Shown in pieces: positions 1-64,000 of a stretch of DNA of 64,000 nt. A program made the position numbers and the translations under genes. Every line of letters begins with the position of its first letter. Position 1 is the stretch's first letter. The notes beneath the pieces were generated by a model. That model searched no databases. It saw only the letters and a program-made list of their open reading frames with translations, and was not told the origin of the DNA. The stretch comes from Elsinoe ampelina (Eukaryota), in contig ML992501.1 in the NCBI GenBank assembly GCA_010093995.1, positions 1,018,632-1,082,631 of the forward strand, given 5' to 3'.

Positions 1-2152
1 ATCCTTATGTTGCTTATCCTAGGTTAGATATACATACTTAGTGTATAATATAATTACTAGCTAAGTAGTAAGGAATGCTATGTCCTAATTAGCTAGATCT
101 AGAATTAAGCCGGGCTTAGATCTAGAATGTAGCTTTTAATTAGCTTACTACTTAAAGAGGAATTAGATAATATATACCCCCCCTCGAATCCTGGCTTTAA
201 GTAGTAGCTACTTTTATAAATTAAGAATAAGAAAAGAATTTGAATTAAGAACTCTAGAAACTCCTAAATCTATATATAGCTTGTAATAGGAGACTAAATT
301 AATACTAAGATTAGGTATATAAAGAGCCTATACCTTTATCTTATCTCCCTTCTTAGTCTTAATAATAGCAGTTCCTATTAACTATAACTAAAAGTAACTC
401 CCCCTAACCTGGATCTATTAAGTGCATATCTTACTTAATAGGCCCCTAAAGAGAGTTAGCTTGTCTATTATATAGTTAGATACTCTAGAGTTAAGTATCT
501 ACTAATGATGTAGAAGCTTACCTTATACCTCTAATATAGAGCTTATAGTCTTAAGTTCCTCTTTACCTAACAGAACTTTAGGTAGTAGAGTTAAGATTAG
601 AGAGGAAGGTTCGAACCGGCCTTTAGTAGTAGTAAAGGCTTTGCCTTTCTTTAACTTGGATACTGCTTCTAGTCTGTTAACCTTCTTAGTAAGATACCTA
701 ATAAGGGTAACTAGATTATTAGAAGCTAATAGAGATCTTCTCCTCCTTAGTAGGCTCTTAGTAATCCTATAGGAAGGCTAAATATGCCTCTATACTCTTT
801 GAAGTTAAGGGCATCTAGTCATAGTATAACTAGCCTATAAGCAGAGGATATATATATAGCTTATACTTCTACTAGGTCCTTAATTTAGTCTCCCCCTAGC
901 AAATATAGTAATCTTATACTTACTAAGGCATCTCTCTTCCTCCTTAAGAATAAGAAGGACCTTATCTATATTAGTTAATCCCCTTACTTTAATTGCTTAC
1001 CTTATAAACCTATAGTTGTTAGGAAGAGAAGAGAGAAGCTACTATAATCTCTCTACTACCCTCTAATAACTTTTGTCTAAGTAGATAATAGTAATCTATC
1101 TTCCTAGGCTAGTAAGGTAGGACTAAGCTTTATTAATAGTGTTCTACTTATCTATCTTGTAGTTTACAAATTAGATAACTAGCTCCCTTACGCTTACCTT
1201 AAGGTTTGTTTTATACTTAGACTTAAGCAATCTCTAATACTCTAATATAAGCTCTTCCTTATATAGTAACTCTTTGTTATCTTATAAGATGCACTAGACA
1301 ACCTAGTACTTAGTAGTTGTATTAGCCTTTTACTAGTCCTTTAACTTAATAGGTAGGACTAAAAAGGAGCTAGAGGTATTATCGGATAATAGTGTTACTA
1401 AAGGGATAGTCTAACTACGAATAGTCTAGAAGGTATCCTTACTTATAAGGTATATTTCTATCTAGTAGAACTATTCCCTCTAGTTAAGTCTATTAAGCTT
1501 AATAACTAGTCTTCTTAAAGATAAGGACTAATCTTCTATAGTTAGGAATTAAGTTCTCTAAGGAGAAGAGAATTAAATAAATAGATAAAGGTTAAGTTTA
1601 GTTAATAACCTCTAGTTAATAGTTGTCTATAAGGCTAGCTAGGCCTTAGAGGAAGTTAATAAATCGGATATGTTTAGTTAATCTAGCTAATAAACAGCAG
1701 CTATAGTAGAACAATTATAGGAGTTAAACCTATGCTAAATAGAAGTACTATTCCTACTTGTTGTCCTAAGTAGTACAATCTTTTACGACTTATAGTACAG
1801 TCTACTAGGCTTACTAAAGGTATCTAGATAGTTGACTATAAGGCGGTAGGGATATTGTAATTCCACTTCCGTTTTGTTTAAGTAGTAGGCTAACTGCTAT
1901 ACATACAATCCTATACTTATACTATAAGCTCCGGGCTTATAACCTGTTAAGCAGAAGGCACGTTTAGGGGTAGAGTATTATATAGAACCAATCCGCACAC
2001 TAGTTAGGTGATAGACGAGTTAATTGATTAAGGAGTCTATCTACCGAAAGAAAGAACAGCTATAAATCCCTAGGACTTAGCATTACATGACCTATAGTTA
2101 TGTGACCTTCGGGCCTTAGTCTAATCATCTAGAGAGAGCTATATTCTTAACA
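1..2152 (-). mobile_element. RIP-degraded Ty1/copia LTR retrotransposon (family 2), 5' part (LTR, PBS, gag, protease), nested inside copia family 1; runs off the window start
   Basis: AT/TpA-rich with no ORFs. LTR 1945-2152 is bounded by TGTTAAG...CTTAACA. Minus-strand PBS GGTTATAAGCCCGG (RIP form of the fungal copia GGTTATGAGCCC) at 1931-1944. Minus strand near 470-505 reads tag ata ctt aac tct aga gta tct aac tat ata, which de-RIPs to the copia protease motif WILDSGASDHM. Confidence 0.8.
1945..2152 (-). repeat. 5' LTR (208 bp) of nested copia family 2
   Basis: TG...CA ends with a 7-bp inverted terminal repeat, directly followed by the PBS; homology to family 1 resumes abruptly at 2153. Confidence 0.75.
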
Positions 2153-4128
2153 CTACTAACTATAGCAGTTAGAAGGTAATTAATAGATTCTAAGCTTAGA
2201 TAGCCTATAACTTTATACTAAGACTAATTAGTCCTTATAGTAACTATAGTAAAGGTAGATAGTTAAGGATCCTTATTCTCCTTTAATACTATAGAAGTAA
2301 CATAGAGAACTTTAGAGTTATTCTCTAGTATATATTAGTTATACTTTAGTATAACTAAGAAAAGTACTTTTCCTTTATAGCTAACTTCTATAGTTTAAGT
2401 ATTCTAGTAGACTCTACTATTAATAAACCTTCTAAGGCTAACTAGATTAGTTATAATTAATAGTATATAGGCTACCTTTATAAGATAGATAGTTATAGAC
2501 TTTCCTTTATAAAGAGCTATAATATTAATAGTTCTCTAACTCTTAATACTAAGTAAGGTATTACTATAGAATAGCTTCTTATAAGGTTCTATAATTCTAG
2601 TAACCTTATATCTATTCTTTATAGTATAATTATAGATATAATTAGTTACTCTAGAGTCTAGTATCTATAAGCTTAAGATATTACTAGTAGCTAAAATAAA
2701 TACTAAGTGTAATTCTATAGTTATAGCTATATTAATTAGTACTAGTAGGGTTAACCCCTTTTAATGTTATACTTCTTTAGTAAGGATAGTATTAATTCTC
2801 TCCTTAAGCGTCTTATTATTTAGTCTTTATTTAACCTCCTTTATAGTCTACTAGTTTAGTATCTATCTATCTAGCCTTATATACTTATTTAAGTAATAGT
2901 ACTTACTCTACTTATGCCGGCCTTAATATATATACTTAGGCTCCCTAATAGAACTAGGTTTCTTATAAAGAATATTCTTAGTAGCTATAGGGAAGGCTAT
3001 AGCCCTCTTACTAGTCTTTATAGTATTATATAGCTTATAAAGCTTATAGAACTATCTAAATTTAGTAATTAGTTTAAGTATAGTTAGTAGAGTTAGTAAA
3101 TCTAGATTAATAAGGTACTTATTAGTAAATACTAGTTTAGTTTTAGAGATAGAGAGTAAGAAGTCTCTCTATAGCCTTAAGCCTTAAGCTTCTAGTAGAT
3201 TATAATTTCTAGCCTTGTCTATAACCTCTTCCTATTACTAAAGCTAATAGTCTATATTCTATAAGAAAGAACTAGATTACTACTTTCTCTAGAGTACTTT
3301 AACCTTAAGCTAAATAGCTATATTAGATAGAGCAAATCTGTTCTTTAAAGCTTAAAGAATAGCCTATAGATAAGAATCTTCTTCTAGCTAAATAATAGTA
3401 AAAGCTTATAGTATAATTAATAACTAAATAAGGCTAGCTAAATTAGCTAAGGCCTTATATAATTTATTATACTATACTTATTCCTCCTTATATATCTAGA
3501 AGAGTGCTAAGAAGTTAATATTTGCTACCTCTAGCCTCTAAAGCTTAGGGAGCTCCTCTAGCTTAATAGTCTTCTAGGGATTAATAAGGTTCTATATCTT
3601 AGTGTTTAAAGCTCTTATCTTAATAATATATAGCTAGCTAGCCTATTTAGCTAATATAGCAAGAATAATAGGTGTTCTAGCTATTAAAGTGTTAGTATCT
3701 ATAGTTGTTTATCTCTTTATTAACACTGAAATCCTATAGTTATAATTAAGACAGTTCTTAATAGATTCTAATACTTAAAAAGTAAAATAATAGAGAATTA
3801 ACTAATAGATTAAGTAGAAAAGTAACTAAGTAATATACTTATATAGGGGTAGTTATACTAGGCTTATAACTATTAGCTTATGTGTAGGGAGAATAAGATT
3901 TATTACTGCCTAATCTACTAAACTAAGGTAGATTATAACTATATAAATACTTAACCTAATAAACTAAGAGATAACTAAATTAATAGAACTCCTAAATAAT
4001 AACAGATTAAGACAATAATCATCTAATTTGATCATGGATTAGTAAAATAGTGAGATAGTGTTTAGTTCAACCTTAGGATGAACTGAATCAGGGTCTCCTT
4101 GGCGCTCCAGCTTATGCCTCGGTTGACA
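2153..4128 (-). mobile_element. RIP-degraded Ty1/copia element (family 1), 5' LTR-gag-protease-start of integrase, interrupted at 2152
   Basis: Reverse complement aligns by eye with 19523-21500 (same LTR, PBS, WILDSG protease region); differences are mostly C>T/G>A. Confidence 0.88.
3871..4128 (-). repeat. 5' LTR of copia family 1 (about 258 bp)
   Basis: 4081-4128 is the near-exact reverse complement of 19523-19571 (TGTCAACCGAGG...); PBS-like GTTATAAGCC is adjacent on the minus strand. Confidence 0.85.
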
Positions 4129-4403
4129 GTGCATTATTCCAGAGTCTTGCATCTGCCGTCTCTCTCTTCAACTCCGTAAAAAAGCTGAGCAGGCATCTCG
4201 CACTGACGAGCACTCAGCTTGCACATCTCAGGTCCGGTCTACACCCATGGAAGACCGTAGGAAAGGAGATACGTCTTGCTGCGGTCTGATGCACTTACGT
4301 CACGCGCCTCAGGCAACGACTTTCGAAAATAGCCTCTTTAGACCTTGATATCAAACATAACACGAACAATGCATGTCGGATTACTCGATATCGAAGGCCT
4401 CCA

Positions 4404-5732
4404 ATGCCACGAAAGGGATACAAGAAGTCGCGGTTCGGCTGTGCCAATTGCAAGAGACGACACCGACGTGTAAGATATCCCACATCGCTCTTCAATTCGT
4501 CGAATTCCTCGTTTCAAGGTGCAGGGGTTGGTGTATGCAGCAAGAGGCTTTTGCACTGCTGAACCACCCGGTACAATCTCAGCTGCTGACTTGACCCTTA
4601 GTGCGATGAAGGGCTTCCAGCGTGTCTGGGATGTCTTATGGCCAATGACACATGCTCCTATCTTCTACCTTCGAGCATCAAGCCACCAGGACAGCGTGTA
4701 CACTCTGCGAACTCAACGACTACTACGCCATTACCTGCAGTACAAGCTTCATCAACTACGTCGCCCGACGTAGCATCACCAGTATCCGAGCCGCCCACGC
4801 CATCTCCTGGGACCACTGAAGCTCCCAACCTCAAGCATTTGTATCTGTTGAGCCTTTACATGCGAGACCCTTACTGTCTGATTGGTCTCGTTCGGAGCAC
4901 AGATTCTCAGACAAGTCTCGATCTCTTCCTCAAATACGCTCTCCGTAATGACTGGTTCATGTCAATCCTCTTGGCCTTCACAGCATTGCGCAAAGCCATC
5001 GATGATGGAGGTAACAACGAGCTACATCGCCAATCTATGGAGCAGCTCGACTACGGGTTCCAAGGATTTGGCGAAGCTATGCAGAACATGACATCCGAAA
5101 CTGTCAACGACATCTTCTTGGCTTCGGGACTGATCAGTCTACACATGTTATGCGACACATTCGCCTTTGCGCACGAAGACTCCAACAAGGAGTATCTCGA
5201 TCGAATCATCCGTACTATCAGAGTGATGCAAGGCACGCGAGCCGTCTTACGTGAAGGGAATTGGGACGTTATTCGGACTTCGGACGTGGCTCCTCTTCTT
5301 GGTTTGGACACCGTCATGCTGCCATTCGGGACGGATTCAAGGACACCACATTTCCAGCGGCTATACACACTTCTTCAAGCCTCGGACATGAGTGAGCCAC
5401 TCAAGGCTGACTGTGCGGAGGCCATCGAGCAGCTTCTCAAGACTTATGGATCTGACAGTGAAGATGGCGATGCTCGGCACAAATCTCGATCGCTTAGGGC
5501 CAGAGCTTGGGCTGCCGTCGTCAGTCGTCCCTTCACGGACCTGCTCCAAGATAGGAATCCGGAAGCCTTGATCATTCTGACACATTGGGGTGTGCTCTTG
5601 CATGATCTGGAGACAGACTGGCCGATCGGGGGCTGTGGACAGCGAATCATCTCCACTGTCGAAGAATGTCTTGACGATACTTGGAAGAAGTGGGTCAGAT
5701 GGCCTCGTGAGATGGTGTCTGAGCTCGTCTAG
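4404..5732 (+). CDS. Zn(II)2Cys6 transcription factor, Upc2/Ecm22-like C-terminal domain; exons 4404-4469 and 4602-5732
   Basis: Spliced N-terminus MPRKGYKKSRFGCANCKRRHRR|CDEGLPACLGCLMANDTCSY has all six Cys. Intron GTAAG...GCTGAC...TAG. C-terminal 'PEALIILTHWGVLLH...W..WP' is typical of this family. Confidence 0.88.
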
Positions 5733-5988
5733 CATTAGAGAATGGAACAATCTCGCATGTCGCTATAGCACACACGGTTGACGTACCACCAGCTTCTGGA
5801 AAAGCTCAAGAGGTCCCTACCGGACTTATGAAGATTGGGACGAGTGCATGGGTGGGTTGCAAAGTAATTCTATGCTTAATTCAAGTACGACCTCGCTAAT
5901 GCTATAACAGGCCTCGATAATGTGGGCACACTGCCGTATTCATGCTGCAAATTGCCCTTCGTCACACCAACCCTTTCGATCGCACCAT

Positions 5989-6933
5989 CTACTGCCTCCC
6001 CTTCCCCCAAGTATCATGGCCTCCTTGATATCCAGGTGACTCCACCATTGGCACGCCATGATCCTGCGAATTCGCACTGGAGGCGACAGCTGGCCTCTCG
6101 ATTCCTGCGGGATACCACCACCAGAAGACCATGGTTGCCAGGAACATCAGAGTCGCATCGAAGACATAAAGAGTCCACTCAGATTTGAGCAGATATCCCT
6201 CCTGACCTTGGACGTACTCGATCAACCTGAAGACAGAACGGACGAGGATGAGAATACTGGCGGCGTACAGCATCCACATTAGTCGCTGCCAGTTGACTCT
6301 AGTATCATACTGCTCTTTCACGGGTGCCTTGCGGATCCTCAGGTGAAAGATCACCGCGGTAATCGCGAAGAAGCTGAACAAGACGATTTGGATGACGAGA
6401 CCGGCAATGATGAGGTTGTTTCCCATGTTGGCGGTGCTGCGATTCGAGCTGGCCATCAGTCCTCCGCCTCCACCCTGGACCATGAAAGATACAACATCAC
6501 CAATGACGAAGATCTTGGTCATCCACCGGACCGGGACAACAGAGTACGCCTGACCATTAATGTGTCGTATCAATCTTCCTAGTACCATGTAGATGGACGC
6601 AGCGTACAGAGCGGGAGCAACCAGTAGCAGAAGACTCTGTATGATGAATGGAATCAAGGCGTTGGTTCGGGGCTGGCAGATGATGCGGAAGACGTAGCCC
6701 ACACATTCGACTGCACCTTGTTAGCACTTGGCTTCAATCCGAGTCATCGAAGGATACTCACAAACGACTCCCACCAGCAAGGGAACCACAAACCACGTCT
6801 TGGTCCTGAACATGCGTATGCTGAGAAGAACCAAACCAACGGCGAAGAGAGCCGCGAAGACCGCCGCGGCAGGGATAGAAGGGAGGTATTTCCAGACATA
6901 GTAACCGCTCTCCAGAGGACGAAGAACCGCCAT
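5989..6933 (-). CDS. RTA1-like 7-TM protein (Rta1/Rsb1 family); exons 6933-6762 and 6710-5989
   Basis: Motifs YYVWKYLPS, LLVAPALYAASIYMVLGRLI, KIFVIGDVVSF, RSVFRLIEY, LYVFDA; intron GTGAGT...CTAAC...CAG at 6761-6711. Confidence 0.9.
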
Positions 6934-7155
6934 TGCAAGTGGTGTGTACCAAGCTCTCTCCAACCAACGCTGATAGCACACCCGCGTCGTCTCGAGCCTT
7001 GGTGGTGTGACGCGAGTGGAAAGCGCAGTCCCGTCTGGTCTATTGTAAAAAAAAGCGATTACAATTTCCAATCCTCGAATCCAAACCCTTCGATGCTGTT
7101 GGAATGGGAATTCCACAACTGCGCCTGTGTCCCTTATGTATACCCAGAATCCCAC

Positions 7156-7340
7156 ATCCCGCGGGATCAACGACATCGTGTATGGGGGGTCCTGCACCGC
7201 CTGTCGTCAACATTGGACCCGAAGCGTTGGACCATTTGCGCATCCCGCCGGGAAGGAGGAGCTGTGATTGGTTGGCTTGTCAAGCGGGCTGTATTGATGC
7301 TCAGCTTGGCGCCACTTGGGGGGAGGGGATCCCGCGGGAT
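7156..7340. promoter_or_regulatory. Repeated 12-bp palindrome ATCCCGCGGGAT upstream of the RTA1-like gene
   Basis: Exact copies at 7156-7167 and 7329-7340 and a variant ATCCCGCCGGGAA at 7242-7254, 220-400 bp upstream of the ATG at 6933. A regulatory role is inferred. Confidence 0.5.
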
Positions 7341-7742
7341 TTGACCCAGTACCTTGACCACCGTAGAGGTGCCTCTGATGACTGAGCACTCTAGTGGTGG
7401 CTCGAGCCGCGCAATGTGGTCCACGGGCACGTGGGATTACGTAATGGGAGGTTACACGCTTGTCACGGTGGAGGAGATGTGATCGCGCGGGAAACGGTGG
7501 CTATGCTGGATGTTTGATGAGACGGGCACTGTTGAGACACGAGGCATGGTTCCATGCAGAAGATTGTCCTTGCCAGTTGTTCATTTCCACGTCCTCTATC
7601 TGGGTCATTTCATGCTAGATGCTTTGCCTGGTGCACTGCAACACCTCTCGACGCTCGCCCCTTCAGCCTGGGCAATAGCCACGCTCTTCGCCTGCGACTC
7701 TGAGCCAAAGACACACCGTCCGTACGACTTCTCAAACCACGC

Positions 7743-10016
7743 TTATGCCGCCGCACCCTCCACCTTGTCCGTGATGAGCTTGGTAATCTTTCCAATAGCA
7801 ATAGTTTGACCCTAGTCCACGTCAGTCTCGTTCTCCCTCTCAATACTCTCTCGAATGCAACTCACCTGATCCCTCAACGTAAACCTCCCCAACTGGGGAT
7901 AATCCTCAAACCTCTCCACACAAACACTCCCCGCCCCGCCCTGCACCTCCAACCTCGCGATGATACTCATCCCCTTGGTCGCGAACCCAGGCGCCTTCTT
8001 ACTCTTCCTCCCCGTGCCCTTCTCAAGCTTATGCAACAGCGCCGAAAACGTCACCTCCTCGGTCGCAGAATGCACGTGCATCACGCAGTTGAAGCCCGCG
8101 GACAGGATACTCTTGATGTCCAGCAACACGATCTGCGCCTCAAAGGCCTGCACGCAATGCACGGGCCGACGTGGCGAGCAGAGCACGAAGCCCGGGAGGA
8201 TCTCGTCTTCTTCTGCGCCTTTGATGCGCAGCCGCACTTGGTCGCCGCATGTAGCGTGGGGTATCTCGTCCTCGGTCTCGCCGTACAGTGCCACGATGTT
8301 GATCTCCGCTTTCGTCGGCATGAGCATGTACTTGACGTCCTTCTTCAGGACGCCCGAGTCGATCTTGCCCTCGATCATGGTGCCGAGATCGCGGTACTTG
8401 GCGGCGACGGGCATCATGAGGGGGGCGTTGAGTTTGCGGTCGAGAGCCTGCATGTTGTCGAGGTATTCGAGGAGGGAAGGGCCGTCGTACCATGGCGCGA
8501 GATCCTTGGGGACGCGGTTCTTGATGCCGATCATGGTTTGCGCGGATACGGGCATGAAGGTGAGGTCGGTTTTGGGGTTGTAGCCTACGCCTTTGAGGAA
8601 GACGGTGAGTTTGGTGATGCATTCTTTGAAGCGCTCCTCGCTCCATTCGACGGTTTGGTCGTCCATTTTGTTGACCACCACGACGAGCTTGTTGACGCCT
8701 TGGGTTTTGGCGAGGACGGCGTGCTCGCGGGTTTGGCCTCCTTTTTCGAAACCCGTCTCGTATTCGCCCTTTCGTGCGGAGATGACTAGGCAGCCTACGT
8801 CGGCTTGACTGGCTCCACCGATCATGTTGGGGACGTATGTCTTGTGGCCCGGCGCATCGAGGATGGAGTATCGTCGCTTTTCCGTCTCGAAGAAACCTCG
8901 ACCGACTTCTACCGTCTTACCCTTGCTTCTCTCCTCCTTCGTCAGATCCAGGGCCCAGGACAGGTACCAACTCTCTGTGCCGGCTTCCTTTGCGTCACGC
9001 TTGTACTTGTCCATTGTCCGCTCATCGACCATTCCAGTCGCGTAGAGAATGCTTCCACCCAATGTACTCTTACCAGCATCGACGTGACCCAAGAAGATGA
9101 CATTGATGTGCTCCTTCCCGTACATCTCCTTCAATGTCTCCTCATCAACATCTGCGGACTGCTCTTGCGCCACCAGATCAGCTTGCCTGGCTTCGGCCCT
9201 CTTCTCCGCTCGTGTCGGCGAGTTGCGACCCGAATTGGGCTGCGGCGATGTCTTGCCAGATGGCGCATCTGCTGCCTTTTCCACCTTCTTCGCAGCTGTG
9301 ACGGCGGCGCCAGTGCCGGGAGCTGCCTTTTCGGGCTCCTTGGCTGCCTCTTTCGCTGCTTCTTTCTTGCTGGGTGGGGAAGCTTCGGCGGGTGTGCCTA
9401 TGCTGAGGACCTTTGTGCCACCAGTCTTCTCCACCTTGGGTCCTGCTTTGCCCGTGTCTTCTGCGCTGAGAGAGAGGGTCTTGGGCTTCGCTGCGCCGGT
9501 ATCCTCGGCGCTGAGTGACAGAGTCTTTGCCTTTGGTGCGCTGTCGCTGCCGATCTTTGGTGACGATCCGGATGGAAGAGCCTCGCCTCGTTTAGCGACT
9601 TGTGGGACAGTTCTCTGTTGTTGTTGCTGTGGTTGCTGCTGGTTGTGTTGTTGTCCATATCCTCCATACTGCTGATTATATTGCTGACCGTATCCCTGTT
9701 GACCATATCCTTGCTGATTGTACTGGTTGTACTGGCCGTACTGCTGTTGCTGCTGGTACTGACCGTATCCTTGCTGACCTTGTCCATAACCTTGATACTG
9801 GCCATAGCCTCCTTGTCCATACCCTTGCTGGCCATAGCCACCATACTGCTGGTACTGCTGTCCAGGCTGGAACGTGTTTGCGCCGGGCGTGAAACTGTTG
9901 GCGCCAGGTGTGAAGTTTTGCTGCTGCTGTCCCATGTTCAGGCGCTGCTGAGTCTGACGGGACAGGTTGTCATCCTGCGCATCGGGCGAGTCTTCCCATG
10001 AGTTGAGGTCCGACAT
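7743..10016 (-). CDS. SUP35: Eukaryotic peptide chain release factor 3 (eRF3) with Q/G/Y/N-rich N-terminal domain; exons 10016-7866 and 7811-7743
   Basis: GTPase motifs GHVDAGKST, LDAPGH, NKMD and ...GRFTLRDQ|GQTIAIGKITKL after removing intron 7865-7812; N-M-C architecture. Confidence 0.97.
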
Positions 10017-10660
10017 CTTGTGCTAGCTCGGTGACGGAAGTCTGTAGAGGTGAGATGATGTCGGAGGCGTAGAGAACAGGTGAGGAGATGTGGGCTGCAA
10101 CAATGCTCACCGCACGGCCAGTTTTGATGGTGGGGTTCGGAAATTTTGTCACCAGCCCGTGCAGCCCTGACTTTGTCTCGATCACCAAAATGCCCAATAC
10201 CACGTCAGCCACATGCCGATGAGTCCAAGTGAGTCGACGCATGTCATGGAGAATGTCGAGCCCAACGAGCAGGCCGACGTGACAGGCTTGTGAGCTTGTC
10301 GAGCTCACGACACAGGTGAGACCGTGAGACACCACCAGCTCCCACTTCTTCACACTGCGGCCACCTTCATGCGTGAGGACGTTGGCACTATACGACCATG
10401 ACGCCTCGTCGTTCTACTCGAATATTCACCCCCTCATAGTCTCACAGCACCGACTTTTAGATTCACATACGAGGCAATTTGCCCGACTAGCTATGATGAG
10501 AGACGACTATTAGATCCGCTACATACGCTCGATCCAACCCTCCTCACATCCAACAGCCCAATAGTCCCCGAAGCAGAGAGACCCTGTGACCTTCGCTCAA
10601 TGATATACTTTTTGATTCATCCAAGTCATAACACATAAAATGCCGAGTTGAGATAGTCGT

Positions 10661-12895
10661 CTACTCCTGCTGCAAAGTCCATCTCCTCTTCGGAGTGCGA
10701 TCTCTCTCATAGTTTCCAGATGGCGCGCTGCCCCATAGTCCTTTCTGCGACAACTTCCTGCCGATGCTGCTTGGCATCTGAGCCGTCGTGCCAGGTAGCT
10801 CGCTGACCGAGTCACGCATCTCGCGGCTTGGACTGTCGGTCGTGGTAGAGATGCGAGGGACGCTCGTGGGATCCTCGCTCTTCGGTCGTGTCGGGACAAG
10901 CGGTGCCCCGAGACGCGAGTCGGGGACGTACGAGATACCGAGCTTATTATCGGGTTCCACGCCGGACAGGTCGACGGGATCGCGCACTGGACTGGATTGT
11001 CTATCACCAGGCATCTCCTTCTCAGCCCGTGCTTCGGGTAAAGGTGGAGTGCTAGGCATCCACAAGCCAGTCGCGGAGGTAGCAGAAGAGACAGAGCCGG
11101 AGCGCTGTGGCGGGCCCATGTTCTGCATGGATAGACGCCTAATGCTACCCAGTGCTGCGCTCATGTTGTGAGGGCGTGGATGCTCAGTGACAGCCCAATT
11201 GACCTCTAGTGGCGAGCCGGCTGCTGCGTGAGAGGACAACAACGTGCTACGCCTGCGTGACTCTGGCACGGTTTTTGACGCTGCGAGACTTGGAGATGAC
11301 GGCGTTGGCGTGGCCGGTCGTGTTGGATCCGCACCAGGTCGCAGATGTTCTGAAGATGCAACAATCTTCATGTCATACTTCTGAGACAAGCCCGTGCTGA
11401 TCGAGCCATTCCGTCTTGCTCCTCGGTCGACGGTGGGTGAGGAAGTTGGAGAAGCGATTTGTGGCATGTCGTGATGCGGCTCATGTCCATTCACCCTCTC
11501 TTCCTTCCGCACAGCCATGGTCATTGATGCCATGCCCACGTCGAGCAGGACCGGCTGCTCGGTCAGTGCCCCAATAAGTGCGTTGCATCCGGCGCCGTGG
11601 GTAACAAGGACTACCACAATATCTTCGTCAGCGTCGTGATGGTCGTGATCCTCGACTCCGGGAACAGCTTCATGGTCGTCAGGAATTTGACCACTTTCGT
11701 TTTCACCATACCAATCGATCAAGTGGTTGAGGCCCTTCCGGAAGCGCTTGTGCATGGCTGACCATTCCTCACCATATTCTCCTCCGTCGCCCCAGAGAAG
11801 GGGTGGGCGCATGCTATCCCACTGATAATCGACGTCAACGCAAGCGTCCCGTGCGTGCGCAACGTAGCCTCTCGGAATAGGCTCTACTGGTGAAATGGCA
11901 TAATTGGGGTTTGGCGGGTTGTAGCCCAGGTCAGGAAGAACCTCGCTCGATACAGCACGCTGAAGTACGGGCCGACCAAAAGGGGAAACACGGCCACTGC
12001 TGTAGCTACTCGTCCTGTCTCTCCCAGGTAGTGCTTGTGACAGACTCTTCATATCCAGAGGACCATCCGCAAGGTGTGGTGCAGAAGTAGGCTCTGGACC
12101 TTTGCCGCCGGTCCAAAGATTGCCTTGGGATTGCTTGCCGCCTGCGCCAGGTGTGGAAGGGCCGGGGGAAAGTGAGAACGACGCCATGTCCTCCCCTCTC
12201 CGTAGCAAATCCGCCTTGGCTCCTGCCACCATCATCGTGCTGTTTGGTGGAGGTGTGATGAGATCAAAGTAATCCGGAGACAGCCATTCCCCAAGGTAGG
12301 CATCGATCCGTAGCGAGGTCTTGCCTTGCTTCGGCTGATGCTTCAGGCTCTTGATCAAGTGACTCCTGGCTGCCACTGATGCAGCTGTCGCATCTACAGC
12401 ATGTAGACGAGGGGACGGCTGGAATTCGCGCGAAGAACGTGGTTTTGAGTCGCTCCGTGCCCGTCCTGCTCGAACGCTTTGGTATTGGGAAATGCCTGCG
12501 CTGATCCCTATTCCAGTCTGTACACACCTCTGAAATGGCGAGGAATGGACGTAGATTTTATGCTTCCTTTTTCTGGTTGGCGGCTTCACCTCTGGCGCGA
12601 CTGAATCATGGCTGCCATTGCCGACAGTCAGCTCATGGGGTTCCGCCGGTACGTCGCCGGTCAAAGAGTCTTCGCGGGCATGGAGTAGACTGGCGATTCT
12701 AAGGCCAAGTGCTCGAGACTGTGTCCAGCCGCCATAGGTCAAGGGGGGATCGTAAGGTGTTGGAGAGCTGAGATGCCAGCTCTTGTCTGCAGCATCGAGT
12801 CTTGCGCCGTGTCTGGGGTCTCGTCAGGTGGTGGCTTCGTTGCTGAGCGGGTAGACTTACCTGGCGATGATTATGACTGCTGGCTGCTTACCCAT
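10661..12895 (-). CDS. Histidine-phosphatase / phosphoglycerate-mutase family protein; exons 12895-12861 and 12812-10661
   Basis: Spliced start MGKQPAVIIIAR|HGARLDAAD...YDPPLTYGGW gives the RHG motif; also HSSPFQRCVQT, LGEWLSPDYF, LVTHGAGCNALIG. Confidence 0.87.
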
Positions 12896-13584
12896 GGCGG
12901 TGTATACAGAGGAGGGTCCAAACCCTGCCTCAAAAACTTTGTCAGCTCAGTCGGAGTAGAGTTTGTGGTTGTTGGAGATCCGTAGCGTTCTGTGAGGAGT
13001 AACAGCTCCGGCGCACAGACTTGCACGACCCTGAGTGACCCTGGGCGATGATGCTGTGGTTTTGTAGGACAAGGCCTGACCGCTACGCTAGCAAAGGACG
13101 CATCGAGCTGCAGTAAGAAATGTCAAAGTCGACTTCCGGATGAGAAATCAAATGAAGCAAATATCGTACGAAGTTTTGTAGCGGAGAAATGCTTCGAAAA
13201 GCTGCCAGAAGCACCTGATGATGCAAAGTCAAATGAAGAGATTCAAAGGTTTGGCGAGTCATGGACAAAGGCCGATGAAGAGGAGCATTCCGCCGCTGAT
13301 GGAATTTTACCGTCAATTAGGAGCGACAATCCCGTACCCAAACAGATGCTGCTCTTCTCTCGGGAACGAGCCTCAACTTATCATATGATGTTTGATGTTT
13401 TCCATCGCATATTGTCATCCTCACGGTAACACCGAGATGTCGATTTGACCTTGATGTCATCCTCCGGTGGGGGAGCCTAGAAGCCAGACACCTGACAACC
13501 CGCTGGTATTTTGCCGGTAAAAGCCGCAGTGCTGACGAGTTTATACAATATATTAAAGGATACAAATTACCGCCAGCTACACTC

Positions 13585-15327
13585 TCATGACGCCTGTGTC
13601 GCCCTTCGATCTCTCCCCCAGAACCCGCCATTCGTCCTCGGACTCGTCGCACTCGCTTCCGGGAAAATGCTGGTCTCCATCTGACTTCTCCGCATATCGC
13701 CTCTCCTTCTGCCATCAAGCTCAGCGACTCTTCTATCCGCCTCGAGCTCTGCAACATATCGCGCGTCTAGCTCTGCTGGATTCGTAGCTGAGTCCGACAT
13801 GGGCGACACCACACTGGTTCCGCCACGATCCGATGATCCAGGCCAATGTTGTCCTCGATGGTGGTCCGGACACTCTGTCCACTCGCTGCCGCTCGACCCT
13901 GCACGAGACTCTGTTCTGCCGACCACGAAGATGGGTTTCTCGTCTTCTGCTTGCATGGGGCATCTCTCAACGTCTCTATCTTGCGCCCGTAGCGTATTTC
14001 TGTACTCATTTGCGAATGCGACCTTGGTAGGCGATGTGGGCGTGAAGGGCTCTGATAGACGGAAGTCGTTTCGTCTCGGTTGCTGTGAAGCAGCATAGTG
14101 GTCATCATCTTCATCAACAATTGCCTTTTCGCGGTCGAAAATGGACATGGGTACGTATTTGTGCTCGTTGCGTTGAGCCTTGGTGGTCATGATGTGCGTC
14201 TCGCCGGAATCGCGCTTCTTGTAGCCTGGCATATTGGGTTCCATGAATTGAGGTCTGCCTTCTCCTCGGCGGAGAAACCAAGACATACCTCTGTGTGTCC
14301 CACTGGTGCTTGAGTTTGTTGAGGAGTTCGTGGTCTGCCAGAATCGCCAGCGCTTTGGGAATCGCTTTCCGAGCATGTGACGGATTGCTGGTAGGCAAGC
14401 GGCCATGATGCAGAAGGAGACTTCGGCGCATTGAAAGCAGAGAATCAGAGCCGTGTTCCATGTCATATCAATCCCATTACGGAGTGTCTCTTGAATCTTC
14501 GCCGCGTTGACGACTGCGAATATGGTGGCTGAGAAGATGAAGGACAGAAGGACCTGCATGGCGAGCCGGTCTCGAGGTGTGAGCTGGATCTTACGGAGGA
14601 ACCACATCGGAGCGAAAACGAAGACTGCGTCAACCAGAATATTGCTCGTCGCCCGGAAGTAAGTGCTGACGGGGAATAGAATGAGAGGCGCGCATGGCAA
14701 GTCGCGGCCCGTGTAGAAGAGATACCGAGTGCGACAACCGCCGAGAACGACTATCGATGCGAAGAAATTGCCGGCCGTCGCAACAACGAGGCATACTACC
14801 ACCAGCACATCGAATGCCTTGCCCAGCTTGAGTTGGAGTAACGTTGCCCCCACTGAGATCTTTGCTAGCACAATGGCGAATGTTCCGACGAATTGGACAA
14901 TGATGGACAACTTCATTGCCATGGTTCTGTGGTCGCTGTTGGTGATCGCACCAATGTGCTTACCCTCGCCATAGTGAATAGACGAGAAGATGAGAGCGTT
15001 GGTCGCAAGGTGAAATACGATAGAAGCTAGGATGAGGTGGTCGTCGCCACGGAACCGCCGTATCTGGATCGTTCGGTAGATGCGAATGGCAACGAATGCT
15101 GTGGCGGATATGGTTCCGATGACTGTGACTGTGACCAACGCCGGCGCTCGTGATTCCGTGAGGTCGGTGCCGGCAGGCATTAGGAAGTCGAACCCTGGAG
15201 GTGGTCCCGTCTGCCCATTGACGGGCACATCGGCTCCAGGAGGTGGACCACCAGTAGCGAAGGTGCCTGGCGGAGAACCTTGAGCGGCCGCAAAAGAGGC
15301 CATGAAAGCAAGTAGTAGGATGGACAT
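13585..15327 (-). CDS. Pth11-like (fungal rhodopsin-domain) integral membrane protein without CFEM domain
   Basis: Signal-peptide-like MSILLLAFMASFAAA, about 7 hydrophobic helices, motifs RGDDHLIL, GEGKHI, AKISV, D...APMWFLRKIQL, DMTW, E....IMAACLPAIR, long polar tail. Start codon inferred. Confidence 0.82.
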   Translation of the reverse strand: MSILLLAFMASFAAAQGSPPGTFATGGPPPGADVPVNGQTGPPPGFDFLMPAGTDLTESRAPALVTVTVIGTISATAFVAIRIYRTIQIRRFRGDDHLILASIVFHLATNALIFSSIHYGEGKHIGAITNSDHRTMAMKLSIIVQFVGTFAIVLAKISVGATLLQLKLGKAFDVLVVVCLVVATAGNFFASIVVLGGCRTRYLFYTGRDLPCAPLILFPVSTYFRATSNILVDAVFVFAPMWFLRKIQLTPRDRLAMQVLLSFIFSATIFAVVNAAKIQETLRNGIDMTWNTALILCFQCAEVSFCIMAACLPAIRHMLGKRFPKRWRFWQTTNSSTNSSTSGTHRGMSWFLRRGEGRPQFMEPNMPGYKKRDSGETHIMTTKAQRNEHKYVPMSIFDREKAIVDEDDDHYAASQQPRRNDFRLSEPFTPTSPTKVAFANEYRNTLRAQDRDVERCPMQAEDEKPIFVVGRTESRAGSSGSEWTECPDHHRGQHWPGSSDRGGTSVVSPMSDSATNPAELDARYVAELEADRRVAELDGRRRGDMRRSQMETSIFPEASATSPRTNGGFWGRDRRATQAS

Positions 15328-16454
15328 ACTGGAGGCCTTACAGATGTGTTGCAGTACCGGTGAACGAGTCGAGGAAGCGGCCAATGCTCGCTATATGAGC
15401 TAGAGGCATTCCTTCCAAGACGCCACATGCAGAGACATGACCTACCAGAAGAATTGTCCAAAGTGAATACATGACGTGCCGACTATCGAAAGCAATTGAA
15501 AGCTCAAGTCATGGCAGTGTACCGAGTGGATGTTCGCAAAGATAGGTTGATAGAAGCTGAAAATACCAACATGAAGTTGCGAAGATCATGCTGTACTGAT
15601 TGGCCGAAGCAGAACGGGTGCCGGATGCTGAAGGAATCCGAGAAGACCAAGGAAACACGGGACGGCGCGATGACAGATCGAGGGCTGTTAATAGGGCCGA
15701 ATTTTGCCTGGCCTGGTGTTGACCTGCAGTAGTATAAAGCCACACCTCAGCTACTGTCAAACACACTTTCGCGATGTAGGTACCATCAGGTTGGGCTAAG
15801 GATGGTCGCGATGATCTTTAGGCTGAAGGTGTGATTCATGAGGCTGAGATTTGCGGGATTGGCGAGCATCTGAAGATCGCCTTTCATGCAAGCTCTTGAA
15901 GGAGCCGCTTGGCTCTTGCCTGGACCCGCGGAAGGTGTCGAGGTCCTGCCTCTGCCGCTTCGCTTGGTATGGTTGTCGCCAGAATTAGAAGCGGCCTGTT
16001 TAGTGACCTTTGCAGCTATCTGTGTGCTCATCAGACGGCAGATAACGTGGAGTAGGCCACATGGATCTACCGATGCGACCCAGGATCCAGGGCCCTGTCT
16101 GTTGAAGATGTTGGCTGAAAATTGAAGGAATGATAGTAGTGCTATCACTGCTGCAAAGGTATTTCATCAGCAGTTACCCAAAATATCTGAAAGCTCTTCT
16201 GGAGCCCGCGGATGATTAGTCAAAAATCCGGTTGACAAAACGGCCTTGATGATTGGACCGAGGGTCTCCAGATTCGCCTCACCGGACCCCGCCATGCTTC
16301 CCCGCAGGGCGTGAAGTGAACGGTAAGCATCTTATTTCCGAACAACCACACCATCTTTCCCTCTATCTCTCCAACATCAAGCAGAGCATTCACAAAACAC
16401 TTTGTTCTTGAATCCCGTAGGCCTCATCACCTTTACCACAACCAATCCAACAAC

Positions 16455-17390
16455 ATGGCGCCCCACGCTTCCAATGGCAATGGCAGCTCTGACGACAATA
16501 CGCCTACCAACATTGCCCCGCTCGAGCCTGGAGTTTCAAAGAGGGTCGCCGAGAAGAAGATGCCCGCCTTTCCCCAACCGCCCAAGTTTGATGACCCATA
16601 CGAGGCTCGCAAGTACTGGAAGGGCCGTCTCGCCGCTGCATTCCGCATCTTTGGCAAGTATGGGTATGATGAGGGTGTTGCAGGCCACATTACTCTGCGT
16701 GATCCTGTGGACCCAGAGAGCTTCTGGGTGAATCCTTTTGGGAAAGCGTTGGTCACTCCTACAACTTGATACCACATGCACTAATAACTCAATAGCTTCT
16801 CACTGATGAAGGCCTCTGACCTGATCCTGGTGGATCATGATGGCAATGTTGTGGATGGTGGAGAGAACAGACTGCTCAACACAGCCGCATTCATGATTCA
16901 TTCTGCCATTCATAAGGCACGACCCGAGGTCATGGCCGCATGCCACAGTCACACTATCTACGGCAGATCGTTCTGCACATTGGGCCGGAAGCTAGACACC
17001 ATCACCCAGGACGCCTGCGCTTTCCACAACGACCACGTCGTGTACGATAGCTTCAATGGAGTAGTACTGGCAGAAGAAGAAGGCAAGAACATCGCCAAGT
17101 GCGTTGGCAACACAAAGGCTGCTCTGCTGCAGAACCACGGTCTCCTGACTGTCGGACGGACTGTAGACGAAGCAGTCTTCTGGTTCGTCAGCATGGACAA
17201 GTGCTGTCAAGCACAGCTCCTCGCAGAGGCTGCGGCAGGTTCGCGTGGCGAGAAGCCAATCCACATCGACGAAGAAGACGCTCAATTCACATACAAGACG
17301 GTCGGCACCCACTACGCCGGCTACTTCAGCGCAAAGCCACTCTTCGACGTCATCCACAAAGACACCGGAGGAGACTATCTCGACGAGTAG
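16455..17390 (+). CDS. Class II aldolase/adducin head-domain protein; intron 16748-16795
   Basis: EGVAGHITLRDP, FWVNPFG, AFMIHSAIH, HSHT and LLQNHGLLT (Zn-binding His residues). Confidence 0.92.
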
Positions 17391-17435
17391 AGAACCATGT
17401 AATTCCTATGTATGCCATTGTACATTTCCCCTTTC

Positions 17436-18107
17436 TCACAATTTCAACCCCGTGAACCTCCTCGGCGGGTCCGCATCGATCATAAGCGGCAACTCCGGAT
17501 CTCCCTTCGCCTTCGCCCTCTTGAACCCTTCCCTTTCCGAGCACCTCTTCAACCACGCCAAAATCCCGTCATACCCCGCCAGCGAAAACGGCATGAACGT
17601 CCTCATCGTCGTCACCGAGAACACCGTCATGACATCCGCAGCCGTGAATCTCTCCCCGACCAACCATTCATTTCCCCCGAGCCTCTCGTCCAAATGCTTC
17701 AAATACCCATCCAACCTCCCCTTGACCCGCCTGTAGTTATCGCTCCCCGTATCCCCCGAGCCCATCACCGACATCGCCCTGCTCACACCCGGCTGCAACG
17801 TCCCATTCGCAAACGCAAACCAGTACAGGTACGTCGCGTACTCCGGGTCACTGGGTGGCAGAGCGAGGCGTCCGTCCCCGTGTTTGTGGATGATGTACTC
17901 GGCGCAAGCAGCGGATTCGGCGAGCGTGATGGGGCCGTCTTGGATGATGGGGGCGGCGCCCAGGGGGTGGAGCTTGTAGAGGCTGGGTGGGGAGAAGATC
18001 GGGGAGCGTTGGTGGAGGACGAGGGTGTAGGGGATGGAGAGCTCTTCGCAGAGCCAGACGAGGCGGTCGGATTGGGAGACTTGGAGGTGGTGGATTGTGA
18101 GGGTCAT
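17436..18107 (-). CDS. Glutathione S-transferase (Gtt1-like)
   Basis: IHHLQVSQSDRLVWLCEEL, HPLGAAP, LAESAAC, FTAADVM; 223 aa intronless ORF. Confidence 0.9.
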   Translation of the reverse strand: MTLTIHHLQVSQSDRLVWLCEELSIPYTLVLHQRSPIFSPPSLYKLHPLGAAPIIQDGPITLAESAACAEYIIHKHGDGRLALPPSDPEYATYLYWFAFANGTLQPGVSRAMSVMGSGDTGSDNYRRVKGRLDGYLKHLDERLGGNEWLVGERFTAADVMTVFSVTTMRTFMPFSLAGYDGILAWLKRCSEREGFKRAKAKGDPELPLMIDADPPRRFTGLKL

Positions 18108-18507
18108 TGTGGTGGTAGTGGTGCGGTTGGGGATGGTGTAGGAACGGCGGGCAAGAAAGTGATGAAGAGATGGGAGAAGGAGATATTTATATTTACTTAT
18201 CGGCTTATGGTTTGTGGTGGGGGTGTTTGACTTCTCGGCCGAATGGTATAGCGAGAGGTTAGATCTGCGTAAGCGGCAATGATTAGCCGGGCGAGAATGT
18301 ACAGTTATCGAAGTTTATGGCTGACAGAATGAGATATACATTGCTGTGTAATGACAAGCGATGTCTGTTCCAGAATGACAGCGATTCGTTACGATGAAAG
18401 AAAAACAGATGCGAGGTAGGAATGAACGAGGGCCATCGCTGTGCCTCGGCAAATGGCGGTGACGCCGACGCGTTCTCGCGTTTAGTGGTCTTCTCTCTTG
18501 TCTTCCA

Positions 18508-19073
18508 TCAATAATGCCTGCGCGATCCTCCATGATGGCCTCGAGACTGTCCGCCATGACCTCCTCTATGCGGCGCTGGTGGTCCGCTTGCTCTCCTGAA
18601 TATGTTCAGCGGACGAGATACTCCAACCCATCGACTAGGCCGACTCACTGTTGTGCCCTCTGCAACTCAAGCTGACGATCCGACACAGCTTGCTCAGCAT
18701 TCGCTTTTGCGTGTCTCGCTCCGGCCTGCGCTCGTTGCGCTTCAGCTAGTCTCCTCCTGAACTCATCACGAGTCCTGCAGGCGGCATTGATGTCGCCTTG
18801 ACAATGAGCTGTGACCGTCAGTTACCACAACACCACTCGCAAGTCTAGATCACTACCTCTCTCCTCCCTCCATCGTGGATCACGTCGGCCAGGAGGGACC
18901 TGCTCAAGCCCTCTCACGCGGGCTCCTTGTGATTGGATGGTATTTTGGGCCCTTGCTATATGGCTCTCGGCGTCTTGCACTGCTCTGGTTGCGCGAATGA
19001 GCCGCTCCGCCGCCGCGGCTGCGTTCTCTTTGGCGATGTTCAGCCTTTCCCAGGCCGATGCAAGTGAAGTCAT
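18508..19073 (-). CDS. Small hypothetical coiled-coil protein, three predicted exons, G/H-rich tail
   Basis: A/R/Q/E helical ORF from 19073. Two GT-AG introns with branch-like sites keep the frame (...REER|AHCQGDINAA...LQRAQ|QRASGPPAPHRGGHGGQSRGHHGGSRRHY*). TATAAA about 60 bp upstream. Confidence 0.5.
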
Positions 19074-19522
19074 GTTCTGTAAGGGGATCTGAGAGCAACA
19101 TCTGGATCGATTTCGTCCGCAGCGGCACCTTTATAAGATCGCTGTAGTCTCAGGTACTACTCGGTGGCTTTTGCCTGAATTTCACTCTTGTGCAACTGAA
19201 CCCAGTGGCTGAGGCTGATCGTTCCAGCTGCGGCTGCGGCTGCGGCTGCGATGATGGCAGTGGAAATGCAGGATCGTGTTTCTTGCTAGTCAATACTGGC
19301 CGCTTGCTTTGACACCACGGTTGTATCAATGCTGGGAATCCGCGGAAACACGCTGAGGCATCTACATCAAAGATGCCTACATACCAGACAATTTGTCCAA
19401 TTGACCTTGAGGTACCATCTTGAATCACCATCATGGTCACAGATCCAAGGTAGAGGAAGATGGAGGCAGACTCGGCGGCCGAAATGCTGGAGGGGCTGTC
19501 GGGTCACGTGATTGTTTTTCAG

Positions 19523-19782
19523 TGTCAACCGAGGTATAAGCTGGAGCGCCAAGAAGGACCCTGATTCAGTTTATCCCCTGGTGGAACTAAATACTTATCT
19601 ACTACTCCACTAATTTATGATCAAATTAGATAGTTATTGTCTTAATCTACTACTATTAAGGAGTTCTTTTAATTTAGCTATCTTTTAGTATACTAGGTTA
19701 AGTATTTATATAGTTATAATCTACCTTATTTTAGTAGTTTAGGTAGTAATTAATCCTTTTTCCTCCCCTACACAAGTTAATA
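19523..19782 (+). repeat. 5' LTR, copia family 1
   Basis: Direct repeat of 29838-30097; starts TGTCAAC. Confidence 0.92.
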
Positions 19783-22155
19783 GTTATAAGCCTAGTATAA
19801 CTACCCCTATATAAGTATATTACTTAGTTACTTTCCTACTCTATTTATTAGTTAATTCTCTACTATCTTGCTTTTTAAGTATTAGAATCTATTAAGAACT
19901 ACCTTAACTACAACTATAGGATTTAGGTATTAATAAAGGGATAAATAACTATAGATACTAATACCTTAATAGCTAGAACACTTATTATTCTTGCTATATT
20001 AGCTAAATAGGCTAGCTAGCTATATATTATTAAGATAAGAGTGTTAAATACTAAGATATAGAACCTTATTAATCCTTAGAAGGCTAGTAAGCTAGAAGGG
20101 CTCCCTAAGCCTTAGAGGCTAGAGGTAGTAAATACTAACTTCTTAGTACTCTTCTAGATATATAAGGAGAAATAAGCATAATATAACAAATAGTATAAGG
20201 CCTTAGCTAATTTAGCTAGCCTTATTTAGTTATTAATTGCACTATAAGTTCTTACTATTATCTAACTAGAAGGGGATTCTTATCTATAGGCTATCCTTAG
20301 GGCATTAAAGAATAGATTTGCTCTATCTAATATAGCTATTTAGCTTAAGGTTAAAGTACTCTAGAGAAAATAGCTATCTAGCCCTTCCTTATAGAATATA
20401 GACTATTAGCTTTAGCAATAGAAAGAAGTTATAGATAAAGCTAGGAACTATAATCTACTAGAAGCTTAAGGCTTAAGGCTATAGAGAGACTTTTTACTCT
20501 CTATCTTAAAGGCTAAACTAGCATTTACTAATAAGTACCTTATTAATCTAGATTTACTAACTCTACTAACTATACTTAAACTAATTACTAAGTTTAGATA
20601 GTTTTATAAACTCTATAAGCTATATAGTACTATAAAGGCTAGTAAGGGAGCTACGGCCTTCTCTATAGCTACTAAGAATGTTCTTTATAAGAAACCTAGT
20701 CCCCTTAGAGAGCCTAAATATATATACTAAGGCTAGTATAAGTAGATTAAGTACTATTACTTAAATAAGTATCTAAGGCTAGAAGGATAGATACTAAACT
20801 AGTAGACTATAAAGAAGGTTAAACAAAGACTAAATAATAAGACGCTTAAGGAGAGAATTAAGGCTTCTATTACTAAGGAAGTATAATATTAAAAGGGGTT
20901 AACCCTACTAGTGTTAATTAATATAGCTATTACTATTAGATTACACTTAGTATTTATTTTAGCTACTAGTAACATCTCTAACTTATAGATACTAGATTCT
21001 AGAGTAACTAATTATATCTATAATTACACTATAAAGAACAGATATAAGGTTACTAGAATTATAGAACCTTATAAGAAGCTATTCTATAGTAATACCTTAC
21101 TTAGCATTAAGAGTTAGAGAACTATTAATATTATAGCTCTTTATAAAGGAAAGCCTATAACTATCTATCTTATAAAGGTAGCCTATGTACTATTAATTAT
21201 AACTAATCTAGTTAGCCTTAGAAGGTTTATTAATAGTAGAGTCTACTAGAACACTTAAACTATAAAGATTAGCTATAAAGGAAAAGTACTCTTCTTAGTT
21301 ATACTAAAGCATAACTAATATATTTTTAAGAATAACTCTAAAGTTCCTAATATTACTACTATAGTATTAAGGAATAATAATAATTGTCTACTATTAGTAT
21401 TTACTATAGTTACTATAAGGACTAATTAATCTTAGTATAAAGTTATAGGCTATCTAAGCTTAGAGTCTATTAATTACCTTCTAACTACTATAGTTAGTAG
21501 TAAACTAACTCTAACTAAGCCTAGTTTAGCTTAACTAATTTATCTTAGGTCTCTATATTAGACTTATAAGCTATTAAATACTTAGTAGATTATATTAAGG
21601 AGCTCTAATACTAAACTTACTATATTAAAGCTATTTAAGAGAACTACCTTTAATATTATTATTAATAGATTTACTAGCTATAATAAGGCAAGATATATAA
21701 GCTACTTTACTTATAGGACTACTAACTATTAACTAGTTACTACCTATACTTATAGATATAAGATTAATAAAATCTACATTAAGATAATTACTTATATTAA
21801 AAGCAATTTTAGCTTTAAAATTAAATTTCTTAGAAGTAATAATAAGAGGGCCTTTAGCCTTAAATTTACTATCTTCCTAAATAGTAAAGGAATCTATTAT
21901 AAGCTATCTACTCCCTATACTTAAGCTTAGAATAGTTATAATAAAAGGATAGGAGCTATGCTATTAAGGAGAGTAAGGGTAATTACTATCTTTACTAATC
22001 TACTAAGAGAATTATACTCTAAACTATATAGATTAGTAGCTTATCTAATTAATAGAACACCTCTTAAGAAGCTAGACTAGAAGACTTCTTTTAAGCTAGT
22101 TTATAGATGCCCTCTATTAGTTACTTATCTTAGGCTACTTAGATATAAAGCTTAT

Positions 22156-22555
22156 NNNNNNNNNNNNNNNNNNNNNNNNNNNNNNNNNNNNNNNNNNNNN
22201 NNNNNNNNNNNNNNNNNNNNNNNNNNNNNNNNNNNNNNNNNNNNNNNNNNNNNNNNNNNNNNNNNNNNNNNNNNNNNNNNNNNNNNNNNNNNNNNNNNNN
22301 NNNNNNNNNNNNNNNNNNNNNNNNNNNNNNNNNNNNNNNNNNNNNNNNNNNNNNNNNNNNNNNNNNNNNNNNNNNNNNNNNNNNNNNNNNNNNNNNNNNN
22401 NNNNNNNNNNNNNNNNNNNNNNNNNNNNNNNNNNNNNNNNNNNNNNNNNNNNNNNNNNNNNNNNNNNNNNNNNNNNNNNNNNNNNNNNNNNNNNNNNNNN
22501 NNNNNNNNNNNNNNNNNNNNNNNNNNNNNNNNNNNNNNNNNNNNNNNNNNNNNNN
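22156..22555. other. Assembly gap (400 N)
   Basis: Run of N. Confidence 1.
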
Positions 22556-22703
22556 CTTACTACTATCTATAGTAGTATAGCTATCTCCTCTACTACTAGA
22601 AGGAGATAAAGCTAAAGGAGATAAGATAGAAGTTTAGACTAAAGAGGTAGTTAAAGCTTAGCCTAAGTAACTCCCTTAAAGAATTACTATAAGGTTAGCT
22701 AAT

Positions 22704-23166
22704 TGTCACGAACTGTCTAAACATAGCCTACGCTAGTAGTCTAAGCTAAGCTAAGAACGAGGTAGTTCTACTTCTATAGTAGTATAGCACTAAGGTAAGA
22801 GTCGGAGAAGGTATGTCTTATAGATAATAAAGTACAATTAGATAGTATTACAAAGGCTAGCCTTAGTAATACTAGTGTTTACTATCTAGATAAGGTTAAC
22901 TATAGTACTTACATAAGGTAAGGACTACTCCTATATATATGTGTTCTTTACTACGTACTTTGTGTGCTCTATATACTCCGTAGTAAGAGTTAGAGGCAAT
23001 ATAGAGTATACGTCCGCTAGTAACCTATATACTCTATAGTCCCTAGGGTAGAGCTACTAGAGAAGATAGAGAACCGGGCAAACGTCGGGCTAGATTACAT
23101 AATAACCTTAGTAGTTTAATTAGTCCTAACATCTCTACGCTTTAGCTATCCTACTAGTTTGTAATA
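22704..23166 (-). repeat. 3' LTR of the Gypsy element
   Basis: Direct repeat of 29265-29727. Confidence 0.92.
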
Positions 23167-23240
23167 TTACTCTCCTCTCTTAATCGAGTTGTTCTAACGA
23201 GTAAGTATTCTTTCTTATCCTTGCGCGCTATATACTAAAC

Positions 23241-23800
23241 ATGCCTTCTAGTTATTAAAGGCATAGTAAATCTAGTACATCTATATAAAAGAACCTCTCG
23301 GAGTTTATTAAATTATTTAGAACTAATATGCTATAAGCTTACTCTTGTTATAAGTTAAAAGAGCTAGACTATAAAGTCTATATTTAGTTAGGTATTTATA
23401 GCTAGTATATTGTAAGTAACTACTCGGGTTATAATATTTAAGTAACAAAATCGAAATAGTAGCGTCTCTAGTCTAAGTACATTCATTTACAAAAGGAATT
23501 AGTTATAGCTAAGGCTACTAGAAAGGAAGCTAAAGAAGCTTATAAAAAGGCAAAAGAGGCTTATTAAAGAGCTATAGGTAATAAGCTTTACCTACGTAAA
23601 GAGATATAAAAGTTAAAGGACAAGGTAGAGGAAGTAATCTCTCTAGAAGAGACTCGTATTTAAGTCTTAGAGTAGGAGGAAATACTATTATTAGTAGATC
23701 CCGTCCTACTATAGGACTAGCAATTATTTATGCCTAACTCTAATTAGAGTTCCTTACTTAGTAACGATTAAGGTACTTCTATTAGTTAAGTAATCTTCCT
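23241..23800 (+). pseudogene. RIP-inactivated antisense ORF inside the Gypsy element: Zn2Cys6-like motif plus coiled coil
   Basis: Frame starts at ATG 23241; TAY codons at C-x2-C-x6-C-x8-C-x2-C-x7-C spacing (TGY>TAY is the canonical RIP change); followed by a K/E/A-rich heptad region. 3' end approximate. Confidence 0.7.
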
Positions 23801-26800
23801 TAGGCATTCTCGTTTTTATTTAGTATTTAGAGTACTAGGTCTGTCTAGTTGGTTTACTTAGGATAGGTTCTCGATCTAGTAATCTAGAATTACTTATAAG
23901 GTAAGGTGCTCCTCTAGTTCCTATATTACTTTACTATACTAATGTCTCTTCTAGTAAATAAGATAGTAGCGTTTTTCTTTTATAAGTTTATAATGTAAAA
24001 CTCTTTTAATCTTATACTATAGCTCCTATGTTTCTTTATCTAGTTCGATAGATCCGGGTATAGTATTCTATAGTGCTTTCTCTAGTAGTAATATATAAAA
24101 GACTAGATAGATCCTTATATGTCTTAGTAGTTCTAGTTTGTATATGTTCTTATTTTTCTTTTCTAGAATCTTAAAGAGTCCTAGTTTAGTATAGTTAAGT
24201 TTCTTACTTAGTTGTTTCGTTTTAATGTTTTTACTAAGGAAGTAAACTTTCTCTCTCTTCTATAGAATTAGTCTTGCAATTCTCTTCTAGTTAGTAAATT
24301 CTACTATTCTTTGTAATATAAATGCTATATTATAGTATAGCTAGTTATGTAGTTTCTTAATATTAGCTACTAGTATATTAGCGTCCTTAGATATTAGCTT
24401 AATTCTAAGTATATTATAGTATAGATCTAGGTATATTCTATAGTTTACGTAGAATAGTAAAATTCTATTTACTAACTTTCTATTGTTAATAGCGAGCTCT
24501 ACAAGTAGTAATAGTATCGCCTATAAGTCTTACTTATAGTTTAGGTAGCATTATAGGTACTACTCTAGTACTTAATTTACCTATTTAGTTTGTCTATCTA
24601 TTTATAGATAAAAGAAGGTTAATAGCTTATGTTTAACTCCTAGTAGGTCTATAAATAATTACTAGAATTGTAATATAAATAGCTTATTTCTATTAGTTAT
24701 TAAGTCTCGTAGTACTCTATGTTATAAAATAATTATTCGAAGGAAGGTAAAGACTATATCCTCGGTAGTTACTATTGTCTTATATAGTACAAAGTAGTAA
24801 TACTTTATAAACCTATCTACTAGAACTAGAATACTATTATACTTTATACCTATAAGAGGTTCTTCTAATAGTAGTAAAGGTTCTATAAAGTCTATCGTAA
24901 CTAATTACTATAGTTTATCTAGTAGTAGCAAGAGTTATAATAAGCTATATAGCTTATGTCGTAAGTACTTAGACTTATAGTATATATTACATGTAGTAAT
25001 ATATATCTTAATATCGTTTCGGAGTTCTTTCTATAGGTAGTTTTATGTAATAAGTTTAATAGTCTTATCGATCCTACTATACCCTACTATTAGGTTATTA
25101 TAGTACATTTAAATAACTTCTTTCTTCTATTCTTATATAAGCTCCTAGGTAAGGCTATATAACTACTTTACCTTTAGGTGCTTATAGACTAGAGCGCTGT
25201 CTTACTACTTTAGTATAGAGGCCTCTATTATTGTTATATTCTTTAAGTAATCTAGTTGTTAGCTAAGAGCGTCTACTCTACTATTCTCTAATCCCTTAAT
25301 ATAGTAGATCTAAAAGTTATAGCTTGTAAGTGTTTCTAACTATCGAACCTATTATCTATTAAGAACCTTAGTTGTTATTTAATATAATAGGTTCTTATAG
25401 TCGGTATAGACTTATATAGGTAAGGTTGTTTCTTCTAGGTATACTCTCTATTTGCGAAATACCTCTATAATTATAAGTAACTCTTTATTATATATATCGT
25501 AGTTAAGTTTAGGTCTAGTTATTTTTCGTAAGTAGTATATAATTAAGTAGTATTATTCTTCCGCGTCCTTCTATACTAGATACGCTTCTATTATAAAGTC
25601 TAAGGCATCTATTTCTAGTAGTGCTTATTAGTCTAGGTCGAAGAGTGCTAGGATAGGTACTATTATAAGTCTAAGCTTTAGCTTCTTAAAGGCCTACCTA
25701 CATTTCTTATTAAAGACAAATCTAGTTTCTTTCTTTATAAGGTTAGATATTAGTATAGCTACCTTAGAGAATCCTTTAACAAACTTACAGTAGTAGTTAA
25801 AGAACTCTAGTAGCGCTTAAACCTCTCTAACTATAGTAGGTTCTAGCTAGTTATTTACTAACTTAATCTTTTTTAAGTTAGGTCCGATGCTATTAGTAGA
25901 TATAATATAGTCTAGAAATTATATCTTATATTTATAAAACTTATACTTAGAGAGCTTTACTAGTAGGTCTTTTTCTTTTAGTTTCTATAGTACTTTATAA
26001 ATATGTCCTATATGTTTATTATATATCTTTAAGAAGATAATAATATTATCTAAATATACTAAGATAAAGTTGTTAAGGTATTCTTATAGAGTATTATTAA
26101 TTAACTCTTAGAAGGTTATAGGAGCGTTAGTTAACCTAAAGGGCATAATAAGGTACTTATATAGACTCTATTACGTCCTAAAAGCCGTCTTCTACTCCTT
26201 ACTCTCCTTTATTTATACTTAATAATAGGTATCCCTAATGTTAATTACGGTAAACTATTTAGCTCTAAGTAGTTAGTCTTAAAGTTTGTTAATCCTTAGT
26301 AGGGGATAGTAATTCTTCCTAGTAAGTGTATTAAGTTTCTAGTAATTAATATATATTTGTAATGTCTTATCCTTTTTAGGTATAAAAAGCACTCCGTGTA
26401 TAATAGGTAATTTTAATAGTTATATAAATCCTTTAAGTAAGTACTTATCGATATAGTCCTTAAGAACGTCCTTCTCTTATTTCGATAGTAGTATAAGACC
26501 TTAATAGTATATTAGAGATTTACTCTCTTTAAAGAGTATTTTATAATTCTATAGTTTATGTTAGAGTAAGGCTATAATACCTTCTCTTTCTTTAAATAAG
26601 TCCTTAAAGTCTTTATATTCCGGCGGAAGTGCTTAATTACTTACACTAGCGATAGCTCTAACTATTAGTTATACCTATACTGTCCTTATAGTTAGTATCC
26701 GTAGAGCTAATTATGCTCTCTATATTCTATAATTACACTTAGGGAATTTAAGTGTTTCTTTAATCTAGTCTATGTCTAGATTATGTTATTAAAGCTAGTC

Positions 26801-29264
26801 TATACTAAGTACTATATTATACTATATATCTACTATATCGATTAATTGTTTTTCTATATATATTTTAATTTTAATTATAACATTTTATAGTTCCTAAGTA
26901 ACTTTCCTATCCTTCCCTATAGAGGTTCTATCCGCTATAGTAAGTAGGTAAGGTAACTTCTTCTAGTGTTAATAAGGTTTAAGCTAATTAGTAACTATTA
27001 TAGAGACGTAGCTATAGTTAGCTCCTGAATCTATTATTGCTCTTACCTTACTCTCTTATATTTCGACTTTTAGTATAAAGTAGTTTAACGTATAGATCTT
27101 TATTATATTAAGGCTTTAGCTAGTGTTATTGTCTTACCTTATTAGGCAACAACTAGCTAGTTTTTTGTTATTATAGCTCCTTAGATAAGTAGCTAATTCC
27201 TTCCTATACGTATCTACTATTAGTACTATATCTATTAGGCAAGTTATGTTTTGTTACTATTTAATATAGTAAGGTAAACTTCTAGCGCCTAAGTCCCTTA
27301 GTAACTATAAAGTCTAATAATTCCTTACTAGTTGTACTAAGTAGTATTATACACCTATATTAGTATAACTATTCCTTCCGGGTATAGCTAGGCATTAGTA
27401 TTAAAGACAAAAATAAGTTATATAGATTCGTCTTATAGTGTCCTATTCTAGTAGTAGATGTATATTATTATATAATTCCTCTATATCCCTATAAGGTATA
27501 CTTTAAGTTGTCTACCTAGTAGTAGTACGTCGTTATTGTCGTTGTTGTTATTAAATAAGTTCTTATCTATGTTGTTATATTATAGTTGTTCGGTGTATTC
27601 TTCGTTATATTCCTCTTTATCGCTACTGCCCCTAGTATAGTTATAGTTAGTAAGGCTATACTAAGTATATTCTCTTACTTAGCTATAGGGGATAGTACTA
27701 CCTATTTCGATTATTAAGAAGTCCGTAGTGTATTTAAGACTAATAGTGTCTTCTCTAAGTACGTTATATAAGTAGATAGTATAGTACTATTTATAATCTA
27801 GATTTGTATATTTCTAGAGTAATATATAATATACCTTTCCTTATAGTACGCTATAAGGGCTAAAGGTAAGACTACTATATTATTATATAGTACTTGTATT
27901 CTAATACTTTGTCTTAATAATTGTATATTAGTAATTGTCGCTAACTACCTTCTAAGGTTAGTTACTATTACTACTAATTATAGAGAGCCCTTCTAGGTCG
28001 GGTTTCTAGTCTAGCTATTTCGTTAGTTACCTACGCTTAGATAGCTTATATAGGAACTAACTAGATCTCTGCTTGTCTAATAAGTAAATATAATAAGAGT
28101 TATTATAATATACTATCTATAATAGCGTTATATATTAGCTTTGTTGTTTACTATCGGTCGTAGAGATATTAAGTATAACATCTAGAGAAGATTCTACTAC
28201 CTCTCGAGTTATCGTAGACTTCTTCTATATTTCCTTACCTACGCTAAAGATCGTTAGGTCTTCTATAGTAGTGTTAGCCTTTTTCTCTACTAGCCCGGCA
28301 ACTATTATATATAATCTATTAGCTAGTGCCTCTTGTCGGTAGTCCCTAGCCCGATGTCTAGGTCTTTTATACTTAAAATATAAATTGTCTTATCTATACT
28401 TCTCTCTCTCTTTTCTACTAAGGAACTTTCCTCTACGGCTATAGCCTCGTACCTATAAGAGGCAGCCTTTGCATATAGTATTAAGTTCTATAGAGTCTCT
28501 ATAGTTTCGAGAGAAACGCGTATATCTAGTGTTTACCTTATATCCTCTATAACGTTCTATATGTCGTTTATAAAGTCTATTATTAATAACAATTGTAGTA
28601 TCTACTAGTTCCTAAAGGCTATTAGGTAGCTCGGGTATTATTTAGTCTTTAACTAAGTTACTTAGTCCTTAATAAAATACTAAATGTTTAGCACTATTAT
28701 CCTAATCTAGATATATTACAAGCTATTAGAACTAGGAATAGTACTAGGCTATAGACCTACGTTGTTATAGTTATTAAATCTTTGTTATAGTAATACATTC
28801 CTTATTAGATACGTTAAAGACTTACTTAATCTTTGCCTAGAAGATACTAAAGCTCTTAAAGATAGCCTTTATATCTAGGCCTAGTTATCTATCTAGGTAG
28901 CTACTTATATAAGGCTCGAACTACCCGAAGGTAGCGCCTTTAAGGTATATCCTAGTATAGAGGACCTTTACTACGTCGTTAGCGTACTTATCTCTCTCTA
29001 GGGTAAAGAAGGCTTTAAGTTAAATAAGGAAGTGCCTTAAGTAGGCGTAGTCCCTATAGAAGAGTTCTACTTCTAACTTAGGCTTACTCTGTCCTTCTAT
29101 ACTAAAAGACCTTCTATGTTTACCCGAGATTAAACTAGTAGTAGACATGTCGTTAATAGTAAGCTTTCCTAGCTTACTAGCAATTAAAGATACTAATAGT
29201 AACTTAGAGCAAGAGTTACTTATTAACCTCGTAGCATACTATACTATAGTAAGGGTAGTTAAAA

Positions 29265-29727
29265 TGTTACGAACTGTCTAAATATAGCCTATACTAGTAG
29301 TCTAAGCTAAGCTAAGAACAAGGTAGTTCTACTTCTATAGTAGTATAGTACTAAGGTAAGAGTTAAAGAAGGTATATCTTATAGATAATAAAGTACAATT
29401 AGATAGTATTATAAAGGCTAGCCTTAGTAATACTAGTGTTTGCTATCTAGACGAGGTTAACTATAGTACTTACATAAGGTAAGGACTACTCCTATATATA
29501 TATGTTCTTTACTATGTACTTTATATACTCTATGTACTTCGTAGCGAAAGTCGGGGACAATATAGAGTATACGTCCGCTAGTAACCTACGTGCTCTATAG
29601 TCCCTAGAGTAGAGCCGCTAGAGAAGATAGAGAACTAAGTAAACGTCGGGCTAGGTTACGTAATAACCTTAGTAGTTTAATTAGTCCTAACATCCCTACG
29701 CTTTAGCTATCCTACTAGTTCGTAACA
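29265..29727 (-). repeat. 5' LTR of the Gypsy element
   Basis: Direct repeat of 22704-23166; perfect 10-bp inverted termini. Confidence 0.92.
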
Positions 29728-29837
29728 CTAAATTATTACTACCTAGAAGGTATAAGGCCTTCTTATAATAGCTATTCCTCGAGTTAGTAGTCTACTAACT
29801 AGCTATAATAGCCTTATAGCTATTTAGTAAAGGGGTA

Positions 29838-30097
29838 TATTAACTAAGGTATAAGCTAAAGCGCTAAGAAGGACCCTAATTTAGTTTATCCCCTAGTAGA
29901 ACTAAATACTTATCTACTACTCTACTAATTTATAATCAAATTAGATAGTTATTGTCTTAATCTGCTACTATTAAGGAGTTCTTTTGATTTAGCTATCTTT
30001 TAGTACACTAGGTTAAGTATTTATGTAGTTACAATCTACCTCATTTTGGTGGTTTAGGCAGTAATTAATCCTTTTTCCTCCCCCACACAAGTCAACA
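29838..30097 (+). repeat. 3' LTR, copia family 1
   Basis: Direct repeat of 19523-19782; ends GTCAACA followed by the TSD. Confidence 0.92.
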
Positions 30098-30368
30098 TTC
30101 AGCTCCGCAACCGAATGCGGCCGCGCGAAGCTTCATCATTCCATCTGCACTGTATAGGAAGAGCCATCTCGTGTTGACCCAACTGAATGCTTCATTGCTA
30201 ATCTGATTGTGTGTTGTGTGGAGTAATCACTCGCAGTCGCCTACGCTAAGCGGATTGTTGCCTAAGCGCCACGACACGCCGCAAGAGATGTCACGAGCAT
30301 AAATATCGCATCCCCATAGCTTCGCACCAACTCACGCAGAAGCTACAACCGATACGCCAACGTCGAAT

Positions 30369-31715
30369 ATGGTGTCCACGATGGCTCAAGCCCCTTGTCC
30401 ACTGTTCGACTTACCTCCCGAGCTTCGAGTCCAGATATTCAAGCTGGTCCTGACACCAACACTATCGACAACAAAACGGTATCCACGATCAAGCATATGG
30501 AATCGTCCAGGCCAGGATCGTCCACTGGAGCCAGGTAGTACTGCTCTACTTCGAACTTGCCGACGAATCTATGACGAAGCAAAGGAATTCCTGTTTCAAA
30601 CCTCTTTGACTTTTTACCTCACGTCGCTGGCTCGGAGACCTGCCCGTTCTCGCAATCCACATGCCGTGGAGCGCTGGAAAGTATCTCATCCAGTCAGCGC
30701 TCATCTTGAGGTATTCGCTCAGCTCTACATTCTCGAGAACACAACTGCTCTGCAGGACATCCTGGATTTACCGCCACTGCAGATACGCTCGGTCTCTATC
30801 ACCATTCGTCACACGGATTGGTGGTTTTGGGAGCATGATGCACCGTTAAAGCTGCATTCGGGCTGGTCACAAGATTCACACTTCCCTGATACAATCACCG
30901 AATTTACAATGCATCTTGAGACAGTCTCACGCAAAAAGAATGAGGTACTACTTGTGGCCGATGAACTTGGTAGATGGATATTTGGAAGAAAAGACTCCAA
31001 ACTCCTCCACTGGCTAGGTAAAGACGATGGTCTGACAGAACGAACATGGACTGGTAATTCTACTCTCAATGCACAGCGCTGGCTCAGAGACGAAACTAGG
31101 CCGGAGCAGATCGATTACACAATCATCTCATTGACTTGGGGACTATCAAATTCCGACAGTGGCATCTCCAGTGAGCGGTTTCAGAATCTTGTCATTGATC
31201 CACTTGCATCTCGGAATCCCATATCTCACATCACGCCAGAGGAGAATGGTGACGCAGTATGCGTGGACGAACTAAAGGCAGCCAACGTCCCCAAAGGGAC
31301 AGACAAGGACAAGACGCTGGAGCTTTGCAGGGAATATCGTCAACGCAATTCGCTGTCCTTCATACATCATGCCAGTCACTACGAGCGGGATGTGGCTGGT
31401 CGAGACGACGACGAAAACACTGCCAGTGTGGTGGACGAGACTGAAGATCGCGACGACGATGATGGGGAGGTGTTCTTTGAGGAGAGTCATGATGGAAAGT
31501 ACGGGGGACAGAACACGTTCTATGGTATCATTTACGGCAAACAGCACTTCAGTCACTACCTGGACTTGATGCAGACAGATTGCCAGGCTGCGGAGTTGTA
31601 TTTGCGAACGCTACCTTGCGAGTGCTTCGACGAACAAGGCCATTCGCTACTGTCGGATCGGCACTCTGGAACAGATCCTGAATCAGGTGCAGGATACGGC
31701 GAGTCTGCGTTGTGA
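30369..31715 (+). CDS. Hypothetical protein with N-terminal F-box-like motif
   Basis: 448 aa ORF; CPLFDLPPELRVQIF and ALLRTCRRIYDEA are typical of fungal F-box-like proteins; conserved-looking TIRHTDWWFWE block; acidic tail. Confidence 0.75.
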   Translation: MVSTMAQAPCPLFDLPPELRVQIFKLVLTPTLSTTKRYPRSSIWNRPGQDRPLEPGSTALLRTCRRIYDEAKEFLFQTSLTFYLTSLARRPARSRNPHAVERWKVSHPVSAHLEVFAQLYILENTTALQDILDLPPLQIRSVSITIRHTDWWFWEHDAPLKLHSGWSQDSHFPDTITEFTMHLETVSRKKNEVLLVADELGRWIFGRKDSKLLHWLGKDDGLTERTWTGNSTLNAQRWLRDETRPEQIDYTIISLTWGLSNSDSGISSERFQNLVIDPLASRNPISHITPEENGDAVCVDELKAANVPKGTDKDKTLELCREYRQRNSLSFIHHASHYERDVAGRDDDENTASVVDETEDRDDDDGEVFFEESHDGKYGGQNTFYGIIYGKQHFSHYLDLMQTDCQAAELYLRTLPCECFDEQGHSLLSDRHSGTDPESGAGYGESAL

Positions 31716-32380
31716 GTTCTCATCACATTGCGCAGTACAAAGTCAGCATCTAGGTGTTGATCCCCCGCCGACCGGAATCACATGGTCTGAAGCGGGAGGC
31801 AAACCCTACCGCGCGGCTTGGTCCCTCTGGAACGCTTGTCCGAGCTTCGAGAACCTGAATCGCACATGCGACCTTCCGTATCATCACAACCGTTGTCAAT
31901 TCACTCCTGCGAGTTCTGTAATCACAGAGATGATTGCGGATGCTTATGATCTTCACACAGCGTGGGAAGCTCGCTCGGTGGCGGCTGCCAGCAGCAGCTT
32001 CGATCTCCCGCCGACTGCCACATCACAAATTTGCCTCACTTCGACCGGTGTGACAAACGAGTCTGCATCTGGCCATTGGACTATCCCTCCTGCAGGTATC
32101 GTCGCCCTATTTCTCGCTGCGCGCGCGCGATGGAGCTGGCCTGCTCCAATTCATGTTATCACGCGGATTCCTCCATGCGCAAATACGGCGGTGTTTGCTA
32201 CAAATGGAAACACCTCACAAACGATGGATGACACCTTGACAAAAGGTAAGATCTGTTTGTACAGCTGCAAAGTGCCAGAGGTTTGCTTCAACTCAAAGCG
32301 CCTGTGACTTCTGGCCGTGTTTATAATCCGGAATCTCCTCGCCGGTGTCAAGATAGTCCTCTCTGTATCTTCAGGAAAAC

Positions 32381-35262
32381 ATGATGGCTATGTCAGAGGA
32401 TATCTGGTCGACTCCTGGCAGCGATGGCCAGAATCGAGCAACAGAAGATGTGTGGCTTCCCCCTTTGGTCAGGGACGACTGTGGCTCACGACAGCCTTCA
32501 TGCTGGCAAGCATGGTCCCCACCTCGTGGACGCGTTTCGGCATCAACGCCAGGTTCGATGCGCATTTCTTCGCCTCCGACACTTGTGGTGTCCAAATTGA
32601 AGAAACGAAAGGCTCGCGTCCATAATACTACTCGAAACCCAGTTGGTGCAGCTAGTATACCTGCAGTCCTCTCCAGGGCCTGGCGAGCCCGTGGCCCATT
32701 GAGTACACACCACGCTAAAAACATACTCCTTGCATCTCGCGGTGGACAAAGTGAATGCCCAATCTACCACGGTCAAGCTGTTTTCAGCCGGTCAACTCGG
32801 CGATCGGCTGCCTTTCAGGCCGACAGGTCGACTTCGCAATGGTCTGCACCACGGAATGTAACTTGGACACCGGATGCAAGGGACAGTCCTTCACAACAGT
32901 CATCCACGGAATGGGCTGGGGAAAGCCATGCAAGGAATGAGTCTGCCAGGAATGATGCGCAAACGACGGGTCAAGCTTTGTCTGATTCTCTCCCCAATGT
33001 TCTTATTACCGGAAGCGGAGAAGTCGATCCTGCACATCGCTGTCAGGCCGACAAGTCTTATCATAATACTCCGCCCACGGAGGTGCAGACTCATCGAAAA
33101 GACATCAGTGAAGCCCGGAAAAACTTCAAATCACGACCAGTTGCACCATCAACGGGCAAGACCACGCAAGAAATGGACCACTTACCAGCTACGTCTTCTC
33201 CAACTCATCAGCAGACCAGGCCTGCAATCGACCGACTCTCTTTGGTACCAGTTGGTCAAAAGCTGTCAGATTGTATCTCAGACACACAGGAGAACACCCA
33301 CCGCAAGCCTCTAATCGACCCCACCGAGCTTCGAGCTTTTGCCCACCTCCTAGTAACACAGATCCAACAGGCTCTGCAATCCAGTTCTGGACAATCGATC
33401 CTGGCATTACTTACCTCGCTAGACGTTGGACTTTTCCGGATTGCTGGGTCCGACATGATTTGCCCGAGAATCCCCACTTGTCTGAATTCACAGAACGCTG
33501 GTAGAACCGAAAGGCAGGAGCTTCAGCACTATTGCATGGAAAAGAAGGCACCACTCGAAGATGCATTGCAATGGGCTATGAGTCTGCTTTTGGTGGAGCT
33601 AGCAGTCTACGCCCCTTCTGGCCCACAGGGAGTCAGGTTGTTTCGTCAGAGGTGGTATTCCGCTGTGAAAGATCATCGAGACGACGACAAGAAGGTCAGG
33701 TTCGAACGAGCCATGTTCATGGCCAACAGTGTTGCTGGCAAGGGTGCAGATGAACAGATCTTGGCAATGGTACACTCAATCGCGGCATGCTCGACGCTTC
33801 AAGCAGGTCTTGAGAAGTCTTTGGCCCTCTCGGTATGTCCTCGATCCTCCGGTATTACTGATCTAATGTGCGCACAGGAAAATGTTGCCATTCGTTGGGG
33901 TGGTGCACGAGTGATCACCTTCGAGTTGGTGCACCGCCGACACACGTATGCGGACGATGTGAAGTTGGGAGTGGAGCATATTTTGGGGGGGGCGGTGAAT
34001 TGGTGGCCATTGGCAGATCCTCCCAGGCTTCCAGAGCCATTCGTCATGCAGCTGCAGTGGAAGGTGAGTTGCCTAGTGACTTTCTGTCTTTCTATGCTGA
34101 ATTGTGTAGCGTGGGTCTAAGACTCTCTCTCTGGACCTCCCTCGCTCGCAGGGGGAGTCGATTCGTGAAGCGTTTCAACCTTTGGTCGATGCGATCAAGA
34201 CAGCCGAGATTCTGGATCACGATCGGTGGGATCTCCGTCAAGATGGAGTGAGCATGGATTCGGATGACGGGCGTCCTGTAAGTATCGCGATGTGCGGAAA
34301 GACTTGTGGACCTTGGGGCTTACATTGAAACGCAGAATGTGGTGCCACAGGCAGCTTTGGTCCCCACTTCTACGGCCTCATCCAACGGATCCGCGATTGA
34401 TCCGGACCTGGTAAGCCGCCCTGTATTGTTAGTGAGAGGAGCAGAAGCGCCCAACCGTCCCGAAGACTCAGGCACAACAAGGGTTCGATCTCAGCAGACA
34501 GCACAGCAGATCGAAAATAACGGATCCACGCAACAATTTGCTACAAGACGTCGAGGGCGGATTTACTGGTGCGTTGGCACTTCGATGGGGCGACAAATAT
34601 CGATCCAAAGAGTGGATATCGCCACCCACGGCCTCGATGACTCCGCCCTGTTCCGGCGTCTCAAGAAAGAGTATGTCAACGTCAAAGGCCAGGTGAAAAG
34701 TCTTCTCTCCTTGAAGAGCTTGAGTAACGTTGAGTTTATCATGGTAAGTACTCGCCCTCTTTGCTTCCAGCTTGCAAATAACTGACCGTGCCAGTTCGGA
34801 TCAAGTGACAGATTGCCACATGAAGCCATTCCCATCAAACGAGAGCTTCCCTGCCCATGCAGACCCTCTTGCGATCACAAATATGAGTTTAGCCAATGTG
34901 GCAGTGGGGATACTCACCAGATCCTCGCAGCGAGAGATATCATGGACGGCTTGAGCCACCCAGATCGTACTCACAATGCCGTTCGAACGTTGTCGGAGAT
35001 ACCACAAGATTTAGCACAGACCAAGTTCGGGAGGGGTGTGCTGGGATGGGGAATTCTTGCTATCGAAACCATGGACGTATGGAAGTGTTCTGTGGTCGTG
35101 GTGCTTACTATTATCATCGGCATCGTTTTTGCAGCTCTCTGGTTGGCGCTGGTGGATGGAAATGACGTACAGAGTGCGGTCACGGTGGCTGTCCTTCTGG
35201 TGGCTTTACTCAATCTCGGCTTCACGATGCCACAGTGTCTAACAGCCATGGCGAAGAGATAG
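32381..35262 (+). CDS. Uncharacterised protein with two C-terminal TM helices, paralog A; start uncertain; introns 33833-33877, 34064-34109, 34278-34335, 34744-34794
   Basis: ORFs join in frame through canonical introns; block-wise similarity and three shared intron positions with 37474-40767. Confidence 0.75.
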
Positions 35263-35592
35263 GCTTCTCTCGGCTGAAATACCTCATCACCAAGAAAACA
35301 TTCATAGTCACAGGAATGATCAGCCTTTGCTTTCTTTACTGCTCGATCATCAGTACTGCGAGCCATTGCTCAGCTTGAGTCTATTTCAATATCGATCGAT
35401 GAAGCGATTGAAAGCTAGTGATGCCATGGAGGGCTAAGTGCAAGGAGTGGCGAGCTGAGAGCATGTCGGCCGAGAAGGCGAAGGTCCGGAGCGAAGACTT
35501 TTGCGACATGATCTACGCATGTGGCTGCCAGGGTTGAAGCGAGACCTAATTCGATTGAAACTCAGCACCTATAGCCAGCAGTGGACACATTG

Positions 35593-36599
35593 TCATCCAC
35601 AAGTTCGTGCCAAGTCGTCCTGATCGATACGATGCCATAGCTTGACGTTCCTTCTGGTCCGATCGACAACATCTAGATCCTCTGATCCATGGACCGTGAG
35701 TCCATCCTTCACGAATCGATACCTCCGCATGCCCATACGGATGATCCCTCCGAAGAACCTTGCGAAGTTGACCACTACTTCACCCCACCTCTCGCATACA
35801 CCCCAAGCAACGTCTAGAGCCCAAAGTAGCTGTCTGGTACCTCTGCTAGACTCGACTCAGCTCTCCTCTGGCACATGAGCAGACGTTCTGTCCGTTTGGC
35901 GCTCGCTCTGGTGTTTCTAGAAGGAGGCGGCGTCATACATGGTATCTCCAATCTCGCTCAGCACCTCGAATTGCTCTTCACTGAACCAGGGGTCGTCCAG
36001 ATCATTGCACACCAAAGCGGCTGCAATCGTCCAACTTGCCGGGGCATCCGCATCTTTCGACTGGAACCATTGCCTGGGTTTATTGGCCACCGCGATGACG
36101 TATCTGGTGAATAATGCCTCTGATCTCTTTGCCGAAGCCTTGTGGGAGGTAATCAAGAGGAAAGACCTGAACTTCCTTGCCATGTCAGCATGACCGGCGG
36201 TACCAGCGAATAGATCGTGAAGGACTCCATCAAGATCGTAGCCGAGCACCGATGCCGGCACGGTAGTCAGATCGACCATCTCGCCCCGCGCCTCTGTGAT
36301 GATGCCAATGATGATGCATCGCATGAATGCCAGGTATCGAGTATGATTGGTGTGGGTAGGTATGACACAGCGAGCGTACTCCCATGCACAAGCTAGGGTC
36401 GCGCTTTGAAGGAGAGAGGAAGGTCGATATGATCGAGCTCGTGGGAGATGCTGGATGGGTAGAAGTAGATTTCTGGGCCAAGCTTGCCAGGTGAGGGCAG
36501 GGGCTGACTCGCAGATTTCGGTGGCGAGGCTGGAGGAGTGGTTGTTGTGGATTTCATAGAAGAATTGTTTCTAGCAGAAGATTCGGAGGAGGTCGACAT
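35593..36599 (-). pseudogene. ABA3: Pseudogene of an ABA3-like (alpha-ionylideneethane synthase-type) non-canonical sesquiterpene synthase
   Basis: LACAWEYARCVIP, RYLAFMR, LGYDL, PRQWF, CNDLDDPWF, EIGDTMYDA..F*KH, LWALDVAW, RFFGG...RRYRFV, NVKLWHR match the BcAba3 family as recalled. Frameshift near 36400; stops at 35917-19 and 35857-59; truncated C-terminus. Confidence 0.85.
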
Positions 36600-37473
36600 G
36601 GTGATTGGAGCTTCGTGATCAGTGCCATGACAGACAGACTACCGGGGCCTTCTTGTATGCCACTCCTCCTGAGGCTGGTTCCATCGATCTTTCCGGTCAA
36701 ATTCATTACCAGGACTCAGCTAGAGGACCATAGTACAGATTTGGACGGCATGGCAGATGATGGAATACACGATGATTGAGTCTACTTGACCGGACGTGAT
36801 GGAAACATGCCCTACTATTACCCTACTCGAGTGACAGCTACCATCTGATTTGATATCCGCGAGTGTTGGTCCCCACACAGGTATTAGAGTGGTTCAAGGA
36901 TGAGTCGAGGACCGCTGTTGGCTTTTGGAAGCGTCCAGTGTTGTGTCGTTGTTGGGTCACGTTGAACAAGCTTCACCGGACTGGACGCCGTGATCGTGGT
37001 GTCGAAAAGTGGAGAGGGACTTGACTTCTCTATCGAATAACAATCATCAATCTTACGTTCTTCATCACTTTCTGCATCGTCTGGACTATCCAAGGCTCGC
37101 CGTCATGTCAATGCCGAACTATTCCGCGGTCAGTTGCTCATGGTCTGTCCTGCATCGCCGCGATGGGAGGACGCGCCACGGGACGTCCTGACCTTCTCCT
37201 CAATCATGGGATTCGTAGAAGCGCTGGTAAAGCGAAAGGTGATGATATCTCATTGTGTCACTCACAGGAAGAGGCGAAGCTTACCACATGCTACATGGTA
37301 AAATTCAGGCAAAGTGCGGTGTGGCGGCCGCGCTGAACAGGGGGTGGGCTGCGAGAGGCGCAGCCAAATGATACCCGTTGGCGTTTATACAAGGCCCTCT
37401 CCTTCTTCGAACATTTCGACATCGTTGGGAATGGCCATTCTCACTCTGTGGGGATCGTGACTGTCATCTGACC

Positions 37474-40400
37474 ATGTCGTCCAACGACTTGAAACAATTC
37501 AACGAGGAGCAGCATGGGGAATTCGCAAATAGCCCGGGTCCGCTCTCAGGGGATGCCACATTACTGCTTGGTGTCAGTTCATTCCTAGGATCTGCTCCTG
37601 ACCTAGGCAGCCTTGAAGGTTCTCCGAAGGCCCGTCGACATTCTACATCGGCATCGCCGTCCGATGCTTCAACCGGCAGTGGCCTGCAAGCAGCCAGCAG
37701 CGAGGAAAATCGTCCTTCGCACCCTGGAACGGTTTCTCTTTCCCAATTGGATCCTTCTCTAGGCCAGCAGGTCTCTCTGCCTCCAGCTCCATATAGCAAA
37801 GTCTCGACACCGAGCAGTAGTCAACACCTCTCTTCCGCAGTCCCCGAAGTACCTCCCGTAAGCGATACACCCGATGTTCGAAAGGACCCTGCATACGAAG
37901 CCTATCCCTGGCGCGGGATCTCGAGTCATAGTGCTGCCGTATCAGGTGGCGGTCGATATTCTTCAGTTCCGAGCCATACGCCCTTTCTGGACGATGTCGA
38001 CTGCTGGCCAGATTCTTCTGCTGATTGGAAGAACGACACTTGGGCTGCGATCGGAGATCGTTATGATGTTGATTACTCCTTAGACTCTGTTACACGACGC
38101 AGGTCTGATGGAGGACCTTGGGAATCTGAGGGCCAACAGCGTGTGCGCGGGTCTCGTTCAAGGGGCTATCCCAACAGCGCTCATCCCTCAGCGCGGATAA
38201 CAGCTGTTACAGGAAGCTACAATCCATATGCCAGGAATAACGAATCGAAATGGTCCCCGAGCTATCACAGAGTCTCACCCTATCAGGCGTTTGCTGGAAC
38301 CCATAGCTGGTCAACGTCCCGCTCGATCTCGCCTCGTCCGACCCTTCAAAGTCAATTGTCGAGTCAAGGGGATTCAGAAAATGTCAATGCTGTCAGTACG
38401 GGAAGAAAAGCGCATGCTCGGTTGGGCAACTATGACAAACCTCGTAAGAAGGCAAAGGATAAAGAGCCTCAGGAACGCTTGCGAGATATTGAGCAGTCCC
38501 GTCTCACATCACGCACTACAAAAAAAGCTTTCACCAAGCCAGCTGAATCTGTGACTGAAGTAGAACCTGAGACTGTCAAGCCAGCATATGACTCACTGGG
38601 GCCATTCTCGGATTGGTAAACATATTTACCCACAGAGACACCTTCAAAGCATCCTCTGGCTCATGATCTCAAGGTCGCGAAGATTCAAGGAAGGCTGGGG
38701 GACTGGCTCGAAGGCAAAGTCGAGCCGGAGAGTGCTTCACCTTTGTTCACTGCCGACTCCGTTCTGGCCTTTGCCCGTCTCCTTGCTACCCAGATCCATG
38801 AAGTATTGTCACGGGACTGGTTCTACATTCCTGACGTCCTGGAGTCCCTCCTTACTTTGAAGGTAGACATATTTCGAATAGTCTCAACCGATCTGGTAGT
38901 ACCGGACTTTAGAGAGGCAATTTCGATGTGGGGTTTCCAACGGAGTGCAGCGCCTTCGCTCCAACACTATAGGGGTCCTTCTGACACTGGGGAGGAAATT
39001 CGCCTGCAATGGGCGTTTTGTGTACTTCTACTTGAGTTGGAAGTCTACTCGGCGCGTGGCAAGGACGGCATCCAGCTGTTTCGTCAACACTGGCCAGCTG
39101 AGGCGAAAGACCAGCATCAGATGATAGGCAATAGGGTCCTTGTGTTTCGTAATATCCTGGACAGAGCCAGACGTATCGTCGGGGGGGATGTTGAGATGAA
39201 GCTGCTGGGAATGGTTCAGTGCGTTTGGGACGACTGGACCCTCAAGTCGGGCCTACGACGATATCTCGCAAAATCCGTGAGTTGATCGATGATGAGTATT
39301 CTACTATACTAGGACGCTAACAGTACACTAAGACGGAGCATGAGATGTACTGGGATGGCATTAGGATGTTGACTTTCAAGTTCATCGACGAGCAAGAACC
39401 GCACACATCCGCAGATGTTTGGAAGCAGCGTGCCGAGAATAGAGTTGGGCGAATAGGTTGGTGGCCCTTTACCGAGCCAACAAGGACAAAGTTGCCAACA
39501 ATGGCTCAAGTACGGTGGAAGGTAAGTTGAGCATCAGTCCATGTGATCAATACTCAGATGCTGCAGCGTGATACCAGGATCTTTTCTACGGTCGTGCCCA
39601 GCTCAATTGCAGATTCATATCGTAGTGAGTGTATGTTACTGGCAAACATGCTGAAGACTGCAGAAGTTGTCATTTCCAACTCAACCGATCCACCTCGGGC
39701 TGAGTCAAGCCGACAAGACAGCACAGAAGATGCCGGTGAACGTCCAGCTGTTCCTGAAGCAGTCTTGCTTGACGATTCAGTAAGGTCCGAGGACGCTTCA
39801 TCCGCATCAAGCGCCAACACCACGACACTTGCTGTGACGGATACTCCAGCAGATCATAGCACCTCGTCGAGCGTCCCTTCCTCGCCTGGATACGTCGCCG
39901 GACAGAGTGTTGCTGGTGGCTCAGCAGCAGTGGGCGCTCCGAATACGACTCCCTCAACCTCGCCTTCAAGTCAGGCCTCGGCTGACCCTACCCCGGCCAT
40001 GAATCTTCAGCCAATAGTACCTGTCCGTCGAGGCTTCATCTACTGGTGTGTCGACAGTTCCTGGCGCCAACCAGTGCTCACGAAACGAGCCGACATCGCA
40101 ACCCACGGGCTGAACGATTGCGCGCTCTTTACTCGACTCAACCAGGAATCCAGCGCCATCAAAGGCTACCTCCGCTCCTTCTTCTCCCTCAAAGGCTGCG
40201 TTGATATAGAATTCATCAAGGTAAACTGAGCAGCATTTCCTGAGCATCCCCGGTCCCTTTCCCCTGAATTCTCTGTCTCCCCCTAAAGCCCGCCTAACAG
40301 CCTCCCAGTTCGGCTCTGTGCTCACCCATCCTTCCCAAGTACGCCGCATCCTTGAAGAGCTTCCTTGCCCCTGCAAACCTACCTGCAAGCACGACTATCG

Positions 40401-40767
40401 ATACCAGAAATCCGTCAACGAGGAAATGCACCGGCGCATCGCCGCCACCGAGATCATGGAAGGGATGAAGGACCCTTCCCGCTTCCATAACACCAGCGAC
40501 ACTCTGGCTATTATACCGCAGGACATGGCGCAGACACGCTTCGGGAGGGACGAACCAGCCTGGGGCCTGCATGCGGTGGAGGGGATCATGTTATGGAAGT
40601 TCCTGGTGTTTGTGGGCATCATGACGTTGGCTGGGCTGGTGTTTGTGGCTGTTTGGTTGGCGTGTGTGGATGAGAAGGACTTGCAAGGGGCATTCACTGT
40701 GGCGACTTTTCTGACGACCATGGTGATGATTGCGGTGGCTTCGCCGCAGCTCATGGGGATCGCTTAG
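37474..40767 (+). CDS. Uncharacterised protein with two C-terminal TM helices, paralog B; in-frame TAA at 38617-38619 (possible pseudogene); introns 39277-39332, 39522-39566, 40221-40308
   Basis: Shares LAFARLLATQI, LQWA...LLLELEVY, WWP, RRGFIYWCV, DIATHGL, LPCPCKPTCKHDY, IPQDMAQTRFGR, WG...E and TM-TM with paralog A. Confidence 0.7.
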
Positions 40768-41656
40768 TGCGAAGGCGAAGAGGTCTGATGTCAGGGGTTG
40801 GAGTTGACGGGATTGCCAATTATGACTGATGATGATTTAGGTTGTTGATATCTTGCTAAAATTTGTCGTCAGTCTCAATTACGCTTCATACTTAGCCTCG
40901 CCTGCCTTTTTCGTGCCATGATCAATCTCCGTGATACCAGTAACCTCCTGTGAACCCGCGTCTATACACACCATGTTTTGACGTGCGGTCGAGAGAGACC
41001 TGCAGCCATGCAAACCCACCTGCGACCACCGTCGGCTGTATCAATGTCACCATTGGGACTATAACATTTTTCTCTGAACTTGATTGTTTCGTCGAATCCC
41101 GATCAAGCCTATTATAATTCGTGTTGTGATTACCAAAGCTGATTCCAGTAAATAGTCGTCCGCGAACAGATGCAGTTACCAAAATAATCACATCACACCA
41201 ATACGACGGGACGAAACCCATCATCATCTCTCCACCAAAAACCCCAGCACAGACAAGATGCGAGATAGGCTGCCGCTTACCAGCCCGTTCCCCATTGCCT
41301 GTTCCACGCAACAGGGTGGCTGAGCTCAGCACCCACGAACGCAACGGGGCCCGGTCGCACTCGCGACACAAAGGGCAGGGGGTGAGAAAAATGCTGACAC
41401 ACTCGCATCTGCAGCCGAATCAGGCATAGCAGATCCGAAGAGGCCAGTGGGAGCCGATGACTGAGCATCAGGATCTCTGCACGATAGCGAGCGTTTGACG
41501 AGGTAGGTCACCGCTGTGACAGGTCGTGGGTGTGAGGATGATACAAAAGGAAGCTGCGAAGCACACCTCAGGTGGCGGTACTGTCCAGCTCTTCCATTGA
41601 ACACATCTCCTCTCGTACCCCTCTATTGAATCTTCGACCAGAGGATCACAGTCATC

Positions 41657-42732
41657 ATGTCCGATAGTCCCCTCATCATGGGCCTCAACGGCACCCTCGT
41701 CGACGTGAGGTCGTGCAACCCCGATATCTGCCCCATGGAGTATGCCCAGCTGGACTACATCCCGAGCAAGTCGGTCAATGCGGCGTATCTGGCCATCTTT
41801 GCCATTTTTCTGGTGGTCCATCTGGGTCAAGGTATCTACTACCGGACTTGGGGGTTCATGTCCGGGATGGTCATTGGGTTGCTGCTGGAGTGTATTGGAT
41901 ATGGTGCGCGACTGGGGCTGAACGCGAATGTGTTTAGCTTTGACTTTTTTGTCATGTGGGTTTGCTTGTCCCAGGAGGGTGGTGTGGTGCTGATGCGGAT
42001 AGGTACTTGGTGTGTCTCACCATTGCGCCGGCGTTCATCTCGGCGTCTATCTACCTTTGCTTGTCACGTATTGTGGTCGTGGTGGGAGAGGACATCGCGC
42101 CGTTCAAACCGAGGACGTACACGCTTACGTTCATGGTTTGCGACTTTGTCAGCTTGTTGTTGCAGGCGGTGGGAGGTGCTATTGCGGCTAGCTCGGATGA
42201 TCCGAACAATGGCGGGGTGGATATCATGGTTGCTGGTCTGGCGTTTCAGGTCGTCAGTCTCGCTTTGTATATGGGCGTGGCCGCGGACTTTTTAAGGAGA
42301 GGCAGGAAGGCGCATGAGTCGCAGTTCAACCCTCGCTTCAATCATGTAAGGACGGATGCGCTGTTCAGGTGGATGGCCATTGGTAAGCATCACAAGTCAA
42401 GGCCTATTGAGTCAAAGCTAACAGTGACAGGTCTTGCCGTCGCTACCATCCTCATCTTCATCCGTTGCGTATACCGTGTCGCCGAACTCAGCAAGGGTTT
42501 CAACAGTGAGCTGGCTAATGATGAAGTCGCTTTCGACATCCTCGAAGGTCCAATGATCTGGCTGGCGGTGTTTGCTCTGACGCTTATTCACCCTGGATCG
42601 TGCTTTCGTGGAGCATTCAGGGAAGCGGACTGGACATGGCGGGCGAACAAAAAAGATATGGGGAGCAGCACATTCTATCCGAAAGGCGCGAGTGAGGAGA
42701 ATAGTATCGAGATGGGAGGAATTCGTCCGTAA
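41657..42732 (+). CDS. Second RTA1/Rsb1-like 7-TM protein; introns 41956-42002 and 42383-42430
   Basis: YIPS, LLECIGYGAR, CLTIAPAFISASIYLCLSRIV, CDFVSLLLQAVGG, RCVYRVAELSKGF. Confidence 0.9.
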
Positions 42733-44160
42733 GCCTGGTCGACGGCGATGGCATGATGCTGGATTATACTGCTATTGCAGTGTCAACCGCAGTCGGGGTA
42801 ACACGGACGGCGCTTTTGATAATTTGGGAACAGACGAGATTCTGGCGGGACGGCTATAGCCTTTGTAGTATATTTAGAGAGGTACACAAGGGAGATGAGA
42901 CCGAAATCAGATGGATATGACCCACAGTCTCTGATCAAACCGAGGGATGAGATTGCAACGACTTGACTCCTCAATGTAGTATCGTCTGTCCTCGCCTATT
43001 GCTCCGGTCGCATCCGCCGAGACTCTGAGCAGAGGCAGAGGTCCATGCATCCATCTCATTTTGTTCTGGAAGGTTGGAATACAGCCGAGCAGAAAGACAC
43101 GGGACATTCGTGAAGCTTACCAGGCTTGTCCTGCATGTCTACCGTGTGACTTTCCAACAGCTGCACCAAGGCGCTGAGAGGCGAGAGCAATCTGCGGTAT
43201 ACTGACAGAAACAGGCATGGCGAGTGGTACCAAGCACACGCACAGCTGGATCAGTCTTGGTCGGCAAACCCAAGGCTTCTGGAAGAAGTCAATTCAGCGC
43301 TTCCAGACGGAGCAATTACATCGGTGTCAAGCAGGGGTTGTCGTCCGCCCGAACTACTTCAAGCGGCTGGGGTTTGAGATGAATAGAAGCACACATGGTA
43401 TGCAAAGTCTTTGGTCACCTCTCTCCCTCTGCTAGAGAAAACTTTGGATAAGCAGGAAATCAGGCCTGAAAATACCAAGATCACCACGCCGCACCGCTCC
43501 GCGGGCAGAATTGGTCACCTCCTTCCAGCGAAAGTGTTTGTGGCTGACGTGCCCAATCTCCCACTCACAAAAACCAAGCTTCCTTTATCAACCACCTCCA
43601 CCACTCACCTTCTTCCCTACACCCACCAAGACCCATCGACGACCGTCCACAGCCCATCAGAAAGCAAATTCTCGTTGGATCAACGGCACGGCCGCACCAA
43701 CACACGATGGATTCGCCCGTATCAAAGCGAGCGGAACACTTGGTTGTCCTCTTGGCCGCACCTTGGCAGAGGGTCCGCCGACACCTTGATCGACCCGTCT
43801 CTCACGCAAATTGCTCCTGCCCTCCGCCGCGGCGCGTCATCTGCCAGCCGCGTGCCATGCACTTGGAAGGGTTGGCATTACCTCGTAGACGACACTGCTT
43901 TTCGATTCGCGCACCCTTTCGAGCAGGAGACAAGGCCGGGCCAACCCCTGCTGCTTTCTTGACCTGAGGGTTGGCTCGCGTGCCACCAGATAGCGCCCGC
44001 CTGGGTGGTACTCCGGTGAAAGCGATAGACGAGGCGAAGGGAGCAGGGTAGATGAGAGGTTAAATTATGGTAGATCCCCGCCGACCGTGTAAGGTAGGTT
44101 GTCGCGGACAGTTTTTTTTTCCCTACTTCACCTTTCCTACCTGACTGGTTATTGTCGACC

Positions 44161-45957
44161 ATGAACTACGACAAGGAGGCCAAGGTTGGCTCTCAGAGCC
44201 CGTCCGAGGACGGCGCCATCGTCACCAGCAATGATCGCGGTTATGTTAGGCCCAAGTTGATGACCCGTCTGGGTCTCAATGCGGAGTCCTTCAAGCGTAG
44301 GACACTGAACGATGAACACAACCAGCTCAACCAGACGCTCAAGACTCGTCATTTGCACATGATCGCCATTGGTGGTTCCATCGGTGCTGGTCTCTTTGTC
44401 GGCTCCGGCAATTCCTTGAGGACTGGTGGTCCCGCTGCCGTCGTCATCGGTTTTGCTATCATGGGCATTGTCAGTAATCACGAGAAGAGAGCCATGTCAG
44501 AAACCATCTAACAGAATCCCAAGATGATCTTCAACGTCGTCTACGCTCTCGGTGAGCTCGCCATGATGTATCCTGTCTCCGGTGGTTTCTACACCTACTC
44601 CGTCCGCTTCATCGATCCTTCCTGGGGGTTCGCCATGGGTTGGAACTATTGCTTTCAATGGGCCATCATCTTACCTCTCGAACTCGTCGTCGCTGGTCTC
44701 ACGGTCAACTACTGGGGTGCAGACGTCAATGTTGGGATCTGGATCACCATCTTCCTTTTAATCGTAATCGCCATCAATGCTTTTGGTGTACTCGGGTACG
44801 CGGAAGAAGAGTTCTGGGTCTCTTTGATCAAACTAAGCACCATTGTCATCTTCATGCTCATGGCCCTGGTCTTCACCCTTGGTGGAGGTCCTAGCAACGG
44901 CCAGTACAGCGAATACTGGGGTGCTCGTCTTTGGTACGATCCTGGTGCCTTTGCCGACGGCTTCGATGGTGTCTGCGGCGTGTTCGTCAATGCTGCCTTT
45001 GCCTACTCCGGTTCCGAACTGGTCGGTCTGGCTGCTGCTGAGAGCGAGAACCCTCAAAAGTCTCTTCCAGGTGCTATCAAGCAGGTCTTCTGGCGAATCA
45101 CCCTTTTCTACGTTCTAGGTCTTTTCTTCGTTGGTCTTCTTGTCCGCTACGACGACGAGAGACTGCTCGGATCTGGATCCTTCATCGATGTCTCTGCCTC
45201 GCCATTCGTCATTGCCGCCAACAACGCTGGTGTCCCACGCTTCGGTGATTTTATCAACGTTGTCATCCTTCTGTCCGTCGTCTCAATTGGTCTGTCTGGT
45301 GTTTACGGAGCTTCCCGTACCTTGACTGCGCTTGCCGAGCAGGGTTACGCTCCCAAGGTCTTCACCTATGTCGATCGCGCCGGGCGTCCTCTCTGGTCTA
45401 CCGTCGTCATTCTCGCATGCGGTTGCCTTGCTTACATCACACTTGCCTCAACTGGTGTTGTCGTCTTCAATTGGCTGGTTTCGCTTTCCGGTCTCGCAGC
45501 CCTTTTCACCTGGGGCTCCATCTGCCTGGCCCACATCCGATTTCGACAGGCCTGGGCCGCTCAGGGTCACACCGTAGATGAGCTGCCCTTCAAGGCGCTC
45601 TTCGGCGTATGGGGCTCCTGGTTCGGTCTCGGTCTCATCATTCTTGTCCTCATCGCCCAGGTAAGCTTCAAACCTATCCCATCCACACAAGCACCGAGAT
45701 ACTAAATACCTCTCCAGTTCTACGTCGCAGTCAAGCCCCTGGACGCTGAAGTCTTCTTCCAATCTTACCTCGCCTTGTTCGTCGTCCTCCTGTTTTATCT
45801 CATCGGTTGGTTGTGGAAGCGCCAGGCCTGGAAGAGCATTCACGAGTTGGACGTCGACTCTGGTCGCCGCGAGTTTGATTGGGAGCTCATCCACAAGCAG
45901 CGTGCGGAGATTGCAGCTTGGCCTGCGTGGAGAAGGTTCATGCACAAGATCTGGTAG
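44161..45957 (+). CDS. Amino-acid permease (YAT/APC family, Gap1-like); introns 44470-44523 and 45661-45717
   Basis: LKTRHLHMIAIGGSIGAGLFVGSG, ALGELA, SWGFAMGWNY, AFAYSGSELVG, QVFWRI. Confidence 0.94.
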
Positions 45958-46365
45958 AAAGGGGATGATAGGATAGCAGTCGTGTATAGCTGTTGGTGAA
46001 GATGTAATTTGTGGATTATACTTTTGTTTGCTTCCAACACTGTGACTTTGTTCACGAGAGTTCTGCGTTTTGTGGTGGCGGCCCTTCGACATGGCTGAGA
46101 TGACCCTGGTCCCGACACCACATCGAGCTGGCCGTCGATCTTTGCAAGACCGCAGCACGACACCTCACGATTATCATCGTTGGAGGTAAGTATAAAGGCA
46201 AGTCGAACATCCCTCAAGCACCATCGAACCATTACAATCCCAAACAAACCATTCCAAGCATCATTCACAGAAACATCCAAGCACTTCCCTCATCCCCACC
46301 CTGCAAACCCACCTTACACCCCCCGACCTTCTCGATGCCCACAAATCCATCCGGAAACCCCCACC

Positions 46366-46934
46366 ATGTCCACCACCACCACTACCGATCCCCTCCCGGC
46401 TCCCCCCTCGTCGGAACCGTCACCGAACCCCTTTCCCCCCTCCACCCCACCTCCGTCCACATCAAAACCCACTGCGCCCCCCTCAACCACCGCGACGCCA
46501 ACATCGCGCACCGCTCCCAACCCTTTGCCCGTCATCCCCGACGTGATCCTCTGCAACGACGCCGCGGGATCGGTGGTCGCTGTCGGAGGGAGGGTCAGTC
46601 TTCAGAAAGTCGGGGGGGATCGTGAATGTAGTCGGGTCATTTGAGCAAGACGGATCCCGGGCTCATGAATGAGGTTCTGTCTGTCTGCATTGACGGGAGG
46701 GTCGATGTTCGGTGGGTATGTCCCGCTCTTTTCATTTGGTCGTTGCTGGCTGGTACTATGGCGGTGTCAATGCTGGGTCGAAGCAGGACCAGGATGATCT
46801 GTGTGCTGCCTTGTCAGCTACAGGTGTTCGTCTTGACGACATTATCGACTCTGTGAGGCCCTTTGAAGAGGTCGAGGATGCCTTGGAATATCTGGCAGGG
46901 TAACCAAGTTGGGAAAGTGGTCCTGCAGCTGTAA
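46366..46934 (+). pseudogene. Remnant of a Zn-type alcohol dehydrogenase/quinone reductase (MDR) gene
   Basis: Fragments in shifting frames: VHIKTHCAPLNHRDANIA, PVIPDVILCNDAAGSVVAVG, IIDSVRPFEEVEDALEYL, QVGKVVLQL*; central part deleted. Confidence 0.75.
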
Positions 46935-47216
46935 TTGAGAACAGTCTTTGCAAAGTGTTCGAAGAGTATGAGTATGCTCAGAATGTATTCTCATTTCGCT
47001 TACAAACGAGACTGCGCGGTTGTCAAAGTGGTCAGTACTTGATCGAAGAGCGTCCCGACATTGCAAGAGGGTCAAAATCGCTCCCAAGCTCGTCGCACGG
47101 CGGGGACGAGACGTTGATAGGCAACTCATACAACTCGATCAATGCCGAGCGGTGACAGAGGACCTGAGAAAGTGACTCAAGAACAACGGGTCGTTACATT
47201 GCAATCATCAGTCTGC

Positions 47217-48299
47217 CTAGATACCTAGGAGCGCTCCTCTGACATCCAGGCCAGCCAGCTGTACCTTCCAGAAACGCGTCTCATTACAGAGATACATTGC
47301 CCCTTTCTCACCAAAGCAGAAGTTGGCGACTCCGCCTGGAACCTGGATGACTCCAATCAAGACACCTTGCTTGTTCCAGACCTCGACACCATCCATGCAT
47401 CCGGCGTAGACATTTCCTCTCGTATCACACTTGATGCCGTCTGGGAGCCGACCCGGCGCGTGAGCGAACAATCGGCGATTGGCGAGGAAGATTCCCTGAT
47501 CTCGCTCAATGATGTCGAACGCGTGAATGTGCGATGGGCCGGCTGGGTTCAGAGGCACTGCCGACGAGCCATGAATGGCGCCAGTGTCGGTAACGTAGAG
47601 AGTCTTGAGGTCAGGGGAGAAGCAAAGGCCGTTTGGTCGTGTGAAACCATCGGCAATAGCGCGTATTGAGCCAGTCGCAGGGTCGAAGCGGTAGACCTGA
47701 TCCGGTAGTTGGGGTACTGGTCGAATGCCTTGGTGGAAGCCGTAGCAAGGATCTGTGAACCATACTGATCCATCGACGGGGTGGACGATCACGTCGTTGA
47801 CGGAGTTGAAGGCGTTGCCATGGTAGGATGTGACCAGAGGCTTGACGTCGAGATCAGCTGGCTTGTCTTGGGTAGCATCTTTGGCCGACAAGATGATCAA
47901 GCCCGAATGGTCTTCATCGACTGTAGAGCCTTGTGCGCAGACCAATAGGGTATCTCCAGTAAAATTGACGCCGCCATTGAGCATGGATCTGGCGAGAGAG
48001 GGAGGCGTTACGTCATCTACTCTCGCCTTGCCAGAAGACGGTCCATCGGGAATACCATCGTGGATCTGGGATAGCCGGATATATTTACCAGTCGGATGGA
48101 TGGAGCTATCTTGCGATGAGAGCTGATTACTTGTCACAAAGACACTTTGAGTCGGAGCATGATAGACGCAAGCCTCGTGGAACAGTGGCTCACGTGTCGT
48201 GGTGTCGGTTTCTGCCAGAAGCTTTGAGGTCGGGCTGTCGCCGATGATGGAGGCAAATTCCGGGTGGTGAGCGACAAAGGTAACCTCGGCCATTGTCAT
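47217..48299 (-). CDS. SMP-30/gluconolactonase family protein
   Basis: FHEACVY, FNSVNDV, VWFTDP, RPNGLCFSPD..LYVTDT, PDGIKCD..GNVYAGC. Confidence 0.9.
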   Translation of the reverse strand: MTMAEVTFVAHHPEFASIIGDSPTSKLLAETDTTTREPLFHEACVYHAPTQSVFVTSNQLSSQDSSIHPTGKYIRLSQIHDGIPDGPSSGKARVDDVTPPSLARSMLNGGVNFTGDTLLVCAQGSTVDEDHSGLIILSAKDATQDKPADLDVKPLVTSYHGNAFNSVNDVIVHPVDGSVWFTDPCYGFHQGIRPVPQLPDQVYRFDPATGSIRAIADGFTRPNGLCFSPDLKTLYVTDTGAIHGSSAVPLNPAGPSHIHAFDIIERDQGIFLANRRLFAHAPGRLPDGIKCDTRGNVYAGCMDGVEVWNKQGVLIGVIQVPGGVANFCFGEKGAMYLCNETRFWKVQLAGLDVRGALLGI

Positions 48300-48704
48300 G
48301 TGGTTGATTTGCTTGATTTTTGGCGGCAAGAGACCCGCATCTCAGACGTCGTTATAAATCTTCACACATCGCGATACCATCGAAGACGGCTGAAATCCAT
48401 CAAAAGCCGACGATGGAGGTCGTCGTGTCGGCTCAACCGTCGGTGATTGACCGTTGAACCAAATTAAGATTGGCACCATCGTTTGCGGCCTTTGGTGTGC
48501 GCATCGGAGCCCTGAGTCCTCCTCGCAAGATTCTGGGACAATGACCCAGATCGACACTGCATACATGATGCGGAGGCCCGGACATCTCCATCTTCTCCAG
48601 TCGTTCATCTCCTATCTCGATTGATAGAAGAAGGACACATAAGGCCTCTCCATTTTCCATCCATCATCCCACTGCCTCTTTTATCTTCGAGACCATTCAC
48701 AAAC

Positions 48705-50338
48705 ATGGGTCACCTCCGAGGAAACACACTGCTTGGCGCAGTAACAGCTCTCACCGCGCTTGGATTCTTTCAGATTGGGTGAGCTCATCTTCGCCGCCCC
48801 CTGTCATCAACACTGACTAGTACAGCTTCGACAATGGACTCATGGGTGGTATTATCAACCAAGCACCCTTCCAGAACACCTTCAACAGCCCTGATCCTGT
48901 GATGATTGGACTCATCGTCTCCATTCTCGAAATCGGTGCTTTCTTTGGATCCATCTTCACCTCGCTCGTTGGCGAGCGACTCGGACGACGCAAGAGTATT
49001 GCACTCGGTATTGTCATCATGGCTATCGGTTCCATTTTACAAGCCACCGCCTTCAGTCGTGCCCACTTGATCGTCGCAAGAATCGTTGCCGGCGTTGGTC
49101 TCGGTATCAACAATTCAACGGTCCCGGTCTACCAAGCAGAGTACTCGCCCAAGGCATCAAGGGGTCTATGTATGATCTTCTCCTACGAATTGCTTGATCA
49201 AATACTAACGGCCCTCAGACGTCTGCATGCAGTTGACCACTCTCAACTTTGGCATCTTCCTCATCTACTGGATCAACTACGGATTCTCGTTCGTCGCTGG
49301 CAACTATGTCTGGAGAATTCCCGTCATTATGCAGCTCATCTTCCTTGCTCCCATGTTGGTCCTTGTCTGGTTGACTGACGAGACTCCTCGCTGGCTTGTT
49401 GCCCACGACCGACATGAAGAAGCCAACGAAGTCCTCAGCCGTTTGCGGGGACACAACACCAATGATGCCGACGTGCGTGCTCTCATCGAGGACATCATCA
49501 GGACTGTCAATGTCGAGAAGGCTATTGGTGCTGGCAGTTGGAAAGATCTCCTTCGCAACGACGCCATTCAAAGCCAGCGCCGACTCCTTATTGCTTGCGG
49601 TATCCAAGCATTCCAACAACTCGGTGGAATTAATGCAATCATTTATTATTCCGGAACCCTCTTTGAAAAGTCGATCGGCTTCGATACACGCACCTCCAGT
49701 CTCATGGCCGGCGCTTTGCAGACTTGGTTCTTCGTTGCTTCGTTCATCCCGTGGTTCCTGATCGATCGCATCGGAAGACGACCGCTTTTCCTCTCTATGA
49801 TCTCTCTCATGGCCGCAGTCATGGCCGTTCAAGCCGCTCTCATCTACCAAGTCCAGAACGAAACCGCCATTGCTTCCGCCGCTGGCATCGGAGCTGCAGC
49901 CATGTTGTTCATCTTCCAAGGCGCCTTCACCATTGGTTTCCAGGCCACCGTCTGGGTGTACCCGACTGAGATCCTGCCTCTCCGTCTGCGCCAGATGGGC
50001 TCTTCTATCAGTACCGCCACCAACTGGATCATGAACTACATGATTGTGCAGATTACTCCTCCCGCCATTGCCAACATCGGTTGGAGGACATACATCATTT
50101 TCGCAGTCCTCAACGCCACCTGGGTGCCAATTATTTACTTCTTCTTTCCAGAGACCAAGCGTAAGTCGTATCTACTGATAATTGTTCGAGGAAGAGACTA
50201 ATCTTATATGCAGGCATGGAACTGGAAGATGTCGACCGTCTCTTCGCCAAGTCAGGATCTAGCGAGGCTCACGACCTGTACGCGGCAAAGGATGATATCG
50301 AGGAGGTGGAGAATGTGCCTGGTAAGAGTGTCGCATAA
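48705..50338 (+). CDS. MFS sugar porter (Stl1-like); introns about 48779-48825, 49169-49218 and 50162-50213
   Basis: GFDNGLMGG, ERLGRR, PVYQAEYS, ETPRWL, QQLGGINAIIYY, DRIGRR, WVYPTEILP, FPETK. Confidence 0.93.
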
Positions 50339-51115
50339 GTCTTCGAAGCAGTACGATTGCTGTAGTCACTGATGGTTGCTGGCACACAAACGCTAGCAAC
50401 ATGTACTCCCAAAATGTAATGACTGATTTGCCACATCTACTGTTGTCCTTCGTTTCATAATGTGTCGTACATGCAGGACCAAAGACCAGCCACGTGGTCC
50501 TCTCCACTTCTGCTCTGTAGCCCCCGACCACGTGCTCATGCTGCGATTTAGGGCTATTTTGCTCATCTCCACATCTCGTCCATTGTGCTCCGAATACACT
50601 CCGCTCTGCATCAAAGGCCGACATAGCCGAAACATGACGGCACATATCGATCCCCACGCTCAATGCTTCCCGAAGCTTGGTCGATCAAGCTTCTATCACA
50701 GATCCATTTCGAGACCCATTTCTCATTCGACATCCCGCACTCCGCGGAACCTCCTCCCCGGCTTTTGACTGCCAGCGTTCTCGCCCCAGAAATTCGTGTT
50801 CTGATTTTAATTGCCGACATTGCTTCTATACCCACCACATGTCGAGCTTTGAAGATCAGGATCGGATGCCTACAACCAAGCTACGTCTTTAGAACCATTT
50901 GACTCTGCTGTTCTCCACATTTATTCTTGATTCGTCAGTGGTTTTCTGGTCAAACCCACAGTCTTGCCTCAGACACCAGGACTTGCCGAGTACACATCTC
51001 GCCTTTGGATATCACCTCGCATAAGTTATCACCCTCTTACACAATCTCGCATCAAGGCACCCACACACCCTTGTCACCACTGCTAGATATCTCGGACAGC
51101 AGCATCCCAGACAAG

Positions 51116-51936
51116 ATGGCTCAAGTCGACAACAATATCGCCGGCCGCCTTGCACTCATCACCGGAGCCTCTGGAGGGTACGTCACGTGACATCAGATGT
51201 CCCACTATCCGCCAACATATTGACCCATCTCAGCATAGGCTCAGCCTGCGCACGCATGCTCCACGGGCTCGGCGCCCACCTTGCCCTCACATACAGCAGC
51301 AACGCCGCTTCCGTCCAAGACCTCATCGTCTCCCTCCCCTCAAAAGCCGATCAAAAATGCTCATCCCACCAAGTTGACGTCGCCAACGCCGATGACCTCG
51401 CCCGCCTTTTCGACGAGATCAAAGCCCAACACGGCCGCCACCCAGACATCCTCATCTCCAACGCCGGCTACGGTAAACGCATTTCAGACATCGTCGACAT
51501 TCCCCTCGAAGAATTTGACAAGATGATGACTGTCAATCTCCGCGCGAGCTTCATCTTATCCAAACTCGCAGTGCCACACATGTCCTCCCAAGGCTGGGGT
51601 AGGATCGTATTCGTCTCCTCCATCGCTGCCGTCGGCGGAGGGATCAACGGCTGCCACTACGCGGCCTCGAAAGCCGGCCTGGCAGGCATGATGAAGAATC
51701 TCGCGCAGAAGCTGGCAAAGGACGGCATCACGGTGAACGACATCTCGCCTGCGATGATTAGCGATACGGGGATGTTGAAGGATGCGAAAGCTGTTGAAGG
51801 GACGGCGGGGGATGTCAAGAACATTCCGGTTGGAAGATTGGGGACGCCGGATGAGTGTGCGAATGCGGTCAAGATGGTTGTTGAGACGGGATATTTGACC
51901 GGACAGAGCATCTTCTTGACGGGAGGGTTGAAGTGA
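51116..51936 (+). CDS. Short-chain dehydrogenase/reductase (FabG-like); intron 51178-51233
   Basis: ALITGASGG|IG, SNAG, SS, YAASKAG, PVGRLG.P.E, YLTGQ. Confidence 0.92.
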
Positions 51937-52850
51937 GGATACGGTGTGGACGGGAAATGGATCTTCAGCGTGCAACAGAGAGGAGTGGCAGGCGAACAGC
52001 TCATGAATTGTGATTCCAATTTTCTGGATGATAAAAGCGTCTTCGACCAACCTTGGGCATTTCGAGTGGTTAAGACGATTGACCATTGAGTGTGCTTGCT
52101 GATCGATTGTTTGAATCGTCCAAGAATCAATGGTCCAGAACTCGAAGCCAATGCAACCAATCCTACGGCGCGCCGCAAGTGCATAAACGATCGTTCCTGC
52201 CAAAACATCACTGGAAATGATCCAAACGGGCCTAGCTTGATCCGTCAAACCGCAAGCATTTTCCGTCCCTCTGTCGTGACTTCTAGTTCTGACCATCTCG
52301 GACGAATTTTGGACGTCACCTCGCGATTCTTTGAATCACAGTGCCGCGCATCTTGTGCAACACGTCTGGCCATGCAAATCGGTGTGATCCATCCTAATTT
52401 GTCTTCAGGCTGCACAGCATGCATGCACGATGAAGTCTGCAGCTTCTGCCGGCAGTGCCATCTGGACGAAGATAAGAACACACTCGCTAAATTGTGCCGC
52501 GCCGCCTCGTCTTGGAGGAAGACAGTTTGGTGCTAATTCGTTCATTCTCGCGTTACGTTGCCAAGCTGGGTCACCAAGCTGTATTCTTCTTAAGGTCTTC
52601 GTCTCGATGTCTTCGTCTTGACGTGTTGATGTGTTCCTGCCCGGTTGTGCCGGTCTTTCAACGGTGCAAGACCTGTGTCGTGGTCATGGGTTGAGCCAGA
52701 AAGCATTTTTGTGTGAATAGCCGACGAGTGTTCAGAGGAAGAAGCCGATTGAGCTGAACAACAACTGAGTCAACATGTGAACGTTTGATCTGTTGATTGT
52801 CTCCCGTTTCTCGACCCCCCTTGGTTGTTGTGAGACGCTCTCGTCTTGCC

Positions 52851-53019
52851 ATTTCCCGTTCCGTTTCCCCTCTTATTGGCATTTTCTTCTTGCCGGAGTT
52901 TTCTGCTTGAAAAAAGAAACGGAACGGAATTTCGCATTCATAAATTACCGACCTAGACATTTTTTTTTGTTTCGGAACGGAACCAACGGTGGTGTTGTTG
53001 ACAAATTCCGTTCCGTTTC
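52851..53019. repeat. Cluster of CCGTTCCGTTTC motifs including a perfect 17-bp inverted repeat
   Basis: GAAACGGAACGGAATTT at 52916-52932 and AAATTCCGTTCCGTTTC at 53003-53019; further copies at 52856-52867 and 52973-52983. Confidence 0.65.
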
Positions 53020-54493
53020 AACTCGACTCAAGGCCTCTTCATCCAATTGCTCGATGTTCAGTCAGAGCAGCTCCCGGAAAAAGACATTAGATCCACGAGG
53101 ACGGATTCTACAAGACAAACTCCACTCTAATTGAAGTGTAACTATGAGATGTTCGATCGACAAACGCGGATGATCACGACTGGAGGCAACATAAACGGAT
53201 CTAGGCCAAGGGGAATCGGTTATAACATTCATACGAACGTGATCTTCAACGTGAAGGTGTGAAAGTGTGAAGGTGTCAAGGTGTAACTTAGCTGACAATG
53301 TGAGGATGTGATTGTTTGCCGATGGAAACGGAGACGTGATATTAGGCTGGCGACTCTAACGTCGCGCGTCCACAATCGACGCACGTCCACGAGCGACTCA
53401 CACAAAAAGGCATCAACGAGGTAAATCATATAACGTCGCGCGTCCACGAGTCGCGCACGTCCACGAGTCGCGCACGCCCCTATATATCTAACGCGTAACC
53501 TTCGTGACTATTCTTCCTTCCTACGTGACAAACATCACAATTCGAGCTATTCTATTAAGTTATGTATTCTGAAGCCGATATCGAGGCTGCCCTCCGAGGC
53601 TATCAGAACGATACTTACACCTCTCTTCGAGCTACTGCTGACGCGTTTCAAATTCCACTATCTACACTTCGAGATAGATATACGGCCGACAATCACGTAC
53701 TACACGTAACCTACCGAAGCGATTACTATCTCCGGCCGAAGAATAGACGCTTATAGTCTATATCCTTTAGCTCGATAGCCTCGGTACCCCTGTAACACCC
53801 TCCTTCGTCCGTGAGCTTGTTTATAAGATAATTTAACATCAGTTACGAGTAACTAATAACGAACTTCCCCCGTCTCTTATACATCCTATTAGTAGGACAT
53901 AGATACGTCGATTCTATAAATGTCATCCGGAGATCAAACTACGTCAGTCACGGCAGCTAGAATCGCTACGGTTTAAAGCTGGAACCTATGAGGCTATCGC
54001 GCTGTTCTTTAACGCGTTATCCGACTTGTTTAAAAAACACAACTACCTCCCTTCTGACGTCTATAACCTCGACGAGGTAGGCGCTAGCGTCGGTTTAACT
54101 CAATCGACACAAGTTATTGTCAATTCAGATAATACCCGTCGTCGAAAGAAGGCTAGAAAACGCGTCGTTAGCCGATAAGAGTAGATATTAATCCTCGAGT
54201 GTGTACGAGCCTCTAGAGACGCGCTCCCCCCCCTTATTATATATAAGGCTAAAAACCTCAACACACGCTGGATTCCAGACCCGTGGCCGGCCGGATGGCG
54301 ATTCTTAACATCGAATAAAGGCTGGACAAGTGACGCACACAGTTACGAATGGCTAACGACTATCTTCGAGCCTGAAACACGTAACATCGACGGCTGTCGA
54401 CGCCTCCTTGTTCTAGACGGCTATAGCTCGCACGTTATAGCCGCATTTGCCTTCTTCTGTTTTAAGCACGATATTGACCTTGTTGTCTTTCTA

Positions 54494-56357
54494 ACGTCGC
54501 GCGCCCACGAGTCGCGCACGCCCACAAGTCGCGCACACCTCATTTTTTTTTACGTGTCATCTTCGTAACTATTCTTCCTTCCTACGTGACAAACATCATT
54601 TTTCGAGCTGTTTTATATGTATTCTGAAGCAGATATCGAAGCTGCTCTCCGAGGCTATCGGAACAATACTTACAACTCGATTCGACAAGCTGCCGACGCG
54701 TTTCAGATTCCGCCGTCTACGCTTCGAGATCGATACTACGGCCGACAATCACGATATACTCGTAACGAAGGACGTCAATTACTATCTCCGGCCGAAGAAC
54801 AAACGCTTGTAGGCTATATCCTTCAGCTCGATAGCCTTAGAACACCTGCGACGCCTTGCTTTATCCGTGAGCTCGTTATCGAGATAATTCAACACCGAGC
54901 ACGTATATCGGACAACGAACTTCCCTCTGCTCTATTACACCCTATCGGAAAGACGTGGTTACGGCGACTATATAAACGTCATCCGGAGATTAAGACGCGT
55001 CAATCCCGTCAACTAGAGTCGTCACGGTTTAAAGCTGGAACCTACGAGGCTATTGCGCCGTTCTTTAATGCGTTATCCGACTTGTTCGAAAAGCACAACT
55101 ATCCGCCAACAAACGTGTATAACCTCGACGAGGTAGGCGCTAGCGTCGGTTTAACTCAATCGACGCAAGTAGTAGTCAGTTCAGATCCTAGCCGTCGTCG
55201 AAAGAAGGCTAGAAAACGCGTTGTCGGCCGACAGGAGTGGATATCAATTCTGGAGTGTATTCGAGCCTCCGGAGATGCGCTACCCCCCCTTATAATATAC
55301 AAGGCTAAAAACCTCCAAACAAACTGGATTCCAGATCCGTGGCCGGCTGGATGGCGATTCTCAACATCGAATAAAGGCTGGACAAGCGACGTACACGGTT
55401 ACGAGTGGCTTACGACTGTTTTTGAACCGGAAACACGTGACGTCGACAGTCATCGACGCCTCATTGTTTTAGACGGCCATAGCTCACACGTTACGGCTGC
55501 ATTTGCCTTCTTCTGTTTCGAGCATAATATTGACCTAGTTGTCTTTCCACCACATGCGTCGCATATCCTTCAGCCCCTCGACGTTGCTTGTTTTTCACCG
55601 TTGAAGACAGCCCTTACGAAGGAGATCGACAATCTGATGCGTCTCGATTCAGGCCGAATACACCGAGTACAGTGGACCGAATCCTACGTAAATGCCAGAA
55701 TACGCGCTCTGACCGTAAACAACATCAAATCTGGTTTTGCGCATTCTGGCATCTATCCGATTAGCCCTATTACGGTGCTTGCAAATTTGCCACACGAATC
55801 ACGTGATCGACCAGTTACTCCAACGGAAATTGACCAATCCAGCCGAAACGTCTTGCGGTTAGGGTCGCCACAATCCGGCGCAAGCTTACGTACGGTCAAC
55901 CGTAGTCTGAACGCACGGATGGCCGTCGTCGACGTCGAATCACCAGTAAAGCGATATATCTCAAAAATGACGTCACAGATAGAATCGTCGACGGCGGCCT
56001 TATCACTACTTCAACGGGAGGTTCACCAACAGCGCCAGCTTCTAGAGACGCGTAAGCGTAAGAAGAGTGGTAAGCGCGTCGCTGTCGAAGGCCGCTTCGT
56101 CTTTAGTGAGCAAGAAACGATCGATATCCTTCGTAAAGCTGAAGAAGAGACGAAGAAGAAGAAGGGCAAAAAGCGTAAAAAATCACTTACGCCAGATCCT
56201 ACACCAGAGGTATCGGAAGACGAAGAACCTATTGAGGTACCTGACGACTCAGAAGACGAGCTAGCTTGATTTGATAGAGTAATTGACTATTCTTGTTCAA
56301 AAGTACCTTTTTACGTGCGCGACTTGTGGGCGTGCGCGACTCGTGGGCGCGCGACGT
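54494..56357 (+). mobile_element. Fot1/pogo DNA transposon, inner copy A, intact (1864 bp)
   Basis: Perfect 43-bp TIRs (54494-54536 and 56315-56357); TA TSD at 54492-93 and 56358-59; uninterrupted ORF. Confidence 0.96.
54617..56269 (+). CDS. Fot1/pogo DD35D transposase (HTH-psq, CENP-B-type HTH, DDE_1)
   Basis: SIRQAADAFQIPPSTLRDR, YNLDE, KGWT, LDGHSSH and QPLD with 35 residues between the last two Asp; basic NLS-like tail. Confidence 0.95.
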   Translation: MYSEADIEAALRGYRNNTYNSIRQAADAFQIPPSTLRDRYYGRQSRYTRNEGRQLLSPAEEQTLVGYILQLDSLRTPATPCFIRELVIEIIQHRARISDNELPSALLHPIGKTWLRRLYKRHPEIKTRQSRQLESSRFKAGTYEAIAPFFNALSDLFEKHNYPPTNVYNLDEVGASVGLTQSTQVVVSSDPSRRRKKARKRVVGRQEWISILECIRASGDALPPLIIYKAKNLQTNWIPDPWPAGWRFSTSNKGWTSDVHGYEWLTTVFEPETRDVDSHRRLIVLDGHSSHVTAAFAFFCFEHNIDLVVFPPHASHILQPLDVACFSPLKTALTKEIDNLMRLDSGRIHRVQWTESYVNARIRALTVNNIKSGFAHSGIYPISPITVLANLPHESRDRPVTPTEIDQSSRNVLRLGSPQSGASLRTVNRSLNARMAVVDVESPVKRYISKMTSQIESSTAALSLLQREVHQQRQLLETRKRKKSGKRVAVEGRFVFSEQETIDILRKAEEETKKKKGKKRKKSLTPDPTPEVSEDEEPIEVPDDSEDELA

Positions 56358-59300
56358 TACCTTACGCGTCATATATCCTTTAGCCTCTCGACGTGTCTTG
56401 TTTTTCACCGTTAAAGACAGCTCTTATAATTGAGATTAACAATCTAATGCGTTTCGATACAGGCCGTATACACCGTGTATAGTAGGCCGAATCTTACAAG
56501 CGCGCTAGAACATACGCTCTAACTGTAAGAAATATCAAATCTAGTTTCGAACACTCCGGCGTCTATCCGATAAGCCCTATTACGGTGCTTGCTAATTTGC
56601 TACACGAATCACGTGACAAATTGCCTAATCGGGCAATTACCCCGACGGAAACCGGCTAATTCGACTAAAGAGTCTTACGGTTAGGGTCGCCATAATCCGG
56701 CGCAAGCTTACGTATGGTCAACCGTAGTCTTAACGCGCGTATAGCTGTCGTCGACGTCGAAACACCTATCAAGCAATATATCACGAAAATGACATCACAA
56801 TTCGAATCGTCAATAGCGGCTTTAGCGCTATTACAACGAGAAGTTAAATAACAGCGACAGCTTCTCGAGACGTATAAGTGTAAGAAAAGTAGCAAGCGCG
56901 TCGCTGTCGAAGGCCGGTTTGTCTTTAGCGAGCAAGAGACTATCGATATCCTTCGTAAGGCCGAAGAAGAGACAAAGAATAAGAAGCATAAAAAGCGTAA
57001 GAAATCGCTTACGCCGGAGGATATACCAGAGCCTGAGGAAGAGGAGGAGCTAGAGCCTATCGAGTCTGATTCTGGAGACGAGCTAGCTAAGATTAATAAC
57101 TTAGAGTTATTAACTATTCTTGTTCAAAAGTACTATTTTACGTGCGCGACTCGTGGACGTGCGCGACTCGTGGACGCGCGATGTTAATTGCTCTATCAAA
57201 TCAAGCTAGTTCGTCTCCAGAATCAGGCTATACAGGCATTAGCTCTTCCTCTTCTGATTCCTCTAGTGTAGTTAGCGGCGTAAGCGATTTTTTACGCTTT
57301 TTGCCCTTCTTCTTCTTTGTCTCTTCTTCGGCTTTACGAAGGATATCAATTGTTTCTTGCTTACTAAAGACGAAGCGGCCTTCGACAGTAACGCGCTTAC
57401 CACTTTTCTTACGCTTACGCGTCTCTAGAAGCTGCCGCTGTTATTTAACTTCCCGTTATAGTAGTGCTAAGGCCGCCGTTGACGATTTAAATTGTAACGT
57501 CATTTTCGAGATATATCGCTTGACTAGTGTTTCGACATCGACGACAGCTATACGCGCGTTAAGACTATAGTTAACTGTAACTTACGTAGACTTACGCCGG
57601 ATTATAGCGACCCTAACTGTAAGACTCTTTAGTTGAATTAGCTGTTTTCCGTCGGGGTAATTGCCTAATTAGGCAATTTGTCATGTAATTCATGTAGCAA
57701 ATTAGCAAGCACTATAATAGGGCTTATCGGATAGATACTAGAGTATTCGAAGCTAGCTTTGATATTCTTTTCTATTAGAGCACGGATTCTGGCGTTTACG
57801 TAGGACTTAGTCTACTATGTGCGGTGTATTGGCCTAGATCGAGACGTATAAGATTGTCAATCTCCCTCGTAAGAGCTGTCTTTAACAGTGAAAAACATGC
57901 AATATTAAGCGGCTAGAGGATATACGATGCGTAAGGAAGAAACATAACAAGGTCAATATTATACTCGAAACAGAAGAAGGCGAATGCGGCCGTAACGTGC
58001 GAGCTGTAGCCGTCTAGAACAACGAGGCGTCGACAGCTATCGACGTTACGTATTTCGGGCTTAAACACTGTCGATAACTACTTAAAACCGTGCGTGTCAC
58101 TTGTCCAGCCTTTATTCGACGTTGAGAATCGCTATCTAGCCAGCTACGGATCTGGAATCCAGTTTGTTTGAAGGTTTTTAGCCTTATAGTTAGATGATAA
58201 GGGGGGGAAGTGCGTTTCTAGAGGCTCGTACACATTCCAGAATTAATATCCACTCTTGTCGGCTAATAACGCGTCTTCTAACCTTCTTCTAGCATTAGTT
58301 GTTTTCGGCACTAACGACTACCTATGTCGATTGTGTTAAACCGACACTAGCGCCTACCTCGTCGAGGTTATAGATGTCTAAAGGTGGATAGTTGTGTTGT
58401 TCGAACAAGTTAGATAACGCGTCGAAGAACAGTGCAATAGCCTCGTACGTTCCAGCTTTATAAGTTAGCGTAAAGACTCTAGCTGCCGTAACTAAGCTAT
58501 CTTGATCTACGGATGACGTTTATATAGTCGTCGTATCCATGTTCGACTAATCGGCCGCGATAGAGACGGGGGAAGTTAGTAGTCTGTTTAACATGTTTAA
58601 TGTCGAACTATCTCGTAAACAAGCTTACGGATAAAGTAAGGCGTTATAGGTGTTCTAAGGCTATCGAGCTAAAGGACGTAGGCTACGAGTGTCTATTCTT
58701 CGGCCGGAGATAGTAATTGATGTCCTTTGTTGCATATACGTCGTGATTGTCGGCCGTGGTATCGATATCGAAGTATAGCACGTAGGATTTTAAACGCGTC
58801 GGTAGCAGCGTTTAGAGAGATAAATCGCTCGTGTCGATAGCCGTCTAGGGCGGTAGCGACGTCAGCTTTAGTGTACATAATGAAACAATTTAGATTATGA
58901 TGTTTGTCACGTAAAAAGGAAGAATAGTCACGAAGTACACGCGTAAAAAAAAACGAGGTGTAAGTCGCTCGTGGACGTGCGTCGATTGTGGACGCGCGAC
59001 GTTAACTTAAGTTAGGAGAAGAGTGTGTAACTTATAGGCAGGATCCAGTACAGTGTGACCTTCAAAGGGATGTTCAATGTGTGTAAGTTAAGTCATGGGA
59101 CGGATCTATCCTGCTAGAGCGATATGGAACAATGGCCGAGCAGTGTGAACTTTGTGGACGACATGAGTGAGACGATGTTATGATTGGCAAAAAGACAGCA
59201 TGGCTAACTTAACTTATCTGATCGGACTTGATAGTTTTTTAATCACGACAGAGCGAACATGTTCCAACACGGCTTCTAGACTTCAACATCTCACTCACAT

Positions 59301-59526
59301 GCGAAAGACTGACCACATCACACCCCACCGTTCTACGTCGTGATCATCACGGTGTGACAGAAACCACTGCGCATTCCTCGAGCTCCGAGTCTTCATGGTA
59401 GCATCATTGTGCAAGGGAGATGAGACATGATGTGTGAAAGATGCCAGAAGAGCTGCTCATCGACGGTCCTCAAACCACGTCCCAGCATCTCTCTTTCTCC
59501 CCTCCCCTCTGCACATCCCTTCCATC

Positions 59527-60190
59527 ATGGCTACCACCCTAAAAGCACCGAATGCCTCAACATCGACAACCTCTTCGCCACCCCCCACAACAAGCCCCAC
59601 CAAGTCTCCCTTCCCTCCTACCCCGTCACCTAAGCCCCCACCTGGATCCCCCTCCTCCGGACACCAAGCTCATCGACGCCGGCACCGCCGCCCGCGCCAT
59701 CTATGCCCCACCCACGAATCCAACTTCGACAGCGAAGCCTGGTCACGCACGCACAGCCACCAGACCGTCGTCTCCCAGCACGCAGCCTACTTCGACCAGG
59801 ACAACGAGGAGGTGATCTGACCCTTGGACCCGTACCGTGGGTGCCGCAATCATGGCTAACTTATAGTTACTTCTCCCGCTTTCGATCTTCGCCTTGTTCA
59901 TGATCAATGTCAACTTGTCCTATTTACCCGTCGGTGCCAGAGTGGCTGCCAGACTCTGCCTTTAGGATTTGGTTGGACAGGATGCACAAGGATAAACACG
60001 AGAGTAATAGCATGAGTTTCGACAATGAGGGGCGGTTCAGGCCGCAGATGACTGAGGATTTCTTCGCCAAGTATAACGAGGGGAACAAGGGGGCGTTGGA
60101 CGCGGGGGATTGGTGGGACGCATAAGGGGCAGAGGATGGTGTTTGATTTTTGGGGGTGGAGTGCGAGTGCGCTTGAGTGGTTGGGGAAGG
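59527..60190 (+). pseudogene. Caleosin/peroxygenase pseudogene
   Basis: QTVVSQHAAYFDQDNEEVI*PLDPYRG, LPDSAFRIWLDRMHKDKH, FDNEGRFRPQ...FAKY, GQRMVFDFWGWSASALEW; premature stops and frameshifts; C-terminus missing. Confidence 0.82.
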
Positions 60191-60451
60191 CGGATCAGTT
60201 GGTTCCGAAGAAGCAGGCTGATGCGATTATGGCGGAGAGGAAGAAGGACGCGAAGGAGAGGGCGAATGAGAGGGAGAAGAAGAAACCAGGGTGGATGGAA
60301 GAAGGAAGAGGAGAGACTGCACGGAGAGGACGTTGACGGGAAAGGAGATGACATCTCATGGGTCATTGGCGATAGCCAGGATCAAGTAGTACCGGGATCG
60401 TCTACATGCATCGGTGACTAGCAACAGACGCGAATCGGACACATATATGTG

Positions 60452-63445
60452 CTAGTAGCGTCTCTGTCCTCCTTGGTATCCTCCACCGTATCCATTCTGC
60501 CCACCATATCCCCCTCCATTACCCCCTCCATTGTATCCGTTATGGCCACCGTTGTAATTGTTGCCTCCCTGATGCCCTCCTCGACCTCCTCCGTATCCTC
60601 CCCTACCTCCATTGTACCCGTTGTAGGCAGGCTGCAGTGGCAAAGCTGTCACGCCAGGTGGCGGCGGCGGGAAACCACCAGCAAAGTTGGGCACCGGCAT
60701 ACCCGGTTGCCAGCCAGGAGGCGGAGGCGGGAAGTGTCCTCCAAAGTTTTGAGGCGGTGGTGGGCCTCCATAACCGTTCTGACCATTCTGCGGAGGGTAG
60801 TATGTCCTGCTCGGATCGAAGCCGCCTCGACCACCCCTTTGTCCTCCATTACGGTCACGAGGTGGTCCTCGAGGTCGATCACGAGTGTAGTTGCGGATAG
60901 CGTCAGCATCGGTGGCGTCAAGCATAGGTGTAGGAAGCTTGACGCCAGGAAGAAGCATCGACTTGTGAAGGTGTGTAGATGGCGGCATGGAGTAGTGGAC
61001 GGTGATGGAGTTGTCTTCCTCGAGATCAGGCATGCCAGCACCCTCAAGTGGGAAAGTCAAGGACGAAGAGGGGATATAATCCTCGTTCTTGGTGACTTTG
61101 CCGACAAGACCATCAGACTTGCGATAATTGAGCGTAAGCTTCGGGGCACCAGCCTTCTTGCTGTAGAAGTGCATGGCAACATCGTCGTACAGCGAGTGCT
61201 GAGTCGAGAAGATCAAATCATCGTTGCCGACTTCATTGCGGGCTCGTTCATCGTCAGTGAGTCCAGGATACTTGGTTGCCATTGCCGCGAGTAGACGCTT
61301 CTCATCGATGAAAGGAAGTAATGCCACGCCTTGCCACGCGAACTTCTTGCCGTTGAGATCGATCTCAAAGTCCTCAGGGTAGAAGTCGACGATGTCGCTG
61401 TCCGGCTCGGTCATGAGAGGATGAAAGACGGCAGGAATGGTATGGTTGCTGGCAGCGGGCATGACACCCATCAGCTGTTCGTATGGGCGGAATGGCTTGC
61501 CTTTGTCGAATTTGATGTTCATCTTCTCAATGTCCTTGAAGTCGGCAGCAAAGGGCGCATAGTGGTGTGGATAGTACCAGGTCCAACTTGGGCAACCCTG
61601 AAAATAGTACAGTAGCACCCAAGCAAGTCCTTCGACGTAATCTCGAGCAACCTGGTGTCGGAACTCAATATCGTCTGGAGCGACATGGAACTTTTGCTCG
61701 TAGTATCGCTCTTCGTAGCCTTCTTCCCACAGCTTGACAGTATCCTCAGGAGGCGCGTCGGGATCGACTCCGGACTGACTGGTCGGTGTTTGAGCTCCCG
61801 AGTCGCCGTCCGCCTCCATCATTTCAGCAGTACGCTTCCCAAGGGCCTGAGGCGGCGTTTCTGGTTGCATGGACTGCATGAGCTCCTCTACAGCGTTTCG
61901 TTGAGACGACTGAGGAGTCTCTTTGTGCTTCAGTTTCTCTTTCAGAACCGCGGCGGCACTTTTGTTGGCATTGTTGGCTTTGTTGACGACCTCATCGTGG
62001 GTCATGTACCTCGGGTCTTTCGACGTCTGTGCAGCTCCTGGCGAGAAAGTCGGCAGCGCGTTGATGTCCGGGATCATCTCTCCAGACTTTTTGCTTCCCA
62101 TAAACCGTCCTTGGGGAGCCCCGTTGTAGCCATTTCCATCCTGGAGGTTCCCTTGAGACCGCTGGTTGTTCAACTTTCTCCTCTTCGCAGCAGCCTCTTT
62201 CCTGTCAGAGACCTCCTTGCGTTTCTGGAAAATACCAGCTTCTCTCCTGGCGAGACCATCTAGAATGATCTGGGTTCGTGCAAGATCCACATTGCCATCC
62301 TTGGTGACGTAACCGCCCATGACTGGGAAACTCTCTCTCCAGATTTGTGTCAGAAGGTCGATACCCTCATCCCTAATCTCGAGGGAAGGAAAGTGAGGAA
62401 GGAAATCGTTTCCGACAAAGAAACACATGAATACCCAGTCGTCTAGAGCGCGCTCGAGATCAAAGTTGTACTGCCCCGGCACAGACATCTCGACTGCAAG
62501 ATACTCACGCAAGACGTTGACATGAAGCCAAATGAAATCTTTGAGCGGAGGTGCATCTTCCTTCTCACCAAACTCACCCTTCTTCTCGGCCGGCTTGCCT
62601 CGACATTCGGCAGCCATATGACCTGGTTGATTGCAAATGCGACAGTGACCAGGTTTGGTATCTTGACCAAACACGTCTTCTCGAAGAACGCGGAAGTAAG
62701 GTTCATGAGTAGCAAGGCCAAGCATGATGAGATCAGCATCGAGCCCGTAGATGACATGACGAGTATTGGGATCATGTGTGGGTGAGCTTCGTTGAGAGCG
62801 GACAAATTGCATGATCTTGTGTTCACCCTCACCAGGGACGGTTGCGTCGGAGATGATGACTTTCAGGTTTCTCCAGGCAGGATCGGTGTTGAGCTTGTAA
62901 GAGCACCAGTATCGTAAGCTCTTTGCAAGAATGTCCATAAATGGGGTGCCGGGTGTGATGGCGTTGCTGTCCCAGGTCTTCTTCTGAGCTCCACCCTCAT
63001 CATCTTCCGGCTCCTTGCCCGAAGCTCTGAGCATTCTATAGAACTCTGCCTTGTCCTCATCCTTCTGTTTCGCTTCTTGGGCGGACCGGAATCGACGTGA
63101 TCGCTGCTGGTTCATCTTCGCACGGGGAGCGACACCATCGACCGCAATCATCAGAAGCTTTCTCGGCCGAACCATCTTCATGATCCTGTCGGTGTATTCG
63201 AAGATGGCAATCATCATCTCAGTCTCGTTGGCAGGAGGGGGCCGATCTTCTGGATGCGAGCACGGGTGAACGATACCGTTCATGTCGAGGTAGAGATTGT
63301 CGAACTCCTCGCCATTGGGGTTCGGCTTTGTGGCATCGCAAGGTATATGTGTGCCATCAACATCTTGCCCCTTATCCTCGATCACCTTGGAGATGATCTT
63401 TGGATATTTCGTCGAGAGCCAGCGGAAAAGAGCTGGAACACCCAT
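60452..63445 (-). CDS. RAT1: Nuclear 5'-3' exoribonuclease 2 (Rat1/Xrn2/Dhp1)
   Basis: MGVPALFRWLSTKYPKI, DNLYLDMNGIVHPCSHP, DGVAPRAKMNQQRSRRF, PGEGEHKI, CCHC knuckle CRICNQPGHMAAEC, GNDFLPH; 997 aa. Confidence 0.96.
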   Translation of the reverse strand: MGVPALFRWLSTKYPKIISKVIEDKGQDVDGTHIPCDATKPNPNGEEFDNLYLDMNGIVHPCSHPEDRPPPANETEMMIAIFEYTDRIMKMVRPRKLLMIAVDGVAPRAKMNQQRSRRFRSAQEAKQKDEDKAEFYRMLRASGKEPEDDEGGAQKKTWDSNAITPGTPFMDILAKSLRYWCSYKLNTDPAWRNLKVIISDATVPGEGEHKIMQFVRSQRSSPTHDPNTRHVIYGLDADLIMLGLATHEPYFRVLREDVFGQDTKPGHCRICNQPGHMAAECRGKPAEKKGEFGEKEDAPPLKDFIWLHVNVLREYLAVEMSVPGQYNFDLERALDDWVFMCFFVGNDFLPHFPSLEIRDEGIDLLTQIWRESFPVMGGYVTKDGNVDLARTQIILDGLARREAGIFQKRKEVSDRKEAAAKRRKLNNQRSQGNLQDGNGYNGAPQGRFMGSKKSGEMIPDINALPTFSPGAAQTSKDPRYMTHDEVVNKANNANKSAAAVLKEKLKHKETPQSSQRNAVEELMQSMQPETPPQALGKRTAEMMEADGDSGAQTPTSQSGVDPDAPPEDTVKLWEEGYEERYYEQKFHVAPDDIEFRHQVARDYVEGLAWVLLYYFQGCPSWTWYYPHHYAPFAADFKDIEKMNIKFDKGKPFRPYEQLMGVMPAASNHTIPAVFHPLMTEPDSDIVDFYPEDFEIDLNGKKFAWQGVALLPFIDEKRLLAAMATKYPGLTDDERARNEVGNDDLIFSTQHSLYDDVAMHFYSKKAGAPKLTLNYRKSDGLVGKVTKNEDYIPSSSLTFPLEGAGMPDLEEDNSITVHYSMPPSTHLHKSMLLPGVKLPTPMLDATDADAIRNYTRDRPRGPPRDRNGGQRGGRGGFDPSRTYYPPQNGQNGYGGPPPPQNFGGHFPPPPPGWQPGMPVPNFAGGFPPPPPGVTALPLQPAYNGYNGGRGGYGGGRGGHQGGNNYNGGHNGYNGGGNGGGYGGQNGYGGGYQGGQRRY

Positions 63446-64000
63446 GCCGAGCGAGGTGCCTTCGAAAGGTCAGGCCCAAGGGTCGAGTATGGCCTCTGGA
63501 ATGCGCAACGGCTTCCGCGTCGCGAAAATACCGGTACCTCTGCTCTCGCGGAACGGAGATAGCTTGAATGATCCTACAGGCGCCGAGTCACAGGTCGAGA
63601 TGTGAGAAAGTGAGGTTGTGAGATGAGACCGGGAGCAGAACCTGCGGAGAAGCAATTGTCAGGGTTCTGCGGCTCTGCGGCTTTGCCCGTGTCTGCAGCT
63701 CGCGCGAAAGTCTATTTCGTGTTTGAGGAGATCGATGCAACAAGCTGGCATCATCCTCGAATAATTTCTTGCGCACGGTCATCTTCTCACCACGAACTCC
63801 AGGATCGTGCCAACACGCTGACATGGTCGCATCAATACCGCCGTCGATACTTTGAGGACGACTCGGCCGGATATTTTCGCATGCGTTTGATACAGCCCAA
63901 TTGCAGGCATGCTCAAAGCTCCGCAATTGCAGAATGCAACTGACACGATCAATACCCTTTCGTCAAGGCTGACGTCGGCGACATTGCTCGAAGACAAGAG

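Follow-up and report, generated by a model that had tools for sequence, protein, structure and literature searches.

A RIP-degraded antisense frame in an Elsinoe ampelina chromovirus is probably the relic of a conserved accessory gene

Introduction

A degraded Gypsy element on the minus strand of the window (the whole 64,000-nucleotide stretch of Elsinoe ampelina DNA analysed here) carries extra DNA between its chromodomain and its 3' LTR, and this raises the question of whether that DNA is the remnant of a gene and, if so, what its product might do in intact elements. LTR retrotransposons are generally regarded as coding for gag and pol only, and accessory regulators are a hallmark of complex retroviruses. 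The HTLV-1 HBZ and HIV-1 ASP protein genes occupy the minus strand of a retroelement at its 3' end, with transcription from the 3' LTR shown, and HBZ is a dimerising (bZIP) transcription regulator.

In the parts of the literature accessible to us, brtn is an additional antisense-strand gene of Boty-like Gypsy elements in Botrytis cinerea (Zhao et al. 2011, Virology 417:248, as cited in PMC8365987, where the gene is drawn in Figure S1). PMC4227169 describes a Boty-like element comprising gag-pol, CHROMO and 'brtn-106', and brtn is stated to be missing from the current B05.10 annotation (Porquier et al.). For plant LTR retrotransposons, the accessible portion of one paper (Vicient and Casacuberta 2020, PMC7264820) describes additional ORFs (aORFs) downstream of pol and before the 3' LTR, some of them antisense, and that of another report describes CERV, an accessory nuclear protein encoded by Cer1, a Gypsy-type element of C. 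elegans, whose RNA it regulates (PMC10309623). Within the accessible text of the literature searched, PMC3248453 and PMC2864245 included, brtn was the only antisense precedent found for fungal Gypsy elements, and no zinc-cluster antisense gene was found described for them.

Results

Organisation of the element

The features placed on the window were as follows.

22704..23166 (about 463 bp), minus strand: 3' LTR, with ends TGTCAC...GTAATA on the plus strand (boundaries by eye)
23170..23183, minus strand: polypurine tract (PPT), a pyrimidine run on the plus strand (sequence reading)
23184..23240, plus strand: spacer from the PPT to the antisense start codon (sequence reading)
23241..23801, plus strand: RIP-inactivated antisense accessory gene of 187 codons (frame reading, phmmer, alignment, RIP-reversal test)
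23340..23432, plus strand: six-Cys cluster region, all six Cys codons now TAY (alignment, RIP test)
23454..23699, plus strand: long helix or coiled-coil segment (aligns to helix 75-156 in the AF2 model of P0001)
23724..23760, plus strand: relic of a C-terminal Leu-x-Leu-Ser-Pro-x-Thr-Trp motif (family consensus)
23900..27172, minus strand: RIP-degraded pol, protease to integrase plus chromodomain (tblastn, Pfam, motif reading)
29265..29727, minus strand: 5' LTR (BLAST repeat, boundaries by eye)

The LTR pair was detected by BLAST as 22690-23164 against 29250-29725 (90.3% over 476 bp), and by eye both LTRs have the ends TGTYAC...GTAAYA. LTRs of relatives of the antisense gene (described below) carry a terminal GTAACA at the position equivalent to the window LTR end, and the order of LTR end followed by pyrimidine run is common to the window copy and these relatives. 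The window pol aligned by tblastn with the intact pol of one relative (L004) at 47.9% identity over residues 60-1150 of 1165, and Pfam returned RVT_1, RT_RNaseH, Integrase_H2C2 and SH3_Tf2-1 within it. The Pfam Chromo model gave no match on the RIP-degraded window pol; the L004 pol, with which this region aligns, bears a chromodomain, and motif reading together with this alignment placed the chromodomain end near 23900. With its PR-RT-RNase H-IN order, C-terminal chromodomain and flanking LTRs, the element is a chromovirus. The LTR, PPT and pol coordinates match the anatomy given in an initial annotation of this DNA, which had placed extra DNA between the chromodomain and the 3' LTR and PPT of a minus-strand Gypsy element.

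Among sequencing runs recorded as RNA, none was found to contain this DNA. One of two presumed-RNA sequencing runs gave no match to the window, and the other gave one contig covering LTR positions 22702-22779 only. Two DNA runs from one sample contained 5378 and 3403 contig pieces matching the window at 80% likeness or more. The differences of these pieces from the window were nearly all transitions, among 40 variants listed out of 238, which do not include the six Tyr codons discussed below and are silent on TGY in other copies.

The antisense frame and its intact homologs

Read on the plus strand in the frame of ATG 23241, the DNA gives Ala-Tyr-Ser-Cys-Tyr..., with TAY codons at 23340, 23349, 23370, 23397, 23406 and 23430, which are separated by 2, 6, 8, 2 and 7 residues. 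The codons and Tyr positions quoted in the initial annotation are present exactly as claimed, and the K/E/A-rich segment that it had reported after the cluster is seen as a stop-free stretch at about 23478-23565. The 187 codons include 18 in-frame stops, TAA or TAG, and no frameshift is needed over residues 8-155; across 23166-23870, each of the 21 stops is TAA or TAG and TGA is absent.

The [Cys/Tyr] spacing by itself is not above chance. Six sites with the relaxed [C/Y] Gal4 spacing, and one with the exact spacing, were found in six-frame translations of the window's AT-rich 14,201 bp, and the cluster segment holds eight Tyr and one Cys in 33 residues, six of the Tyr having been selected for the motif. 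Stops over 23166-23870 number 21, 19 and 21 in three of the six frames, and the antisense frame, with a density no lower than in two others, is not singled out. Pfam, run on all six frames of 23165-23870 with X at stops, returned nothing except PPR_1 at an E-value of 1.4. All of this is in keeping with a reading in which RIP DNA rich in Tyr codons supplied six that could be picked to fit a loose motif, the 3' DNA being non-coding.

What places the frame above chance, however, is homology to intact proteins. With X at its stops, the frame was used as a phmmer query against 1.84 billion representative proteins (E <=1e-3), and eight matches of 175-211 aa were obtained (best E 2e-14), each a single stretch over query residues 8-155. 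At each of the six columns occupied by Tyr in the window frame, all eight carry Cys. The initial annotation had guessed the residues that preceded RIP, and in comparison with the closest intact homolog, P0001, its guess was right for all six Cys and for K-V-H-I-R-S-G; 21 of 33 residues agree by our own count, and the other 12 differ.

The six cluster columns are Cys in 98-100% of 123 family proteins, and a G>A change explains each of the window codons. Within the same region, TAT has taken the place of the His codon and TAG-TTA that of the Arg-Ser codons in the conserved KVH(V/I)RSG motif; the Trp codon of the C-terminal motif, Trp in 97% of the family, is TAG at 23745. In a RIP-reversal test, 35 of 97 conserved columns were identical in the window, and reverting C>T/G>A explained 25 of the 62 that differed, compared with 11 and 9 for transversion controls and 1 for the reverse direction. 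Since every Cys codon has become a Tyr codon and the frame carries its 18 stops, the window copy makes nothing; it is a dead, RIP-killed relic.

Position and coding status of the family

A profile search, limited to 8000 candidates, retrieved at least 133 relatives at E <=1e-3. These come from metagenome contigs, with three members bearing organism names, all Dothideomycetes, and none of the family matches, the profile relatives included, carries the name brtn. We examined 61 metagenome loci for position and coding. Many of the contigs are element-sized (6-7.4 kb), and a Chromo domain forms the end of the neighbouring minus-strand ORF in 25 of 25 cases. An integrase-chromodomain match lies on the opposite strand, -178 to +277 bp from the end of the gene match, in 50 of the 61 loci; eight of the remaining 11 have less than 300 bp of room and three are negative with room, which leaves 53 testable loci, 50 of them with the gene and an integrase bearing a chromodomain placed tail-to-tail. 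Relatives in the same antisense position had been proposed as a check in the initial annotation. An ORF between pol and the 3' LTR on the opposite strand is what characterises an accessory antisense ORF, and the gene has this position.

The frame is open over the whole match in 38 of the 61 loci, and a Met-to-stop ORF is present in 35. Of 528 pairs, 95 were usable for NG86 dN/dS, and the median was 0.34, with values below 1 in all 95 pairs, below 0.5 in 93, and from 0.03 to 0.19 in the closest pairs. Four other frames served as controls and gave medians of 1.2-1.65; the mirrored opposite frame gave 0.41, as expected from its shared wobble positions. The product of intact copies is about 150-210 aa long and under purifying selection. 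Short relatives (55-123 aa) look truncated or decayed, and longer or fused forms were searched for and not found, which is weak evidence. An internally deleted element of 2.4 kb retains an intact antisense gene.

The six-cysteine domain

From the AF2 model and the alignment, the protein appears to consist of an N-terminal helix, a basic six-Cys domain of the pattern C-x2-C-x6-C-x8-C-x2-C-x6-8-C, an 80-residue helix and a short tail rich in Trp, Phe and acidic residues. The initial annotation had seen a Gal4-type spacing. Intact relatives fit it (C-x2-C-x6-C-x8-C-x2-C-x5-9-C in 46 of 61 loci, the window having TAY at the six positions), and their spacing falls within the Zn2Cys6 range C-x2-C-x6-C-x5-12-C-x2-C-x6-8-C. 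The Pfam scan that it had suggested came out otherwise: the Zn_clus (PF00172) gathering cut-off of 21 bits was reached by none of 123 members. At E <=1, 16 of the 123 matched Zn_clus (best E 0.036), and three of the eight phmmer representatives scored 9.7-12.1 bits. A proline is usual between the third and fourth Cys of Gal4-type clusters, and its absence from the family spacer, where an almost invariant KVHVRSG is found, counts against Gal4-type identity.

AF2 modelling reached a pLDDT of 81.5 with the full-length protein and 88.0 with the domain. A Foldseek search of the PDB with the whole model placed Zn2Cys6 DNA-binding domains at all of the first 25 ranks, among them Gal4, Leu3, Hap1, Pho7, Put3, Ppr1, Cep3, Lac9 and AlcR, with every E-value at least 0.45; with the domain model, 18 of the 20 matches listed were Zn2Cys6 domains, again with every E-value at least 0.45. 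Ppr1 superposed on the domain model with an rmsd of 1.2 A over 29 columns. In VIA the domain model aligned with Lac9 (1cld) at Z 2.0 (rmsd 1.8 A, 32 of 33 residues), and four chains only reached a Z of 2; with the whole model, VIA-align returned only long coiled coils (Z 7.0-7.6) and no zinc-cluster match. Lac9 was also the best match in a PDB profile search (E 0.055), with the six Cys aligned. The models therefore suggest, through fold matches that are weak (E at least 0.45), a fold like that of a Zn2Cys6 binuclear cluster for the six-Cys domain.

In the ESM Atlas, Zn_clus is present in structural neighbours, which serve as leads only. One source names member P0108 a Zn(2)-C6 fungal-type protein.

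The long helix

In the AF2 model of P0001 a helix of about 80 residues spans residues 75-156. A homodimer model paired residues 71-144 in antiparallel fashion, residue i with about residue 218-i. Its score was 0.49 (0.49-0.50 in three runs) compared with a best of 0.20 among three controls, at least 85% of contacts agreed between runs, and partner pLDDT was 80 or higher. In a microbial benchmark the mark used for dimers was reached by 21 of 30 one-chain pairs and 0 of 23 single chains, and in eukaryotes by 17 of 29 pairs and 0 of 30 single chains. Only one of seven pairs without an older solved relative reached it, and the score may for that reason reflect memory of coiled coils. The helix is thus predicted to form an antiparallel homodimer, and such a dimer would be a rod with one cluster at either end. 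In Gal4, the coiled coil is short and parallel and the clusters are arranged otherwise. A dimerisation helix like that of Gal4 had been proposed; the models predict a dimer, with a helix length of about 80 residues and an antiparallel pairing that are unlike Gal4.

The spacer and the history of the element

In relatives, a spacer of 60-130 bp with TATA-like words separates the antisense start codon from the inner edge of the LTR. Of 29 distinct loci, 24 have a hairpin 19-23 nt inward of this edge, its loop a conserved TCC(Y) and its stems covarying. Paired cells amounted to 88.2% versus 60.9% in shuffles, a share biased upward by a stem-seeking script that picked the hairpin segments; compensatory cells numbered 40 versus 12.4, and none of 500 shuffles was as high. 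A second set gave 84.7% paired versus 69.6%. The window spacer carries the word CTATATAC at 23228-23235 and, by comparison by eye, a decayed counterpart of the hairpin, whose loop has become TTC near 23192. Across eight circular contigs, any one spacing of CGG pairs in the LTR regions was shared by at most 3 of 8, no more than in shuffles (mean 3.8).

Distances between pol sequences and between accessory genes correlated with a Spearman coefficient of 0.15, a value reached in 187 of 2000 permutations, and agreed poorly at depth; the nearest neighbour was the same for both in 10 of 21 loci. Given these two results, we make no claim that the accessory gene and pol have been inherited strictly together.

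Discussion

Taken as a whole, the evidence makes it quite likely that 23241-23801 on the plus strand is a RIP-destroyed copy of a genuine accessory gene of an ascomycete chromovirus lineage. The core of the original proposal stands in that the family encodes a small antisense protein with six Cys and a long coiled coil, but membership of Pfam Zn_clus does not.

The protein resembles the Gal4-type factors (PF00172; Gal4, Lac9, Leu3, Hap1, Ppr1, Put3) in its six-Cys spacing, its basic domain, its nearest solved folds and a helix after the cluster that is predicted to dimerise. Unlike them, all 123 members fall under the Pfam cut-off, the eight-residue spacer between the third and fourth Cys is the proline-free KVHVRSG motif, and there are an extra N-terminal helix and an 80-residue helix predicted to be antiparallel; the family also has no middle-homology regulatory domain, stays under 215 aa and is retrotransposon-encoded. 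With HBZ and ASP it has the antisense 3' position in common, whereas host kingdom and DNA-binding fold differ. Both brtn, compared here by description only, and the window gene are antisense in a fungal chromodomain Gypsy element, and the name 'brtn-106' in the accessible text hints at a shorter product than that of the window family. The aORFs of PMC7264820 belong to plant elements, and a zinc-cluster product is not named in its accessible part. According to the accessible part of its description, CERV is made from a spliced sense mRNA, whereas the window-family gene is antisense.

As to function, we tentatively infer that the antisense protein is an element-encoded, dimeric regulator that binds nucleic acid, most likely the DNA of its own element. 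The dimer would bind this DNA, and the acidic-aromatic C-terminal tail, which resembles activation motifs, would promote transcription of the element. A more specific version is possible, if doubtful: a minimal Gal4-like antisense factor whose dimer binds LTR DNA or the PPT hairpin and switches element expression, making it the equivalent, in fungal retrotransposons, of retroviral regulatory genes. Its gene and the LTR end would pass as a module from one pol lineage to another and survive in trans-dependent deletion derivatives.

The protein might instead act on RNA in the manner of Rev or CERV, recognising the hairpin beside the PPT and serving genomic RNA export, packaging, priming or its own mRNA. 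The covarying hairpin, conserved next to the polypurine tract in those 24 of 29 loci, would suit such a role, as would the failure to find conserved CGG pairs in the LTRs of the eight circular contigs, and CERV of Cer1, needed for genomic RNA export according to the accessible part of PMC10309623, provides a precedent. We nevertheless regard this as unlikely, given that DNA-binding Zn2Cys6 domains account for all of the nearest solved folds and that the paired share of the hairpin is inflated by the way its segments were picked.

It is rather improbable that the protein restrains the element, as a DNA-binding dimer lacking a large regulatory domain that acts on LTR or host sites as a repressor or in copy-number control. 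Its size of only 150-210 aa would agree with this, the absence of longer forms adding weak evidence, and retention of the gene in the 2.4-kb deleted element fits a trans-acting product, although an activator equally; against it stands the likeness of the conserved tail to activation motifs.

A host zinc-cluster gene beside which elements tend to land, or a one-off capture in the window copy, is very improbable. The label on P0108 reads as if for a host gene, but the same orientation and the same gap recur in 50 of 53 testable loci on many contigs, many of them element-sized, the neighbouring ORFs end in Chromo, and the gene lies inside the LTR pair. Chance can be dismissed as practically nil, being refuted by a 145-residue match to intact proteins with an E-value of 2e-14, by Cys at all six columns, by the dN/dS of intact copies and by the conserved position.

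Proteins of this family are currently annotated as hypothetical or as host zinc-cluster factors, and in RIP-affected genomes ORF callers are blind to the genes, which the Cys-to-Tyr signature allows to be recovered. The antisense strand of many fungal chromoviruses encodes a conserved protein that is under purifying selection, belongs to no Pfam family and, judging from the models, looks like a DNA-binding dimer. If the protein regulates its element, it would be a testable trans-acting factor for fungal transposon activity and for silencing by RIP or heterochromatin.

An antisense frame within a RIP-mutated chromovirus

GC content was 0.20-0.34 across 19.5-30.1 kb of the window, compared to 0.5-0.58 in the flanking gene-rich DNA, and this AT-rich tract has the look of RIP-mutated repeats (C>T/G>A changes). 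A direct repeat (22690-23164 and 29250-29725, 90.3% over 476 bp) frames a minus-strand Gypsy element, with CTAAT and CTAAA as possible 5-bp target duplications. With X at stops, Pfam detected RVT_1, RT_RNaseH, Integrase_H2C2 and SH3_Tf2-1 in one minus-strand frame, and the intact pol of a related metagenome-contig locus, L004, aligned with 27172-23900 at 47.9% identity.

Features of the element and of the antisense frame
22704-23166 and 29265-29727, minus-strand element: LTRs, read by eye, ends TGTYAC...GTAAYA
23170-23183, minus strand: purine run abutting the 3' LTR
ending near 23875-23900, minus-strand frame: chromodomain-like stretch
23340, 23349, 23370, 23397, 23406 and 23430, plus strand: Tyr codons of the frame from the ATG at 23241

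Since the chromodomain ends near 23900 and the purine run lies at 23170-23183, about 650-700 bp separate the chromodomain from the polypurine tract, and the extra DNA described there in the initial annotation is present. A second direct repeat (19532-19780 and 29847-30095, 92% over 249 bp) encloses the whole chromovirus and 2.9 kb more of AT-rich DNA; the chromovirus may be nested in another repeat. A 400-N run is found at 22156-22555, just outside the 3' LTR. In two DNA sequencing runs of one sample, 5378 (X1) and 3403 (X2) contig pieces matched 22600-24400 at ≥80%, and their differences from the window were nearly all transitions. In the organism of these runs, the chromovirus family thus has a high copy number and has been diversified by RIP.

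The plus-strand frame from ATG 23241 reads as originally quoted. It contains 187 codons and 18 stops. Over 23166-23870 all 21 stops are TAA or TAG, and two other frames of that region are no richer in stops. The frame had been proposed to encode a zinc cluster with its six Cys codons turned into Tyr codons. By itself the Tyr/Cys spacing pattern is weak evidence, because six residues were picked from the 8 Tyr and 1 Cys of a 33-residue segment, a six-frame translation of all AT-rich DNA in the window (14,201 bp) contains the relaxed (C/Y) Gal4 spacing 6 times, the stop density is unexceptional, and no Pfam match was found for any of the six frames of the region.

Homologs and reversal of RIP changes

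A phmmer search of 1.84 billion representative proteins, using the antisense frame with X at stops, returned 8 matches at E ≤1e-3 (best 2.0e-14, lengths 175-211 aa), each of them one unbroken stretch over query residues 8-155. The motif C-x2-C-x6-C-x8-C-x2-C-x6-8-C is present in all eight homologs and has K/R-V/A-H-V/I-R-S-G between Cys3 and Cys4. Where the homologs have the six Cys and this His, the aligned codons of the window read Tyr, and in place of Arg-Ser stands TAG-TTA. Judged from these comparisons, it is homology, and not the spacing pattern, that decides in favour of a real gene. The RIP-reverted residues guessed earlier were identical to those of P0001, the closest intact homolog, at 21 of 33 positions and differed at the remainder.

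When the window was compared with 123 family members, 35 of 97 conserved columns were identical, and undoing C>T/G>A accounted for 25 of the 62 that differed; as controls, transversions explained 11 and 9, and changes in the opposite direction 1. The Trp codon of a C-terminal motif is TAG in the window. The same Cys-to-Tyr decay was observed in three short database members from other sources (P0138, P0145 and P0146). The window copy of the gene is dead.

A conserved antisense gene under purifying selection

A profile of the eight homologs retrieved at least 133 proteins at E ≤1e-3, and for many family members the contig measures 6-7.4 kb. Three species are named among the members, all of them Dothideomycetes: Bathelium mastoideum, Sporormia fimetaria (whose protein one source labels Zn(2)-C6 fungal-type) and Cladosporium fusiforme. 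A scan of metagenome contigs yielded 61 accessory-gene loci. Relatives occupy the same antisense position: in 50 of the 61, the opposite strand has an integrase-chromodomain match, whose start is -178 to +277 bp away from where the accessory match ends. Among the other 11, eight have <300 bp of room and three were negative despite room, two of these being one internally deleted element. All 25 minus-strand ORFs adjoining the match have a C-terminal Chromo domain and also contain SH3_Tf2-1, rve, RNase H and RVT_1. Reading inward from the LTR edge, the accessory gene begins after 60-130 bp.

Of the 61 loci, 38 have a frame that stays open over the whole match and 46 an undamaged six-Cys motif; 35 have a Met-Pro-to-stop ORF, which spans 152-213 codons except for a single one of 290. 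NG86 dN/dS was calculated for 33 distinct ORFs, of which 95 of 528 pairs were usable (dS 0.05-2). The median was 0.34, with values <1 in all 95 pairs, <0.5 in 93 and 0.03-0.19 in the closest pairs. Medians of four other frames were 1.2-1.65, and the 0.41 of the mirrored opposite frame is an expected echo, because third positions are shared. The accessory gene is shown to be protein-coding and under purifying selection, and it keeps a fixed place and strand across many related elements.

In the 21 loci where neither pol nor the accessory gene is damaged (L001 to L044), similarities in pol (last 300 aa) and in the accessory protein agreed for close pairs and not for deep ones (Spearman 0.15). 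The nearest neighbour was identical for the two in 10 of 21 loci, and L005 and L033 share 74% in pol and 37% in the accessory protein. This disagreement at depth suggests, from sequence similarity, that the 3' module may have been exchanged between element lineages.

Nine element-sized contigs (L005, L013, L015, L019, L020, L026, L030, L033 and L039) begin and end with the same 123-174 bp in direct orientation, without mismatch. They look like elements assembled as a circle through a collapsed LTR, so that each of these contigs would consist of a single LTR and the internal region. An LTR element reduced to 2.4 kb by internal deletion (L007:9551-11964, also L006:4673-7086; LTRs 95% identical) retains an intact 175-aa antisense ORF (9965-10492 in L007), its only other coding remnant being an N-terminal fragment of gag (11128-11595 on the minus strand of L007).

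Predicted structure of the accessory protein

The AF2 model of P0001 (123 sequences) had a mean pLDDT of 81.5, and the Cys-rich domain modelled alone (38 sequences) reached 88.0.

Parts of the P0001 model (AF2)
17-31: helix
39-69: small Cys-rich domain
75-156: single helix
thereafter: less confident tail

Foldseek returned no PDB match at E ≤1e-3 for the whole or the domain model; its lists, all weaker than that threshold, were nearly pure Zn2Cys6 DNA-binding domains (Gal4 1d66 and 3coq, Leu3 2er8, Hap1, Pho7, Put3, Cep3, Ppr1, Lac9 and AlcR for the whole model; 18 of 20 listed rows for the domain). Ppr1 superposed on the domain model with an rmsd of 1.2 A over 29 columns, and VIA-align gave Z 2.0 and 1.8 A over 32 residues for Lac9 1cld. 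Lac9 was also first in a PDB-sequence profile search (E 0.055, all six Cys aligned); from Cys3 to Cys4 the accessory family is longer by two residues. Structural neighbours in the ESM Atlas, taken as leads only, were mostly clusters named Zn(2)-C6. The Gal4-type cluster originally proposed stands in its spacing, common to the eight homologs, and not as a Pfam assignment: Zn_clus matched 16 of 123 members at E ≤1, and none of the 123 reached its 21-bit cut-off. Because the fold lists lie above E 1e-3 and the Zn_clus scores below cut-off, we term the predicted domain Zn2Cys6-like only and do not assign it to the Pfam family. No longer or fused forms of the protein were found, which is weak evidence.

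A coiled-coil segment was expected after the cluster, where helix 75-156 is predicted; a homodimer model scored above its controls (0.49-0.50 in three runs, best control 0.20; ≥85% of contacts agreeing, pLDDT ≥80). In calibration, 21 of 30 proteins solved as pairs of one chain attained this mark, compared to 0 of 23 solved as single chains; for eukaryotes the figures were 17 of 29 pairs, just 1 of 7 when no older solved relative existed, and 0 of 30 single chains. Predicted contacts are antiparallel (95 with 123, 102 with 116, 109 with 109). The conserved tail pattern, Leu-Ser-Pro-x-Thr-Trp ... Asp-Phe-Trp, resembles acidic activation motifs.

Conserved LTR words, a hairpin and possible functions

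The LTR regions of eight circular contigs (L005, L013, L015, L019, L020, L026, L030 and L039) are otherwise diverged, yet all 8 contain CTATATAC and 7 of them the palindromic word TCACGTGA; no shared CGG-pair spacing was found in them. In the window, CTATATAC is seen within the LTR (22968-22976) and 6 bp ahead of the antisense ATG (23228-23235). TATA-like words occur in the spacer upstream of the accessory gene in several subfamilies. In one subfamily (L017, L030, L035, L037, L038, L043 and others) a conserved GTCATCATGGC with an out-of-frame ATG precedes the Met-Pro start by ~15 nt, and may represent either a small upstream ORF or an element of the start site.

On the inner side of the polypurine tract, and adjoining it, relatives have a hairpin with covarying stems of 5-8 bp and a conserved TCC(Y) loop.

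Position of the hairpin
L005:185-206, L020:4631-4652, L037:229-250 and 24 more loci: hairpin
~23184-23203: counterpart in the window

In 24 of 29 distinct loci, 19-23 nt separate the loop from the LTR-end anchor. Paired cells made up 88.2% for the 4-nt loop (18 sequences; shuffles 60.9%, slid controls 26-44%) and 84.7% for the 3-nt loop (9 sequences; shuffles 69.6%, 0/500), shares biased upward because a stem-seeking script chose the windows (L002 and L022 dropped, L014 and L017 replaced by near-anchor sites). Compensatory cells in the 4-nt-loop set numbered 40, compared to 12.4 in shuffles (0/500). The G:U pairs are on the antisense-gene strand. An RNA-directed role of the accessory protein tied to this hairpin seems unlikely, and a repressor or copy-number role somewhat less likely again.

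Retroviruses also have antisense genes. Antisense extra genes are known in LTR retrotransposons, among them brtn in Botrytis Boty-like elements (PMC8365987, PMC4227169) and plant aORFs (PMC7264820). A zinc-cluster, coiled-coil product in antisense position was not found in the literature searched, including two surveys of fungal elements. The accessory gene may be identical with brtn. Our tentative preference is that the accessory protein, modelled as a dimer-forming rod with a basic Zn2Cys6-like domain, may be a trans-acting regulator of its own element, in which case it would most likely be an activator acting on the element's DNA.
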